Below the pieces are notes generated by a model. It was not told the DNA's origin, did no database searches, and worked only from the letters and a program-made list of their open reading frames with translations. Source: Sphagnum compactum (Eukaryota). Taken from it: a stretch of 64,000 bases of DNA. Positions 1 to 64,000 of the stretch are shown here, one piece after another. The translations under genes were made by a program, and so were the position numbers. How positions within the stretch are numbered: the first letter of the stretch is position 1; the number at the start of each line of letters is the position of its first letter. The stretch lies in the NCBI GenBank assembly GCA_965153455.1, contig OZ234493.1:14002213-14066212 (forward strand), read 5' to 3'.

Positions 1-3000
1 TATGTGATATGTTTTGCCATGCTAAGGATTGCAATATATTTTTGTGAAGCATCCCCTATAACCTCTATGTTAATTCATATACACTAGAATAAATGTTGTC
101 CATCGCAACCATATGTTTGCAATTACCATGTGACTACTATCCAAACCAACTTATTTTGTGACTATAAAAGATCCAATTGTCCTACATGTCATGATAGTTG
201 CAAGTCATGCTAATCACATATGCGACTACAAGAAGCTCAAATCAAAGTTTAGTTGTAGGTGTGACTGTAATTTACGAATCTAAAATCTTTCTTTGAAAAT
301 ATAAATGAAAAGTGACTAGTGTCATGTAGAATTTGGTTGCATCCATCAATGGATGATAACTTAGTTGTTTTTGCAACTACAATGTATTTTGTGCAATTGC
401 AACAATATATTTTGCCAAGTGTACAAAGATGCTTAGATCTACCACACATGCCATCTTTGTTACTCCAAATGAAGTATTGAAGTAGGCAACAATGGAACTT
501 ATGTTGTTGGAGAAAGCCATGATCACAACACCCCAAATATAAATAAAGTTTGAGAACACCCCAAGTATATATCAATGAAAACTACTTAAAGACATATATT
601 TACTAGTTCTTTTATCTCCTCTTCCAATGATATGGCGCATCCCATACTGATCATCCCTTTCAAACTAAAAAAATGTTCATGATAACAAATCATAAGTTAT
701 ATACTCCATCCCATTAATTCCAAGACTTATAAATTTAACTACAACTTAAGTTTTACTCCTTCAAGATATAGAAAGTGCTATGAAAAGATGCACATGTTTC
801 TATTATTTTTAAACCAACTAGATTAGCACCTAAGTACCCAAACCTCATAAAATTGACAAGGATACACACTGCAATAGAAAAAATACTCACATTTATTTTG
901 AATTTTCAAGAATAAAATTAACATCCTCTCCAAAAGTCATGAAATACCAATATAAAGTCAAAACCTTCTCCCAAAACTAGCAACCCTTTAAAAGTTTCTT
1001 TGAAAAAAAATTAGCAAAAAAAGAAAATTTTGCCAAGGATTTTAATGGTAAGATCCTTTAAGGGCTTACATTATAATTACCAAAGTTTTTGAGTATTGAA
1101 ACTTTTTACCGAAATTGGAGTATTGAAGTTTTGTACTAAAAGGCTTTACCAAAAGTCACTACCAAGACCGTTTACCAAAAGTTCATTACTAAAAATGGGA
1201 GGGGCCAAGGACCAAAAATGAAAAGGGCAAGTGACTGAAAATGAAAAGGCCATGATCCAAATTGGAAAGGGCTAGTGATTGAAAATTTAAAGGTTTGATA
1301 ATCACACTTACATGACATCTGTCCAATGGTGACTGAGAGGTCACCACAATTGTTTGATGGTGACTGAAACATGCATAGTTGTTTACTGGTGACCAAATTG
1401 ATATATTCAAGTTTAGTAATCATGGAAGCCTTTTTTTTGCCTTCTGTTTCTGCTTTCTTTTTGAGGGGGAGGGGGGGGGTGATTATTTTTCAAAATTTGG
1501 AAAGTGACTTAAGTATGTGAAATCACCCACAATAATGTTTAGAGGTTCAAGAAATTTGAAAAAACAAAATCATGGGTAATGTGTACAACTTTTTATATCA
1601 ACTTGTGAGGAAATACCAATATCCTTTATTTACAAAGAATGTGCATTTATGTGTTTGCAACAAAATTATGCACTTCTGTCATGGACAATATTCCTATTTA
1701 TGGTTGTATTCTATTGAAGTAATCATGTGTGTTATAAACATGAAGTTCCTTGGGGATGTCTTTGTATAACAAATCCTCTAGCATATTCATGGTAACATCC
1801 AAAACATATACACTTTCAAATGCACATGGTAGATATTTGACATTTGCACCCTTGTAATCCCAAGCTACAAACATTCACTCCCCTTTCGTGATTTGTGCAT
1901 TACTAACATACAAGGTTGATGGGATTTCCTTGTACAACAAGCCTTTTAGTAATTGAACGATATCTACATAATATTCTCCTTCTTTCTAGCTTGGGAAATA
2001 TATGACATGGATCCCTTCGCAATCCCATGTAATCATGGTGTTGTCGTCATAATTGTGATTGTCATCAAGTGTGATGTTGAACTCAACTTGGTTTCATTTC
2101 ATGCCCTCATTTTGATTACTTGACATGGTTGACTTTGTCCAACACATAAGGATAACCCAAGGACAAAACATTTTTTCCAAGTGTATTGCATTGATTATCA
2201 AAAAATAATTTGAGTCATACACGTCAAAAAAGAAAATTCCCAAAATGTATTCTCAAATGATGATGAAACCCAAGGACATTTCATCAAACAAAACATCAAG
2301 CAAAGGGGGAAAGGAAGAACCTATCATATATAAAGATGGTGATCAGAATCCATTTTCATCACCATTGGATAGTTGAAATCAATCGAGGTCATTCCAACCA
2401 CCTGATGTTATGAGAAATCATGTCCGCGGAGACCACACTACCTTGCAACTAGAGTTCAAAAACCATTCAAGTACAATTGCATTACAATTATGTCCTCCAA
2501 AGTGCAATTCCTATGCAACTACACTTTATAAATATGATGATTTAATAAATAAATTTCCATGTTAGAAAATAAGCTAGTTATTTGGTAATTGCACCGTAGT
2601 TCTAAAGGTGTTTTATTTATACACTTTGTATTTATGCATGTAGTCAATTACATTTGAGTTTTTGAAGAGTTGCATTGTAGTTATAACGTGCAACTAAATT
2701 AGGAATGTTAAAAATGAGTTACACATTGAACAAGTTTTTTACAATTAACATATAACTTTCATATATGTGATTACACCATGTGTCCACATTCCCACCATCC
2801 ATGAGGTACAAACTTTGTAATTGATTTTCAACTATGAAGTTTATTTTTATAGTTGGTTAGCCACTATGTTGCCATTAAATGGCCACTAATAAAGTATTAC
2901 CGATTCACTATCCATATAAAGTGTGAATTTGTAGACTTCAAATTGAATCCCAATGCTATATAAACTATATTAAAAATATTTATATTGGAGGTACATCAAG

Positions 3001-3779
3001 GTATTCAAGCTTATACACATAGAATTTTTGTAAATTACATGAACAAATGTGGAATTGATAATAGTTGATTTTTTTGCAAATAGTTCCTTAGCACCCACAA
3101 AGGTTGCATCTTGTGGCATATTTAATATGTAATATTTCAAATTAACTAACTGAATATTAATTATTAATTTATGACTTAATTTATTTAATTATTATGAACT
3201 AGAAATTAGATTAAATATTAGCCTTTAATCTACATTAATTAATCTAAAACTAATTTAGACAATTTGTGAAATTAAAAGTAATGTGTATATTTGATTAAAC
3301 ATTCATTAAGGGTGTACATATGGATATGTTTATATATACTTTGATGTCTTTTATTCAAATTCATATTAATTTTTTAAATATTTCATAATGAATTATTTGT
3401 TAATAATTAATCAATATGTAATATACTTAATTGATAAAAATTAATTAACTAAAATGAATAATAAAATATTCATATGAATTTATTAATCAAATTTTGTTAG
3501 TAAAATCAGATAATAATTAAATAAATATCTAAAATTGGATAATTAATTATTTAAATTCACTAACTAACTAACTATTTAAATTTAATTAATTAATTCAATT
3601 AATTTAGAAACTCATTTTAAAAATAATTAGGTGAATAATTACTGGATTATATTTGAATTCAAATCATCAATTATCAAAATAATTATTCTGATAATTAATT
3701 ATCTAATAGTTTGATACTTAATTATTTGATAATTAATTATACCATAAATTAATTAATTTCAAACTTTGAAACTATTTAA

Positions 3780-4170
3780 GAATAACCATAAACAATTTTG
3801 ACATATCGAACAACTATCCAAAATGGCTTTAATTTGAACCAGGTGGCCACACGAGCCTGTGCAATGAAATTAATAACGACAAATTGTTTGGATTCAAATC
3901 AACTGTTCACCTAATCTTCTGCAACAAAATTAATAAAGGTCAATTTTTTGAATTAGAATCAGGTGGTAATTGCAAGTTGATGTTTCTCAATGAAATTAAT
4001 AAAAGCAAATTGTTTGGATTAAAATTAGGTGGCAAACATGCTTTGCAACAAAATTAATAAAAGCCAATTCTTTAGATTAAAGGGAGGTGGCCACTTAGTC
4101 TTTTGCAACAAAGTTAATAAAGGCCAAATAGCTTGTTTCTGCTCCAAAGCGATCACCTAATCATTTGCAA
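3780..4170. repeat. Degenerate ~60-bp tandem repeat
   Basis: Recurring unit GCAACAAAATTAATAAAGGCCAATTGTTTGGATT..AAATCAGGTGGCCAC, about 5-6 diverged copies; boundaries approximate. Confidence 0.65.
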
Positions 4171-5185
4171 ACTAATTTATACCAATTAACAATTAACACA
4201 TTTCAACATTAATACAAAAGATCCAAGAACTAGAAATTTCAATTACATATACATACACCATATACATGTATATAATGTGTCATTTCAATAAAATGACTGA
4301 AAAAACTAAAATTGCAAGCTCTTAAACCCTAAGAATGTTGCTCCTTGTCAAACACTAAGATACATGTATAAAAACATTAACATTATCTCGAAACAAGAAT
4401 TTGATTAGACAACTATGCTTTTTGCTTTTCAAAACTACAAAAAAATCACATTATTTACAAATAATACTTTGAACCCACTATAGACAAAATTCAATACATG
4501 AATCCTATAATTAGATATAGGATGAAGTCACACAAACAAATTTCAAAAACTTGAGAAAGTTCAAAGTGGATCATACCTAGGTAAAGGAAGTTGAGTTATT
4601 TTGTAATCCATGTTATTGCTTTTCATGTACTGCATAAACTAAGAATAATGTGGGGAAGAGGAATTCAAACATGGCTTACAATATTTGGCAATGATTTCAA
4701 AATGTATTCCAACTATATTTGTAAAAGGTAATCCAATCAATGTTGGCCACAATTGAGATGCAAGATCCAACCATTAGATCGACATTGTTGGACTTTTTAT
4801 GTATTCCATAATAAACATTGATTTAAATGTGCCATGTTATTTTGCTTCAATTGAAGAGATAAAAAATGATTATCCAATAAATAAGATACAAGATCAAAAA
4901 GATAGTTGCATATTTCATGTTTGTATGTTGAAACCAAACAATGACCATATGAATGCAATACATGTTCAAATGATGAATCAACAAGATTTGATAAAGTTGT
5001 TTCCATTATTATGAACTTCAATTTAATCCAAATATATAAATAATAAAATCTCTTTCCTCACACATACACATTAAAAAAGATATGGAATCAATGATTCATT
5101 AAAAGACTAATCAATGATTACATTGAAAAATTATTTATATTAAACATTGATTTTATTAAAAAAATAAAAAAAAGATCATTTAAAA

Positions 5186-5920
5186 AAACTACTTGGATTC
5201 AAAATTTGATTGGATGGAAAAAATGCTTATATTAAAAAATTGCATGGATTCAAAATTTGATTAAATGGAAAGACTACATGTATTAAAAAATTGCTTGGGT
5301 TCAAAAATTAATTGGATGGAAAAACTACTTGTACTGAAAATTGCTTGGATTCAAAAATTGATTGAATGGAAAAAACTACTTGTATTGAAAAACTACTTTG
5401 ATTCAAAAATTGATTAGATGGAAAAATTGCTCGCACTGAAAAATTGCTTGGATTCAAAAATTGATTAGATGGAAAAGTTGTTTTTACTAGAAAAATTGTT
5501 TGGATTCAAATTTGGTTGAATGGAAAAACTACTTGTAATGACAAATTACTTCACTTTAAAAATTGATTAGATGGATAATCTAGTTATATTGAAAAACTAT
5601 TTCGATTCAAAATTTGATTAAATGGGTAATCTACTTGTATTGAAAAATTGATTCAATTCGAAATTGATTGGATGGAAAGACTATTTGTTTTTAAAAAAAA
5701 ATTGGATTCAAATTTACTTGGATAAAAAAACTACTTGTATTGAAAAATTACTTGGTTAAAAAAAATTGCTTGCATGGAAAAACTTTTTATATTGAAAAAT
5801 TGTTTGGATTCGAAAATTGAATGGATGAAAAAACTACTTGTACTAGAAAATTGCTTGGATTAAAAGAATTTCTTCCATGGAAAAAAAATTATATTGAAAA
5901 ATTATTTAAATTAAGAAATT
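5186..5920. repeat. ~51-bp minisatellite, about 14 copies
   Basis: Unit AAAAATTGCTTGGATTCAAAAATTGATTGGATGGAAAAACTACTTGTATTG recurs at 50-52 bp spacing (e.g. TTGCTTGG at 5291 and 5341). Confidence 0.85.
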
Positions 5921-6668
5921 GCTTCAAACATCCAAAAATAAGAAATCACAAAAAATATGGTATAGGAAGTTTTCAGATATATGTCCAATATTTGTATACT
6001 AAAGGTAATTATAAAAAGGTTGCTCAAAAATTATAATCAACAATTATAATCTTTAATATGGTTTCTGTTTAGAATCTTATTTCAACTCATCAAAGTGAAC
6101 CTTGTGTTTCACATTATATTGGACATTGTCAATAGAACTAATTGCCAAAGGAGCAAACCAACCCCTCAATAGTTAAATTTTTTTCTATTTCTAGGATAAA
6201 TTGTTGTATGTCAAGTTTCAAAAACCAACAAGGGTAAATGTGAGCGACAATTGAAGTTTTCCACAAACATGAATTAAAATGAAAAGTTGAACTTGTTTTG
6301 TATGAACCAAATTTAGGAATTTAAACTTTGTCATATGCACAATTGCTTCAAGCCACTTTCCTTCAATGGTCAATAATATAGGTCCATCATTGGTTGGAAC
6401 CTCAAAAAAACCTAATTTTATGAACCTTTGATTTTGAACAACAAACATTATAATGAAATTCACTTGTTGAATAAATGATGACATCTACGACATGATAGTT
6501 TCCACACACCTTTTGGATTGGAGGTGTAGAAGGGCTAATTATGGACAACACCTTGCTCACTTGAAAAATAAAAACAAAATATGTTAAAACAAAAAAATAA
6601 TGAAAAATGTAGAAAGAAGCAAAATTGTAAAAATTTATAACAAAAAAAAACTGAGGAAAAGAAAAATA

Positions 6669-6780
6669 ATTCCCCTTAGGAAGGACACAATTAAATGGCC
6701 ACTTGACTGTAACCAAAAAAAAATCCCTTGGGTAGGACACAATCGAATGGCCATCTAACTGTGTCCTTCCTAAGGGGAAT
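6669..6780. repeat. 112-bp inverted-repeat / palindromic mini-element
   Basis: ATTCCCCTTAGGAAGGACACA (6669-6689) is the exact reverse complement of 6760-6780; the interior holds a second partial copy of the arm. Confidence 0.85.
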
Positions 6781-7619
6781 CAACATGCTAGGATCAAGTT
6801 TTGATCCTTGTACCTATTCAAAATGGTGCAAAATCTTTGCCGTTCACCTACCACATTCATATAGAAAATTCACATACATGATTTATCATCTTTCAATGTT
6901 TGAATGTAAAAAAACCACAAAGTTTAAAATCTAATTTCTTTTTCTATACTTACTCAAATGAAAATTTGAATATGGATGATTAAACTTTGATGCATAATTT
7001 ACATATGTGCACCAACTAAAAATTCAAATAACAAATTTTGAACATAGAAACTCACTGTTGAATTTCAAAATTTTTAGCATATTCGTTATGTTTCAATACA
7101 TGCTCAATTTTAACAAATATATGTATAATTTAAATATAAAACCTAGAATATTCTTAATATAAATATAAACATAAATATGTTATGTAACATATTACAAACA
7201 GATAATATAATTTTACACATAATTTATTAATATTATTATATTATTATATAAATAATATGTATATATAGTACATATATATAATATATGAATATTTAATTTT
7301 TTATTATATAAATGTATATTTTAAAATATTAAAATTAATTATATCTTATTTATTATAATCAAACTACTTAATATAACATTTTTTCTTTTTTCCAAATTTT
7401 ATAATTTTATATTTATTAAAATCTACATGTTTAATATGATATACATACATACATAAGCAGTGTTATATGTATATAAATATTCTTGAAATATATTTAACGT
7501 ATATACATAATCTAAAAAATATTTTGTAATAAAATTATGTTTTTAAAATTTTAAAATTATATTTATTCATATTTTTAAAAGGTTTTTCTAATAAATTTAA
7601 TATGTTATAAATTTATGAA

Positions 7620-8300
7620 ACTTAAACCCATGGATAAATCTGGTAAAACTTTGCTAAATTTGGTTAAAGGAACATAATTTGCTGAATTATGATATTTTGG
7701 TTAAAATAAATGAAGCTAAAACATGTTATTTTGATTAAATTAAGATTAAATTTCTTATATTTTGATAAATTTGGGTGAAACTTTTCAAAGCTTGGTTAAA
7801 TGAATATAAATTTAGTTAAATTAAATGATTTTGGCTAAATTTGGCTAAATTTAGATTTTAAAAAATTAAATTTGGTTATTTATTGCTGAAATTGAATAAA
7901 TTTGGCTGAACCTAGAAAAGTTTTAGTTAAAATTGGTTATCTATTTGGTTAAATTTGAATAAATTAAATTAAACTTGGATACTTAAGTTAAATTTGGTTC
8001 AAATTGGTGAAATCAAGTTACATTAAGCCACTTTGGCTAAACTTGGTTCAAATTTTTTAAATGACTTTTAAAAGGTATTTTGGTTGAACTAAGGCCAAAA
8101 CTAGGCTAAATTGAGTTAATTAATCTAAGTTTGGCTAAACTTGATACATTTAGCTAAATCAAATTAAATGAAATTACATATGTTAAAGTATGGTACAATA
8201 AGCTATTAAAAATAAATTAGGCTACTTGTGGTAAACTAATTAACTTCAAGTAGATTAAATTAGATTAAAATAGGATTGGATTAAATTAAATTAAATTTTA
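7620..8300. repeat. Low-complexity degenerate ~10-bp repeat (TTAAATTTGG-like)
   Basis: Dense GGTTAAATTT/GGCTAAACTT variants. Confidence 0.6.
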
Positions 8301-10249
8301 GTTTATTCATATTAAAACATATACCTATGCCTATTTAAAGGCTACTTATTAGGAAATTTTTTAATCCACCTAAGCCTATATTTAGGGATTAATCAGGACG
8401 TAATATGTTTATTTAGGCCTATTTAAGGTTCACCTAGATTTTAAAACTTTTTTAGTGAACCTAACTTGCTTAACGTATTCATGTACATGCTTAACTTAGC
8501 TAACTTTCATGATTGCTAGTTATGTAGTCGTAATATCATAGTCATATGAGACTAAAAGTCTTATAATCATGACAAAAATTAATAATGATTGGGTTATATC
8601 ACTCCATGATTTGGTTTGGACACTAGTTACAATATGTCTTAGTCATGGATGTTATGTTTTGGTGTAGTGAATGAAATCCATGTGAAAAGACATGGGAACC
8701 AATTTAAGTTCAAAAACAATGATTGGTGACACAATCGTCGTCAACTCAACTATAATGACAACATGCATGCCACTTTTCTCAAATCCCTTTTTGGACTTTG
8801 ATTCAATGTTGAAATTCTTGACCTTCATAAACATGGCTTTTGTAAGTATTGCTCATCCATATTTATATGTGGTGATTTGACCTTGAAAGTGATTGTGGTT
8901 AGAACTACCTTGTTCAACAATTCACAATGCAAACATGCATAGCCTAGATCTTTCATGCTTATATTTGCAATTTGATCAAATTAAAGGTGCCATATTTCAT
9001 GAGCAACTTTACTTCAAACGTAACATCTCTAATTTCAAAGTCCAAATCATCAATCGCAACAACTAATCGGATTTCTTTCACTAGAATAACAACCATTGTG
9101 CAAGAAAAAAAAAAGACTTACCAAAATGAATTTGATAATCATTAAAAAAGTAGTAGAAGAATGGGATTTAGCAAACACAAATGTACAAAAACACACATTT
9201 GAAAAAACTCAAGCTTGTAAAAAACATCAATACAAAATATGAAAGCTTAAGTCAAGCACAATGTTCATGCTAGTTAAAAAGAGAGATAACAAACATATAA
9301 TGTAATCTTTAATATGGGATAGAAAAACTTGACTAAAACCTTAAACCTAACCTAACCTTTTACTTTTGTTATTTGACTTTAACTAATTTTGACAACATGG
9401 TTGACTACAATTCAACAATAAAAAATCATATTTATAGTTTGATGATGAAGTTATGGTCTTATAATGAGCAAGGTATCTTACGAATTTTAATTATGCAACT
9501 CATGGGTACATCGGAACCCTAATTGTTTCAACTCAAATTTGAAATCCAACATTTTAACCCTAAATTTTTTTCCATTGTTTAAACCATTCTTTTTGTTTTC
9601 ATTTCAATATATATAGAAAGAGATGTATTGATAAACATCAACTTTTTGGTCACAGAACAAATTGAAATTGAATTGTTTTTCAATTTTTGGTTAAATGTAT
9701 TCAATGTTTGATTTCAAACAAGATTTTGTTATTTTTTCTTTAAATTTTGAAAGTAAATTTTTTGTGTTGAAATCTTACCAAGTTTGGTACCTCCAAAAAA
9801 TGACATTGGTTTTTGAAAAATATTTTCTTGGGAAAATATCCTCGATAAATCACCATTTGGCCCAAATAACTATTTGCAAATAGGGTTCTTGTACATTACT
9901 TGTGCATTTTGTTGGCCTTGGCTACCAAGGCAAGGATTTTGGCCCCCAGGTAATAGGTTTATTTTAATACGAGGACTTTTGAAAGACTATATTTTGGCTT
10001 ACATTGAAACTTAAGATTAGTTATAGAGTTATAATATCTTGAAGGATTTTGGTTTCTTTTAGAAGACTTTTTGAAGATTTATATTTTTGCATGGTGAAAT
10101 ATTTGAGTTTCCATAATTCTTCTTTTGCCATAAGATAATTTTAAATGTAAATGGCAAGGCCACAGTGTGACACCCCTTGTTTCATTTGTAAAGGGCAACC
10201 ATTATACATGGTCACTCAAAGGTGGGGGGCAGGGTGTTTTTTTTGTCAG

Positions 10250-10330
10250 TTTGGTGAGGTCGGTGGTTTGGCGATCTTCATATTAAGAAATCTTAGCCAA
10301 ATATGGCTACAGGTAGAGACGACATTAGAG
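10250..10330 (+). repeat. Short dispersed repeat family (copy 1 of at least 7 in the window)
   Basis: Core CAATTTTGTGATGTAGCCAAAGTGGCGATCATCCATAAGATGATTTAGCCAGATTTGGCTAC. Related copies near 10610, 18555, 42706, 59901 (+) and 43905, 55495 (-). Confidence 0.7.
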
Positions 10331-11649
10331 AAAAGCATGATTCCTGTTGGCGACATGCTGGAAATGCGCTATCTACATATGGCAACTTCAGTTTTTTTTC
10401 CCACAATATGGCTACTTTGTAGAGGGTTTTTTTTGTTTCCAAAACAATCCTTTGTAGGATTTGAAATGCCATTCTTTTGGTCACAAGGTGGCCAAATTTC
10501 ACTCCAAAAAAGAATGCTGTCGGTGGGCACTTGAAATCACAAGCTTGGTAGTGGTCTGTTTCAGTTGGCAATTTCCTTGCAGAGTTTTTTAAAAATACAA
10601 TAAAAATCTGTCATGATGTAGCCAAGGTCGCAATGACGCATAAAACAAGTTAGCCAAATTTGGATATTAATGAATGATGAAAGAAAAATAATAATGGAAG
10701 CAGCCTTCTATATAGTTAGTTGGCTACATACCCTCTAGAACATGGCATAAGGCTGCCTACTGAAGTTCATTCACATGATAGAAAAATGTGGCGATTTTCA
10801 CGAATTGTGGATATGATCATCGACAGTGTGACTGGCTAAATCGCAAAAGCCAAAAGAAAAAACCCTAGCCAAAAAACCACCGGTTTTTCAAAACTTTAAA
10901 GAAATAAATAGCCAATAATTCAAAAAATATTGTTCCCTAGATTTTTGGCAGGACAATTAACAGATCCGAAGTTATCTTCTTGTCCGACCGAGGCACGCTT
11001 TGTAAGAAAAGGCATCAAACTGTCTGTCATGCAGTTCTCCATCATCGTCAAAGTCCCAGGGGACTCCTTTGCCTCTGGCAGAGACTACAGGGTCTGGTGG
11101 TTCTTCTTGAGCAAGTTAGTCCAGAGGCCCACCGAAACGATGAAAACCTCTGCTGCTGCTGCTGCTGCACCTTTGATCAATGGCCAGCACGAGTCTCTCG
11201 TGGGCAATAATAAGCACTGCTCACCACTTGGCATCTTTTCCTGCTGTCTGTAGCCAATTTGCTGATGATGCTGAGCTGATGTCACTCTGGGGAATAATAA
11301 TAGGCACGTTATTATATAGAGAAGACTACAGGGGTATGATGGTTTTCCTCGTCCCTTAAGTCCAAAGGTTCTCCTAACGACTGACAACCTCTGCATCTTT
11401 CATCCAAGCAAGAATGTCGTGGGCGGCTGGAGTGAACCAGCAGCCACCAATGCACCAGTTGAGGATGAGCCCGTTAAAGCCGTTTTGCGGATGAACAAAA
11501 ATCCCATCCTCCCTGCCCGCATGGGTTTTTTTTTTTCCACCTCTTCTCTGCCCCAAAACTCTCTACCTACCACCTACCTCCCCCCTCCTACCTACGACCT
11601 ACCAACCCCTCCCCCCCTCACTCCATCGCCAGAGCTCCGGAGACGTCGA

Positions 11650-11790
11650 GCGGGAGCGAGCTTGGAGCAGGGGAGCTGTGGCTTGGAGCTTGGAATAGCG
11701 AGCTTGGAGCAGCGAGCTTGGAGCTTGGGGAGCTATGGAGCTTGGGGAGCTTGGAGCAGCGAGCTTGGAGCTTGGAGCTTGGAGCTGTGG
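11650..11790. repeat. GAGCTTG heptamer-based tandem repeat inside the MULE
   Basis: Repeated GAGCTTGGAGC(AGC) units. Confidence 0.8.
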
Positions 11791-11887
11791 CTGGAGCCGG
11801 AGCAGGACCCACGCAGGACCCAGGTAAACATCTTTACTTTTTTTCTCTTGTTATTTGTTTGTGGAATTGCGCTGCAGTGCAGCGTAG

Positions 11888-12700
11888 CGAAGAAGGCCCG
11901 ATGCACTGCAGCGCAGTGAAGAAGGCGACGGCAGCAACGCAGCCGTCGCCTTCTTCTTCTTTTTTTTGCAGCGGAAGAAACAAGAAGACAAAGAAGACGA
12001 CAACTTTGCTTTCTTCTTCCTCTTATTTTGCTGCGTTGCAGCGCAACGCTGTGAAGAAGGCGACGACAGCGTTGTTGCCGTCGCCTTCTTCTTCCTCTTG
12101 TGGAGCTGTGCTGAGCAAGAAGGTGCAAAGAAGAAGGCTTTGCTGCCATCGCCTTCTTTTTATTGTTTTGCTGCGCTGCAACGCTGCCGTCACCTTCTTC
12201 TTCTTCTTCTTTTGCTGCTTTTGCTGCGTTGCAGCGCAGCCCAGCGAAGAAGGCGACAGCAGCAATGCCGTCGCCTTCTTCCTCTTTTTTTTTTCCTGCG
12301 CAAGAAGGCGCAAAGAAGAAGGAGATGGCAACAAAGCTGTCGTCGCCTTTTACATTTTTTTTTGCTGCGCTGCGCTGCAGCGTAAAGAAGAAGGGGACGA
12401 CAGCAAAGCTGCCGCCGCCTTCTTCATTTTTTTTTGCTGCGCTGCTTTGCTGCCGTCGCCTTCTTCATTTTTTTCCTTGTAGCATAGCAAAGAAGGTGAT
12501 TGCCGTGGCCTTCTTTCTTTTCTTTTTTTGCAGCAGAGAGAAGAAAGCGACGACAGCTGCAACTTTGTATTGAAGAAAAAGAAGATGACAGCTGTCGCCA
12601 CCTTCTTCGATGGCTTTGCTACAAGGAAATGGCGACCTCCGCCTTTCTTTTGTGGTTTTGCTGCGAAGAAGGTGACGACAGCAATGTCGTCACCTTCCTC
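11888..12700. repeat. Array of ~9-10 GC-rich hairpin units (GAAGAAGGCGACGGC-loop-GCCGTCGCCTTCTTC), most followed by a T-rich tract
   Basis: Perfect 15-bp stem at 11918-11956; diverged copies near 11990, 12053, 12246, 12315, 12387, 12490, 12580, 12665. Confidence 0.85.
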
Positions 12701-12805
12701 TATGGTGGCGGATTTTTTTTTTCTTTGTTGTTGCTTATGATTTGGTTCATTAGAATTAACATTTAACAATAACTGGTGGTTTTTTCTTTAGGGTTGGAGG
12801 TTGTA

Positions 12806-14258
12806 ATGGTTAGGGGAAGAAGACTGAGAAAAAGCGGTGGTGGTGAGTTGGAAGTTAATAATCAAAATGTTGCTACGTCAGATGAGGCAATTCTTCTGCC
12901 AAATGTTGCTGTGTCAGATGAGGCAATTCTTCTGCCAAATGTTGCTGCAGGAGATGAGGCAGTTGTTGAGCCACATGTTGCTGCATTAGATGCGGCAATT
13001 GATGAGCAAAATATTGCTACATCAGATGAAGCAATTGGTGACCGAAGTAGTGTTGCATCAGATCAGCCAATTGGTGAGCAAAATGGTGCTCTATCATAAT
13101 TGAAACACAAGGATGACAGTTTGGTATAGATTGTTTTAGAATTTATGGACATTAGATAAAATACAGATTAAAAAAATTGTACAAGTGTCTTTAAGTTTAA
13201 TTATATCTGCACCTTCCATCATTTGTTGGAAGGTGCGGGATTTTTTTTGTCGAAATTTTTCTATTGTAATATCTGAAAACAGTTCATGTTTATAGGAGTA
13301 GTATGTGATTATGTGATTTTATGTTTTGTAATACCTGCATTCTATTTTTTGATCTCTCATTTTTTAGTTTAGGTCCGGAACTTGAATTTGACCAGGCTCC
13401 TCAGCCACTTGCACTTCTTTGTCCACCTAATTTGGCTCGGAAGGACAAAGAATGGACGAAGGTTGGGTCGAAATGGAAGTGCAAAGTTGTCACTTGCACT
13501 ATCGCATATTGTGCCAAATGGTTGTTGACCAAGCATTTGAAGGAGGTGCATGGCTTGGTGGCAGAACAGGCCAAACCTGGGAGGCCTTCAACTTCTGCAG
13601 GAGGTCCTCGACATCAAGACCATGCCAAAATGAATGCTCGCATATTGGGAAATGCAATGGCTATGCAAAGGCGGAATGATCAAATGGTTGCTAATCACGC
13701 TCGTGCCAAAACACAACGCGAGTGGAAAAACCTGGTAGCTGTTGCAAAACAGTGTCCACCATTCCCAAAACCAGCTTTGGTCAAATTAGTTTCAGAGCAA
13801 TTGTTGAAAGTGTTGGGCCTCAATGCTTGGGGCGTGGGCAGTGTGCTTCGAGATGCAACATCACGAATGGAGAAGGATGAAGATTTACAAGGGATGATTT
13901 GATCCACCTGTTGTGTATATGCACGACAATTAAAGACGGCATGGGATGTCAAAAATTGGGATCGAGAGTCTAGTAAAACAAGTCGGACAAAACAGTTGGC
14001 AGATGTTTTGGATTTTCATGAATCTAGAATGATTCATGGAAGGTAAGAAACAATAATAAGCAATGTTTATTATTTTTTTATTGCATTTCATCTAAGGTGT
14101 GTTAGGGTTTAACTTGGTGGTTTTTGGGTGTTTATAGGGTTTAAGACCAAACACATGAAGAGTTTATTGCAAATGCAGTTCAAGTTGAGATGCAACGTCG
14201 CCATTTTTACACTGCTTGTCATGCAACAAAGGCTGCAAATGCAGCAGTTGCAAGCTAA
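12806..14258 (+). pseudogene. Decayed spliced gene inside the MULE: 12-aa acidic repeats, C2H2 zinc finger, GRP (AT-hook-like) motif, helical C-terminus
   Basis: Coding blocks 12806-13123, ~13368-14042 and 14138-14258, with GT/AG boundaries (14042|GTAAG ... TAG|14138 keeps frame). CKVVTC-x12-HLKEVH at 13480-13551, then KPGRP. In-frame stops TAA 13097, TGA 13900 and TAA 14142 are each one C>T change from CAA/CGA. Confidence 0.7.
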
Positions 14259-14699
14259 ACACGGGATGTAGATACTGATATGGGTTAGGGTTTCACTCTA
14301 TATAGTTTGTTAGGTTTTGTAGCCCTTTTATTTTTTGGACTACCCAATTTTGAATTTTGATCCTTTGATATGTTATAGAGAACCAACGCTTTTTTTATTG
14401 GGTTCTTTAGTAATTTTTCATGCACCCATTTTTGTACATCTTTTATCAATATAATAGTATCTTCTACTCACACTTGTTTTATGGGTATATGGTTAATCAT
14501 ATGTCTTCTTTGTCATAATTTTCGTAGTACTTGAGATGTAAGAATCAAACCAAAGATCAAAATGAACATTATGCAATACTTACATCTAATATAATAGGAC
14601 TCACATCACCTGAAGAGTTTTAAAACAATACACACATTTTAAACATATAATACCTACATCATTTTTTATTATAAATTCCATAAGGAGATTTTCAAATAT

Positions 14700-15005
14700 G
14701 CTACCCGCATATAAGACCTAAAATAGCCGCAAGCATTTTGCATTCATTGCAATACCCGCATATAAGTCCCATAATAGCCGCTGGCATTTTGCATTCCTTG
14801 CAATACCCGCATATGGGCCACAGATAGTTGCTGACATTCTTCATTCGTTGCAATACCCGCATATGGGTCCCACGATATTCACTAGGTTTTTTTAACATTC
14901 CTTGCAATACCCGCATATAGTTTCCATAATAGCCGCTGGTTTTTTTTGGCATCTCTTGCAATACCGCATATAGGTCCCATAATAGTTGCTGGTTTTTTTC
15001 ATTCA
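14700..15005 (-). repeat. ~50-55-bp tandem repeat carrying TTGCAATACCCGCAT (about 6 copies)
   Basis: Motif near 14701, 14747, 14798, 14848, 14902, 14957; it is the reverse complement of the motif in the 79-bp arrays. Confidence 0.85.
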
Positions 15006-15114
15006 TTGCAAAACTTACATTTTGTCATAAAATTAATTCAAAATAATAATTAATTTAGGTATATAAAAAGACATATTTTGGGTACCCAGAGCACTTATTT
15101 GTTATTTTGAAATG

Positions 15115-15395
15115 ACGTTACATGTGGGTATTGCATTTAGGGTTTAGGGTCTTCACATAAGGTTTGCCTTAATCACCTATGGATTATTTCAGTATGAACT
15201 TACATGTAGGTATTGCATCTAGGCCTTGGTCTTCATTCAAAGGCGCACCCAAACTACATATTGGGTATTTCAAAGCGACCTTACATGTGGGTATTACATT
15301 TAAGGTTGCCCTTTCATTGTAGGTTTTACCTTATTCACCTATGGGTTATTTTGAAATGAACTTGAATATGGCTATTGCATTTAGGGTTAAGGTTT
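15115..15395 (+). repeat. Diverged ~80-bp tandem repeat (ATGTGGGTATTGCATTTAGGGT)
   Basis: About 4 diverged copies of the unit seen at 16381-16890. Confidence 0.7.
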
Positions 15396-16380
15396 CGTAT
15401 AATTTTGACCCACTATATGATTATTTTAACCAAGAATTTATTTACTATATATTAGAAAAGTATATAATAAAATTTCAATCAAACATATGATTAATATGTG
15501 GGAGAGATCATTTTTATTATTATGTGAAACATGAAAGAAAAAGTAAAAATTTATGTGCTTTGATTTTTTTTTAAACATAGTTTAAAATTTTATTAAATTA
15601 GTGACTTTATATTTATGTTTATTGAAATCAATATACAACTTTAAAAGGGGGGAAGAAAAAATGAACATCTTTGAAGAAATTTTAAGCTTGAACTTTTTAT
15701 TTTTTGATCTCAACAAACTTTGTATTGCATTTAGGGTTGGGTTTTCACATAAGGTTTGTTTCTTACCTTTGTGTGATAACTCCGACCTAATTTTCCCAAT
15801 CTTTTTGAAGAAAATATAGAATGAGATTGTATTGTTTCACATATGTCTAAACCCAAAAAATTTCCCCCCAATCTAATATAAAATATTTCTGATAATTAAT
15901 GTATTATCAAGAAATTTTGTCATATAATTAAATAATTAATAGACCATTATTTCAGATAATTTAGATGATTAATTATCAAGAATTAGATAATCATTTATTT
16001 ATTTGAAATAATTGACTAATCATTTGGCTTAACTTTATTTACTTGGATAATAAAAAGTTGGATCTAAAAATCAGATTGATTAATTTGATATTTGATTGAT
16101 TAACTTAAGTATATTTTTGTTTTAATAAGTTATTGAAATCACTATTTAAGATAATTATTCCATGTTATAGATTGTAAGTTCAGTTTTTTCATGAAAAATT
16201 CCTACACCAAGAGAAGCTTGATCACAATTGTCATTGTATTATTTGTTCCACAAACAATACAACCTCTTTTCAAATTCATGAAACAAAATAAGAATCATGG
16301 AACTCCTAATCAACAACCCTAACCTCTATACACACCTTTGTTAGCATATTAATTTGAAATTAACTAATTATTTTGGAGTG

Positions 16381-16890
16381 ACCCAAAATGTAGGTATTAC
16401 ATTTAGGGTAGGATCTTCATTTAAAGAAGGCTTAAACCCCACATGCGTATTTTTGGTGTGACCCAAAATGCAGGTATTGCATTTAGGGTAGGATCTTCGT
16501 ATAAAGATGCTTAAACCCCACATGCGTACTTTCGAAATGGCCCAAAATGCAGGTATTGCATTTAGGGTAGGATCTTCGTATAAAGATGCTTAAACCCCAC
16601 ATGCGTATTTTTGGTGTGACCCAAAATGCAGGTATTGCATTTAGGGTAGGATCTTCGTATAAAAATTGCTTAAACCCCACATGCGTACTTTCGAAATGGC
16701 CCAAAATGCAGGTATTGCATTTAGGGTAGGATCTTCGTATAAAGAAGCTTGAACACCACATGCGTACTTTCGAAATGGCCCAAAATGCAGGTATTGCATT
16801 TAGGGTAGGATTTTCATATAAAGAATCTTAAACCCTACATGCGTCCTTTCGGAGTGGCCCAAATTGCAGGTATTGCATTTAGGGTTGGGT
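16381..16890 (+). repeat. 79-bp tandem repeat, about 6.5 near-identical copies, each containing TTTAGGG
   Basis: CCCAAAATGCAGGTATTGCATTTAGGGTAGGATCTTCGTATAAAGATGCTTAAACCCCACATGCGTA... starting at 16382, 16462, 16541, 16620, 16700, ~16779, ~16858. Confidence 0.95.
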
Positions 16891-17944
16891 TATTTCACAG
16901 TGATTTTGCATGTGCATATTGTGTTTAAGGCTAGGTTTTCACTTAAGGGTATCCAAACCATTTAGATGGGTTTTTTTGAAACGTGGGTATTGCATTTAGG
17001 CTTGTTTTTTCCTTTCAACTTGAAATACCCAAACTTATACTTACCTCTACCAACTAGAATTTTGGGGTTTCGTTGCAATACCTACACCCGTACTTACCTT
17101 TACCAATTGGAAATTTGGGGTATTACTTGCATTTGTATTTATTTTTACCAACTGGGATTTTGGGGCCTAATTATAATATCTGCATTTAACACTAATATTA
17201 TCATTATCCTTGTGTTTTTGCATTTCACACTTTTTGTGTTTTTTACTTGGAAACAATGATAAGCTTTGTGCCATATTATACTTCATGTGTGTGTTGAATA
17301 CATGATGTTCAAACAATTTGGGCTATGGTTTCCTCCATACAAAATTGATTCTAAAACAAAATTTTTAATGCCAATGGCAACAATCTTGATTAATAATTGA
17401 GACATTTATTAAGGTAAAATATTGGTTTTGAAATATATGAACCAAATTCCTATACACTAAATCATAAAGCATAACCCTACAAATCCAAATGATATTTTGC
17501 CATAAGCCTTATTACAACCCTAACTATACAAACCCTAACAAAAAAAAGATTTAGTGATATATGCCTTAAACCCAAAAAACTATACAAATCATATAATGCA
17601 AAATAAATAAAATTTAAAAGAACACAGGAAAAAATTTAGAAACCAAAATTCAAAGGTTTTAAATTATAAATATTTATTAACTGAAAGAAAATACGTTAAT
17701 CTTTAAAAATAATCAAATAAATTTCGTACAAAACCAAAAAAAAAGATATGTCTTTTACCTTTGTGTGATTTTTCCAACCTAATTTTTCCACTCTTTTTGA
17801 AGAAGGTATAAAATGCAATTGTATTACTTCACATATGTGTAAACCCTAAAAATTTCCCCCCAAATCTAGCCTACTTTAAATTAATTACTATACATTTATG
17901 AAAAACTTTTCAATTAATTTATGTGTCTCAACCCTAAACCTAAT

Positions 17945-18090
17945 GGTTAAGTTAGTAGGGTATGTAATTAATAGAGTAGCTAGGTTAGTAGGGTAGGTGG
18001 TTAGTACAGTAGCTTGGTTAGTAGGGTAGGTGATTAGTACAGTAGCTAAGTCAGTAGGATAACTAGTTACTAGGTAGTTGTGTCAGTAGG
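17945..18090. repeat. Subterminal short tandem repeats (GGTTAGTAGGGTAGGT / TTAGTACAGTAGCT) near the right TIR
   Basis: Three to four diverged copies visible. Confidence 0.65.
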
Positions 18091-19860
18091 GGATAATAAA
18101 TAAGGTACCAAGGTTGGTGCAATACTTATGAGGGTAGGAAAGTGAGCAGGGTAGCTATGTGTGAGGTCAGGTCCAAGAAAAACAGCCAAGAACACGAAAA
18201 AAAAAAAGAAAAAAAAAAAGTACAGTGGTCAGCAGCAAAAAGAAATGGACTGTGATGAACCCCATCCGGCGCCGAATGAAAAAACGCACGGCATCCAGTG
18301 GACAGAACGACCAAAACTGGTGCATTGGTGGCTGCTGGTTCACTCTGGCCGTCGTGGGCACGAAGTGCTGATCACTAACTGGCATTATATTTATGTATCC
18401 TGCTGCGGGTAATCGATAAAGCCAGGTTTTTAGGCACCTTTGAGCTCAGTCAATCGATCAAGCTGCTAATTCACAGTTGCCAGCGCCAGCTGGGTGACAG
18501 TCACCACCAGGCACCAGTACCTATTACGCTAGCAGAGTTTTGTTCTGGAATTTTTAATGTAGCCTCAGTGGCGATCATCATCTATAGACAGATGTTTCAA
18601 TTGGAAACGGTGATCATCCTTAGGAAGATTTTTGAGAGATTTGGCCATAAACCAGACATGAAGTACAAATCTTTTAATCTCTCACCTATACTTATGGCTA
18701 CATCCTGAAAAACCAAATATATGAATCTAGAGCTTTTTACTCATTTTTCGCTTCAATTCTGACTATTGAAACCCTCTGAAACCACTTCATTATCGATTCT
18801 TTTAATTTTCAATTTCCACTTTCTGACGAAATTTCGCCAATAATTAAAGAAAAGGCTGAACTGTACTACCATCTACCTATCCACCGGCTAGCTATAGAGA
18901 GAGTGAAGGGAGCTGGTAGCTAGGAATTAAGTATTTAGAGTTCAAGGACTAGTTCAACGCATGTAGAACAATTAATTAACTAAGATTCAATGTTGAAGAA
19001 AATAATATCTCTTCAAATCTTCCAAAAGATTTTCTATTATTTCTCACATTATGAAAATGCCTTGTTCTTTGGAAAATTTCAACATTTCTACAGTGAATGT
19101 AGTTGTAGGAGTCAAAGCCACCAAGGTACGTACAACCCTATAAAGAGAATACCAGTAGCAGATGGATCATCAGTGTGAAATTCAGCTTCAATTGCTAGTC
19201 CGATTGATTTCTCTTGAGGAGGTTGTTTGATTCAAGGTTCTTCTCTGATCTTCTCATTTGATTTCCTAGTAGTCAACTTCCTGATTCTCTAGACCCTTGC
19301 ATATTAATTTGAAGCATCTCTAGCGTTGTGTACTTTCCTCAATGCATTGATCTCAGCATTATTGTTTTTATCTAGTCTTGTTCACGCAAAGGATCAGCTT
19401 GCGCCTGAGCTTGAGCTTTGGCTGCAAGATGTCTAAGATGGTTGTTGAAATCGATGTGCAAAACTTAGCTAGGCTAGGGGTTGTGAGATGTTGTGAATCT
19501 GTTCATGCATATGATGCAAGGGAGTCACCATTGTTGTGTATTTGTATATTGACATGAAGGCAGCATTAAGATATGGAGGAAGAGTTGCACTACACTCATA
19601 CCAGACATGCATTAAATTCCAAGCAGAACTAGATCTCTTTATCCCACATCTTCCCCAAGGGACAATATGAGAGTAAACTGTTTTTCATATGTGATTTGTT
19701 AGTGTTGTTTGCAAATACAATCTAGTGAAATTTTCAAGCTGTAAAACGAATTTGGATGCAGTTGTTCATGTTGCGTCCTCATTTGCTTTTGACGTCTGTA
19801 CTTATTAGAGGGTACCCATTTGATGATATATAGGTTGCAAAGACTTGGAGCAACGAAATC

Positions 19861-21483
19861 ATGGCATCGAAAATGTTGTTGGTAGTGTTTTTGTTGGTGG
19901 TGATTTCCATGGTCGAGTGCACAGTGGTGACAACACAAACCTACGAGAAATCTGAGGAATCCCAAGTGATCTCTAGCTTGCCCGATGTGGTAGCAAAACC
20001 ACAAAATCGTAATCAAACCATCCTTGTGCTAAAGGTATTCTAACACCTTACGATAACCTTGTTACAATTATAATATTTCCAGAAGCAATCGTAGGTGATC
20101 ACCTAAATGTATTTATTTTTGAAATGTTGATGGGTCCTCAAAGCCACCCACATGATTACATTCTCAAAATGTATGTGTGATGGCATTTGTGAAGGTTGCA
20201 TGTGAGCTTGTGAATTTGTCATGTGTAGTGGACACCTTCATATTGTGCCTTATTCGGACAATCAGCAGCTACGTGCTTCATAACACCCTACCAAGGACCA
20301 TTTTTTGACATCCAAGATATGAGCACAGCGTCTACGTCAGACCCGATCACTATCTTCGAAAATTGCAACGGTCCTGTGTTCAACCCCAATACGGTACATA
20401 TTTCTAGCACTTGAAGTCTCTTCCACGTAAACAATTCCTTTATGGTATGTTCGAGGATGCATACAAAATTCTTTTAAAGCTTGTCTATTCTGGTATCAAT
20501 CCTTCCCTATCTTAATCTTCTTGAAATTTAGCAACCTTGAACGAAGCAATTAAATGGAATCTCAAAATTTGATCACAACGTTTTCCAAAATTTGTTTCCA
20601 TGAACTTATGTGATGTGTAGAGATTAAAATGTTTGACAGTTCTACGGAACTTGACTCATGGGAGAAGGGTGTTTGGGGGGGGGGGGCTTTGTGTTGCATG
20701 TAATTGTTAGTTGACGACGTCAATTCTTGATTACATGCATGTTTACTGGCCCTCATTAACAAACGCGAATGGCAACATTACACAAAGCAACCTTGACAAT
20801 TGGAGCGCAGTTTGGGCGACAGTAGGAACTTGCACCGGCTTAAGTCAAAGAGAATATTTCAACGCCATTGTTAAGATCTATCGAAAGTACGAATTCGAAG
20901 TTGCTCTAAATGCTGCAGGTACGCACAATAATGTTGTCATTTACTTGCACCAAATTTAAAAGATCAAATATATTGCTATAAGTGAAGCATGAAGTCTCAT
21001 CACAATTCAAGTCTTATATTAATTAATTCCAATAGCTTGTACATCTTTCCTACAACTTCCCATTCATATTCTAGACTTTGTAAAATCAAATAATCGATCA
21101 TGATTTTAGTTCGCACATGTGTCCATTCATGCACGAATGCACGAATTTGAAGCTGCATATCTCTAAGAGATGTATAATGTGTGTTATGGGCATTCATAGG
21201 TATTGTCCCCGACAATGAAAAACTCTACAATGTGGACGACATTGTGAAGGCGTTGTCGTCACATGTTGGTCACCGTGTACGCGTGTATTGCAACGCCATC
21301 CCTACAACTCAAGGTGGATTTTTGTTCAGTGAAGTCTTCGTGGGTTATTCCATAAGAGAGAGGAAGGTGGTTGATTGTGAGAATGTGGGCCCCTTTGAAT
21401 GCCCTGCAGGTACACAAGTCTTGTTTCCACCTCCACCTTGCCCTAATAATGTAGCCCTTGAAGTAGGACGTTCCAAAGCTTAA
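19861..21483 (+). CDS. Secreted RNase T2 family (class I S-like) protein, predicted catalytically inactive; 4 exons, 276 aa
   Basis: Exons 19861-20034, 20229-20393, 20711-20918, 21200-21483 join in frame at GT/AG sites (831 nt). Hydrophobic signal peptide. T2 hallmarks LVLK|WTPSYC, YWPSL, W...W...GTC, YF, AGIVPD, C-terminal FPP. Confidence 0.9.
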
Positions 21484-24400
21484 GTATCCATTGAACAACA
21501 AAAAGTTGGATGGTCCAGTAATCTCAAATGAACCAAGAAACAACAAATCCATGGTCCAAGAATTTGTGCACACGGAGAAAAAGGCCAAAAAAAGTTTCTT
21601 GAGAATAATAGTACGACATTTGACATAGCCAGACTTAGTAGTGTACAAGGATTGGTATGATGAGAATTTACACAAGATCATATGCAACTTTGGATTTTAT
21701 GGTGTCATTTGAATGGCTACTTTGGGTTCTTTGATGTCATGTAATTGGTTACTTTGGGTTTTTAAATGGCTCTTGTGTGGCTACTTTGGATTTTATATTA
21801 TCATTCAATTGGCTATAGATTTCAAGAGTTTTGGTAAAGTTTGGTCTATAGGAGTCTACCTATACTTACATGAACAAGATTTCTCACATGACTATTTTTA
21901 CACAATCCATCTTGAGTAATCCAACTTGCAACTAGCTTATAAGTGAAGGCCTAGGGGCTAGGGTCTTGATTCTCATATATTGTCCTTGTGGCAACAATCT
22001 CAATAACCAAAACAACAAAAGAAAATGCAAAACACACATAAAAAAAATTGAACCCCAACCCTATTGGAGTTTGCATTTTGGAATGGGTGTGTGTCTACAC
22101 CCACAAGCCATGCCAACCATTCATCACAATCCCTTTTATAAGTTCCACCAATAGGTGAAATTATGTTGGAAAACATGTGTGGACCTAAAAGTTGTGGATG
22201 GATCATAATAGAAACTAACATATCGCATTTTACTAGACACAAAATTATACGGCTATGCAAGGCTTGTTTATCGATGGAAGCTCACATGACAATCCTTGAA
22301 CAACAATATTCCACATCCATCAAGTGATTTAGATTATCAACAACCATCTTAATCAACAATGTGTGATATGCTTCAATTGTGCTCTTTTGGTTGGACCAAG
22401 CATATTGATCCATTTAGTGTGCAAATTCTTTAATATCAAGTCTTCCCTTTTCTCTCTAGATTAATTTTGCCTACTTTTGGAACTTTGTACCATTTAGTAT
22501 AGACATTAATTTAAACACATGTGAAATTTTAATAGATTAATTTCCATTATGAAAGAAGGTAAAGAACAATTAACAACAATTGTTGGTTGTGCAAAAAATG
22601 ATTCAAGATTGAAACTATTGTCGTTTTGCACATCTTCAACACGTTCAAATTTCAAATTGAATTGAAATAAGTTGTATCTAAATTATGTTATAATGATTTG
22701 ATAACAAGTTGGGAAGCAACCTATTCAAATTGTATGAAAATTCTATGAAAAGAAAATTTTTGTATAATGTTTTTAAGAACAAGCTAGGTGCAAGAATGAA
22801 TGGACCAATTTTTGGACTATTTGACAAATTTTGAAAATTGATTATCATTACATAATGACCATAATTGATAAATAAAGTTGGATTATTTTTTACAAGGACT
22901 TTGTTTAAAGATACCAATTGGAATTTTTATTTGTTGTATTTTTTATATTTTCATAATTAGGAAAACAACAAGATATGAACTTTCAAAGTTGAAATTATGA
23001 ATTATGAACATGACAATAAATTTTTATATGGACTTTAAAATAGTTCAATGACTTTATGATGTGTGTGTTAGGGACTTGATTTTGGTTAAATAAAATATTA
23101 AAAAGTAAGTTTTAAAGTTTTGCATGATGATTTTTGTAGGATTATGCTTATGGGATTTACAAGCTAAAAACTGGGAGTTTCCTAGGGGTCTGTAGAAAAG
23201 TTTTAAAAGAGGTTTTTGGGTTATTCATGCATCAATGAAAAATCCTTGTACTTAACTTTAATCCATAAGAAAAATTATTTTTTGGACTAAAAAGGTGGTA
23301 ATTTCTAGCTTCACTTTGGTCCAGTCAATTTTGTAGCCTATACCCACCCAACAACATGTTGGATGATTAGGTGAAATATGAAAATATTTTGAACATTGAT
23401 AGTTTATTGATAATGTCAACATAAACCTAATCAAGGTGTGCATATATTTAATGGTATGTATTTCCTAACACTAGTGGTTGAAGGGATAAATCTATTTGAA
23501 ATGTTTGTTCATTTGAAATACATACATTACACCAAAATGGGTCCTTTTACAACTACATATACAACTAAGTTTATAGCCATAGGACAAACCCACTTGCATA
23601 GGACATCTAGTTGTTTGTGTCCTAGTTGTAAACATACATATGACTATGTTTTGTGACTACATAATCATGAAGAATATATATATATATATATATAATATGA
23701 TCTTTATATTATATATTTGTGTATATAATTTAATGTAATAATCTATAATCGTAATATAAATATTGAATTTGGGTAGTGGGAAAAGACAATTGTTTTTTTT
23801 GGTGTGAATAGTTGTCAATTGTTGGTAGAAGGTGTCCATTGATTAGCCTCCATTCGTTTGATTGTGGAAACATGTGTAGTCTCTTCATGGTGATGCCATG
23901 ACCTACTTGTTACTTAGTAGAAAATGTATGAGTGATTCTTGGAGAGCTAAACCAAGGTGGAAAATTAAACTCTTGACCCTTTGCATGTATTTGGGCTAGA
24001 AACATAGTTACCAAAGCTTTGGAAGCAAGATCGGGGGAGGGGGATTATTGTCCACCATGTACTTGCACCCCCTAATTCTATATTGCCTACCTATTGTGTA
24101 TTGAAAATGTGCATTTACATTTGATTGCTAGGATCTTAAATGTGTGTGATTGCCCTTTTTGTTAGCAATGGAATGTTCATGATAAAGTGTCCTATGGAAC
24201 AAAATAGATATTGATTGCAAGTTTCTTGAAGGAAACACTGGAACAACATATTGGAAAATTTAGTTCGTCAAAATGGAGCCATTCTTGCACATAGAGAAGT
24301 CAATCCATGTGTATTTGTAAAGCAATAGGTAATGAAATCCCTCCATTATCTTTCTTTGAATTTCATTTTATGTCTATTCTTATTCTTTATATTCACCGTA

Positions 24401-27400
24401 ATTGGCTTTTCTAGCAAGAAATCAGACAAAAGAAGCTAGAGATAGATTGGAAAGAAATTGTACTTACTAATTAAAGAATTCTTAATGGTCCAAAATCTAT
24501 AAAAAAAATTATGCATCAAATTTTTTTTTGTGAATTTATGCAGCATGAATTTTGTCTTCCTATAAATACACTATGAATTAGGAGGGATATAGCCATAACA
24601 AAATCACAGCAAAATCCAAAAATAATATACACAATATAGACCCTAAAACACAAGATAGGAGAAGTTCAATTGCATCTTCAATTGCATCTTCATCATAGTC
24701 AATCAACCTTGTGAACCTACTAACTCTTGAAGGCACTAAAGGTACAAAAGACGCCCTATCAAATACGGATAGGTGCATTGTGAAGGTTTGCAGGCATGAC
24801 TTGAGAGACCCTCTTGACAATGCATACATTCATCCATGTAATTATATCAATTATGAGATATTTTAATTTTCATCCAAACCTGGTTAATTGTTGTTTCAAA
24901 TGCTAGTGGACCTTCATCACTAGTTGTAATATTTATAGAAATATTGAAATTTTCAAAAAAAACATTGTTTTCAATCAACATTTTTTTTGTAGGAAAAATG
25001 TAAGATACTTACACCATATTTTTCTTTTGAGATAGGGACATGAGTTGCATAGATGAACCATTTTATTCAAAAAAAAATCACCCCAAACTTGAAACAAAAA
25101 TAGATTGTCCTCCACTTTGTTGCAACTTCCCAAAATAGAATGCAAATACAAGGAACTTTGAAAAAATCATCAGATAATAAATAAGACTTAGTTAATAATA
25201 AAACCTATTCTTTGAACTTTGAAGGCACTATCAAACTTTGAAGACCTATCATTTGGAACAAATGGAATGCACCTTTCTTCTTTCAAGATAACATAATACC
25301 TTGAAGACAAATACTTGTTGAATAATGTATTTATTTCAACGTAAATTGTTTCAACATAGAGAAGGTTCTTGAAGATTCAATAATTTCTTTTCCAAAATTT
25401 TGATTAGATGGAATTATTTTGAGGAATTTAAACATTTATGAAATAATGTGTTTAATGTTGAAGGTGCTAAGATACTACCAAAAAAAGCCTCCCATGTCTT
25501 CACTTCAAATCTAAAAAACAAACCCTTTTTTTCCTTTGTGTCGAATGAGATAGAAAATGCTTTCACTATTGCTACAATTTTCTATAAAATTGTTCTATTG
25601 AATTTATACCACCTGATAAAATCTTGAAATATGAATTGAAACAATTGAAATTTCATCCATCATATGTTCAAATCTGAAAATTTTGGCATATTATCAAATC
25701 TTGCTAAAGTCGGTACATCTAATTTGTGATAAATCTTAAATACATTTGGAAAAAGTTGGAAGGGTTGGAAGAATTGGAAGTATAGAAAATATTTTTGTAT
25801 GACCTTGCAAAATGAAACTTCCATCCTTCAAATCAATAAATTGGTTAACCAAGATGAATACAATTGACAAATTATGTGCATGAAGGATCCAATTTGTACA
25901 TATAATGTTGCTTGAAAGAATGGGAGAGTTTACCTTTCCATTTTATTGATTTTTACCCCAAAAAAAGAAAGGATATTGGTCTTTGCAAATTATGACATTA
26001 CCATTTATGACAATATTGTATGAGTTTGTTCCAACTATGATATGTCATGTTAGAGGGATGTATCATAGCAAGAAATATTTTATTCCAAAATATTTGGAAA
26101 ATCGTATAGGTGTTGTGAAGTTAAATGTGCTTGGTAGATTTGGAAAACAAAGGGGGTTCACACCTTTGGTTTCATTATAACAAGACATTTAGTATTACTT
26201 TGTGTTTTTTGATTTATGTATTGAGAGACAAAAAGAGTGTGAAACACATTAACATTGCAACACATGTGTATTTTCTTCCAATCATAATCATAAATCACAA
26301 CATCTTTTATATACTTTGGAACTATCTATGTCTCTTCGAAAACATCTAATAAAATTGGAACTATCTATTTTATTTTATTTTGTAATTCTAATCAAACCCC
26401 TAATGTTTTAAATTACAATACAATAGTACCTTGGCAACTTCAACAAACATTTATTGAAATTTTGAAATTAATTTTGAAATTTTCATTTCAACAAATAGAA
26501 TATTCCTAAAAGTTCAATGTTATCCATATTAGCTTACTACCATAGTATGCCATAGTATTGACAATTTGTAAGTCATCACACGTTGGACCACATATAAATG
26601 TTTGTTGTGTGATGTTATATCATTAATGTAAATCCCACTTGACCATGAAATTAGCTATTTATGTAAGGTACCAGATGGGAAGGTGAAAAATAAATTGTTT
26701 ACCTTCTATCAACATAGATTTCGCACACATTGATCAAAATGTCATGAAATTTCTGAAATTATTGAATTGATTTGAAGTAGAAGAGAAAGATATTTCCTTC
26801 CAATTGTCTATAGTGTTGAAAATGCATTTGATGCTTGCAAGCACCATAACAAAAACCACGTCAAATCGTGTATCATCCACAAACTTTTATCTATAGCCTC
26901 TATTAAAAATGCAACATTCTACATTGGGTATGTGATTGCATCACACACCCCATATAACATCTACATCCTAACTAGGAATCCAAACATAATGGTAAAAATT
27001 TGCCCAAAACTTTTCATTGTAAATTGATTTTTCAGTTAATATTTTCAATGATGTTTGACAATGTTTGTCAAAAAACTAATATTTTAGGGGCATTTATTTG
27101 GTAGCCCCCCCCCCCCCCCAAATCAAAAGTTCTTGGGCAACAATGCATATTTTGCAACACTTTTTGCAATGGAGAAAAACAAGGAAAAAAACGCAACAAT
27201 TGAAAAAAACATAAGAATGTGCTCATGAACAAATTCGAATGCCTTTGAGGAAAAACATGTTGGACTATTTTGTTGATGAAAACATGATTACCCTATTGGG
27301 TCCAATAGCGGTAAACCTATCTTTACTGTACTTGATTTAACATGTCTTTAAAAATTGAAAAAATATATTCTAGACATTCCAATGAATCAGTGAATAATCT

Positions 27401-28419
27401 CTTTAGAAGTCTTTATTTTAATCAACATCATTTATCACAATTCCCACAAATATAATGCATACAAAAGAAATTTCGAATCACTTCCTACTAGCCATTCATA
27501 GTTCTTACAACTTTATTTTCTCATCAATTTTTGGGTATAGTTAATATGCATTTAAATTTAATATGTCACATGAAGAAATTCATAATGGAAAATTTTGAAT
27601 ATAACAAGTAAAGGTAAACATAATTCTTAAAAGTTGATGAAGGGCAATTATTATGGAACATCCATTGCATGGTATGGGATGGTAAGGGCTAGTAGTGGGA
27701 TGTTATGGGGTTTTCTTACATGATGGAATGGGATGGTAATGGATGACAATGCAAAAGGTTAAAAAGGGAAACATTTTAAACTATGATTTTGATTTGTGAA
27801 GATTGAAATTTAGGGCTCAAACTAAACTACCACCATTCGCCTAGTCAATCTGACATGTGAGTTTTCTTCTTCATTTTCTTCTTGTTATGTTCTTTTTCTT
27901 AGCTTTCTTTCTTCAACTAATTTCCCCTTCTTCATATTTCTTCCATCCAAATCAAACCATAAAACAAAGCATCCAAGTCTTTTGTGTGCAAAGCTATGGG
28001 GTGATCATAGCAAGGTTCAATGTTCTTATCAATTGTGTAAAGCAATGGAGGTTCATGCCATTGGTTTCACAGTTATAAAAACTTGGATTGAGCACAAGGG
28101 CTTTGTGATAAATACATTAGGTTCATGAAGGCCATGGCGATGCATTGTGTCATACTTGGTGTTTATGTGCTTAATTGTTGTCCATATTTTCCATATTTCT
28201 CATTTAATCATTTTATGATTTTTTAGTGTCTTTCATAGTTTTGTTGGAATCAGGGGTCGTTGAAATCATCTAGTTCTTGAATCACTCATGATCTATAGGC
28301 AAATTCTTCTTCTTTTTTTCTTATTGTCCTTTGATTTTGAATTGTTTATACAAGATCAATTTGTTGGATTTTGAAATTGAATGAAAGTGCTAATTAGGAT
28401 TGAGATGCACGACCACTAC

Positions 28420-29680
28420 GCCAAAAATTAGGTTTTTCTTTTGTTTGGATTTTTTTCTTGAATGAATGGAACTAATGGAGCACTTCCATTTTACATTTGG
28501 AAGCTATTTTGAGGTTGAATGGAGGTAATTTGGCACACTTCAATTGATTTCATTCCTAGTGAATTTTATATTTGAACAAATATAAAAGGTAATGGAACGA
28601 GCTTCCATTTGTTCCTTTTTTTTTAAGAATGAAAGTGATGGAGCAATTTTATCTATTCCATTTGGTTTTATATATATTTAAAAATGAAGGTGAGAGCAAT
28701 TTTAGTTATGAAGTTGTATAAGCGAATTTGATTTTGAACAAATGGAACTAATGGGGCACTTCAATTACTTCCATTTTTTATAGTTATTTATCGGAAAAAA
28801 ATGTTGGTAATGGAGCATTCATTATGCCATATTTATGGTTGGACATGAATAAGTTGTAAGTACACCCCAACATTTTTTTTGGGGTCAAAGCGCCACTTTG
28901 ATTGGCCCATCACAAAGTGGTGGGAACACCAAAACCCAAAGAAAAAAAAGGAAAGTGTACATTATTTGTTTAAGAAATGATTGTGGTTGAACATTTCAAT
29001 TTGCTTTATTTTGTTTAAATTTCATTTTTGAACAAATGGAGGTAATGGAGTACCTCGATTGGTTCCATTGAACAAAATTTGCTTCATTTTGAAAACAAAT
29101 GGAAATAATGCAACACCTCAATTGATTTCATTCCTAATCAGGTGTTCTTTTTAATGGATATTGAATGTAATGGAACATTTCCATTACCCCCATTTAGTTT
29201 TACTTCTTTAAGGAAATGGATTTGATGCATCAATAGGTCATTTATTCCATTTGGTTTTATTTTTCTAAAGAAAATGGAGGTGATGCATGAATCCCATTTA
29301 TTCCATTTGGTTTTGTTCTCTTGAAAAGATGAAGGTGATAAAACAATTCCATTTGTGAATAACTATATAAGTGAAATTGTTTTTGAACAAATGGGATACT
29401 GAAATTGATTTCATTCTTAATGGGTTTTATTTGTTGAATGGATAAAGGCAAAGGAATATTTCGTTTTGTCTTTCTAAAGAAATGGAGGCGATACAACAAT
29501 CCGATGATTTTCCATTTTGTTTTTCTTTGATGAAATGAAAACAATATAATAATTCCATATGTGAACCATTATAATTGAAAATGTTTTTGAACAAATGGAG
29601 GTAATGGAACACTTCAATTCATTCCATTTTGCTTTATTTTGACAACATATGGTGGTAATGGAGCACCACCATAGTATGAC
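28420..29680. repeat. Degenerate repeat region built from AATGGAGGTAATGGAGCACTTCCATT-like units
   Basis: Many diverged AATGGA...TCCATT units; boundaries approximate. Confidence 0.55.
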
Positions 29681-32369
29681 TTATGGTTATTTGTATTAAT
29701 TATTTGGGGGCCACCACCACTAAAAATGGGGGGACGGGGTGGATGAACGACCAAAACACAGATTCCCCTTTTGCAATGAGCCATTTTGATTGGCCCATTA
29801 CAAATTATTTTGAAACATTTAACATTCCCCAAACTAGAAATATAGAGACACGTGCATCCATTTGGCCCACCTTTATATAAGTTAATCGAAAGTTCAATTT
29901 TGAGCAAAAGTATGGGTCAAAGTGTGGTAATATTGGGAACATATCGGGGAACTTGGACAACATGCATGTTGGGAACACATTGGGCACATGGCCGGAACAA
30001 CAAAATCCCCAAAAGAAAAGAATTTATGTTATTTGTTTGACAAATGGTTATAATGGAATATAATTTCAATTTCTTTCATTTTGTCTAGATTTATTCCAAA
30101 ATTGCTTTTCTATGAAATATTTTTTTGACAATACTTATTAATTCAAAGTAAACACAAATTAGCTTGTTAAATGTCATTTAGACCCAAAAAATAAAATAGG
30201 TTTTGAGATAAATAAGGTGTGAAATAAAGGAATGTTCATGTGTGATAAAACAAGTTGTGTGATAAAAAGATATTTGACAACAACTTTGGGGATAATAAAA
30301 GAATGAAACAAATTCAAAGTTTTAACAATCAATTGGATAAAGGGATAAACATATTTACAAATAACATTCAAGTGAGGATTAACAGGTTTTGGGATGAAAA
30401 ATATTAATGATAAAATATGGTCGAAAATAAAACAAAATTTGAGAATAGAGTAATGTACGGATGGAACCAAATTTTGCAATCAAAAAAATTTAAGGATGAA
30501 ATATGTTTCTAGATAAAAGAAAATAAAGAATATAATATATTTGTGGAAAAACAGAATCCATTACAAAACATTTGCAGTTTAGTCAAAATGAGATTTAACA
30601 AACCAATGTGTATACATTGGATTAAAGATTGTTGTCTTTTATAAATGTTTTTGCAAAAAAAAACCTTTTCCATAAACAAGAATTTTTTAATAAAATCTTT
30701 TGTAATGTGTTATTCATTATATTTATAATTGCTTCACTATGTCACATGTTTTCTATTAGTCATTTTTATTAAACAAGACTTTTTAAAAGTGTGCAAATTT
30801 TATTTTATTTTTAAAGTTTTGTCTCAAAACTTGATCACGATTTTCAAATTACATAAGAACATGTTAAAATTTAAAAGTTTATTTTTTGTACTGTAAGCTT
30901 TAACCATTTTTTGAAATTTATTACATTACATGACACTTCCATGTTGTAATAGACTCAAACTTTAAACAAACCTTAAATTTGAATGAAATAGTTATTGGCC
31001 GATGTGATGGAGTTGTGGATGAACCTCGAGCGAGTTAATATCTGGTTTCACCATTGTAACTTAGTTTGTAAGTCCCATATATATATATATAGGAAGGTAG
31101 GTAAGAAAATTGGCGACTAGGTACTACATAAATAGATAGTTTACACAATAGAGATATTCATAAATTGAAGAAAAATAAAAATCACAACATTGAGTTTGAT
31201 CATTAAAACAGGTGAGATTTTTTTAAATAGTAAAAAATTACAGCATTTAAATGGGGAATGAAACTCAAATAATCACAAAAGGCACAATCACTTTGCGAAT
31301 TAAAAAATAATAATAATAAAAATCCCTCAAGTTGGTGAACTGGTGCACAATCCCCAACATTAATTAGAAAACTAAATTGGAACACATTTTAGGCTAGATA
31401 GGCTGGCCATGAAGAAATGTTGAAATTGCAGTTGTTTCGAGCAAATCTTCCCCCAAAATGTCAATCCAAATATTCCCCAGAGGCCCACCTGAGTTGCAAC
31501 TAAGTTAACACTGTATAGAATTGGAATTTGTCTAAAATAAACAAAGTTGTGACTTTGTTAGTTCCCCCAAAAAATGGTTGTCAAACCCAGCAATTGCCAA
31601 CCTACCAAAACCCAAAATCTCCCAATACTTTGCATGCATGCATGCATGCAGCACCACCACGAATCCGCCTCCTGTCCAATAGCTATTGAACTCAAAAGTG
31701 TGGAGAAAGCATGAGTCAATATGTATACACCAACAATGTACAGGTTGATTTACTAGCTATTGTTAACACAAAGAGGGGCCCCATTTGGTCCAAAGTGTTT
31801 TTTTAGTGCTAGTTTGGTAGCCTGCTTTATTTCACCATGGTGCAAAAATTTGCCTAAAAAAACAAAAACTGGTGTGCATGGAGGAGGATCATCACTGGAT
31901 ATATATGCTCTACAAGGTGAACAAAAATATTGAGGATTTTTAGTTCCCAGAACCATCTTGAAGCAAACACCAGAAGCTCCTGCTTTTTGTAAGTCTTTAG
32001 ATTCAAAGAACAAAAGAAGGCACTTTCTAATTTGGTAGCTATTTTGATTGGACCTTTATACCTTCCTATTGAGTTTTTATGGACGACATGTGAAAGTGTA
32101 GGGTAATGCTCTGCTCTAGGGTAACACCCAAGGAGCGGAGCACCCTCCCAATTTTTCAATTTTTTCCTGTGATACCCAGTTTTTCAATTTTTTCCTGTGA
32201 TACCCAGTGGGAACCGTGTGATAGAATTTTTCTTTGGGGTTTCCAGTGATACCTGGTGGGAACCATGTGATAGGTTTTGGGGGGGGGGCTTGAACTATTT
32301 TGCTGCAAATAGGTACCTGTGTGGTTTTATTCTCCAGTACCGATGTTGCAATAAGTTTCTATCATGTCA

Positions 32370-32497
32370 GAGCTTGCATCTCACAAGCCAAGAATGCCCT
32401 TGTTTCAGAATGTTGGAGCTTGCATCTCACAAGCCAAGAATGCCCTTGTTTCGTCATGTTGGAGCTTGCATCTCATCAAAAGCCAAGAATGCCCTTG
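32370..32497. repeat. ~46-bp tandem repeat, 3 copies
   Basis: GAGCTTGCATCTCACAAGCCAAGAATGCCCTTG at 32370, 32416, 32462. Confidence 0.85.
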
Positions 32498-32900
32498 CAG
32501 GATATTCATTTCAGGCATGGTCATTTATGTTGTTCTCCACGAGCAGTCCCATTGTAGATTAACTAGATCGATGACTATATTTCATGCAACCTTCTGTAAC
32601 AACTTACCCCCTGGTCTGTCCTGTGACAGGAACTCTGTATTCCTGACGTTGATGTATGACACTGATCTCCTGCAGCTGGGAGGTTGATGCTTGATACAGT
32701 CAGTGGGGATGTCATGGGAACTGGTTGTGGCCATCTATGTACTATGGACAAGTATGTTGGGTAAGGTGCCAGTTGAGCCCATTACGGCAAGCTGGGTGAC
32801 ACACCCAACATAATGGGCAAGGGCAAGATGAGTCCATTTGAGCAAGCTGAGTGACTGACCCAACATAATGAGCAAGAGCAAGGCCATTCCGCAACATCAT

Positions 32901-33050
32901 AGTCTAGGGTGAAAGATTCAGTGATTTAAAAAACAAAAAAATCATGTTCAATACAGAGTTTTTTGTCACTATTTCAAGTCTATGATCATCATCAGACGAT
33001 TATGTTATATAATGTGGTCAGGAAAATAACATAATCTGCCACCCTAGACT
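32901..33050. mobile_element. MITE-like ~150-bp element, copy 1
   Basis: Termini AGTCTAGGGTGAAAGATT ... AATCTGCCACCCTAGACT are inverted; homologous to 60411-60557. Confidence 0.65.
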
Positions 33051-34392
33051 GTAATGTCTTGGTAGACTTCTTGAGATAAGGCTAAGCATGACTTTTAGTT
33101 AAAATTATTCCTTTGAAAGCATAGGGGTGTGACAGGGATAAGGAAAGCACAACATTCAAAATTTTGCTCCACAAACTCTTTTACCTACTTCCAGAACAAT
33201 GCATGTGCAGTTTTGCCAAGAAATAAGTATGGCAAAAACTTCATGACTGTTTTCTTCCATGCATACTTTCTAGCATAGACCCAAACAAACCAACACCAAT
33301 GTGGAAATCCCACAGCATCAACAATCACTTGGATGTTGGGAATTTACCTGTTGAAGACTCGCTCTTCCTTAAGATTTCTTCAATGCTTGCTGCAACTGCT
33401 GTTGTACATTGCCCCCCTCTTTTGTCAGGAAAATGCGTCACATAGCCATGTCCTGCAACCAGATCATGTGGTAATAAACTGTAGGTAGGCTACTACCTGC
33501 CAGATCTGATGTTTACATGCAGAGTTTTGTCATGACAGCTTCCAATGAACAGGCATGTCTCCAATTTTAATTGAAGAGAATGGAGACCTGACAGATGTTG
33601 CATAGAAAAGAATATGCAAAGGTTGCATAATAGAAGGAAATTTGGTGCATTTGATACAATATGTACAGGGTAGAGTAATTTACAGTCACCCCAAAAGATT
33701 CACCACCTCTTCCTACAGAACTCAAAGGAATGCATCAACTGTCTGAGAAAAAAAATGCAAAATCCTACAACAGTACACCCAACCTTCGAGGGTCTATCCT
33801 ACAGCACCCACTGGGCATGCTTGAGCGCTGTACTATCATCACCAAGCACCATTCCATGTGACTGTTTGAGTAGAGCAGATGCATGAACTACAATACCAAA
33901 AGGCTGGGGCGCCAAGTTGTTGCTATGTAGAAACAAAACTGTACGCAAAAATAGTAAGGATACTCCTAGCCAAATTTGAACCTGCCCGTCAAGAGTGTGA
34001 GACTGGAGACTGGCCAAAAATTTAGATGTGCAAGTGTCAAATCACTGGTACCTCGTCCTCAAAGCATGTGCTAGGTTAGTTGTGGAAATATCACAAAAGA
34101 ATGGCAAGCACTCCCAACCACATCTTTCTTTGACATAAACCTGTTCCCATGGAGAATCTTTTCTTAGATGAGAAAGAGTTCAGTTTCTTCCAGAGCTCGA
34201 TCCATTCCATGTATCCAAGAAAGAGAGAGAGGGACACACAGAGAGAGATGCTCTCTTGTTTCGCTGTGAATGCCCAATTCTAGCTACAAAATTTCATGCG
34301 AAGAGAGCTGCCCCAGTCCTGGATCTGACTGCCATAAGAAGAACTTGTGTTTTGTTGTCAGCTCTTTGTTTGTGTGTTGATCATGAAAAACC

Positions 34393-34834
34393 CTAAATGA
34401 AACCTTTTCTCAATGATCTTGCAGTGGCATGGTATGTCCGGACAACTAAACCAATGCCAATGCCAACACCGAGACACATGCCAAGCCCAACTCCCACACC
34501 CACCCTTACTCCTGCATTGAACCATGTCATTTGTCCATCATCCCCCCCATCCCCATACCCATCATATCCACTCAGACCTCCTCCTTCGAGAGCACAACCC
34601 AATCCTGCTGCAGCAGCAGCTTCATCATCACAAAGGTGATTATACCCACTGTTGCCTTCAACAAGGGCATCATAATAGCCTAGTCCTCCAGCTCCACCAT
34701 CTTTGTCACTGAAGCCCATGAATAGATTGCCATCTGTTCTCTGCAGGACAGAGAAAACCCAACAATAACATAAGCCACAGCTTTCCCTCTTGCAAACTGT
34801 TTGTGCAGGAGCTTCTCTTAGGGTTTGGTTGCAG

Positions 34835-34871
<37 letters not shown>

Positions 34872-35909
34872 ACTTACAAGTCGAGGCTGGTCGATCATCA
34901 TCAAGCAGCGTCTACTGCTACTGCGCTTTCCAAGCTCTTCAGCTTCGGGAATGACATCCAGCGTATTCTTCTGCTGGCGGTGAGAGGAGGAGGAGGAGGT
35001 TCGTCGTCGTGCTGCGGTGAGAGGCACGGTTTGGCTGAGAATCACAGGCGTTTCCGAGTTTCGTCCCACCAGGCACACTTCCATAGTTATCTCGTGGTAG
35101 AGCTGCTTCTTGGAGGAAACAATACGTCCCCCCGCTGCTACCTGTCCCACAGCGCAAATGCAATCCATGTTCCATGAGGAAGAGGAGGGGGAGGAGGAGC
35201 GACGATGATGACGAAGACCAGCAGCAGCTTCCTTTCTCCACCCATTGTAGTTTCTTCCTTGCTCAACGCAATCCCTTTCTGAATGCTCCAGTATTCCTAC
35301 TACTAGCAGCTCGTCTTTGGAGAAGACTTGGAAGGACAATGGACCGCTGCAGGTTCGCACATAGTCTGTGCTCAAGTATGTGGCTTCCGCGGACTCCGGA
35401 TCGACTCTGTCTCTTTTGAGAAGAAGAGTCGCTTGCTCCGATGGAGCAATCCTGGCGCCATTCAGTTCTAACGCTGTGCCAATACTGCGAGGTGGGAAGC
35501 TCATGGACAACGACTCAGGCGCTTCTTCTTCACTGCAACAAAATCCGCTCACTCGGATATATATCACTCTTACATCCAACCACGACGCTGCTGCGTGAGG
35601 AGCAGGAGGAGGAGGCGGAGGAGACGGCATCATCGCCGCTGCTGCTGCGAACCAAAACGCATCGGGTTTTGCTTTGCTTTCCGCCATGCAGAGCGGACCG
35701 CCAGCGACCTCGTGGTGGTGGTTCTCCATCATCTCCCCACACTCCGTCTCGATCACTTGTTGTCTCTCAGGCAAATGAAAAGGATTCTGACAGGAAGAAC
35801 CAGTTTCCCTCCTCTCTGCTGCACATTCCAGATACCTACTCAGAGCCACCAAAGCGGGTCCGAGGCTCCTCCTCCTCACAGAACCATTCCCCGTATTTCC
35901 CTTACACAT
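34393..35909 (-). CDS. At1g01500-like conserved plant protein with a C-terminal Gly-rich hydrophobic segment; 2 exons, up to 459 aa
   Basis: Exon 35909-34878 (donor GTAAGT) joins exon 34740-34393 (acceptor TGCAG) in frame. Motifs WLDVRVIYIRVS, LELNGARI, LKRDRVD..S.EATYLSTD and WFNAGVRVGVGVGLGMCLGVGIGIGLVVRTY match the family as I recall it. The true start may be a downstream Met. Confidence 0.88.
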
Positions 35910-37340
35910 GGGCGACTACCAGCAACAACCTATCCTCTTGCGGAAATTTGTTCCGATCTGCAAACGCAAACAAAAAGCCCCAGCTGGATCCACCACCCAC
36001 CACCCACCTCCCGCATTCTTTGATTTCCGGCTGGCTCGCTGAACAATCGCCTCCCCTCCTTCCTTCCTTTCCTTTCCTTCCTTCCTTCTTTCGACAGCAG
36101 ACCACTGACGCAAACAGCTTCTAAAGACAAGAAATCTCCCGCGAAAGACGACCATGCGAAATCTCTACAGAAATCGAAAAAAATCCAAACCCATGCTACG
36201 GTTCTCGATCTGTGGAGCAAAGAGGAACACAAACTCCTCCAAGGAGCAGTAAATTGGAAACTCTTGTGCTTCTCCTACGCTAACCAAAATTCAGAAACGC
36301 CGGGGGGGGAGGGGGAAACCATCCGAGATCATACAAAGAAGATTTTGGGAAAATATTTCTAGATGCAATTCCTGAGCAGATGCGCGGGATTTGCAAAGGC
36401 ACAGAGCGAGCGAGAACGAGAGCGCGCGCGCACGAGAGGAGAGACAGAAGAGAGAGGGGCGAGCTTGACGAGAGGGAGAGAGCGGGTTCTTGTGACCTTT
36501 CTGCACTATGGCCACTGGCCCACAGGACATGGGGCGGGCGGGGCCCCCTATGTTGAGTGGCCATGGCCATGGCCATTCATTGATCAGCTTTCTATTGTTT
36601 TTTTTTTTTTTTTTGGATGGATTTTGATTCAAGAGGAGGAGGGGGTGGAGGAGGTAAGTTTGGTCAAATTTGCAATCGCAATGACCAATGCTGAGCAAGA
36701 GGGTAGGATTATAAGATCATTTTTTCTGATGGTTTTTTTCTTTTTTCTTTTTTTCCAAGTGACTAAGGGTGTTTGGAGCCCCCCAACCACCCCCCCCCCC
36801 CCTCCCCCCTTTCCATTTGATTTTTTTTTAAAAACATTGGCTATCAAGTTTAGGTACATTATCTGTATTTTGGATCAGCTTTTTTTTTTTTGGACATATC
36901 TAAACCTCTACACATGATCAGGGACTTTTTTTCAATTTTTTAAGTAAAATAAATTGGGGAAAATTCCCCCCCCACCACCCAAAAAACCAAAATCAGTCCA
37001 ATGCACACACTTTTAAAAAAAACATTCCTCCAAAAGTGTCCCAATTATTTTGTTGAAAAAACAACAAAATTTGTGGAAAAAGAAAAAATCACTGCTCTCA
37101 TGTGAGGGTTTTCAGAATTTGCTGATATGAATTATATGATAAAAAAAGATCCAAAATTCTGGTAGATATTAGTGGCCTAGGATAATAATATATGCATGTA
37201 CATGGACAAGTTTTAGTTTGGCTTCTGGTTTGGGCAATATCCTAGATTGAAATTAATTGCACTAGATCTTTATTGCAAGTAAAGTGCCACTTGGAAAGCA
37301 AAAACACTTGGAAAGCAGAAATGGGAAAAAATTCAAGAAT

Positions 37341-37450
37341 CCATGAAGATGGCTAAAATAGAAGAGGTATGTAGGTTGTTGTGGCTATTCCAAACCATGA
37401 AGATGGCTAAAATAAGAAGGTATGTAGGTTGTTGTGGCTATTCCAAACCA
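37341..37450. repeat. ~54-bp tandem duplication
   Basis: CCATGAAGATGGCTAAAATA..AGGTATGTAGGTTGTTGTGGCTATTCCAAACCA occurs twice. Confidence 0.85.
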
Positions 37451-38129
37451 AAGGGGGATCAACTTTTTTCACAATTTGGCATTTGGGCATGGCAGTTGTA
37501 GTTGTACAATTCTCTGTTTTTTTCTAACCACACCGCCGCCCCCCGCATGGTATATATATGATGTGGTGAAAGTCCGAAAATTTTGACAAGGTACTAAAAT
37601 ACTAGAGTGGGTGAGTTTTGTTGTTTTGAGATTTCTTTTGGAGAAAAAATATGGAAAAATGTGATTTCTCAGTGTAAGATGTTTTTTTCGAGCAAAACAA
37701 TTTTCATTTATTGAAATAAATTTAAAATTTAAAATTATTTTAAAAATTACTTTTTAAAAATTTTAATTTAATTTTTTAAAAAAGTATACTCCATGGTGTA
37801 AACCTTGGCTGAGGAGCCTCCCACAGTAGAACACGCAAGGCGGCTGGCTGGCTGGTGGTACTATGGTGCTTCTTCATATGTCTATGATAATGCCCAACAG
37901 CTGGAGTGTTGTCAAAATAAGGGGCGCCCTCCCCGCCTCGAGGCCGGGGTCTGAGGGCTGGATATTTAGGGAATGCTGCAGCCTGAGGCTGTTGTTGCAT
38001 GCTGTAAAAATTGACGGATGTCCATCCATTTTTCAAAAAAAAAAGTTTACTTTTTTCCTGGGATATGCATCAGGTGCCCGCAAGATACCTGTCATGTATC
38101 ATGGGAAAAAAATTAAAAAAACAAAGCAC

Positions 38130-38435
38130 AGCATTTTTATTTTCTCATTACAAAAATTTTTTTTTTGGGGCACAAATGAAAAGAATGCAAGGCGTTTTTT
38201 TTTTTTCATTATAAAAAAAAAAATTTGGGCACAAATGAAAAGAATGCAAGGCATTTTTATTTTTTCATTAAAAAAAAATTCTTTTTTTGGGCACAAACGA
38301 AAAGAATGCAAGGCATTTTAGTTTTTCATTAAATTATTTTTTTGGGCACGAATGAAAAGAATGCAAGGCTTTTTTTTTTTTTCATTTATTTTTATTTTTT
38401 TTTGGGCACAAATGAAAAGAATGCAAGGCATTTTG
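38130..38435. repeat. ~58-bp minisatellite (TTTGGGCACAAATGAAAAGAATGCAAGGC plus A/T tracts), 5-6 copies
   Basis: Direct inspection. Confidence 0.85.
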
Positions 38436-39828
38436 AAAAACAAAACACTAGTTTGGTATGCCCCACGGAATCCTAAACATTGTAGTAGCCACTCTGCCAA
38501 CTACACCAAGAATTTCATGAGAGGTTGTTAATGCATGTATAATAGAGTACCATAGACTCGGCACCTTAAGATGTGTAAGGCACACCTCCCCTATGCACGG
38601 ATGACAACTATTTTTTAGAAGTTTTGATGGAGTTTTGTCTAGTTCCAATTCCACGGTCGACTCTAGTTTCAATTTTAAAAAACTCAAATCAACAATTCTT
38701 CAGAGCCTCAAGAATCAATTTGACAACTCTTAAGGAATGAAGAACAACCTTCAAAAATAACTAGTCCGATGATGGTTCTGGGAGTGACAAAAATACTATC
38801 TATCTTCAAAACCAAAATCCTTCAAAATATTATATCTCTCTAACTAGTGTCAAGTTTCAACACAAGCCACAATACCATCTTTCAAAAATCCTCATATGAA
38901 AATAGATCTATTACCTAGGGGCTAAAATCCATTAAGCTACTATACTCTATATTGAATCTAAATGCAATACCCTTGCCTTGGTAGGCAAGGCCAACAAAGT
39001 AATCAACAACTCTGCTATTTCAATCTATCAATTCTCATCTGTGTGTGTGGGAGAAGAAACACTCATCAATGCCCAAAGTGCAATATGGCCGAGGTTATTA
39101 AGCAAAGCTAAAAAAACCATTCCAAACTCAAATTGAGTACCTAATTGGATCATCACTCAAAATTATTTAAAAGTGGTCATTGAATGTGACATTGAAACAT
39201 GCACTAAGGAAGGCAATGGAGTCTTAGCTCAAAGCATCTTGTCTTATTAAACCCTAAAACCCAAATCATCTTGTCTTATTAAGACTAGAACCATTAGAAC
39301 TAGGAACCAATGATAATTATTTTTTGACCTAGACCCCAAAACCTTTTCTTTTAATTTTTAAAAATAAAACCAAAACCAACGGTTCTTTGTTTTTATGAAA
39401 AATGTAAGAACCAGAATTGATGATTCTTTTTTTTAAATCCTGAGAACCAAGCAACACTACAATTGACTACTTTTTTTTATGTTTCAATGAAACAGATGAT
39501 GATGGGATGCAAAAGATTTTGAGTTATTCAACACGAATTTAAAATATATTGATTATAGGAAAACACCAATATTTCCGTTAGGCTAATATTTGGCAAACAT
39601 CCTTCGCACTTGTTTTAATGCTTGCTACCCAATTGCCCGCTTTTGTTTTAGGTGAATCTTTTTTTAAAAAGCCCATCAAGGAAAATTCCCAGTAGCTAAT
39701 AATTTATTAACAATGGTAAACCCAAAATCCAGATGTTGGATGGACTATGCTTCAAAGAACCCTACTATTTCAACATTCTCCTTTTGGCCTTTGCAAGTCC
39801 AAGACTTAAAGAAGCCTTTTAAGTCCAA

Positions 39829-39863
<35 letters not shown>

Positions 39864-42800
39864 ATGAATTCTTGAGGGCTTCTGTGTAGGCCAAGTGGCC
39901 TAAAATAAACTCCAGATTTTTGTCCTCCCAGCCTAGTTTTGTGGGCAGTTCAATTGGGGCTTCTGTGTTGCAGACACATGGACCTAACAAACATCACTCT
40001 CTCTAATGTAAAACTTACCTAAGTTACAATACCCAAACAACACTAACAGGTGTACCCTCCCCCCTTCCCCCAACTACCCACCAACCCAAATAGTAAGTGA
40101 AACTTTGCCAATTTTGTTTCTGTTTGTGGAAGGGTTATTTGGCACTCTTTGGGAGCCTTCATTTTTCTACACTTGCCAAACCCTAAAACTGGCGGTAGGT
40201 AGGTAGGTAGTTAGTTACTAAAGGATTACCTATGATCTAACCACCCCCAGACTCTCTCTCTCTCTCTTTTGCTGAAAAGAAGGCTCCATTGGTAAATACA
40301 ATGATTAGTAAAATACTTGGAAGATTTTTTTTCTGTCCATTTGGTGGACACTTGTAGCTGTGGACATAGTACTAGCTTTTTATATACGTACCTACCACAA
40401 CATCCATTCCTTCTTAGCCCATGAGTTGCTTCTATTTACTTGGGAGTTTTCCTTGTCAAAGTGGTGGGAGCTTTGCTAGTATACAATTAGCATTTGTAAC
40501 AACAATGTCCTTCACATACGTTGGGGTAATATGCCCTCCAAATACACTAATAAAAAAATGGGAGCAGGTCTTTACAACTGATACATATATATAATTTTGG
40601 GTGTCAAGTGAAATCACGTTATTGAGTGTTTCATGAATTCATTTGATTTTTTTTGAAGAGAAATTTTTTTTGGGGGTATAAGGTTTATGGTTTTCTTGAC
40701 CTTTGCTCTTGTTCTGGCCTTCAACATTTGCTGAAGTATATATGACCTAAGTGGATTTACAGGACTGGGGACTAAGTAGTTTGTTTGCACAATCATTAAA
40801 TTTTATGCAATAGTTACCTCAAATTGCCCATCACCTTTGACACCCTAACCTCCCATATATATATATATATTGATCGATCAAAATATAACACGATTGTGTA
40901 CTACTACAATACCATCACCTACAAGTGAAAACTCTAAGCACTAGTTTTGCTCATATTTCAAATCACAAAACTTTTAACATAATAATAATTGGATGAGCCA
41001 AACAAATCCAAATTATGTATCTTACTCTCGTGTGTATCCAAAGAGTCATCAAACCCACACAAGAAAGAAACTCAGTTGTCCAAAACTCAGTTGAATTGAA
41101 AAAAAAACATAAACTAACCTAATAAATTAAGTTGGAGAAGTTCACATTCTGCAAAACACTACAAGCTTAACTTTTAACTTTGACATTGAACTTCCCATTT
41201 TGTTGCATGCTACATATCATTCAAGTTAGCCTTAGAGGAGTGTGCATGATAAGCTCAAGTTTTATAACAACGCAATTACAGGGAACATTGGCAAAAGGCA
41301 CATGGGAGAAATTTTAAAAAACATGGGAGACACAGAGAATTGTGGGAACAACATAAGGAAACAACATTTGACAAAGAATATGAGATAAAAATGAGGAATG
41401 GAAAGCAAACTAGGGACGTGGGTACGGAAGGAAGGACGTCGTTCTTGTGAAGGGCAGGACATTGAAACCCCACTAGAACTTTGGAGATGTCAATTATTGT
41501 GTGACATGCACAAAGCTCATACAAGGTTTGACTCCTAGTAGAAAATAAAATTTGGGCGACGCTGCTTGCAAGAGAACATATTGAAAACAACTGTGAACCT
41601 TATATTATTACAAAGTCATTGTTGGAATTGGTGGGCCAGTGGTCTTCTCTTAAGATGGGGAGACCAACAACATCCAGTATGGGCATTTCCGTATATGAAG
41701 GTCAAATATGGTAGATTTATCCCACAATTGAGAATCCATAACAGTGATTTGCAAATAACTTATTAGTGGCTTCCTGTCCCACCCTTTTCCAAAGCAAGAG
41801 CTCAGCCTCAAAGAGGCTACATCTTCACGTGGTAGCTCCGAATGCAGCTATCCCTCCTTAATAGGCAAAGAGGGACCCTTTTAATACTCATGGTGGCAAC
41901 AACCAACCGAGGAACATGTTGTCCCTCTTGCCGCCTGAATCTAACTACTCTCGGGCCTCTGCTATTGACCCGAGTGTGAACAAGGAGACCCAATTGTGAG
42001 AAAAACTATTTTGTATGTTTAAATTAATTTCCACTGACATAAATTACTCAAAATTCAAATTCAAGGCAGAGGCTCTGAAGTATAAATTGCACACCCTCAT
42101 GTTTGTGGACCCCCTCCCCCCATACTTGCACTCGTGCCATGCATTCTTGCATGCGGGAGAGATACTTTCCGTGGTGCTCATACTTTTTGACCATGGAAAG
42201 TAAGTATCTCTCCTCCATGCAATTTGAAAAGGTGTACAGTTCAGTTGTTTGGGGGAGGCTGCAGGCTACAATCTGAAGATGGAAAGGTGTACATTTCAGT
42301 TGTTCTGAGGGGCAGGGGGCTACAATCGGAAGATGGAAAGGTATACATTTCAATTTTTTTTGGTGGAGCCTACAATTCCGTGATGGCACGGTGTAGATGC
42401 ATAGCTAACCCAAATCAAGTGTCTAGCCCTAATCTATCGTTACATTGATCGAGTAGCAAATGCAAGGATTAATTGCATGATGACATAATAACACACTCTC
42501 AAACAAAAGTTGATTTTAAAGTCCCTAATTTCAGGGATCTGTTGCTTGGTATGTAGTTAGGTTTCCTGCCCGACTTTGATATGAAGCAGTTAAGTTACAA
42601 GCCTCAAAAACCATCACTCTACCAATGTCTAGATAGGCCTCCTGAGTCCTATCCTCGCTTGCTAAATGTGGAAATATGAACTTTAAAGCTGGGTTTTTTT
42701 CTTCAATTTTGTGATGTAGCTGAAGTGGCGATCATCCATAAGATGATTTAGCCAGATTTTGCTACAGACTAAAATACTCTCACATCTCACACAGCTTTGC

Positions 42801-44749
42801 TTTGCTGGAATGCTTGCTTGACTTCTAGACGTGTGAGATGACTTCGATGGCAACTACATTTTAAAAAAAATGGAAAGCTATTGTCCGGGTAGAATCTGTG
42901 ATCACAACAACCTAATGGAAAGAGACCTGAAGTATTGATAATCTGCATGCAAGTTGAACATGTGGACTCAAGAGGTTTGCGAAATGTCTATGCACATGAA
43001 AATTGGTGCTAGCATAGTGTTTGAAAGTAATGCTATTGAAGATCCCATTCCAAAAATAAATAAATAAATCAAAATTGGAAGAATGGACACCAGACAGCCT
43101 CACTCTTTTAGTTTGTAGGACCTAAGTAGCACTGGAATAAAAAGGGTTTTGGAGTTGCAATTGGGGTTCTAAATGGCTGAATCCTTTCAAACTAACCCAG
43201 TTAATTATTTGACACTGGCCAAAAGAATGTGTAAGGACAACTTTTGAAACCTTTCCCAAGATTTATTCGGGCATTACCTAAATGGGTGAATTAGTATGTC
43301 TAAATAACTTATAACCCTTAGGGTTATTTAAATAAGTTATAACTAATGTGAAAAATGTTTAACATGTTTTGAAATAAACATGATTTTCCTGAGAGCTGTA
43401 AACAAAATTCATCTTTTCTCAAGTTGCTATATGTGTGTTGTTGTAGACATCACTACATGTAAGCACCTCAATAGGATAGCACACAATACCCCGTTTTACA
43501 CAAACTTGCATGTTATTCAAAAAAGTCTTTAACCATGTCTCCAAATGCCTTATTCACCAATTATCTTTGAAGTCCTCATTCCTTGAAAGACTTTACTTGG
43601 AAAATTGTTCCTTCGTTCTATTAGGTTGCACTAGCTTATGTCCTTTGAACCTAACGGAAAAATACATTTGCTCTAGCACATTGCCACCTACCTTATCAAT
43701 ACTGCAACCTTTTTTTTGTATGAGGGAGATTTTGCCAAAAGTGAAATTCAAAATAAATAAAAATGGTGACTTTGGAGGTTTTCAATTGCAAAAAAATGAA
43801 AAAAAAAGAACGAAAAAAATTGCCAAATTCATATATTTGGTTTTCATTGTGGAGCTAGAAATATAAATATAGAAAGATGATTAAAGATTTGTATTTGATA
43901 TATGGTTCATAAGTAGATTTGGCTAAATCTTTCTTGTAAGTATGATTATCAATTTTTTATATCTTCCTATGGGTGATCATCATTTTGGCTACAAACAGAA
44001 ATTCCCCCAAAAAAAAACACCCATTGAACAACATTGGGTTAAGTAGTAAAAGATGCTCAATAAATCAATAAGTCTTCAATGACTAACTTGGATGCTTGGC
44101 ATTGGCAGCTTTGGATCTTGGCATTTAGATTTTAAGGTTTATATATGTGTTAGACAGTTTTCACATTTTTTCGAAGAACCATTAATTTTAGTTCTTTTCA
44201 TCGCTTTAGACAACTATAAAGGGTTTGATATTTTCAATTCCTATTATTTTGGCTGGTGTTCAAACGATAGTTCTCACAAATTTGATAATCGTCAATTTTT
44301 TCAATTGGTTCTTCCAACCTAGTTTTCAACCTACGTTCCAACATTTAAAGAAAAACATGTTATGGACTTTATATTTTATATTTCTTAAATAATGAAAAGA
44401 AATTCCAAGATAACATAAACCTTTTTTTATGTTAAATGCAAGCAAGGTTAATTTAACAACAATAGAAATTTCTTTCATTAGGTTTTATGAAAAAGGTTCA
44501 TTTTTAGATTAGATGTTACTTAAAATAACATGAGAAAAGTAATTCATAATAATTTGTGAAATATGCCAAATTAAAGGAGGTGGAACACTTTTAATGACTT
44601 TCATTACAATTTGATTGTTGTAGCACATAACAATAACCTTTTGAAATTGTAAAACTTTCAAGAACATGATGATATTGCTAACAAATCTACATAAATCAAA
44701 TTCCCATTTATTGTTTGTTGAACCATTTAACAATAATTTATCAAATGAA

Positions 44750-45400
44750 AAAAAAAAGTTTTATATTTATAATTGGTCAAATGGTTAACATTACCTTGTT
44801 TTTACATGAATATTCAACTTTCTTCTGGAAACACTATAATTAACACATATCTTATTCCACTCCTACATCCTTTTATCAAATATTTTTGGGTCAAATAATG
44901 CACTTTTACAAATCTAAATAAGTATGTTTTAATGGATACACATTTGAGGAGTTTACACATTTTTTCATTAATGGTGTCATATTAACAAGCTTTTGCAACA
45001 CACATGCTCAAAGCAAGTCCCTTGAGTTTTGTTTCCAAACTCATTGCTTGACAATTTATAATACTATAACAATCGTGGCATTTAAATTAGATTTTTTATA
45101 TTTCAACATATGTAATGTTTTTTTTCAAGTTATATTGATAAAAAAAGGTTAGTTAAAGGTTAGTAATTAATTTGATAATTTCAAAAATCCCCATAATCAT
45201 ATTTTTGGCTTCCAATTAGATCTTAAGAAATTAATGACAAGTGCAAAATGTCATGTTCTCCCTTAGACATTCACAAATTAAAATGTGATGTTGCAAAATT
45301 ACATTTTTGCTAACATTGATAATGTAACACCAAGATGGGTTACTAAAGGGTAAGAATTGTAAATATTAATATATGATGTTACATTATACCATTGTGTAAA
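44750..45400 (-). mobile_element. Possible highly decayed DNA-transposase remnant
   Basis: Minus-strand fragment ACFEHVCCK near 44990-45020 resembles the CxxH motif of hAT-type transposases; no intact ORF. Confidence 0.3.
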
Positions 45401-46978
45401 TATATGTTTAAAGGATCTCCCTCATCATGTTCAAAAAATCTGCCAAAAAAAAAAGTTTTCACAATGTTGAAAAACAAACATTAGAATGTCTAATGAGTGA
45501 TTTGGAACATTTTATCCTTATAAAATTCATTCCAAATCAAACACATGTTTCCATATTATATGAACAACATATTTATGTAAAAAATTTGATCATTTTTCAC
45601 ATTGAAATTAGATTTTGATTCAAAAGTATTATTTAGATTTACCTAGGGTTTATGGCTTCAAGTAGTTGATTTTAAATGTAAACTTGTAATTATTTTATGT
45701 TCAAGATAATTATTATTTCAATACATTTCAAAATGAACTTTCTTTTCCTAATAACATGTTAATGTTCCTTTCATGTCCATGTTATATGATAAAAGAAAAT
45801 TTGAATTGACATACATAATGACAATTATTTTGGAAACCATATGGGAACATATGAAGGGGGGAGGAGGGGTAGGGGATATTATTAATTGATAAACCTCCAT
45901 CTCATTTTTCTGTGTTTTTACATCTTTCTCACATTTTCAAATTGGTGTTTAAATTAAAAGTTAAATATTGATTTAATTTTTGAAGTACATTCTATAAATT
46001 GAAAGTTTTTTCCCTAGCCACATGGGTTTAGTTAGTTTATGACAAAAAAAATGTATGTAAAACAAAAATAGATAAAATAAATAAAGGATAAAAAATAAAG
46101 ATATAATTAACTCACAAAAAATGAAATAAAAACAAAGAAAACATATTAAAATTTAAAACAGGAAAAAGAGAAACAAAAGTAAGATTTTCTAAAAAAGTTT
46201 TTTTGAAAAAAACCAAATTATATACACAAAAACACTAAAAATGGCAGAATCAAAGCAAGACAAAAATAAGAATAATAATAATTGAAAGAGAAAAGAACTT
46301 GACATTTGAATCAAACAATTGTAGTTGCAACTTGTAGAGCCTAATACTATAAGGAAACCCTATATATATATATACTAGTTTGAGCCCCGTGCATAATGCA
46401 CAGGTGTGTGTATTTGACGGTACATATTACAAAATGATGCTCAATGATATTGGCTACTGGTTTACAATGATTGGAGAGGAAACTGATAATTTGTGATCTT
46501 TGTAGAAGAAAGCTGCATGCAAAGGAATGCAAGGACAAATGATAAAAGTTCAGGGGGAGAATTCCTATCCAGTACATTAAGGCGAAGGAGCAGAGGAGCA
46601 CAACCAAGAATATTTAGCTACTGGTTTACGGCAATTGCTCCAAAATTTCTATTACCCCACTATTCATCTTCCACCTTGACAAAGATTGTTGTGCAGAAAT
46701 ATGAGCTTTTGCTGCAAGCTCAAGGATGACATATGTAGAGTGAAGCTTTCCAATGTGGTTAAGGAAGAATAATATGAAATCACCTGCAATTATACCCATA
46801 TGACAACAGAGGTGAACTGACTGTAGAAGCAAAGTCCTGCAAAAACAAAAAAACCACCCTGAACCTGTATGAATATAAGAACATAACTCAAAAATCGATG
46901 TAGAAATTTCCAACATATTCATATGCAGAAACCCCCCAACATATGTTGAACCTAGAAAGCTCACAACAACTAGCAGCT

Positions 46979-47404
46979 ATGAACAATACGGAGCACCACG
47001 TCAAGTCGAATATGATCATCAGCGCTGGTGCTGCATCCAAACACAACGATCAGGTAAGTATTTGAATGAGAGTTTTCATTACCACAGAATATTGTATAAA
47101 GTCTAACTGCTACGGGTCATGATGTACGTGCGATCAACTACCGATGGTGCAGGATGAAGCAGTGCAGAAGAGCTTATACCCACAACATCGTTAAGCTGCT
47201 GTTGCTGCTGCTGTTGTTGCCGGATTGCCACATGACGTGAATCTGCACCAGATCAGGAGATTGTCGACATTGAAAGCTCATGCGGCAGCAAGTAGCTCTG
47301 GTGATGAGGAGGAGGAGATTCTGATGGAGATAATTCTCTACAACTTTGACCATGTAGACTATGTGGATCCCGCTGAAGCAGAGCCGCATCGTCTTGGAAA
47401 ATAA
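46979..47404 (+). pseudogene. Small spliced gene-like fragment inside the Helitron, possibly a disrupted secreted-peptide precursor ending DYVDPAEAEPHRLGK
   Basis: Exon 46979-47053 (CAG|GTAAGT) and exon from 47153 (TGCAG|) join in frame, with one internal TAA at 47192. An overlapping frame from ATG 47154 encodes MKQCRRAYTHNIVKLLLLLLLL. Confidence 0.4.
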
Positions 47405-47753
47405 TGAGTTGCGAAAGCCATGTGCAAGTTCCTCTTAATATAGCTTCTACAAAGTGTAAGTGCAGGGTTGCATCATCAAGTGCACCATCCCACCACACTT
47501 GTACACACTGCTGCTAGCCCTATCAGACGTGTGCCACAGATGTAGCAGACGACAACCTCTTGCGACCTTTTCAATTTGTGTTTTTGTGTGTGTGTGTGTG
47601 CGTGCATGCATGTCTGTCTGTTTTCTTTGAGAATCTAAATAGCCGAAATTGCCATCCTTACTGTCTCGCTCGCCGTCTTTCTTGATCATCTGTTCTTTTG
47701 CGTGTGCGCCTGCACGTGTGTCTGTTCTCTTTGTGAATAGAATAGTAAGAAAG

Positions 47754-48443
47754 GCCTAATGCACAGGTGTGTGTTTAAAATAAATCAAACATGCACCTAA
47801 AACTGGTGGGTCTTTGCCGGTCCTAACCCACCCCATCCGGCTTAAATAGACATCCATCCCCGTCCGGCTTAAATAGACGGTTGACAGGATGGATGAATTA
47901 AAAAATAAGCCAGATGGGGATGGATGAATTAAAAAATTAAAATCTTATATATATATATATAAGATAATTTTTCATTTTTCTATTTTATTATTATTATTAT
48001 AAACAAAAAAAAACACCGAAAACAGAGAACGAAAAAGAAAATGAAAAGAAAAACACCCCGTCCTCTGTACAGTAAATCTTGGGGGTGCCCCCCCTGGGGC
48101 CGGGCAAGTTTGTGCCCCGTGCCTAATGCACAAGTGTGTGTTTAAAATAAATCAAACATGCACCTAAAACTGCTGGGTCTTTGCCAACCCTAACCCACCC
48201 CATCCGGCTTAAATAGACATCCATCCCCGTCCGACTTAAATAAACGGCTGATGGGATGGATGAATTAAAAAATTAAAACTTTATATATATATATATATAA
48301 GATTATTTTTCATTTTTCTATTTTATTATTATTATTATAAACAAAAAAAAACACTGAAAACAAAGAACGAAAAAAAAAATGAAAAGAAAAAAACCACGTC
48401 CTCTGTACAGTAAATCTTGGGGGTGCCCCCCCGGGGCCGGGCA
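47754..48443. repeat. 367-bp-period tandem duplication within the Helitron
   Basis: GCCTAATGCACAGGTGTGTGTTTAAAATAAATCAAACATGCACC at 47754 and 48121; the two units match through GGGGTGCCCCCC..GGGGCCGGGCA. Confidence 0.9.
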
Positions 48444-48949
48444 TGAGGGGGCGGGGGGGGGTTATTTATTTCTGCTAGGGTTTCCTTCCCTGTATGATGC
48501 CATCCATGGATGGATGACGGGACGGATGGATGGATAGGTCGGACGGATGGAGGAAATGTCCGTCCGGTTGGATGACGGGACGGATGACGGACATGGGAAA
48601 GCCACGCCCTCGTTATATTTAGGGCCGGACGGATTAAGGGGAAGCTTCATTCGTCCGGCTTCAGGGGAAGCTTCATTGTTCCTTTACTATATATAATATA
48701 TATATATAAACAAGGATGGAAATCCATCCACAAAAAATACAAGGCATGTTGAAGCAAATGTAAACACACGAAAGAAAAACCAAAACCATCAAAACAATAG
48801 TAATGAAGTGGAAGATGTAATGTTAAAAGGGCATCTTTTGCCACAAATCAGTTAGTGATGGAAGTGCACTAGCTGGTATGTGTGGAAGAGATGAAAAATT
48901 GTGACTAAACATTGTAGTTTGTTGAATAATTGTGATGGTTTTGCACACA

Positions 48950-51900
48950 CTATAAGGCTATCGACATTCGTTGCTTATAGTGAAATATAAACATTAAAGG
49001 TACCAAGGAGGTTCGTTGATGGCGAGTTATATACAGTGGAATGTACACAAGAAGTCAGAAAGGAATCAAAATAAAGATGGAAACAATCATAGGTCTCTAT
49101 GGCAAGGGGAATGAAATCACCTATTGGCACTCATTCCGTATAGGATCAAGCCTTGTCTTGAGCAACTATCATTACATGTGTTGTCGTTGTTGAAACATAT
49201 TGCACCAAATTTGGGCGAGCAAATCACCAATGATAACGTCTGTTACAGTTCAAAAATAGTGATGACAATATCCACTCATCTTCATGTGTGGCGGGGGAAA
49301 AGGTGAGAAACCTTTCTATGTGGGCTCTACTTTTCGATGCGATAACTGCAATGGTATTTCGAAGCGTATCATGGGTTACAGTGTGTTCACTCCATCATAG
49401 GCAACGTAGCAAGTGGATACCCCCCAAATCATCGATGTTATGACCACACTATCATCGTGAAAGATGTGCAACTATAGGATGTGGTATACTGAGACACATA
49501 CGAAGTGTTGTAAAAAAATGGGCGAAGGATAAATAAAATGAAGGGGTGCTAGGATGAACTAATATCCAAGCCCCGACTACTAGACCTACACAAGAACAAA
49601 GATGTGTTCACTCGACATTTGAAGGAACATCTACTAAAAGTGAATTCAATTCTTGCTCGTGTAGTTGGTCCATCAAAGAAAACTGAATTTGAGGATAGGA
49701 TTGCATTACTAAACTTTCAAAAGGCAAGACATGTGACCAGACGACTTCAGGCAACAACGCATGAATATTTCGTAGTGCGACCTAAAAGGGATAAGTACCG
49801 GTTTTTACATGTGGGATTGCATCAAAAAGAGTAGGGTGATCATCTTGTTGGAAACGAGAGACTAGTGTAGGAGCGATTAAATCCCAACATCTTAAAAAGG
49901 CAGGGGCAACACGTTGGACCACTAAGGGAAGGCCTAGCCCCCCAAAAAAACATGAAAAATGATCTAACAATAAGTCACATGGCCCACTGTGGTGCCAAAG
50001 AATCCTAACCCTAATAGATTTTCTAACATAACTATGGTACAAACATCAAACTCGATATAACGTTGCAAGATACATGGTGATGGAAATATAGTTAGATGTA
50101 AGTAGTTTGGCTGTTAAACATAACAAAGTGAAAAACGTTACAAAAGCTACCTAAGGATTTTCGAACATAGGAAGGTTAATGATCATGCTGAGACCTTTTT
50201 GGAACGCCTCTAATATTAAAAACTCCATAAATGGCAAAGAACCCACTGGGGCACCTAGAATACAAAAACTGGATTCAAGTGTAAGAAAACCTAAAGGAAG
50301 TGATATAAATTAGTTTAACCCCTATGGAGACCAAGTTACTCATTTTGTTGGATGTAATGAAAGTCCTAGCGTTCCAAATTCTTCTTATAATCGCAAAAAA
50401 AAGGGTAACACATTTGAGGTAGGACCAACTATGTGTGTATCATCTGCCAATGGAGGAAAAACACAAGTAAGGTGGGCTGTTATAATAGGATGGAAAGTGT
50501 GAAGATGAGTTAGTGCAAACAACATTCCTCCCAAAGGATCCCCATGTCATGTACCAAATTTGGATGAAATGATAGTGAAATTTTTGTGCTTAAAAACTTT
50601 TAAGAAATATAGTGGAAATGGGTGTGCATAAAACTGACGAACAAAGGAGAAAAACTAATCCAAGGTGTCGATAAAAGACTACAACTTTTGAAAAATGGTT
50701 CTTCGAGATACTGAATAAAACACATTTCGAACATCCACTATAATACCACCTGCTTTGGATGTAAATCCAACATAGTTTTAACCGCATGAACCACTATTTC
50801 GCACCCATCCGGTGTTGCTACCCTAAATTGGTGTGGATTAAAATATTTTACAAATGTATCCTTGAATTGAATAGCTAGTGTGCGGGCGACTAATCGATAA
50901 ATCACCTCTTTAATTGCGATGGGTCAAACGTTTCTAACTTGTTTATCCAAAGCCAATTATTGTGATGCAACAAGCAAGCGTGATATTGATGGAGGAACAT
51001 GACCATGAACGATGTGCTTGCATATTTCCAAAAAAAATTCAAAGCCACTAATAGAGTCATCAAAGACAAAACAATCTTACAAAAGCTCATACACCATATT
51101 CGAGGGAGTGTCGAATGAAAGACGTGGAGAACATGTAAAAGCATAAATAAATGCCTTTCTATCCAAAATAAGATTTGTTTCTAAATGAAAATCATTGATA
51201 AAAGGAGGAAAATCAACCTTAGCCAATGGATGAAGATGGTGACGGGCCATAATGGTTTCAATTAATGGGGCCGTAGGAATGGCAAGGGCCAATGTACGCA
51301 CTATTTGAGCATATTCCTGTACATGAATAAATGTTCGTGCATGACACAATTATGTTAATGGAGGTGGAGTAGGATTTGGTGCCATCTTTGAAGATCTTTG
51401 GGAAGCCAATGCCTATGTTCTAATTGTGTGTTCTTGTAATGTCTCACAGTCCCTTGCCATGTACCGACGCAAACAAGTGCATGTCTCTTGGTGACCTTTC
51501 TCATCACCTTGTGAGGGAAATGTTAAGCACCAAGAATGGAAGAGCAAAATGCATGCCAAATTATTATGTCGAATGGATTGACGACCAACCAAGCTAAAGG
51601 GATGCGTAGACACTCTAAACCTTGACATGGAGCATATGGAATGTGATGAAATGAATGGGGATGTGGTAAACCAAGATGGAAAACATCGATGATATTTAAT
51701 GATGCAATCCATGTCCAAGCTAAAGAAAGAAGAGAAGACGGTAATGCCGAAGGCATCGACACCCTAGAAGTTGATGACTACTTATGTGTAGTGCATGATG
51801 TCTAGTGATGTGTTAAACTTATTCCTACTATGTATAAGTGACCACAACCGAGACAAAGAGCACGTAGACTCTACTAATGGCATGGATGGGCCTTTGATGT

Positions 51901-52070
51901 AAGTACAGATGATTGAAGAATACCTCGTGGTTGATGAGGTAAAGAAAATGTGGAATGTGTGAACAAACTAGGTGTAATTGAAGAGATTAAATGAAGCAAA
52001 ATAGATGTGTTGGGAATCATCAAGTGAAAGGCCAAAAATGTGTCATGACAATTCATACAAATCATCATGA
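48950..52070 (-). mobile_element. Decayed non-LTR retrotransposon with RT plus restriction-like endonuclease (CRE/R2-group)
   Basis: Minus-strand fragments in order: PIAIKEVIYRLVART, PHQFRVATPDGCE, VDVRNVF.SVSR, HGDPLGGMLFAL, LADDTHIVGP (RT); then CGH..DDLG.HLLRC...EHTVTHD (zinc knuckle), VDIVI and FIPLAIETY (RLE). Many stops and frameshifts. Confidence 0.85.
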
Positions 52071-53255
52071 TATCAAAATCATGTTGTGATACCTATTGAC
52101 ATTTTGATGATGGTGAAACAATTGGGCTTCCCATAATTGTACACACTAACTAACAAAGTTTTACAAAAAGCTTTTGGAATTATTATTACCCCAAAAAATA
52201 AAAATGAAAAATGTACTAAGGTGGAACTCGAAATTGGACTAAAATTGTGTTTGTGGTTCTTAAAACTAGAATTAAAATTTGAATTTTGTGAAAAATTGAA
52301 CCGGATTAGTTTTAATGGAACCTAAACACCACCTCATGTGTGAAAAATTCAACCCATAACATTTCTAATGGAACTTGAACGTTACATAATGTGTGAAGAA
52401 CTGGACCCAAAATGGTTCTAGGGAGAAGCATCAACAAACTTGGGACTACAACGAACCTTAAATTTGACATGTGCCAAAACAAAAAAAGAGACACAACAAG
52501 GAACAAGAAAAGGATAGAATCTCTTCCTACACAAGAACAATGAGCAAAAAGAAGAAAATGACTCTACACAAGAATGAACAACAATAGAATTGAAAAAAGA
52601 ACAAGTAATTAAAGCAATATAGTTTGGAGAGAAATGAACAACACCACACAAAAAAAAACAAGAAAGCACATTATGAAGTTGAAAAAGAACATTATGAAGT
52701 TGAAAGTGCAAAGTGGAAGAAAAGAGTAAAAAGAAGAACAAGAGAATTATAGTAACATTGACGAGGAACAAATAATAACTCTGCACAAAATGAACAACAA
52801 CAAGTCAGCTTTGCCACACAACAAAATAAAAGAGCTTTGGTGCCCAAAAAATTGATGGCACTTAAATGAAACAGAAAAAATGGCGAAGTAGAAATTGGTC
52901 TTTGTAGTTCTTGTGTTTATTTTCTTCTTTTTCTCAATTGTTTTTGCAGTTCTTGTAATTTGAATACACTAAGATCGACTTTTCTTTTTGTTTGTCAAAT
53001 TTTTTCTGCAATTTTTGTACTTTGAATACAAAGACTGACTTGTGTTTTTCTTGTTCACAATTGTCTTTGCAGTTCTTGTACTTGGAATACACTAAGATCT
53101 ACTCAAATGTTTCTATTCCCCCCCAATTGTCTTTGTAGTTCTTGTATTTGGAATAAATTAGATCTACTCGAAATTCCAATCTCTCAACTGCTTCTTGAAA
53201 TGCAAGTTTTTGTAAACGAGGACTGTCTGTGGGGAAGGAAAATTTAAGAACTCAC

Positions 53256-54001
53256 ACTTTGGGATTTTGATTCTTCTTGACCGTTCCATCTGAATCTTTC
53301 AATGGAGGCTTGCCTTTCTTTTGTTTGATCCAGATCTACCTCCAGTTCCTCCAGCAATGCCTGCATCAAGGAAGCAGTCATCTAAAGGCCTTCATTTATT
53401 TAGAAGAGAAGTAGGGAATCAAGAATTATGTATAAATTATGTATCAACAAAAAATAATTTGACTGAATGGATGATCTTGATTATCAAGAATTGTCTTTAT
53501 TTTTCGTTATCAAATCTTCCAGGATTGCCAAGCAAGAGACTTACTGTACATTTGTTTGGAAAACCATTGAAAGCAGTCTTGAGTTTATCAAAGTCTACAT
53601 TAACAGCTCACAAGTAGTGGTCTTGTGACTTCGGGAGTTTTGGGCAGCGAAAACCCGCTGCTGCAAAACAGTTCATGGTCTTCACAGCTTAAGAATCTCC
53701 TATGCCCTTGATTATTGGAAACTGAGAAGGAAACTGGGCAAAAGGCATGTTGACAATGATGGATATTGTCTGAACAATTACACTCATCCATCGCATGGTT
53801 TGAATCCAAATCCTGCATATTTCTTATTCCATTTCAAAATGTACCATACAAATACAATAAATCAAAGTTTAGTTGATTTGAACATGTGAATAATACGAAT
53901 TTCAAACTTGATGTTCCCAGTTTATTCGTCCTCACCTTGCAGCTTCCCTAACACTGGCACAATCCATCCATCTCTAAGAAGGTTTTCTTTGTATGATTCT
54001 T
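53256..54001 (-). other. Putative exons of an unidentified gene divergent from the hydrolase
   Basis: Three AG/GTGAG-bounded blocks, 54001-53936, 53812-53612 and 53360-53256, each a multiple of 3. Blocks 2+3 read ...MDECNCSD...RPLL|ALLEELEVDLDQTKERQASIERFRW...; family not recognised. Confidence 0.4.
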
Positions 54002-56374
54002 CTGCGCAGCCCACAGAGAACAACAGGAGATGTTAGAAACTACTGAAAACGACTGTCTGGCTCCAATGTGTCAAAATGGTCGCAAAGGATTTCCAGAACT
54101 TGCAAAGAAGCCTTTGTGCAAGATGTTTTTTGTGCAAAGTTAGGTTCTTAGATCTGGTACTCTGCTCCAGTAAAAAGCAGATATTTTCCCACAAAACACA
54201 TCAAAGCAGAGAGAATTCTCAAGACTAGAATCCCTAGTAGTAAGCAGGAAGCTCAACATGAGTTTTTCTGACACAAATGACAGACAATCCCATCTTGAAA
54301 ACTGTCAATTGACTACTTGCCGCCATGATTGCATTGGACAACAAACTCTAGATTGCTCAGAAATGAAGAAATTAGTATGACCAACCAGCATGAATGTGGT
54401 GGTTCTCAAAGTCCATCATCATATTACTGTCATTGTAACAGAAGACTGAATACAAAGAGACACTTGTTTAAAGCTCAAATGAAGGAACATACATTATCCA
54501 ACAAAGCTCAGAGAATGAAGCTCAAAACCCACCCTCCCCAAGAAAGAAAAATCTTGTCATAACTGACATAAATCTACAGCCCTGTTCCAATAGATATGTA
54601 CAGAACTAGACACCCAATCTCCAAGGAGACCTTTAAAGGTTCAATTGGTGTCAGGACAAAAGGACTCTACCTTCCCTGCAGGAATTGGAAACATATATTG
54701 ACACTCCCTTCACCAAGGAGGACAACTGCATATACCTTTTGTCCTTATATGTACAGTTGTGTTGTGATAGAATCGGGAAGTAGCTGAGCTGCAGTCTCAT
54801 TCTCCTTAAAGCATTCAAACAAGCTATTGGACTACTGAAGATACAGTCAGTTCACTTTCTCTCTTTCTAACTGTCACAAGATGTATGCAACAGAATTATC
54901 AAACTCTGATCATTAACTTCATCTCTGATCATATTGCAAGCTTGTGGTGCCTGCATATGATGAAGATGTGATTTTTATGTTCGAACATAAGCATAAATTT
55001 AGTCATATTTGCACACCTTCTTGTTGCTTTAAAGGGTGAAAGTAGTTGGTGATGGGTGGAAAGATGACCTTAAAAATTGAATATAGTTGAATATCAACAA
55101 GCACAAGAGGGTTTCTTTTTGTGTTTGGTTTTGGGAGTGCGATAGGTTTGTTTACAAAAACCCATGTTTGGGCTAGCAAAATAGAGTTTGGTGATAGGCT
55201 CTAGCATGAACAACAAAATGAGGAGAACATACCTTAGTAGGCAAGGGTAAACAAGTGGTTGTTTTAAGTGTTTGCTTTAGGGGATGACTAACACAAATTT
55301 ATACAACAATATGTTGCAATAGGTGTTTTATTACTGGCAAAATGAAAAATGAAAAATTCAAAAATGAAGTTGAGGGTTTCAATTGTTAGAAGTTTAAAAA
55401 TATAGGGAAAATTTTGCCAGATTGCTAAATTTGCTTCCTGTAAGGAGCCAGAAATGTAAAAGAATTAAAATTTTGTGCTTCATATTTAGTTTATAGTCAG
55501 ATTTGGCTAAATCTTCCTAGGGATGTCGCCACTTTTTCAAACATCTTAAGTGGAGAATGGCAACTTAGGCTGCATAAAAAAATTCTCAAAAGAACCCACT
55601 GGACCCTCACTTGCAAGGATTTACCCAACTTTGCAACCCTCTTTCAAGAATTAATCATGAATTAATTATTGAAGCAAACCAAGTAGAGAGGCATGGCCTA
55701 ACCAAAATGAGACGTTGGGATTTAAGAACCTAAAGCTGAAATACACAGTGTTGTAAAGATACACAGAACCAGCAAATGATTGGGCATTAATATGAAAAAA
55801 AACAGGTTCTGACTCATACTTTCTTTTCAAAGCTTGGGATCAACCTAATTGTGTACAACAAATTTGGAAAGGCTTGCAAACATCTCATATCCACTTTCTT
55901 CATTCTATATATGCCAGAAGAAAAAGGCAGATTTGATGTGGGTGTGGTGAATAATTATGAACTTCATAGTTGCATGTTTTAGGTGGAAAGTGTGGCGTCC
56001 CATTATGCTTTACACTGCCATCATTCTACTATTTACAATAGAAAATGGGTTGGGAAATTGGAAACGCCTTGGTTGGGAATCCTGTCATCATCATTCTACT
56101 ATATATAATTAGACAATGGCTTGCGAAAAAACGAGAGAAGCAATAGCTTGGAGAGGAATGAACAACACCACCAAAAAGAACAAGAAAGAGCATTATGAAA
56201 TTGAAAGTGCAGAGTGGAAGAAAAGACTGAAAAGAAAAACAAGAGAAAAATGGAAGAGAGAATAGCAAAATCGTGAAAAAAAAAAATAATAATAGTAGAA
56301 ATAAAAATCTGAAGCAACTAAAGCTTACAACCTTCAGCAAAACAAACAAAGAAAACATTACTTAAGCCAAAACC

Positions 56375-56570
56375 AACGTGGGGCCCCAAAAAGAGCTTTG
56401 GGCCATGTATATTTGGAGCACCGACCACCAAGAAGCAAGAGTAGCCGCCACCTGTAATCCTAGAAGCCCTGGATAAACACATAAGATTCTAGAAGAAGTA
56501 ACCTAGAATGTTAAAAAATCCTTCTTGGTTAGAACGATGGGAAGCTTTGGAAGCATTTCTAGAAGAGGCA
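56375..56570. promoter_or_regulatory. Promoter region with site II (TGGGCC/GGCCCA) and heat-shock-element-like TTCTAGAA motifs
   Basis: TGGGCC near 56379 and 56399; TTCTAGAA at 56487 and 56557 with neighbouring GAA triplets, just upstream of the hydrolase. Confidence 0.4.
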
Positions 56571-56732
56571 GTCTACAAAGTTCATCGCTCTAGTCAGTCA
56601 AGATGGCGAATCTCGGATTCAAAGGTTGGTTTAGGGGTTTAGGGTTTTAGGGTTTGTTTTTTGGGTTTTTGCTCGCAGATTTTCTTCTATCGCGCTTCAG
56701 CAGTGCAAAGCATTCCGTCGACAGGAACCATA

Positions 56733-59025
56733 ATGGCGGCCTCCGAAAAAGTTGTTGAAGTAAGCCATTTTCTCCTCATGTAGTGGCATTTCTTTTCTGT
56801 TTTTTTTCCATGCGATCGTCTCTGGTTCTCTTGTGGGTGAGGATTTTGTTGAAGTTTTTTGTTTGTTTTTTGGTTTTGTTTTGTTTTGTTTTTTTAAATT
56901 TTTAATAAAGAATGTTTCTAGGGATTTTGGACTGAGGGTGGCTTCAGAGGGACCGATCATAAGAAGCTAAATGGATTCGTGTTTCTGCTTTGCTTGGGGA
57001 ATTCCAATATGTAGCCATTCACAACGCAGCAATTATGGCCGCCGACCAAGGGGATGTATCCGATTACGAAGGCGATTGTGACCATCATCTTGTTCCATGG
57101 ACTGCAAATGCCGGACGCGAGGGATGCTTGGAAGACCACCTGGACGAACAACTCGAATGTGTGTTGGCCTCAGGAGTGGCTGCCGGAGGATCTCGGGAAG
57201 GAGAAAGTGAGGGTGCTGTCCATGTCCTACGACTCCACTGCCACTAGATGGGTTAAAAACCAAGGCAATACGAAGCATGTGCAAGACATCGGCTCCGAGC
57301 TCCTCGAGAGTTTCGTCACCACGTATGGTGCCTTCACCCTCTAGTCCACAATTACAGACTTCAGCATTATAAGCTTTCCTGGCCTTCTTTCAAGTCTATG
57401 ACAGGGAGTGAGGAAGTTAGGGTTAGGGTTAGGGTTTCTTCTTCCTCTATGTGGTCTGACTAAATTGAAAAATCAACAGAGGGTTTTCACCTTCTGTTCC
57501 ATACCATGCAGAGAGAAAGGAGGGGCGTTGACATGCATATTCTGTGAATGCAAAGAGTGCAAAATTCACTGTTGGATTTTGTATTTGGGAATTCCAGTCA
57601 GAGAAAAGGTCATAGTTGCAAGGACCCCTAAATTGTGCATAATTCTATGGGGTCAACACTAGAGGCTTGATTGGCCCAGACTGTGTGGGGATATAGCTCC
57701 TGGGTCCATTGTCACAGGCAGTGCGACTGATGCTTTTACCTATTAGGGCTTTGCCTAAAGATGTTACTAAAGATCAGCAAAATTCTGTGGTAAGGTAAGT
57801 CTCAGTATTGGAGTGAACAGTCAAAGGTGGTGGCTTGATGGTCACCCAGTTCTCTCTTTTCAAACACTTGCTTTGCTCCATGTTATGAACTATAAAACCC
57901 TGAAACCTAAACCCACAAAACATATGATGATTTCTATTTTCGATCTCTTAGAGAATGATTTGTGTTTAGTACTGTTTGCAGATTGCCTGCTTCCTGTCTT
58001 TCCATTGCCTTCTCCTTTGTGGACATAGCTACTTCTATTACAGATGATTTCATCTCCTTCAGAATATATTGGAGGTCTGCAGACACTTGATGCCTATGCA
58101 GGCAGTATTCATTCATCTAGTCATTAGATTGTCAAGATTGAAAGTCACTTCAAATCACAGATTATCAATGAAAAGCCATCAATTGTCATTGACCTCATAC
58201 AAGAGTTGAGAATTTGGTCATCACCAGTGACTCCTTGGGGGAAAAAATTCCAATAGTGGCAAAAGTTGGATGATGCATCAGGATATATCATCTGACGTAG
58301 AGTATTTTTTTGCCACTTTTTTTGCAGGAAGGAGTGGCAGCTTGATGTTGATCAAACAATTGTGCTGATTGGGCATAGCTTTGGGGGTTTGGTAATCAAG
58401 AGTTTGATGGTGAAGGCTCATCAGGCTGCACATCGTCGGCCTGCAAATCAATTAGATAAATACAAGAAAGAGATGTGCACAAAATTTTTGGCAAATATCA
58501 GAGGCATATTTTTTTATGGAGTTCCCCATACTGGTTCGCTGATTGCAGACTTTTTCAAAAATCTGAACAAAGTATTTCCCTTGCAACTGGCTGGTATCAT
58601 GAAAAATCTTCTTCCTTTCCAGAAGGATATGGAGCAACTCTCCGTTGACTTTGAAGATGCAATTGATCCAGAAAGAGTCACACTCTATGCATTTGCAGAG
58701 AAATGGAAATACAATAAGGTCCACTCATTGCCCAAGCATTAGCAGTTTGTCCGATCAATGAAATGATTTTCAGCACGCAGGTTCTCATATATTTGTTGCA
58801 AGTTCCTATGTGTTGTGACTTGTGACTCACAGGTATTCTGGGTGGGCTTTGTAAATGCAGGTCTTGGTCGTGCCACCGGCTTCAGCAATTCAATTGACAG
58901 GTCTCAATAATGTTTCTCTTCATGCCAATCATGTTGAGATCTGCAGGCCACCCAGCAAAAAATGTCTGGGCTATACGAAGCTCCTGGAGAAAATTGAGTT
59001 TATCAGGGGAGAAAATTTAATTTGA
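56733..59025 (+). CDS. SERAC1/DUF676-like alpha/beta hydrolase, stand-alone; 4 coding exons, 296 aa (possible extra 5' exon from ATG 56603)
   Basis: Exons 56733-56759, 57015-57322, 58328-58718, 58861-59025 join in frame (891 nt). Motifs IILFHGL, CWPQEWLPEDL, RVLSMSYD, LIGHSFGGLVIK (GxSxG), FFYGVPHTGS, VVP..SA, ANHVEICRP. Confidence 0.9.
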
Positions 59026-60034
59026 GTCAGTGCGACAAATTACTCCCATGAGGTGGAATTGGTATATACATGGTGAGAATGGTGGCAGAGTATTCTGTTA
59101 GTGCCAATATGCATTTGGAGTTGCTGTGTGCCACAACATTGGTTGGGTGGGGTGACTATCACCCCAGTATTATGCTTTTTATGTCATGTTCTATACTAGA
59201 GAGGCAGGATATTGATATTGTCACATGCTTGAGGCAATGAGAAATTGTAGTGGCCAAAGGAAGCACATGACTCTTGTAGCACATTTACAATGTAGGGGAT
59301 AAATAATTTATGCTCCGTTATTTTATGGGCCAGGTGTTCAAAGCATGTTGGCCTTGTGATGCTCCCCAAGCCCAAAAGTCTTTAGCATTGACACGCTTGA
59401 CACTCCAAACAGTTGTAGCTCATTTGAACAACTCAAAAGACTTTTCCTCAAATTTTGCCTCAATATCCATCCAAGGCCATATGAGTTGAAAACTGGTGCA
59501 ACAAGTTTATTATAGACACCATAAGATGTCTCTTTCCATAGCTGTGATCACAATTACCCAGTATGCTGGGGTTGTAGCAGCCTAATGGAAAGCCTCTGAA
59601 ATGGAGCCTATTTCTTGATGCATCGATAAGCACTTTTCATTGGAGAGCTGCAATTGGGCAGAAAATCTCTAGCTAATTAATGTTAGGAGCATTGCGGATA
59701 TTTCTTATGTAGGGAACTTTCTAGAGAATTAGAAAAACCCTTGTTCCCAAAAGAAATTGACAGATGTCACCTTCTAGTGACTCACAAGTTGGCTCACATT
59801 CACACAGCTCTGCATTTGGTCAATGCTGTGATTGTAGAATTACATATAAGGTTTTTTTTTTAAAATAATAAATTTTTATTTTATTTTATTCTATTTTTTC
59901 CAATTTTGTGATGTAGCCAAAGTGGTGATCGCCCATAAGATGATTTAGCTAGATTTGGCGATAAAGAAATATGAAATAAAAACAAAAATAACGGCCTTTT
60001 GACTACTTGCTGGAATTTAGGATAAAATCTGAAG

Positions 60035-60072
<38 letters not shown>

Positions 60073-60410
60073 TCAATATTTTCTTATCGCTAAATCATTA
60101 ATGAATTTAAATCTCAAAAAAGGAAGAATGAACAAGGTATGTTACCAATGTCATGTTGCTCATGGTAGTCAAACATAAGAGTCTGATCTGCTATATGCTT
60201 CTCATCATCATATGGGTTTCTTATTAGTCCCCGCTCCAAGAGTTTAAAACCTCCACAATCATTACACAAGTTGTGTAACTGGGTAATGCCCAAGTTTATT
60301 TCATTACCCTGCGCATTATGTTACATAATGCACTCTTGAGCCTGTTAGGGCAAGCTTTGTGATGCACCCAACATAATGGGGAAGGGCGAGACCATTCATT
60401 CCATGGCATT

Positions 60411-60557
60411 AAGGTCTGGGGTGGCAGATTTAACAATGTGTTTAAAAAATCATGTTTAACAGAGATTGTGGTCACTATTACAAAGTGTATTTTATTGCTG
60501 GAAGTTTTGTCATATAATGTGGTCAAGAAAATGACATAATCTGCCACCGCAGACCTT
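60411..60557. mobile_element. MITE-like ~147-bp element, copy 2
   Basis: TIRs AAGGTCTGGGGTGGCAGATT ... AATCTGCCACCGCAGACCTT (1 mismatch in 20); interior matches 32901-33050. Confidence 0.7.
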
Positions 60558-61299
60558 CATGTAACAAGGATACCCTCCGGAATTGCATTGATACCCAGCA
60601 ATGGGAATGGACCACTTCAAGTGCATATGATTCTAGCTCCCCCATATATTTCAATCTGTTCTAGACTATGAATCCCTTAACCTTCCACCACAAAGGTAGA
60701 AAAAGGCACTGACCCAAATCAAGTAATTACTGTGCTCGTGAAGTCATGAGCAGTGTTGGATGGTTATTGATTTTTTCATAATTGTTGGGTAGGTTTTTAA
60801 CATGGTAATTGCCTGGTATTAAAATAACTGGCTATCATTGAAATAATCTTAGAGTTTTTGGGCTGTTCTGCAATAGCATTTGGAGTTTTTATTGCAAAGT
60901 GTGAAATACTCTTGTTGAATTCTGGCAATTACTTGGGCAAACTTTAGAATTTTAAAGCAATGAACCATCATTTGAGTGCATTAAAAGAAGCCATAGAAAC
61001 AAGAAAATTAATCACTATGAAATTCATATTATCATAGATTGCGAAGTATCTCAACAAAAAGCACAAACAACACATGAAGTTTGCAACCACACTAGCAAAT
61101 ACAAGATCTTGCAAGGGGATTGAACCCCTCAAACTAGCCTTTTGAGCACAAGTGGCCTACAAAATCAACCAAGTTACAACTTAAAAAATTCATGCAAAAA
61201 GAAACCATTGCAATTTGGTTTATGGAGAGCGGGCATAGCATGCCAATATCATAAAGATAAATGCGTTTGGCTTGTAAAAGAACCATTGAATTCAATATA

Positions 61300-63430
61300 A
61301 TAGTGGAGAACATCACATTTTGTCTATTGAATTTTACAAAGTATAGAATTGTTGGTGGATGGGTAATGAGTCTATTTCCCAACGTTAATTTCATAAAAGC
61401 TAGAATTGAAAAACATCTTTCATCTTTCACATTGTATATTACCTGTATCACGGTTAATACAATTGGTTTCACATACTCATGGAAGCTAGAGAATAATATC
61501 CAAGATGTTGTCACAAGGCACCACATTTTGGTTAAAAGCATTCAAGAATTCTTGTACCATGACATTTTTTGCATCCATTTTGTGAGTTTTGCTATAATAA
61601 CAAGTTATTTTAAGAACTTCAAGGTGTTTGACAAAAAACACATCAGTATTTGGTTATAGTCAGTATTAGGGATACACAATTTGAAGAACATTCATTACAC
61701 CATGGGTTGAAAATTTAATTTTCAATTCCTAAATCATAATTTCTCCAACCTTTGTCGAACCACATACAAATCATGCTCTTGCATGAACATGAAAAAATCA
61801 AATATACATATATTTTTAAATGAAGGGAAAAATGGAAAGTTTGAAGGTATTACCTTTGCATTGGTTTTTCATTAGTGATTCAACAACAACAAAAACATCT
61901 TCTATCACAGGTGAAGAAAAGCTAGTTTCCAAATCTCAATGTTTTGCTTGAATATGCTAGCCATTTATTTGAAAAGTCAAATGTTAAACACTAGAATTCC
62001 AATCAACTACCCACCACATTTGGATGCTTTCATGTTTCAACTCTAGCAATGATTTGAAGGCCCAAATGTTGTTTGTTCGAAGTTTAATCACAATACATCC
62101 TATAAATGTTACTTTAACATACTTTAATAATTGCCACTAAGTCACATACAAAAACATCTCTCAATTGTGCAAATTTAATGAAATCATCACGGGTTCCAAC
62201 AATGGTAGGCATAAACAAGTCCAAGCAAAATCTATTGGGTCACAAATATTTTCATAAATCAAGTTATCTTGTTGGTTTGTAGGGTTGTCCAAGGCCATTA
62301 TTGCCAACATAGTTTTATATTTTGCCTTTTCTGCATGGTTCAACATTGATATCTATAATGTTTTCACATTTCAAAAAAATTTGTTCCCCTTTGTGCACAT
62401 TAGCATTGCAAGTTTTGTGAACTCCAATGCCTCTTAGGTGAATGGCCAAAATAGGAATGTTATGTTTGTAGTAGATTTTCAAGGGGACTCCCTATAAGCA
62501 ATTCAAACAAGGTTTGCATTGTCAAATTAGTGTAATGAACCATACAATGGACCCTTATAAAATGAGAAGCATAGTTGTTATGAATTTGTTTTATAACATC
62601 ACCATTGGTGCCTTGAAATACATTAAACACATTAAACACCATCCTGCCCCAAAGCATATGAACTTATGGGCAATTTGGTCTTTTCACAAATCACCACCTA
62701 TCATCAAAGCCTTCATAATCACCTTGATTACATTATCACTCCTTAATCCCTTAATCATTTGGTCCAAAGAGATGAGAATTGAAATCCTTACTCAAGTTTG
62801 CATTACAAAATAATGGATTGGCAACCAAGATTGGCTATCCATTATAGAAACTTTATCACAACTAAGAGTCACATAACGAGTAGCCCCCATTGTTGCCTTG
62901 GTTGCTTTCATAACCTCTTGATGCATGAACTTTGCCATTATCCAACTAGAGTTATTAGTCTAAGGTTTTCTGTTATTTTTTGATTGCCAAGAACTCAAAC
63001 AAAGCCTTCATTGCTTCATATTCTAACATGAGACATCATTGTTGCAACAAATGCAAGATTGTGCCAAATTACATACCTTTTTTTGCTTTCTCTTTTGCTT
63101 TCCCATTTGCAATCTGATTAATAACACTTTCACGGTTGTAAGAAGCAAACACTTTTTGGTTCTTAAGATGCCTAAAAACTTTGGAATAATACCAATCCCC
63201 TTTCTTCAAATTATTTCCAATATTTTTGTTAACTTTTTTGCGACTTGCATGTTTACAAAAAGACTCTCACTCAGGAGCAAGTAATTTATGTTTCCCTTCC
63301 CCCTCATTAAAAATATTGCACTTGACAATATGCAAGTTACCATTTAACCCTAAACACAATTTTGCCCATGATAGTTTGGAGCTCAAGAGTTTTGAAATTG
63401 TTTAGTGGCATCATAGTTTTGTTTCTTGAT
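61300..63430 (-). mobile_element. Decayed hAT-family (ZNF862-like) transposase remnant
   Basis: Fragments IRVHCMVHYTNL (CxxH motif) and DERCFSILAFMKLTLGNRL (hAT dimerisation-domain-like); many stops; boundaries approximate. Confidence 0.75.
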
Positions 63431-64000
63431 TCTTAGCTTGAATTGGATGAACTTTGAAATTTTCTAGTGGCACAATAGTTCCATTTCTTGATTCTTGACG
63501 TGATTGGACATTGGGTAGATTTGCTTAAGGGGTAGGAGACCAAATGAAGACTCTTGTTGTTCACGATCTCTCCCTTGTAGTCACAAGCAAGAGGCTAAGA
63601 ACATTCTTCTAGTGGAGTTTTGGAAGCTAGGCTTTATTGTGCCTCGGTTCTCAAATCTTTTTATTGTATTCAATTTATGATAGTTAGGATATATAAGCTT
63701 TCCCATATTATAATCTGGATAAATGACCAACAGTTACCCAGTTCGGCAGATTATTTATAATTCATCCTATGTTTACTCTATGGGTACAAGGCGGTAAATA
63801 AGGCCAAAAAATGCTGATAATCAAAATATGTTTAAAATGTACAAGTATAGCATATTGGCAAGTGGGGAATTCCCCATTTGCCAATATGTTGTGTAATTAG
63901 CATTGCAAACATGAGCACATGAAAAAAAATTTTAAAAAAAAGAAAAAGATATTAGGTTGAATCCATTCAATACCTTTACTAGAAAATTTCAAAGCATAAA

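Follow-up and report, generated by a model that had tools for sequence, protein, structure and literature searches.

Structure of the element and its ends

We analyzed a 64,000-nucleotide stretch of the Sphagnum compactum genome (contig OZ234493.1 of assembly GCA_965153455.1), referred to here as the window. An element bounded by 36-bp inverted ends spans window positions 11425–18350. Its features are given below with their coordinates, strand, and basis; "motif" denotes the 15-bp word ATGYRGGTATTGCAW.

11416–11424, no strand: left copy of the target site duplication (TSD), GTCGTGGGC (identical to 18351–18359)
11425–11460, plus: left terminal inverted repeat (TIR), 36 bp (34/36 against the right arm; terminus recurs in 20 other loci)
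11563–11607, plus: left subterminal CCTACC repeats, four copies, 141–173 nt from the end (tandem repeats; other left ends)
11658–11786, plus: GAGCTTG heptamer/47-bp tandem array (tandem repeats)
11880–12700, plus: GC-rich block of nested palindromes, GAAGAAGGCGACGGC...GCCGTCGCCTTCTTC units (inverted arms; fold energy)
12806–13073, plus: exon 1, a basic N-terminus (MVRGRRLRK) followed by acidic 12-residue tandem repeats (gene models P0286 and P0027)
13074–13372, plus: intron 1, with one motif copy (RNA contig of run X7)
13373–14042, plus: exon 2, with the finger (13480–13551), KPGRPST (13570–13593), and a helical remainder (relatives' alignment; structure model)
14043–14137, plus: intron 2 (RNA contigs of runs X2 and X3; GTAAGA...TTATAG kept in other copies)
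14138–~14271, plus: exon 3, a C-terminal helix (gene models; other copies; RNA contigs)
14571–15020, minus: motif block including a 51-bp tandem array at 14702–15011 (tandem repeats; motif search)
15122–15380, plus: four scattered motif copies, spaced ~81 bp apart (motif search)
16371–16885, plus: 79-bp tandem array, 6.4 units, each with ATGCAGGTATTGCAT and then TTAGGGTAGG (tandem repeats; motif search)
16981–17087, no strand: two further motif copies, plus at 16981 and minus at 17073 (motif search)
17951–18058, plus: right subterminal 16/33-bp array (GTTAGTAGGGTAGGTG) with GGTAGG, the reverse complement of the left CCTACC (tandem repeats)
18315–18350, minus: right TIR (match to the left arm; ends of other loci)
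18351–18359, no strand: right copy of the TSD (identical to the left copy)

The TIRs and the exact 9-bp TSD directly flanking both arms are as described in an earlier note on this DNA, and the chance of a 9-mer match in fixed register is 4^-9. The two TIR mismatches (GGCTGGA in the left arm, GGCCAGA in the right) are family-wide rather than due to decay, as GGCCAGA occurs at all three right ends seen (window, L046, and L061) and GGCTGGA at most of 20 other left ends. The loci that share the terminus have unrelated flanks (L070 and L080 being one locus), and 23 independent ends fix the element boundary to the base. The base outside the terminal GG differs between copies, and thus the TSD is exactly 9 bp.

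The element is a mobile element with the hallmarks of the Mutator type, namely TIRs and a 9-bp TSD. The earlier assignment as Mutator-like is borne out to this extent; membership in the superfamily is partly supported, by the TIRs and the one TSD measured, that of the window copy; none of the other loci collected includes both ends. Other plant superfamilies generally have TSDs of 2–3 or 8 bp. It is improbable that the element comes from another cut-and-paste superfamily and that its 9-bp duplication is atypical or coincidental. Such an origin would fit the single TSD, the lack of a transposase linked to the family, and the length of the TIR, which is short for plant Mutator-like elements (MULEs), whose arms often extend over hundreds of base pairs (PMC6446971). 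However, the 9-mer is exact, the boundary is precise, and Table 1 of the same source includes MULE groups with 20–40 bp TIRs and 9-bp TSDs (PMC6446971). As previously noted, no DDE transposase is evident: none occurs among the element's ORFs of at least 110 aa, six-frame read-through of 14260–18302 yielded no Pfam domain of note, and transposase genes are absent from all family copies examined.

The zinc-finger gene and its protein

The gene on the plus strand consists of three exons. Exon 1 contains 6.3 units of a 36-bp repeat (12863–13090) and in other copies ranges from 268 to 571 nt with its GTGAGC donor kept. One RNA contig (run X7) joins the exon-1 repeats to 13372, and positions 14043 and 14161 are connected, with 22 diverged exon-3 letters in between, in contigs of X2 and X3, which may be a single data set. 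RNA-library contigs covering the gene are mostly unspliced, and these could stem from carried-over DNA. The 10 loci examined retain the splice signals, and Sphagnum balticum gene models exist for relatives of 281 aa (P0027) and 347 aa (P0286).

The window copy is dead. It has a premature TGA at 13900–13902, where relatives have Arg; a TAA at 14142–14144, where relatives have Gln; and a 5-nt deletion after 14252, where RNA contigs of all four runs have TACCG inserted. Another copy, L075, is open through all three exons.

The protein has one finger of the pattern C-x4-C-x12-H-x4-H, in which C37, H55, and H60 are invariant among relatives and C42 is conserved in at least 90%. Gene, splicing, and finger pattern are thus as the earlier note had them, while its exon boundaries required correction, and the part of KPGRPST that is conserved, RPST, is no canonical AT-hook. 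A model of the finger built with diverse relatives has a pLDDT of 84–96 over residues 21–70 and a strand-strand-helix topology. The protein is an orphan: Pfam does not recognize it as any family, and sequence and fold searches of the PDB returned no significant match.

The residues of the finger helix read as atypical of base-reading fingers. The top local fold matches, which are below significance, are to the fingers of S. pombe Ars2, human ARS2, and Arabidopsis SERRATE (28–38 columns, rmsd 0.7–2.1; Foldseek E ≥0.4), which are not base-reading. ESM-Atlas feature neighbors include zf-met and zf-C2H2_jaz clusters (scores 0.79; those under 0.9 are leads only). The gene is also preceded by the palindrome block, whose arms of 39–42 nt are 86–92% complementary, and a 601-nt stretch upstream of the gene folds at -302 kcal/mol as compared to -213 for shuffles (z -13.7). 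These features would suit an RNA- or protein-binding C2H2 finger of the Ars2/SERRATE, JAZ, or zf-met type in a protein that acts on RNA, for example on double-stranded RNA of the palindrome block to suppress or modulate RNA silencing. We consider this very improbable, given that all the fold and Atlas matches fall below significance and that the DNA-binding fingers of TFIIIA, Kaiso, SWI5, and CTCF score similarly, none significantly.

Repeats in the noncoding DNA

The window contains 24 matches to ATGYRGGTATTGCAW with at most two mismatches, 21 of them inside the element at 13326–17087, as compared to an average of 1.47 and at most 4 in 100 shuffles of the whole window; the earlier count of about 20 copies of a ~15-bp motif in tandem arrays is therefore upheld. 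GGTATTGCA occurs exactly 16 times in the window, 15 of these within the element. Motif copies sit in the 51-bp array (~6 units), in the 79-bp array, and at scattered positions, including 13326–13340 in intron 1. As the arrays grew by tandem duplication, the 21 copies do not represent 21 independent events. The motif recurs in two repeat units with unrelated flanks and in both orientations, and it is among the best-kept columns of both units in local nhmmer alignments, which favor the central block.

The left CCTACC repeats have counterparts at all 10 other left ends examined, with three to seven copies at the same offset. The hexamer is also found at the right end, read inward and hence in inverted orientation, in all three right ends examined. 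The palindrome block varies in length among copies, and the distance from TIR to exon 2 ranges from 779 to 2895 bp.

Copies, decay, and selection

The family is large and occurs in Sphagnum-like mosses. Of 696 candidates, 590 protein clusters are relatives of the finger protein at E ≤0.001, and at least 361 loci on metagenome contigs encode a relative (361 of the 600 pattern matches listed). We studied the best 80 tblastn matches of these at least 361 loci, a sample therefore biased toward well-kept genes. Three loci (L061, L062, and L070) align collinearly along the entire element, with 82–94% identity. The motif lies at the same offsets in 27 of the 31 loci that extend at least 1.2 kb downstream, and the minus-oriented motif block follows exon 2 by 800–1100 bp in other copies. 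The copies have in common the ends, the inverted CCTACC repeats, the variable palindrome block, the three-exon gene, and the downstream arrays of the 15-bp word. The earlier observation of gene and arrays is thus confirmed and extends to the family. In structural terms, the element is quite probably a dead member of a Mutator-like cut-and-paste family that is non-autonomous and present in high copy number in Sphagnum-type peat mosses.

At least one stop codon occurs in exon 2 of 74 of 81 copies. Changes from G to A or C to T account for 55% of all changes, and CpG sites change ~1.8-fold faster; this decay is of the kind expected from cytosine methylation. The pN/pS of copies against their consensus is 0.41, as compared to 0.81 ± 0.055 in a neutral simulation. 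Private variants have a ratio of nonsynonymous to synonymous changes (N:S) of 202:59, near the neutral expectation, whereas variants in at least nine of 68 copies, a class that includes recurrent changes at hypermutable sites, have 84:60 (Fisher p 9.6e-5). Excluding C>T and G>A changes leaves 161:52 for private and 27:26 for shared variants (p 6.9e-4). Within the finger codons, the values are 27:7 and 7:13, respectively. For transversions alone, the difference (135:29 vs 20:7) is not significant (p 0.3).

These counts show purifying selection on variants common to many copies and neutral decay of private ones. Since shared variants are poor in amino acid changes, the protein must have been under selection as the family multiplied, which makes a captured passenger unlikely. 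The earlier note had also named neutral evolution of the finger ORF in element copies as counting against its reading. This describes each inserted copy and fails at the level of the lineage, where shared variants are constrained.

The same note had allowed for a Pack-MULE, in which a non-autonomous MULE carries a captured host gene and conservation reflects the host parent. The element resembles a Pack-MULE in having MULE-type ends, no transposase, and an intron-bearing, gene-like cargo, and MULEs of plants commonly capture genes (PMC6446971). A host gene might also find room among distant relatives of the protein (the P0263 group, eight clusters). However, the cargo is not made of fragments: the gene is complete, from its own start through three exons to a stop, is present in every family member seen (hundreds of copies), and is fixed and selected within the family, with no known host parent. 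Sister lineages of the gene are deep and multi-copy (27–45% identity). The relatives found are all multi-copy and mostly decayed (398 representatives, each of at most 232 aa), with no longer or annotated host protein among them; a search for longer relatives found no family member above 308 aa, which is weak evidence. We therefore regard host capture as quite improbable, and the evidence supports the finger gene as the element's own.

Possible mode of action

The presence of the gene and the arrays in every copy hints at a regulator that the transposon encodes and that acts on the transposon's own repeats. The transposase would be of the MuDR type, would come in trans from a partner element, and would recognize the TIRs and subterminal repeats. 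The finger protein would be a family-specific trans-acting factor that raises the expression or movement of its own family, most likely by binding repeated words in the element's noncoding DNA. The internal ATGYRGGTATTGCAW arrays would be the prime candidate target, a putative interaction that we advance tentatively, and the subterminal CCTACC repeats the second. If the protein does bind the element's repeats, its acidic repeats may serve as an activating or anti-silencing module. This combination of structure and mechanism is likely the best explanation overall; the earlier interpretation is, in this sense, partly supported.

The protein could instead be a transposition cofactor that aids excision or integration rather than regulating silencing, by binding either the transposase or the subterminal CCTACC repeats. 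Parallels would be MURB with MURA, TnpA of En/Spm, and the Myb-like ORF1 protein of PIF/Harbinger. On this view, the internal arrays would have no role, being satellite-like expansions, or would be pieces of promoters or enhancers. Inverted CCTACC repeats at both ends are consistent with such a role, and selection at the lineage level fits any function that aids movement. An interaction of MURA and MURB is documented (PMC12973397), and mutB has a DNA-binding role (PMC6446971). However, a mere satellite would not readily account for a 15-bp word that occurs in two unrelated units, in both orientations, and within intron 1, and a transposase with which to cooperate has not been linked to the family. 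The 79-bp unit also carries GGGTAGG, so that the internal-word and CCTACC motif classes are not cleanly separable. We consider a cofactor rather unlikely and favor the regulator acting on its own repeats.

Comparison with known systems

The moss family differs from maize Mu in that the accessory gene is the single feature retained by all copies, in having no known transposase-bearing member, and in the length of its TIR (36 bp vs ~200 bp in MuDR). Non-autonomous Mu elements do not as a rule keep the accessory gene. MuDR, which encodes the mudrA transposase and mudrB accessory protein, is likewise bounded by TIRs with a 9-bp TSD, and it has a lineage-restricted accessory gene whose biochemical role is unclear and non-autonomous relatives that are mobilized in trans (PMC6446971, PMC12973397).

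En/Spm belongs to another superfamily, with CACTA ends and a 3-bp TSD, and the main moss arrays, unlike its repeats, are internal, at least 1.3 kb from either end. Its TnpA binds subterminal 12-bp motifs. TnpA is described as an element-encoded, sequence-specific regulator that binds many short repeats of its own element and affects expression and movement, and as transposase-derived (bioRxiv 10.64898/2026.08.24.746577).

Second ORFs are also described for Spectre of aphids, with a C2H2 finger (two ORFs, 74-bp TIRs, 8-bp TSD), and for Mutyl of Yarrowia, whose mutB has the role mentioned above (22-bp TIRs, 9–10-bp TSD) (PMC6446971). These elements, likened here by description, also encode a transposase and reside in arthropods and yeast, and no motif arrays figure in their description there (PMC6446971).

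For VANC21, the anti-silencing protein of the Arabidopsis MULE VANDAL21 (Hiun), binding and methylation loss have been shown (PMC5735166), whereas comparable activities are hypothetical for the moss protein. VANC has no sequence relation to the moss protein, which has a C2H2 finger as its core. VANDAL21 also encodes the VANA transposase and VANB, while the moss family has one gene, and VANC21 sites lie in one orientation, while the moss arrays lie in two blocks of opposite orientation (PMC5735166). In both cases, a MULE-encoded accessory protein occurs beside dense copies of one word (9-bp-scale in VANDAL21) in the element's own noncoding DNA, and the word has multiplied through tandem repeats that expand and contract from copy to copy (PMC5735166). 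In both, the motif also occurs within an intron of the accessory gene, and the protein combines a conserved core with a hypervariable region of tandem peptide repeats (PMC5735166).

Boundaries and layout of the element

The terminal inverted repeats (TIRs) of the element at 11425–18350 are 36 bp in length and identical at 34 of 36 positions. The 9-mer GTCGTGGGC directly flanks both arms and forms an exact 9-bp target site duplication (TSD), so that the inverted repeats and duplication described in the earlier note hold. A scan of metagenome contigs gave at least 361 matches encoding a relative of the element gene, among the 600 matches listed, and the best 80 of these loci (L001–L080) were compared with the window. 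None of the 80 has both ends, and TSD length is therefore measurable in the window copy only. The boundary was set by 23 aligned ends from the window and the loci. Copies align well up to the terminal GG and have unrelated flanks beyond it, except for L070 and L080, which represent a single locus. Right ends read GGCCAGA in 3 of 3 cases and left ends mostly GGCTGGA. Of the 80 loci, 21 have the TIR core upstream of the gene, and two (L046 and L061) have a right end. When the empty site was reconstituted, the ORF across the insertion point was only 45 aa, giving no sign that insertion disrupted a coding exon. From left to right, the interior is arranged as follows.

141–173 nt from the left end: CCTACC repeats, seen in the sequence of the element interior
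Right of the CCTACC repeats: array of the heptamer GAGCTTG, likewise seen in the interior sequence
11880–12700, between left end and gene: GC-rich block of nested palindromes, 0.8 kb
12806–13073, 13373–14042, and 14138 to ~14271, right of the palindrome block: three-exon gene
Downstream of the gene: AT-rich DNA of ~4 kb, holding the 51-bp and 79-bp arrays
~300–400 nt from the right end: 16/33-bp array with GGTAGG

The subterminal CCTACC repeats are inverted at the two ends, and occur at 10 of 10 other left ends and 3 of 3 right ends examined. The palindrome block is highly variable in length, and the distance from TIR to exon 2 ranges from 779 to 2895 bp among copies. Folded as RNA (601 nt), the block has a predicted energy of −302 kcal/mol as compared to −213 for shuffles (z −13.7). 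A rival explanation of the gene, that its finger binds RNA and acts on hairpin RNA, would find a candidate substrate in this fold. An Rfam scan of the entire window gave 0 matches. The block might give rise to hairpin RNA or act as a hot spot of recombination.

The gene and its protein

The gene is spliced, as had been proposed, with its exon bounds slightly corrected here, and two Sphagnum balticum gene models, P0027 and P0286 (281 and 347 aa), agree with the three-exon structure. The part encoded by exon 1 begins with a basic stretch (MVRGRRLRK) and continues with acidic 12-residue tandem repeats, which arise from a 36-bp repeat; exon 1 is 268–571 nt long in the nine other copies covering it. 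The finger is encoded in exon 2 and has the pattern C-x4-C-x12-H-x4-H. Its spacing is classical for C2H2 fingers and its ligands are conserved (C37, H55, and H60 invariant and C42 present in at least 90% of 20 sequences), which bears out the finger pattern read in the earlier note. Downstream of the finger, exon 2 encodes the blocks KPGRPST, QDHxxMNA, LVKL, and WGVGS. Relatives at 27–45% identity keep the finger pattern, these blocks, and the same exon-2 end. An AT-hook, which consists of an R-G-R-P core with basic flanks, was considered and rejected: the sequence is K-P-G-R-P-S-T, and the part conserved across lineages is (R/H)-P-S-T.

Pfam searches with P0001 (the 176-aa product of window exon 2) and the related proteins P0015 and P0286 at E-values up to 10 returned chance-level rows only, and the distant relative P0157 matched Pfam zf-C2H2 below the cutoff (E-value 0.0063). 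A sequence profile search of the PDB likewise gave chance rows only (E-values 0.46 and 2). The structure model built from 30 close relatives was poor (pLDDT 44). With distant relatives added, the mean pLDDT was 70, with residues 21–70 at 84–96; these residues are modelled as two strands and a helix, with long helices after them, and the model is usable over the finger and some of the helices. No Foldseek match in the PDB reached an E-value of 0.001. Local Foldseek matches, which cover 28–38 columns at E-values of 0.4 or worse, are C2H2 fingers, with Ars2/SERRATE first, followed by TFIIIA, Kaiso, SWI5, and CTCF. The ESM Atlas provided C2H2-type leads below threshold only, with structure TM scores of 0.24 or lower. 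Because of the topology and pLDDT of the model and these local, non-significant matches to C2H2 fingers, we consider the modelled finger fold credible.

Motif arrays

The 15-bp array word ATGYRGGTATTGCAW occurs 21 times at 13326–17087, as compared to 1.47 occurrences expected per window, and has 3 weak matches in the remaining 57 kb of the window. The approximately 20 copies of a ~15-bp motif noticed earlier in tandem arrays are accordingly 21 copies, in 51-bp and 79-bp arrays and at scattered sites. The word is shared by these two repeat units, whose flanks are unrelated, is present in both orientations, and also occurs in the gene's own intron. Minus-oriented copies occupy 13326–15020 and plus-oriented copies 15122–16995, with another minus copy at 17073. 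Only in the 79-bp units is the word a perfect palindrome. Across copies, the ATGYRGGTATTGCAW block is among the best-conserved parts of both units in local alignment, which favors a central block. For 31 loci, 1.2 kb or more of sequence follows exon 2, and 27 of these have exact copies of GGTATTGCA at the window offsets, intron 1 included. Of the other four, L012 is truncated, L025 has lost an internal segment, and L053 and L059 carry the same 873-bp gene fragment.

Plus-oriented copies of the word run straight into TTTAGGG(T) (15136–16885 and elsewhere in the element), the telomere-type heptamer of plants. The element makes up 10.8% of the window and contains 12 of its 21 plus-strand copies of TTTAGGG. 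Plant proteins are known to bind telobox-like sites, so the arrays might be read by a host factor as well.

An additional block of 79-bp units lies immediately inside the right subterminal region of L061 (6089–6370), which indicates that within the family arrays shift position and vary by gain and loss of units. In L062, an insertion of ~820 bp (13019–13840) splits the 79-bp array; this insertion, probably a nested repeat, has a minus-strand ORF of 148 aa. A lone exact GGTATTGCA outside the element, at window position 38963 and followed by TTTAGA, may have arisen by chance or be left over from a related repeat.

Decay and selection

In the window copy, TGA at 13900 replaces an arginine of relatives, TAA at 14142 replaces a glutamine, and five letters after 14252 are absent relative to the contigs of 4 of 4 RNA runs. 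Exon 2 has at least one stop in 74 of 81 sequences; the stops recur at the same codons, and indels are rare. G>A and C>T changes account for 55% of the differences from the majority sequence, and CpG sites change ~1.8 times faster, a bias that would fit methylated, silenced repeats. L075 is open through all three exons over the range examined and L047 through exons 2 and 3, and a lone stop, in exon 3, interrupts each of L010 and L026.

The pooled pN/pS of copies relative to the majority sequence is 0.41, as compared to 0.81 ± 0.055 (minimum 0.67) in a neutral simulation with the observed base-specific rates. Variants were then classed by copy count in 68 copies, with eight near-duplicates and copies covering less than 640 nt left out. 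Private variants have an N:S of 202:59, near the neutral expectation of 3.2, whereas variants present in at least 9 of the 68 copies have an N:S of 84:60 (Fisher p = 9.6e-5). This difference persists without C>T and G>A changes (private 161:52, shared 27:26; p = 6.9e-4), and is not significant for transversions only (135:29 and 20:7; p = 0.3). For the finger codons, the N:S is 7:13 for shared and 27:7 for private variants. By our reading, the protein mattered in the lineages that generated copies, and inserted copies decay freely. Neutral evolution of the ORF in element copies, which the earlier note had named as evidence against its proposal, is seen for private variants and not at the lineage level. 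The selection on shared variants speaks against a passive passenger gene.

Relatives and family size

P0001 has 590 relatives at E-values of 0.001 or below among 696 candidates of 96–308 aa. The best 120 are 70–91% identical to it, one of them carrying the name Sphagnum balticum. A profile search of 1.84 billion representatives gave 398 relatives at the same threshold, all of 232 aa or less among the 150 listed; a lineage represented by P0263 has eight clusters of its own. No longer or fused homologue was seen among 725 candidates, which is weak evidence, and no DNA of the divergent protein lineages matched by tblastn at 55% identity or above among the 80 loci. Three loci (L061, L062, and L070) are collinear with the entire element at 82–94% identity. 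The literature searched contained no account of this family or of MULEs in Sphagnum. The family is a well-defined, previously undescribed repeat, and is useful for Sphagnum genome annotation even if its protein does not read the arrays.

The 873-bp piece mentioned above corresponds to window 13354–14225 and is identical in L053 (9983–10855) and L059 (6122–6994), amid unrelated DNA. It comprises exon 2 together with intron 2 and a portion of exon 3, without TIRs or arrays, and may be a deletion leftover or a captured fragment. Just beyond the left end in L015 (3225–3683) is an ORF that, on visual inspection, looks similar to the C-terminal region of Helitron/PIF1-type helicases.

Expression

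Relatives of the gene are present in moss and plant metatranscriptome runs. The RNA evidence consists of assembled contigs of four runs, which carry no depth, strand, or transcript ends. The share of the stretch's sampled words found in any run is 0.26 at best, and in none does it reach half. One contig of run X7 links the exon-1 repeats with the start of exon 2, and contigs of runs X2 and X3 link the end of exon 2 with exon 3; the X2 and X3 records are identical and so possibly represent one data set. Many contigs are unspliced across both introns, and DNA carry-over is possible. On the evidence of the spliced contigs, members of the family are transcribed on at least some occasions, with splicing that follows the prediction.

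Class of the element

As in the earlier note, no DDE transposase was found: the element has no transposase-like ORF, and a six-frame read-through of 14260–18302 gave one chance-level row only in Pfam. Nor was a MULE transposase seen by eye among ORFs of at least 130 aa in 17 long loci. A search of the 80 loci and the window for other elements with the same terminal 15 nt gave only one unrelated chance match (L073), and the TIR pattern had 0 matches in viral contigs. MULE TSDs are given as 8–11 bp in an excerpt of PMC6446971, and the 9 bp measured in one copy falls within this range; the 36-bp TIRs are at the short end of the ranges in Table 1 of the same excerpt. Assignment to a different transposon superfamily would draw on the missing MuDR-type DDE transposase, not found in the element nor, by eye, in the 17 long loci, and has the duplication and the TIRs against it. 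The element is a MULE-type element with an accessory gene.

The earlier note also allowed for a Pack-MULE, a transposase-less element with a captured host gene. The absence of a transposase would agree with this. However, the cargo is a complete three-exon gene rather than a host fragment, the 590 and 398 relatives include no annotated or single-copy host parent, and shared variants show selection, all of which count against capture. The data show a cut-and-paste family that is non-autonomous, has Mutator-type ends, and carries a selected gene of its own. What is distinctive is that this family, high-copy and transposase-less, has retained only the accessory gene and kept it under selection.

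Comparison with known systems and proposed function

To our knowledge, accessory genes of DNA transposons are few and lineage-restricted, and their action is mostly obscure. The only well-studied transposon proteins we know of that read short words amplified in their own element are VANC and TnpA. Extra ORFs named for MULEs in the excerpt of PMC6446971 are mudrB, mutB, vanB, and vanC, and the aphid element Spectre has a separate C2H2 ORF next to its transposase. As excerpted, PMC5735166 gives YAGTATTAY as the target of VANC21, enriched in non-coding DNA of VANDAL21, including the VANC intron, through tandem repeats with gains and losses of units, and describes variable regions of tandem peptide repeats in VANC proteins. 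Like VANDAL21 and VANC as portrayed in that excerpt, the moss family has word-dense tandem arrays (21 copies against 1.47 expected, with arrays in 27 of 31 loci), an intron copy of the word, and a hypervariable peptide-repeat region. Unlike them, it has an unrelated protein, for which P0001, P0015, and P0286 match no Pfam family beyond chance rows, and no transposase; its arrays also differ in orientation from VANC21 sites, forming two opposed blocks. Transposon regulators such as TnpA are argued to derive from transposases in a recent preprint (bioRxiv 10.64898/2026.08.24.746577); nothing in the present data suggests such an origin for the moss finger protein.

We infer that a MuDR-type transposase from a partner element would act on the TIRs, and that it probably binds the CCTACC repeats, which lie subterminally in inverted orientation. 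The finger protein would be a family-specific factor. As the word occurs in two unrelated units, in both orientations, and in the intron, and is among the best-conserved blocks in local alignment, the internal ATGYRGGTATTGCAW arrays are the best candidate targets of this protein. Its basic start, acidic repeat arm, and single finger make a nuclear activator or anti-silencing factor plausible from composition only. Alternatively, the protein may be a transposition cofactor that binds the element ends or the transposase. Contact of MURB with the MURA N-terminus, and the diversity of MULE accessory proteins, as described in an excerpt of PMC12973397, would favor such a role, as would the conserved subterminal repeats; the recurrence of the word in two unrelated units, in both orientations, and in intron 1 favors array binding instead.

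The pairing of a zinc-finger protein with self-encoded arrays, put forward in the earlier note, is partly supported, in that gene and arrays are kept family-wide and the gene is selected. We regard a functional link between protein and arrays as a hypothesis that is less likely than not. A fuller picture, which we think unlikely, is that of a split selfish system, in which the transposase was shed and the family spreads only while keeping its own sequence-specific factor. This factor, a single-finger orphan whose acidic repeat arm evolves fast, would bind the word of the internal arrays, and binding would open the element's own chromatin or recruit the foreign transposase. Each deep protein lineage would be matched to its own motif, and VANC and TnpA would thereby have an unrelated bryophyte counterpart that arose by convergence.

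The family provides an independent accessory-gene case in an early-diverging land plant, in which the accessory gene, and not the transposase, is kept by every copy. If the protein reads the arrays, paired systems of own factor and own array would be seen to arise repeatedly from unrelated parts, and a single-finger protein and a 15-bp word would form a tractable test system.

Other features of the window

The window sequence as a whole has the character of plant DNA. Two further ORFs lie outside the element. The first (34818–35915, minus strand) is GC-rich, encodes 365 aa with no Pfam match, and has (CT)n-type runs on its flanks. The second (58296–58742, plus strand) encodes 148 aa with weak, sub-cutoff matches to alpha/beta-hydrolases (DUF676/PGAP1-like). 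Both are probably host-gene exons.

Follow-up and report, generated by a model that had tools for sequence, protein, structure and literature searches.

An expressed ribonuclease T2 homologue of Sphagnum compactum that has lost its canonical catalytic residues and evolves without measurable constraint

Results

The gene and its transcript

The window, by which we mean the whole analysed stretch of 64,000 nucleotides of Sphagnum compactum DNA, contains on its plus strand a gene with four coding exons (19861-20034, 20229-20393, 20711-20918, and 21200-21483) that join to an open reading frame of 831 nucleotides coding for 276 amino acids (Table 1). The three introns of the coding region are all bounded by GT and AG, and the deduced protein is identical at every residue to P0001, an 'unnamed protein product [Sphagnum compactum]'. 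A tblastn search with the protein did not reveal a second copy of the gene within the 64-kb window.

The gene is intact, spliced, and moderately expressed in S. compactum. From the polyA RNA-seq data set X24, 168 reads could be placed on the gene, 164 of them with at least 99% identity, and the read depth is confined to the exons and the 3′ UTR. The splice junctions of the coding region are bridged by 18 (20034/20229), 24 (20393/20711), and 9 reads (20918/21200), which rules out an annotation artefact; by rough arithmetic the expression level amounts to ∼14 read pairs per million. The reading frame and the splice sites had been predicted to be intact, and the open frame, the GT..AG introns, and the bridging reads bear this out. 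All X24 reads are on the same strand and an antisense open reading frame at positions 21259-21696 was therefore dropped. Further upstream, 15 X24 reads have a loose end before position 19832, and their 30-nt consensus maps to positions 19205-19234. Likewise, a cDNA-like contig (L001) aligns with its positions 1-240 to 19004-19239, after which the match continues at 19832.

Table 1. Features of the T2 homologue gene (positions refer to the window)
Feature	Position	Strand	Remarks
5′ UTR exon	19004..19236	+	upstream end uncertain; based on loose ends of X24 reads and the L001 alignment; CAAG/gt at 19236/19237
5′ UTR intron	19237..19833	+	597 nt, GT..AG
Exon with start codon	19834..20034	+	coding part 19861-20034; RNA depth on exon only; signal-peptide-like residues 1-20 and N-terminal extension 21-50, modelled as disordered
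Coding exon 2	20229..20393	+	residues 59-113, start of the T2 domain
CAS I remnant	20304..20327	+	FDIQDMST; Gln87 in the column of the catalytic His
Coding exon 3	20711..20918	+	residues 114-183; Pfam PF00445, E 8.8e-9
CAS II remnant	20798..20833	+	NWSAVWATVGTC; His>Ala, Glu>Val, Lys>Thr, His>Val; contains the sequon NWS143
Coding exon 4	21200..21483	+	residues 183-276, stop codon TAA; tail 265-276 modelled as disordered
3′ UTR	21484..21736	+	end approximate; X24 depth to ∼21745, cDNA alignment of L001 stops at 21736

Protein family and predicted fold

Judged by its sequence and its structural model, the protein is a homologue of the RNase T2 superfamily and has the T2 fold. The Pfam family PF00445 (Ribonuclease_T2) matches exon 3 with 36.2 bits, above the cut-off of 26 bits, and exon 4 with 23.1 bits (E 8.7e-5), which is under this cut-off; the same family is found in the precomputed annotation of P0001. 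The AlphaFold2 model has a pLDDT of 80.4 and a pTM of 0.74, with pLDDT values of 50-65 over residues 1-50. When this model was compared with the PDB by Foldseek, all 19 matches at E ≤ 0.001 were T2 RNases or the Escherichia coli RNase I, and the best match was RNase NT (1vd1; E 1.1e-14, TM score 0.84 on the target, rmsd 3.3, 216 columns).

By its resemblance to a signal peptide the N-terminal sequence MASKMLLVVFLLVVISMVEC, a helix in the model, suggests that the protein is secreted. The predicted sequons NQT51, NIT135, and NWS143 are all there, and none of the 12 orthologous proteins has lost one; the protein is probably N-glycosylated. The cysteines had likewise been described as intact. C64, C74, C104, C154, C213, C242, and C250 align with the cysteine columns of the family, but the set is not wholly canonical, as there is only a single cysteine at the position of the 'CC' doublet of the relatives, and the extra cysteine of the tail, C263, is changed to Gly or Arg in some orthologues. 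The mature protein has an unremarkable composition and a pI of ∼5.

Loss of the active site

In active T2 enzymes the CAS I motif follows the consensus F-x-I-H-G-L-W-P, which is also observed here in the active relatives. At this place the protein of the window reads FDIQDMST, and NWSAVWATVGTC takes the place of CAS II, for which the consensus is F-W-x-H-E-W-x-K-H-G-T-C; both readings of the original prediction are exact by translation. According to the family alignments, Gln87 occupies the column of the CAS I histidine, and the alignment with the solved RNase NGR3 places FWSHEWLKHGTC over NWSAVWATVGTC. Thus, none of the five canonical catalytic residues is left, and their columns hold Gln, Ala, Val, Thr, and Val instead. 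The altered motifs are themselves kept in the orthologues, as FFDIQDM or FLDIQDM and as NWS[AT][VI]W[AT]TVGTC (12 of 12 proteins). The loss of HGLWP had been called extreme. Indeed the whole motif is gone, but this is not unique as dead T2 proteins of angiosperms have VETMET (P0030, Musa) and VSTMAT (P0035, Nymphaea) at the same site.

Mutants of RNase Rh indicate that the two acid/base histidines are indispensable. Because the protein has other residues in place of both, and also in place of the His, Glu, and Lys that bind the phosphate, the T2 mechanism of RNA cleavage is, as judged by the residues, closed to it, and it is presumably inactive. With its T2 homology and without the essential histidines it falls among the catalytically inactive plant T2/S-like RNase homologues. 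This grouping is a functional and polyphyletic one.

A subfamily of Sphagnum

In a careful tree the gene, which we call type A, forms together with three types of paralogues, B, C, and D, one Sphagnum-specific clade (support 99/99). The paralogues are represented by CY35_13G039900 and CY35_13G039800 of S. magellanicum and by the transcript-derived proteins P0200, P0201, and P0202. They are 33-38% identical to the protein of the window. Like it, they begin with a signal-like MASK..., carry an N-terminal extension of the form TVVT...SQVIS.P..., and contain NCNGP.F as a motif. In types B-D, CAS II is degenerate as well, but CAS I reads DF[LI]IH[AT][IL]WT and has kept the histidine, unlike in type A. 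The C-terminal tail of the paralogues also differs, being Cys-bearing, and type B, the only one of the three for which the pI was calculated, is basic (pI 8.4). The degree of erosion is graded: type C retains the CAS I histidine together with the glutamate and the second histidine of CAS II (EYWKTEWERHGRC), types B and D retain the CAS I histidine only, and type A as the most eroded member keeps no catalytic residue at all. The stem of type A measures 1.13 changes per site, compared to 0.05-0.32 for the branches of types B-D. Word-based protein searches with exon 3 or with the full protein yielded two 90% clusters only. S. magellanicum was not represented among them by a type A protein, which by itself is weak evidence.

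Orthologous loci

Disabling lesions of the type A gene are found in three other lineages, two of which carry two lesions each; the affected loci and the window are collinear over 1.9-3.1 kb. In L003, codon 50 is a stop and exon 3 contains a 1-nt insertion, and in L006 codons 70 and 87 have become stops; each of these two loci is known from a single metagenome contig. A 1-nt deletion in exon 4, leading to the terminus ...GIVPDNENSTM*, is common to the genomic locus L005, the spliced cDNA L001, and P0002 and P0024, two proteins of S. fallax. An unbroken frame is found in the gene of the window, which carries no disabling lesion in its reading frame or at any splice site, in L004, in S. balticum, and in at least eight transcript-derived proteins.

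The coding sequence of type A evolves neutrally across Sphagnum. Our own GY94-F3x4 fit to five orthologous sequences gives an omega of 1.01 with a 95% confidence interval of about 0.64-1.66; omega = 1 fits as well as the fitted value (p = 0.96), and values of ≤0.6 and of ≥1.7 are rejected. Within the same five sequences neither heterogeneity among sites (M0 versus two classes, p = 0.62; omega = 1 versus M1a, p = 0.93) nor a class of sites under positive selection (M1a versus M2a, p = 0.67) was detected. With five sequences and ∼97 substitutions the power of these tests is low, and the comparison covers this one gene of the species pairs. Between the copies of the window and of L004, which are both intact, dN/dS is 1.04 by NG86 (bootstrap 0.59-2.18), 0.98 by LWL85, 1.19 by YN00, and 1.34 by maximum likelihood. 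The values of dN (0.074), dS (0.07), and the intron divergence K (0.058) are about equal. Nonsense changes are as frequent as expected under neutrality, with 3 observed and 3.75 expected among at least 97 substitutions.

Replacements tend weakly to avoid the columns which are conserved in the family (18.7% versus 24-26% variable in eight orthologues, p = 0.094). A residual constraint is suggested by exon 1, which has fewer variable columns than exons 2 and 3 (6.6% versus 14.5%, p = 0.0096). Exons 2 and 3 have slightly more than the introns (10.2%, p = 0.06), which could reflect diversifying selection. Across the deepest split pN/pS reaches 1.9-3.3 in exons 2 and 4, values not significantly different from omega = 1. 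Residual constraint is also suggested by the seven core cysteines, four tryptophans, and three sequons, from which none of the orthologous proteins departs; for this we calculate P ∼0.01 as a rough and post hoc estimate based on 23% variable sites. The gap events point the same way. They number 1-2 per pair in the coding sequence versus 5-7 in the introns, and two of the four coding indels are in frame.

Discussion

The original prediction saw in this gene a pseudo-enzyme with a non-catalytic role, and it named missing expression together with dN/dS near 1 as findings that would speak against such a role. The gene is expressed, and dN/dS is 1.01 (confidence interval about 0.64-1.66). As regards the pseudo-enzyme, the prediction agrees with a protein which is modelled with the T2 fold and has no canonical catalytic residue. 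A role at present is not supported, in view of the omega of 1.01, the near equality of dN, dS, and intron divergence, the neutral count of nonsense changes, and the lesions in three other lineages.

Taken together, an omega of ∼1, the repeated lesions, and the series of eroded paralogues suggest that the gene is best read as dispensable and in the course of being lost. Thus, we lean somewhat toward a birth-and-death family member on its way out rather than a pseudo-enzyme under clear selection. The active site would have been lost stepwise within the Sphagnum subfamily, a course on which type C, then types B and D, and then type A mark the stages. As the stem of type A is very long and the frame is nevertheless still open, selection must at one time have held the reading frame open, and its long persistence points to a non-catalytic function in the past. 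For most of its history type A would have been in a non-catalytic use which made little demand on its sequence; a binding or a storage scaffold would be a guess. Type A would then be a secreted, non-catalytic protein of the T2 fold which had a role in the past, is now without measurable constraint and apparently dispensable, and has been disabled by separate events in at least three Sphagnum lineages.

That the protein is still a ribonuclease by means of other residues appears to us extremely improbable. The points in its favour are indirect, namely that the T2 fold is kept and that the protein has three histidines at other positions (H123, H204, and H207). On the other side stands the replacement of all five canonical residues, including the two histidines that the RNase Rh mutants cannot do without. 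In addition, OsRNS4 of rice has no detectable activity although only two histidines are replaced (PMC12871459). Of greater weight, but in our view still rather doubtful, is that type A works as a pseudo-enzyme today and that species with an intact copy retain the secreted T2 scaffold for some non-catalytic job. Possible jobs would be binding of RNA or nucleotides as in OsRNS4, antimicrobial defence, or nitrogen storage as in CalsepRRP, and the omega of ∼1 would be a net value, with the fold under purifying and the surface under diversifying selection, while single species would now and then lose the gene. The expression and the exact splicing of the gene, a frame which survived a stem as long as 1.13 changes per site, and the cysteines, tryptophans, and sequons that are invariant in 12 of 12 orthologues are in line with such a job, as are the slow exon 1, the slight excess of exons 2 and 3 over the introns, and the pN/pS values of exons 2 and 4. 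In fact, inactive T2 proteins with roles do exist (OsRNS4, PMC12871459; CalsepRRP, PMC5598434). Moreover, an omega of 1 today is in itself no proof of decay if the stem as well ran near omega 1 with an open frame. On the other hand, no class of sites with omega below or above 1 improves the fit, the nonsense changes match the neutral expectation, replacements barely spare conserved columns, and disabling lesions are found in three lineages, two of them doubly hit. The mature protein with its pI of ∼5 also does not have the shift to basic values which PMC5598434 connects with a change of function in dead class I T2 proteins. Given this pI and the unremarkable composition, the idea of a storage protein was set aside.

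It could further be imagined that the Sphagnum types A-D and the OsRNS4-like dead clade found throughout the angiosperms (magnoliids, Nymphaea, monocots, and Stephania) are one ancient non-catalytic lineage of land plants and that the gene of the window would act as an extracellular RNA carrier like OsRNS4. We judge this to be improbable. Dead angiosperm proteins are indeed among the best library matches of the protein (P0027 with E 5.5e-16, P0030, and P0032), and both groups share a threonine in the lysine column of CAS II and do not have the phenylalanine before the first tryptophan. A tree built with a quick method joins both groups weakly (support 65) when the CAS columns are included, and an AU test does not reject the single clade (delta lnL 3.8, p = 0.396). 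However, the group for this test was named after inspection of the tree, and the two groups separate when the CAS columns are dropped, with a placement support of 22. Since types B-D keep the CAS I histidine and type C in addition the CAS II glutamate and second histidine, the ancestor of the subfamily should still have had these residues. The angiosperm dead clade is itself well defined (support 98); all 15 named members are angiosperms, and a single lineage would therefore require many losses elsewhere. The related speculation that types A-D and the OsRNS4-like clade are an ancient secreted RNA-binding T2 lineage, in which the fast change and the repeated loss of type A result from an arms race with microbial partners and pathogens, would seem to us a long shot.

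Inactive plant T2 proteins are already well known and are common among flowering plants, as the original prediction had stated for S-like RNases of angiosperms, and the Sphagnum gene adds another member. An analysis of 711 T2 sequences flagged 91 as inactive by the absence of an essential histidine (PMC5598434), and this study also cites the inactive class I clade of Poaceae of MacIntosh et al. 2010. The literature which we searched, without supplementary tables that possibly list bryophytes, contained no catalytically dead T2 homologue of a moss, and Sphagnum does not appear in the texts of PMC5598434 and PMC9250077. The case does not open a long-standing question. It does call for caution in annotation, as neutral evolution is compatible with a 'pseudo-enzyme' that is intact, expressed, and well folded; thus, an intact reading frame and expression do not establish a function. 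In addition, the graded series from type C over types B and D to type A within one genus, with type A now disappearing from one species after another, could be a small natural series for studies of the way from an enzyme over a pseudo-enzyme to a pseudogene.

Among the known proteins, the nearest solved structure is RNase NT/NGR3 from Nicotiana glutinosa (PDB 1vcz and 1vd1; phmmer E 1.5e-13, 25% identity), which is an active S-like RNase with FWSHEWLKHGTC and does not have the N-terminal extension of ∼30 residues. CalsepRRP from Calystegia sepium (PDB 1jy5; sequence E 1.8e-8, Foldseek E 2.9e-11) and trichomaglin (PDB 1sgl; sequence E 1.2e-10, Foldseek E 1e-11) are angiosperm proteins as well, with 21-25% identity to the protein of the window, and are among the best PDB matches. 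CalsepRRP is a class II T2 homologue without the canonical histidines and is thought to be a storage protein (PMC5598434); for the Sphagnum protein such a role would be an analogy. The angiosperm proteins of the OsRNS4 type resemble the protein of the window in having the T2 fold and a secretion signal and in lacking the catalytic histidines, and their CAS I and CAS II are eroded about as far (DFFVTGLQT and NWKNSWKTSGVC in P0027). Nevertheless, OsRNS4 has been tested for its function: according to PMC12871459 it binds RNA, with conserved binding residues, and supports immunity, whereas the Sphagnum gene evolves without measurable constraint.

Gene structure and expression

The four coding exons of the window gene are joined across introns that all have GT..AG borders (see the table below), yielding an 831-nt reading frame of 276 codons whose product is identical to P0001, an unnamed protein product of Sphagnum compactum at NCBI. 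A second copy of the gene was not found in the window. The coding sequence has a GC content of 45% as compared to 35% for the AT-rich window. From the raw reads of polyA RNA-seq run X24, which bears the same species label and of which about 12% was used, 168 could be placed on the gene, 164 of them with at least 99% identity. Read depth is confined to the four exons and to a 3′ UTR reaching to ~21745, with zero depth in the introns, and 18, 24 and 9 reads span the successive junctions exactly at the predicted sites. The read pairs have a single orientation, as expected for a plus strand mRNA in a stranded library. The original prediction of an intact frame with intact splice sites is thereby borne out, and the proposed check of expression was positive as well: 84 pairs in 5.96 million correspond, by our own arithmetic, to ~14 pairs per million, a moderate level. 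The spliced form is also present in metatranscriptome contigs (run X1) and in run X3. The window gene is real and expressed.

Features of the window gene, with the evidence for the untranslated parts
Feature	Position or length	Strand	Remarks
5′ UTR exon	ends 19236	+	loose ends of X24 reads; cDNA-like metagenome contig L001
5′ UTR intron	597 nt	+	loose ends of X24 reads; L001
Coding exon 1	19861–20034	+	signal-like segment and N-terminal extension
Coding exon 2	20229–20393	+	
Coding exon 3	20711–20918	+	Pfam Ribonuclease_T2, 36.2 bits (cut-off 26)
Coding exon 4	21200–21483	+	Pfam Ribonuclease_T2, 23.1 bits

The 5′ UTR was recognized from 15 X24 reads with a loose end before 19832 that matches 19205–19234. 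A TATAAAG box is found at 19136–19145, ~95 nt before the 5′ UTR exon ends, but the L001 cDNA reaches further upstream than this box, to ~19004. Intron 2 contains a run of ~11 G (20675–20686) which differs in length among species, with an extra GGGGGA in a contig of run X18.

Elsewhere in the window, long overlapping open reading frames on both strands at 11300–12800 are of low complexity and repetitive, with A, K, F, S and R abundant in the translations; this region looks like a simple-repeat block, not genes. A 197-aa open frame at 13309–13902 (+) has a Cys...Cys...His...His stretch (CTIAYCAKWLLTKHLKEVH) which resembles a zinc-finger motif, and the frame might be what is left of a transposon or of a regulatory gene.

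Fold and active site

The AlphaFold2 model of the window protein (68-sequence alignment; mean pLDDT 80.4, pTM 0.74) is confident for residues 51–262 and of low confidence for residues 21–50 and 265–276. All 19 Foldseek matches in the PDB at E ≤ 0.001 are T2 enzymes or E. coli RNase I, the best being RNase NT (1vd1; E 1.1e-14, TM 0.84 on target). Among solved chains, sequence comparison puts RNase NGR3 (E 1.5e-13), trichomaglin and the inactive CalsepRRP closest.

Both catalytic motifs had been predicted to be erased, and the translations agree exactly: 20304–20327 encodes FDIQDMST as the remnant of CAS I, and 20798–20833 encodes NWSAVWATVGTC as the remnant of CAS II. In the family alignments Gln87 occupies the column of the CAS I His, and G-L-W-P is changed to D-M-S-T. 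When aligned to NGR3 (FWSHEWLKHGTC over the CAS II remnant), the His, Glu, Lys and His of CAS II are replaced by Ala, Val, Thr and Val. The residues concerned are catalytic in the T2 family, as is established from work on RNase Rh. The catalytic status of the CAS II His is also stated in PMC5598434.

The predicted sequons (N51, N135, N143) are present and, together with seven core cysteines, invariant in 12 of 12 orthologous proteins. The claim that the cysteines are intact holds for this core; one cysteine of the ‘CC’ doublet of the family is missing, and the tail residue C263 is replaced by Gly or Arg in several of the orthologues. The mature protein has a pI of ~5.1.

The Sphagnum subfamily

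A HMMER scan of 1.84 billion representative proteins with the window protein gave only 295 matches at E ≤ 0.001 and 13 at E ≤ 1e-10, which marks it as a highly divergent T2 homologue. The proteins closest to it are from Sphagnum. The subfamily has in common a MASK... start and an N-terminal extension (TVVT...SQVIS.P...), and in a careful tree its types A (the window's kind) to D form one clade with support 99/99, the stem of type A measuring 1.13 changes per site versus 0.05–0.32 for types B–D.

Members and catalytic motifs of the four types
Type	Members	CAS I	CAS II
A	window gene	none kept	none kept
B	S. magellanicum CY35_13G039900; transcript-derived P0200, P0201	His kept (DF[LI]IH[AT][IL]WT)	YWK[LE]MW[NE][VL]YGRC
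C	transcript-derived P0202	His kept	EYWKTEWERHGRC, Glu and second His kept
D	S. magellanicum CY35_13G039800, neighbour of CY35_13G039900 by locus tag	His kept	YWKLLWERYGWC

As types B–D have the CAS I His, this residue was still present in the subfamily ancestor and was lost later in type A. The motifs show a graded, stepwise loss of the active site across the subfamily, and type C, with the CAS I His as well as Glu and the second His of CAS II, might retain weak activity. The S. magellanicum model P0175/P0026 is devoid of 35 residues around CAS II which P0200 and P0201 have; this gap probably reflects a faulty gene model or the skipping of an exon.

Orthologues and their lesions

The dead motifs are kept in all 12 orthologous proteins, those of S. 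compactum, S. balticum, S. fallax, S. jensenii and transcript-like contigs with uninterrupted 274–290 aa frames on 1.2–2.3 kb. A metagenome scan gave six loci that are collinear with the window over the full length including the flanks (92–94% identity) and are thus orthologous or homeologous to the window gene. The frame is intact in the window, in one of these loci (L004), in S. balticum and in the transcript-derived proteins. Base-by-base exon alignment revealed that the frame of L003 is broken twice, by a stop at codon 50 and, just past CAS II, by one nucleotide inserted into exon 3; L006 has stops at codons 70 and 87, the latter being the Gln in the former His column. The lesions of L003 and L006 are each seen in one contig. 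L005 (genomic) and L001 (spliced cDNA) have a common 1-nt deletion in an A-run of exon 4, giving the ending ...GIVPDNENSTM-stop, as in the proteins P0024 and P0002 (S. fallax, 193 aa).

In the S. fallax/S. jensenii-like lineage a G>A change at nt 35 of exon 4 (window 21234; L001 ~846, L004 ~1381, L005 ~1371) turns ...AATGTGGAC into ...AATGTAG/AC, a new 3′ splice site 36 nt into the exon. This site is used in the NCBI models for S. fallax and S. jensenii (267 aa; ALNAG/DDIVKV, ALNAA/DDIVKV), which thus skip 12 codons. In S. fallax the 1-nt deletion lies within the skipped stretch, so that the isoform with the new site stays in frame; the canonical isoform, of which L001 is a cDNA, is cut short at 193 aa. 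Codons 49–50 (20005–20010), which immediately precede the first sequon, are hypervariable, reading NR, NH, KH, KN or NG in the orthologues and K-stop in L003; in L003 four adjacent bases differ from the window.

Tests of present constraint, and a probable past use

The proposed dN/dS check gave no clear sign of constraint in this small data set. Between the window and L004, both intact, NG86 dN/dS is 1.04 (bootstrap 0.59–2.18; 45.3 nonsynonymous and 12.7 synonymous differences), with 0.98 by LWL85, 1.19 by YN00 and 1.34 by ML; the NG86 values of the window with L003 and L006 are 0.79 and 0.73. A GY94-F3x4 likelihood was written for a five-sequence tree, with stops and shifted codons treated as missing. 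The M0 omega of 1.01 is not different from 1 (p = 0.96; profile interval ~0.64–1.66), and omega = 0.5 is rejected (2ΔlnL = 9.25). For these five sequences no improvement was obtained with a two-class model over M0 (p = 0.62), with M1a over omega = 1 (p = 0.93) or with the positive-selection model M2a over M1a (p = 0.67). Between the window and L004 the divergence is 0.058 in introns and 0.057 in the 3′ UTR, versus a dS of 0.07 and a dN of 0.074, and among at least 97 coding substitutions in seven sequences 3 create stops, versus 3.75 expected under neutrality from the codon content.

The main alternative is that the gene still works in the species that keep it and that an omega near 1 reflects mixed selection. 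The low variation of exon 1, with 6.6% variable columns versus 14.5% in exons 2 and 3 (p = 0.0096), the invariant sequons and cysteines, the open frames and the few coding indels (1–2 gap events per pair with the window versus 5–7 in introns; two of four distinct ones, of 6 and 9 nt, preserve the frame) are signals against plain neutrality, as is the slightly higher variability of exons 2 and 3 relative to introns 1 and 2 (10.2%, p = 0.06). For exon 1 an omega of 0.48 was obtained, a value not significantly lower than 1, and replacements in eight orthologous proteins avoid family-conserved columns weakly (18.7% versus 24–26% variable, p = 0.094). We regard ongoing function under mixed selection as possible but rather unlikely. 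With modest confidence we favour a non-catalytic secreted protein of T2 fold that is weakly or no longer constrained, the most degenerate member of a birth-and-death family specific to Sphagnum, with the gene still intact and expressed in the window's species but reduced to a pseudogene in several congeners already.

Within the genus ~0.065 synonymous changes per site go along with ~12% protein difference; at this ratio the type A stem of 1.13 would, even if it evolved fully neutrally, have taken ~0.5 neutral changes per nucleotide site. As the crown group gathered five disabling lesions over ~0.117 substitutions per site, a freely drifting frame should have gathered some twenty along this stem. 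The survival of the frame thus argues that selection held it open for most of the history of the lineage, at a time when the catalytic site was already gone at least in part. Therefore, of the predicted non-catalytic role, we strongly infer a past use, whereas a present use is not demonstrated. According to Healey et al. (2023, PMC9946827) Sphagnum diversified 7–20 Ma, with the two reference species splitting ~16 Ma, two older whole-genome duplications have Ks peaks of 0.406 and 0.643 (102–122 and 189–247 Ma), and synteny links chromosome 7 to chromosomes 3, 13 and 14. Locus tags place type A on S. fallax chromosome 7 and types B and D on S. magellanicum chromosome 13, so that an old duplication is plausible.

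Comparison with inactive T2 proteins of angiosperms

Many of the best library matches are angiosperm proteins without the catalytic residues, for example, from Cinnamomum (DFFVTGLQT and NWKNSWKTSGVC), Persea, Asimina, Magnolia, Nymphaea, Musa, Acorus, Carex, Dioscorea, Aristida, Stephania and Aristolochia. These dead proteins form one clade (support 98), all named members of which are angiosperm, and their Lys and Tyr states match H66K and H125Y of rice OsRNS4 as reported in PMC12871459. The main texts of PMC5598434 and PMC9250077 do not mention Sphagnum; the bryophyte sampling of the latter is Physcomitrium patens only.

In a tree with the CAS columns the Sphagnum family joins the dead angiosperm clade weakly (support 65), and without these columns it does not (support 22). 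Their union is not rejected by the AU test (p = 0.396), the group having been chosen after seeing the tree. Since types B–D keep the CAS I His and the named members of the dead clade are all angiosperm, an independent loss in the peat-moss lineage is the simpler explanation. Inactive T2 proteins had rightly been said to occur in angiosperms: PMC5598434, which analysed 711 T2 sequences of land plants, describes repeated independent losses, 91 sequences that lack the His or whose inactivity is known, and a storage role for CalsepRRP.
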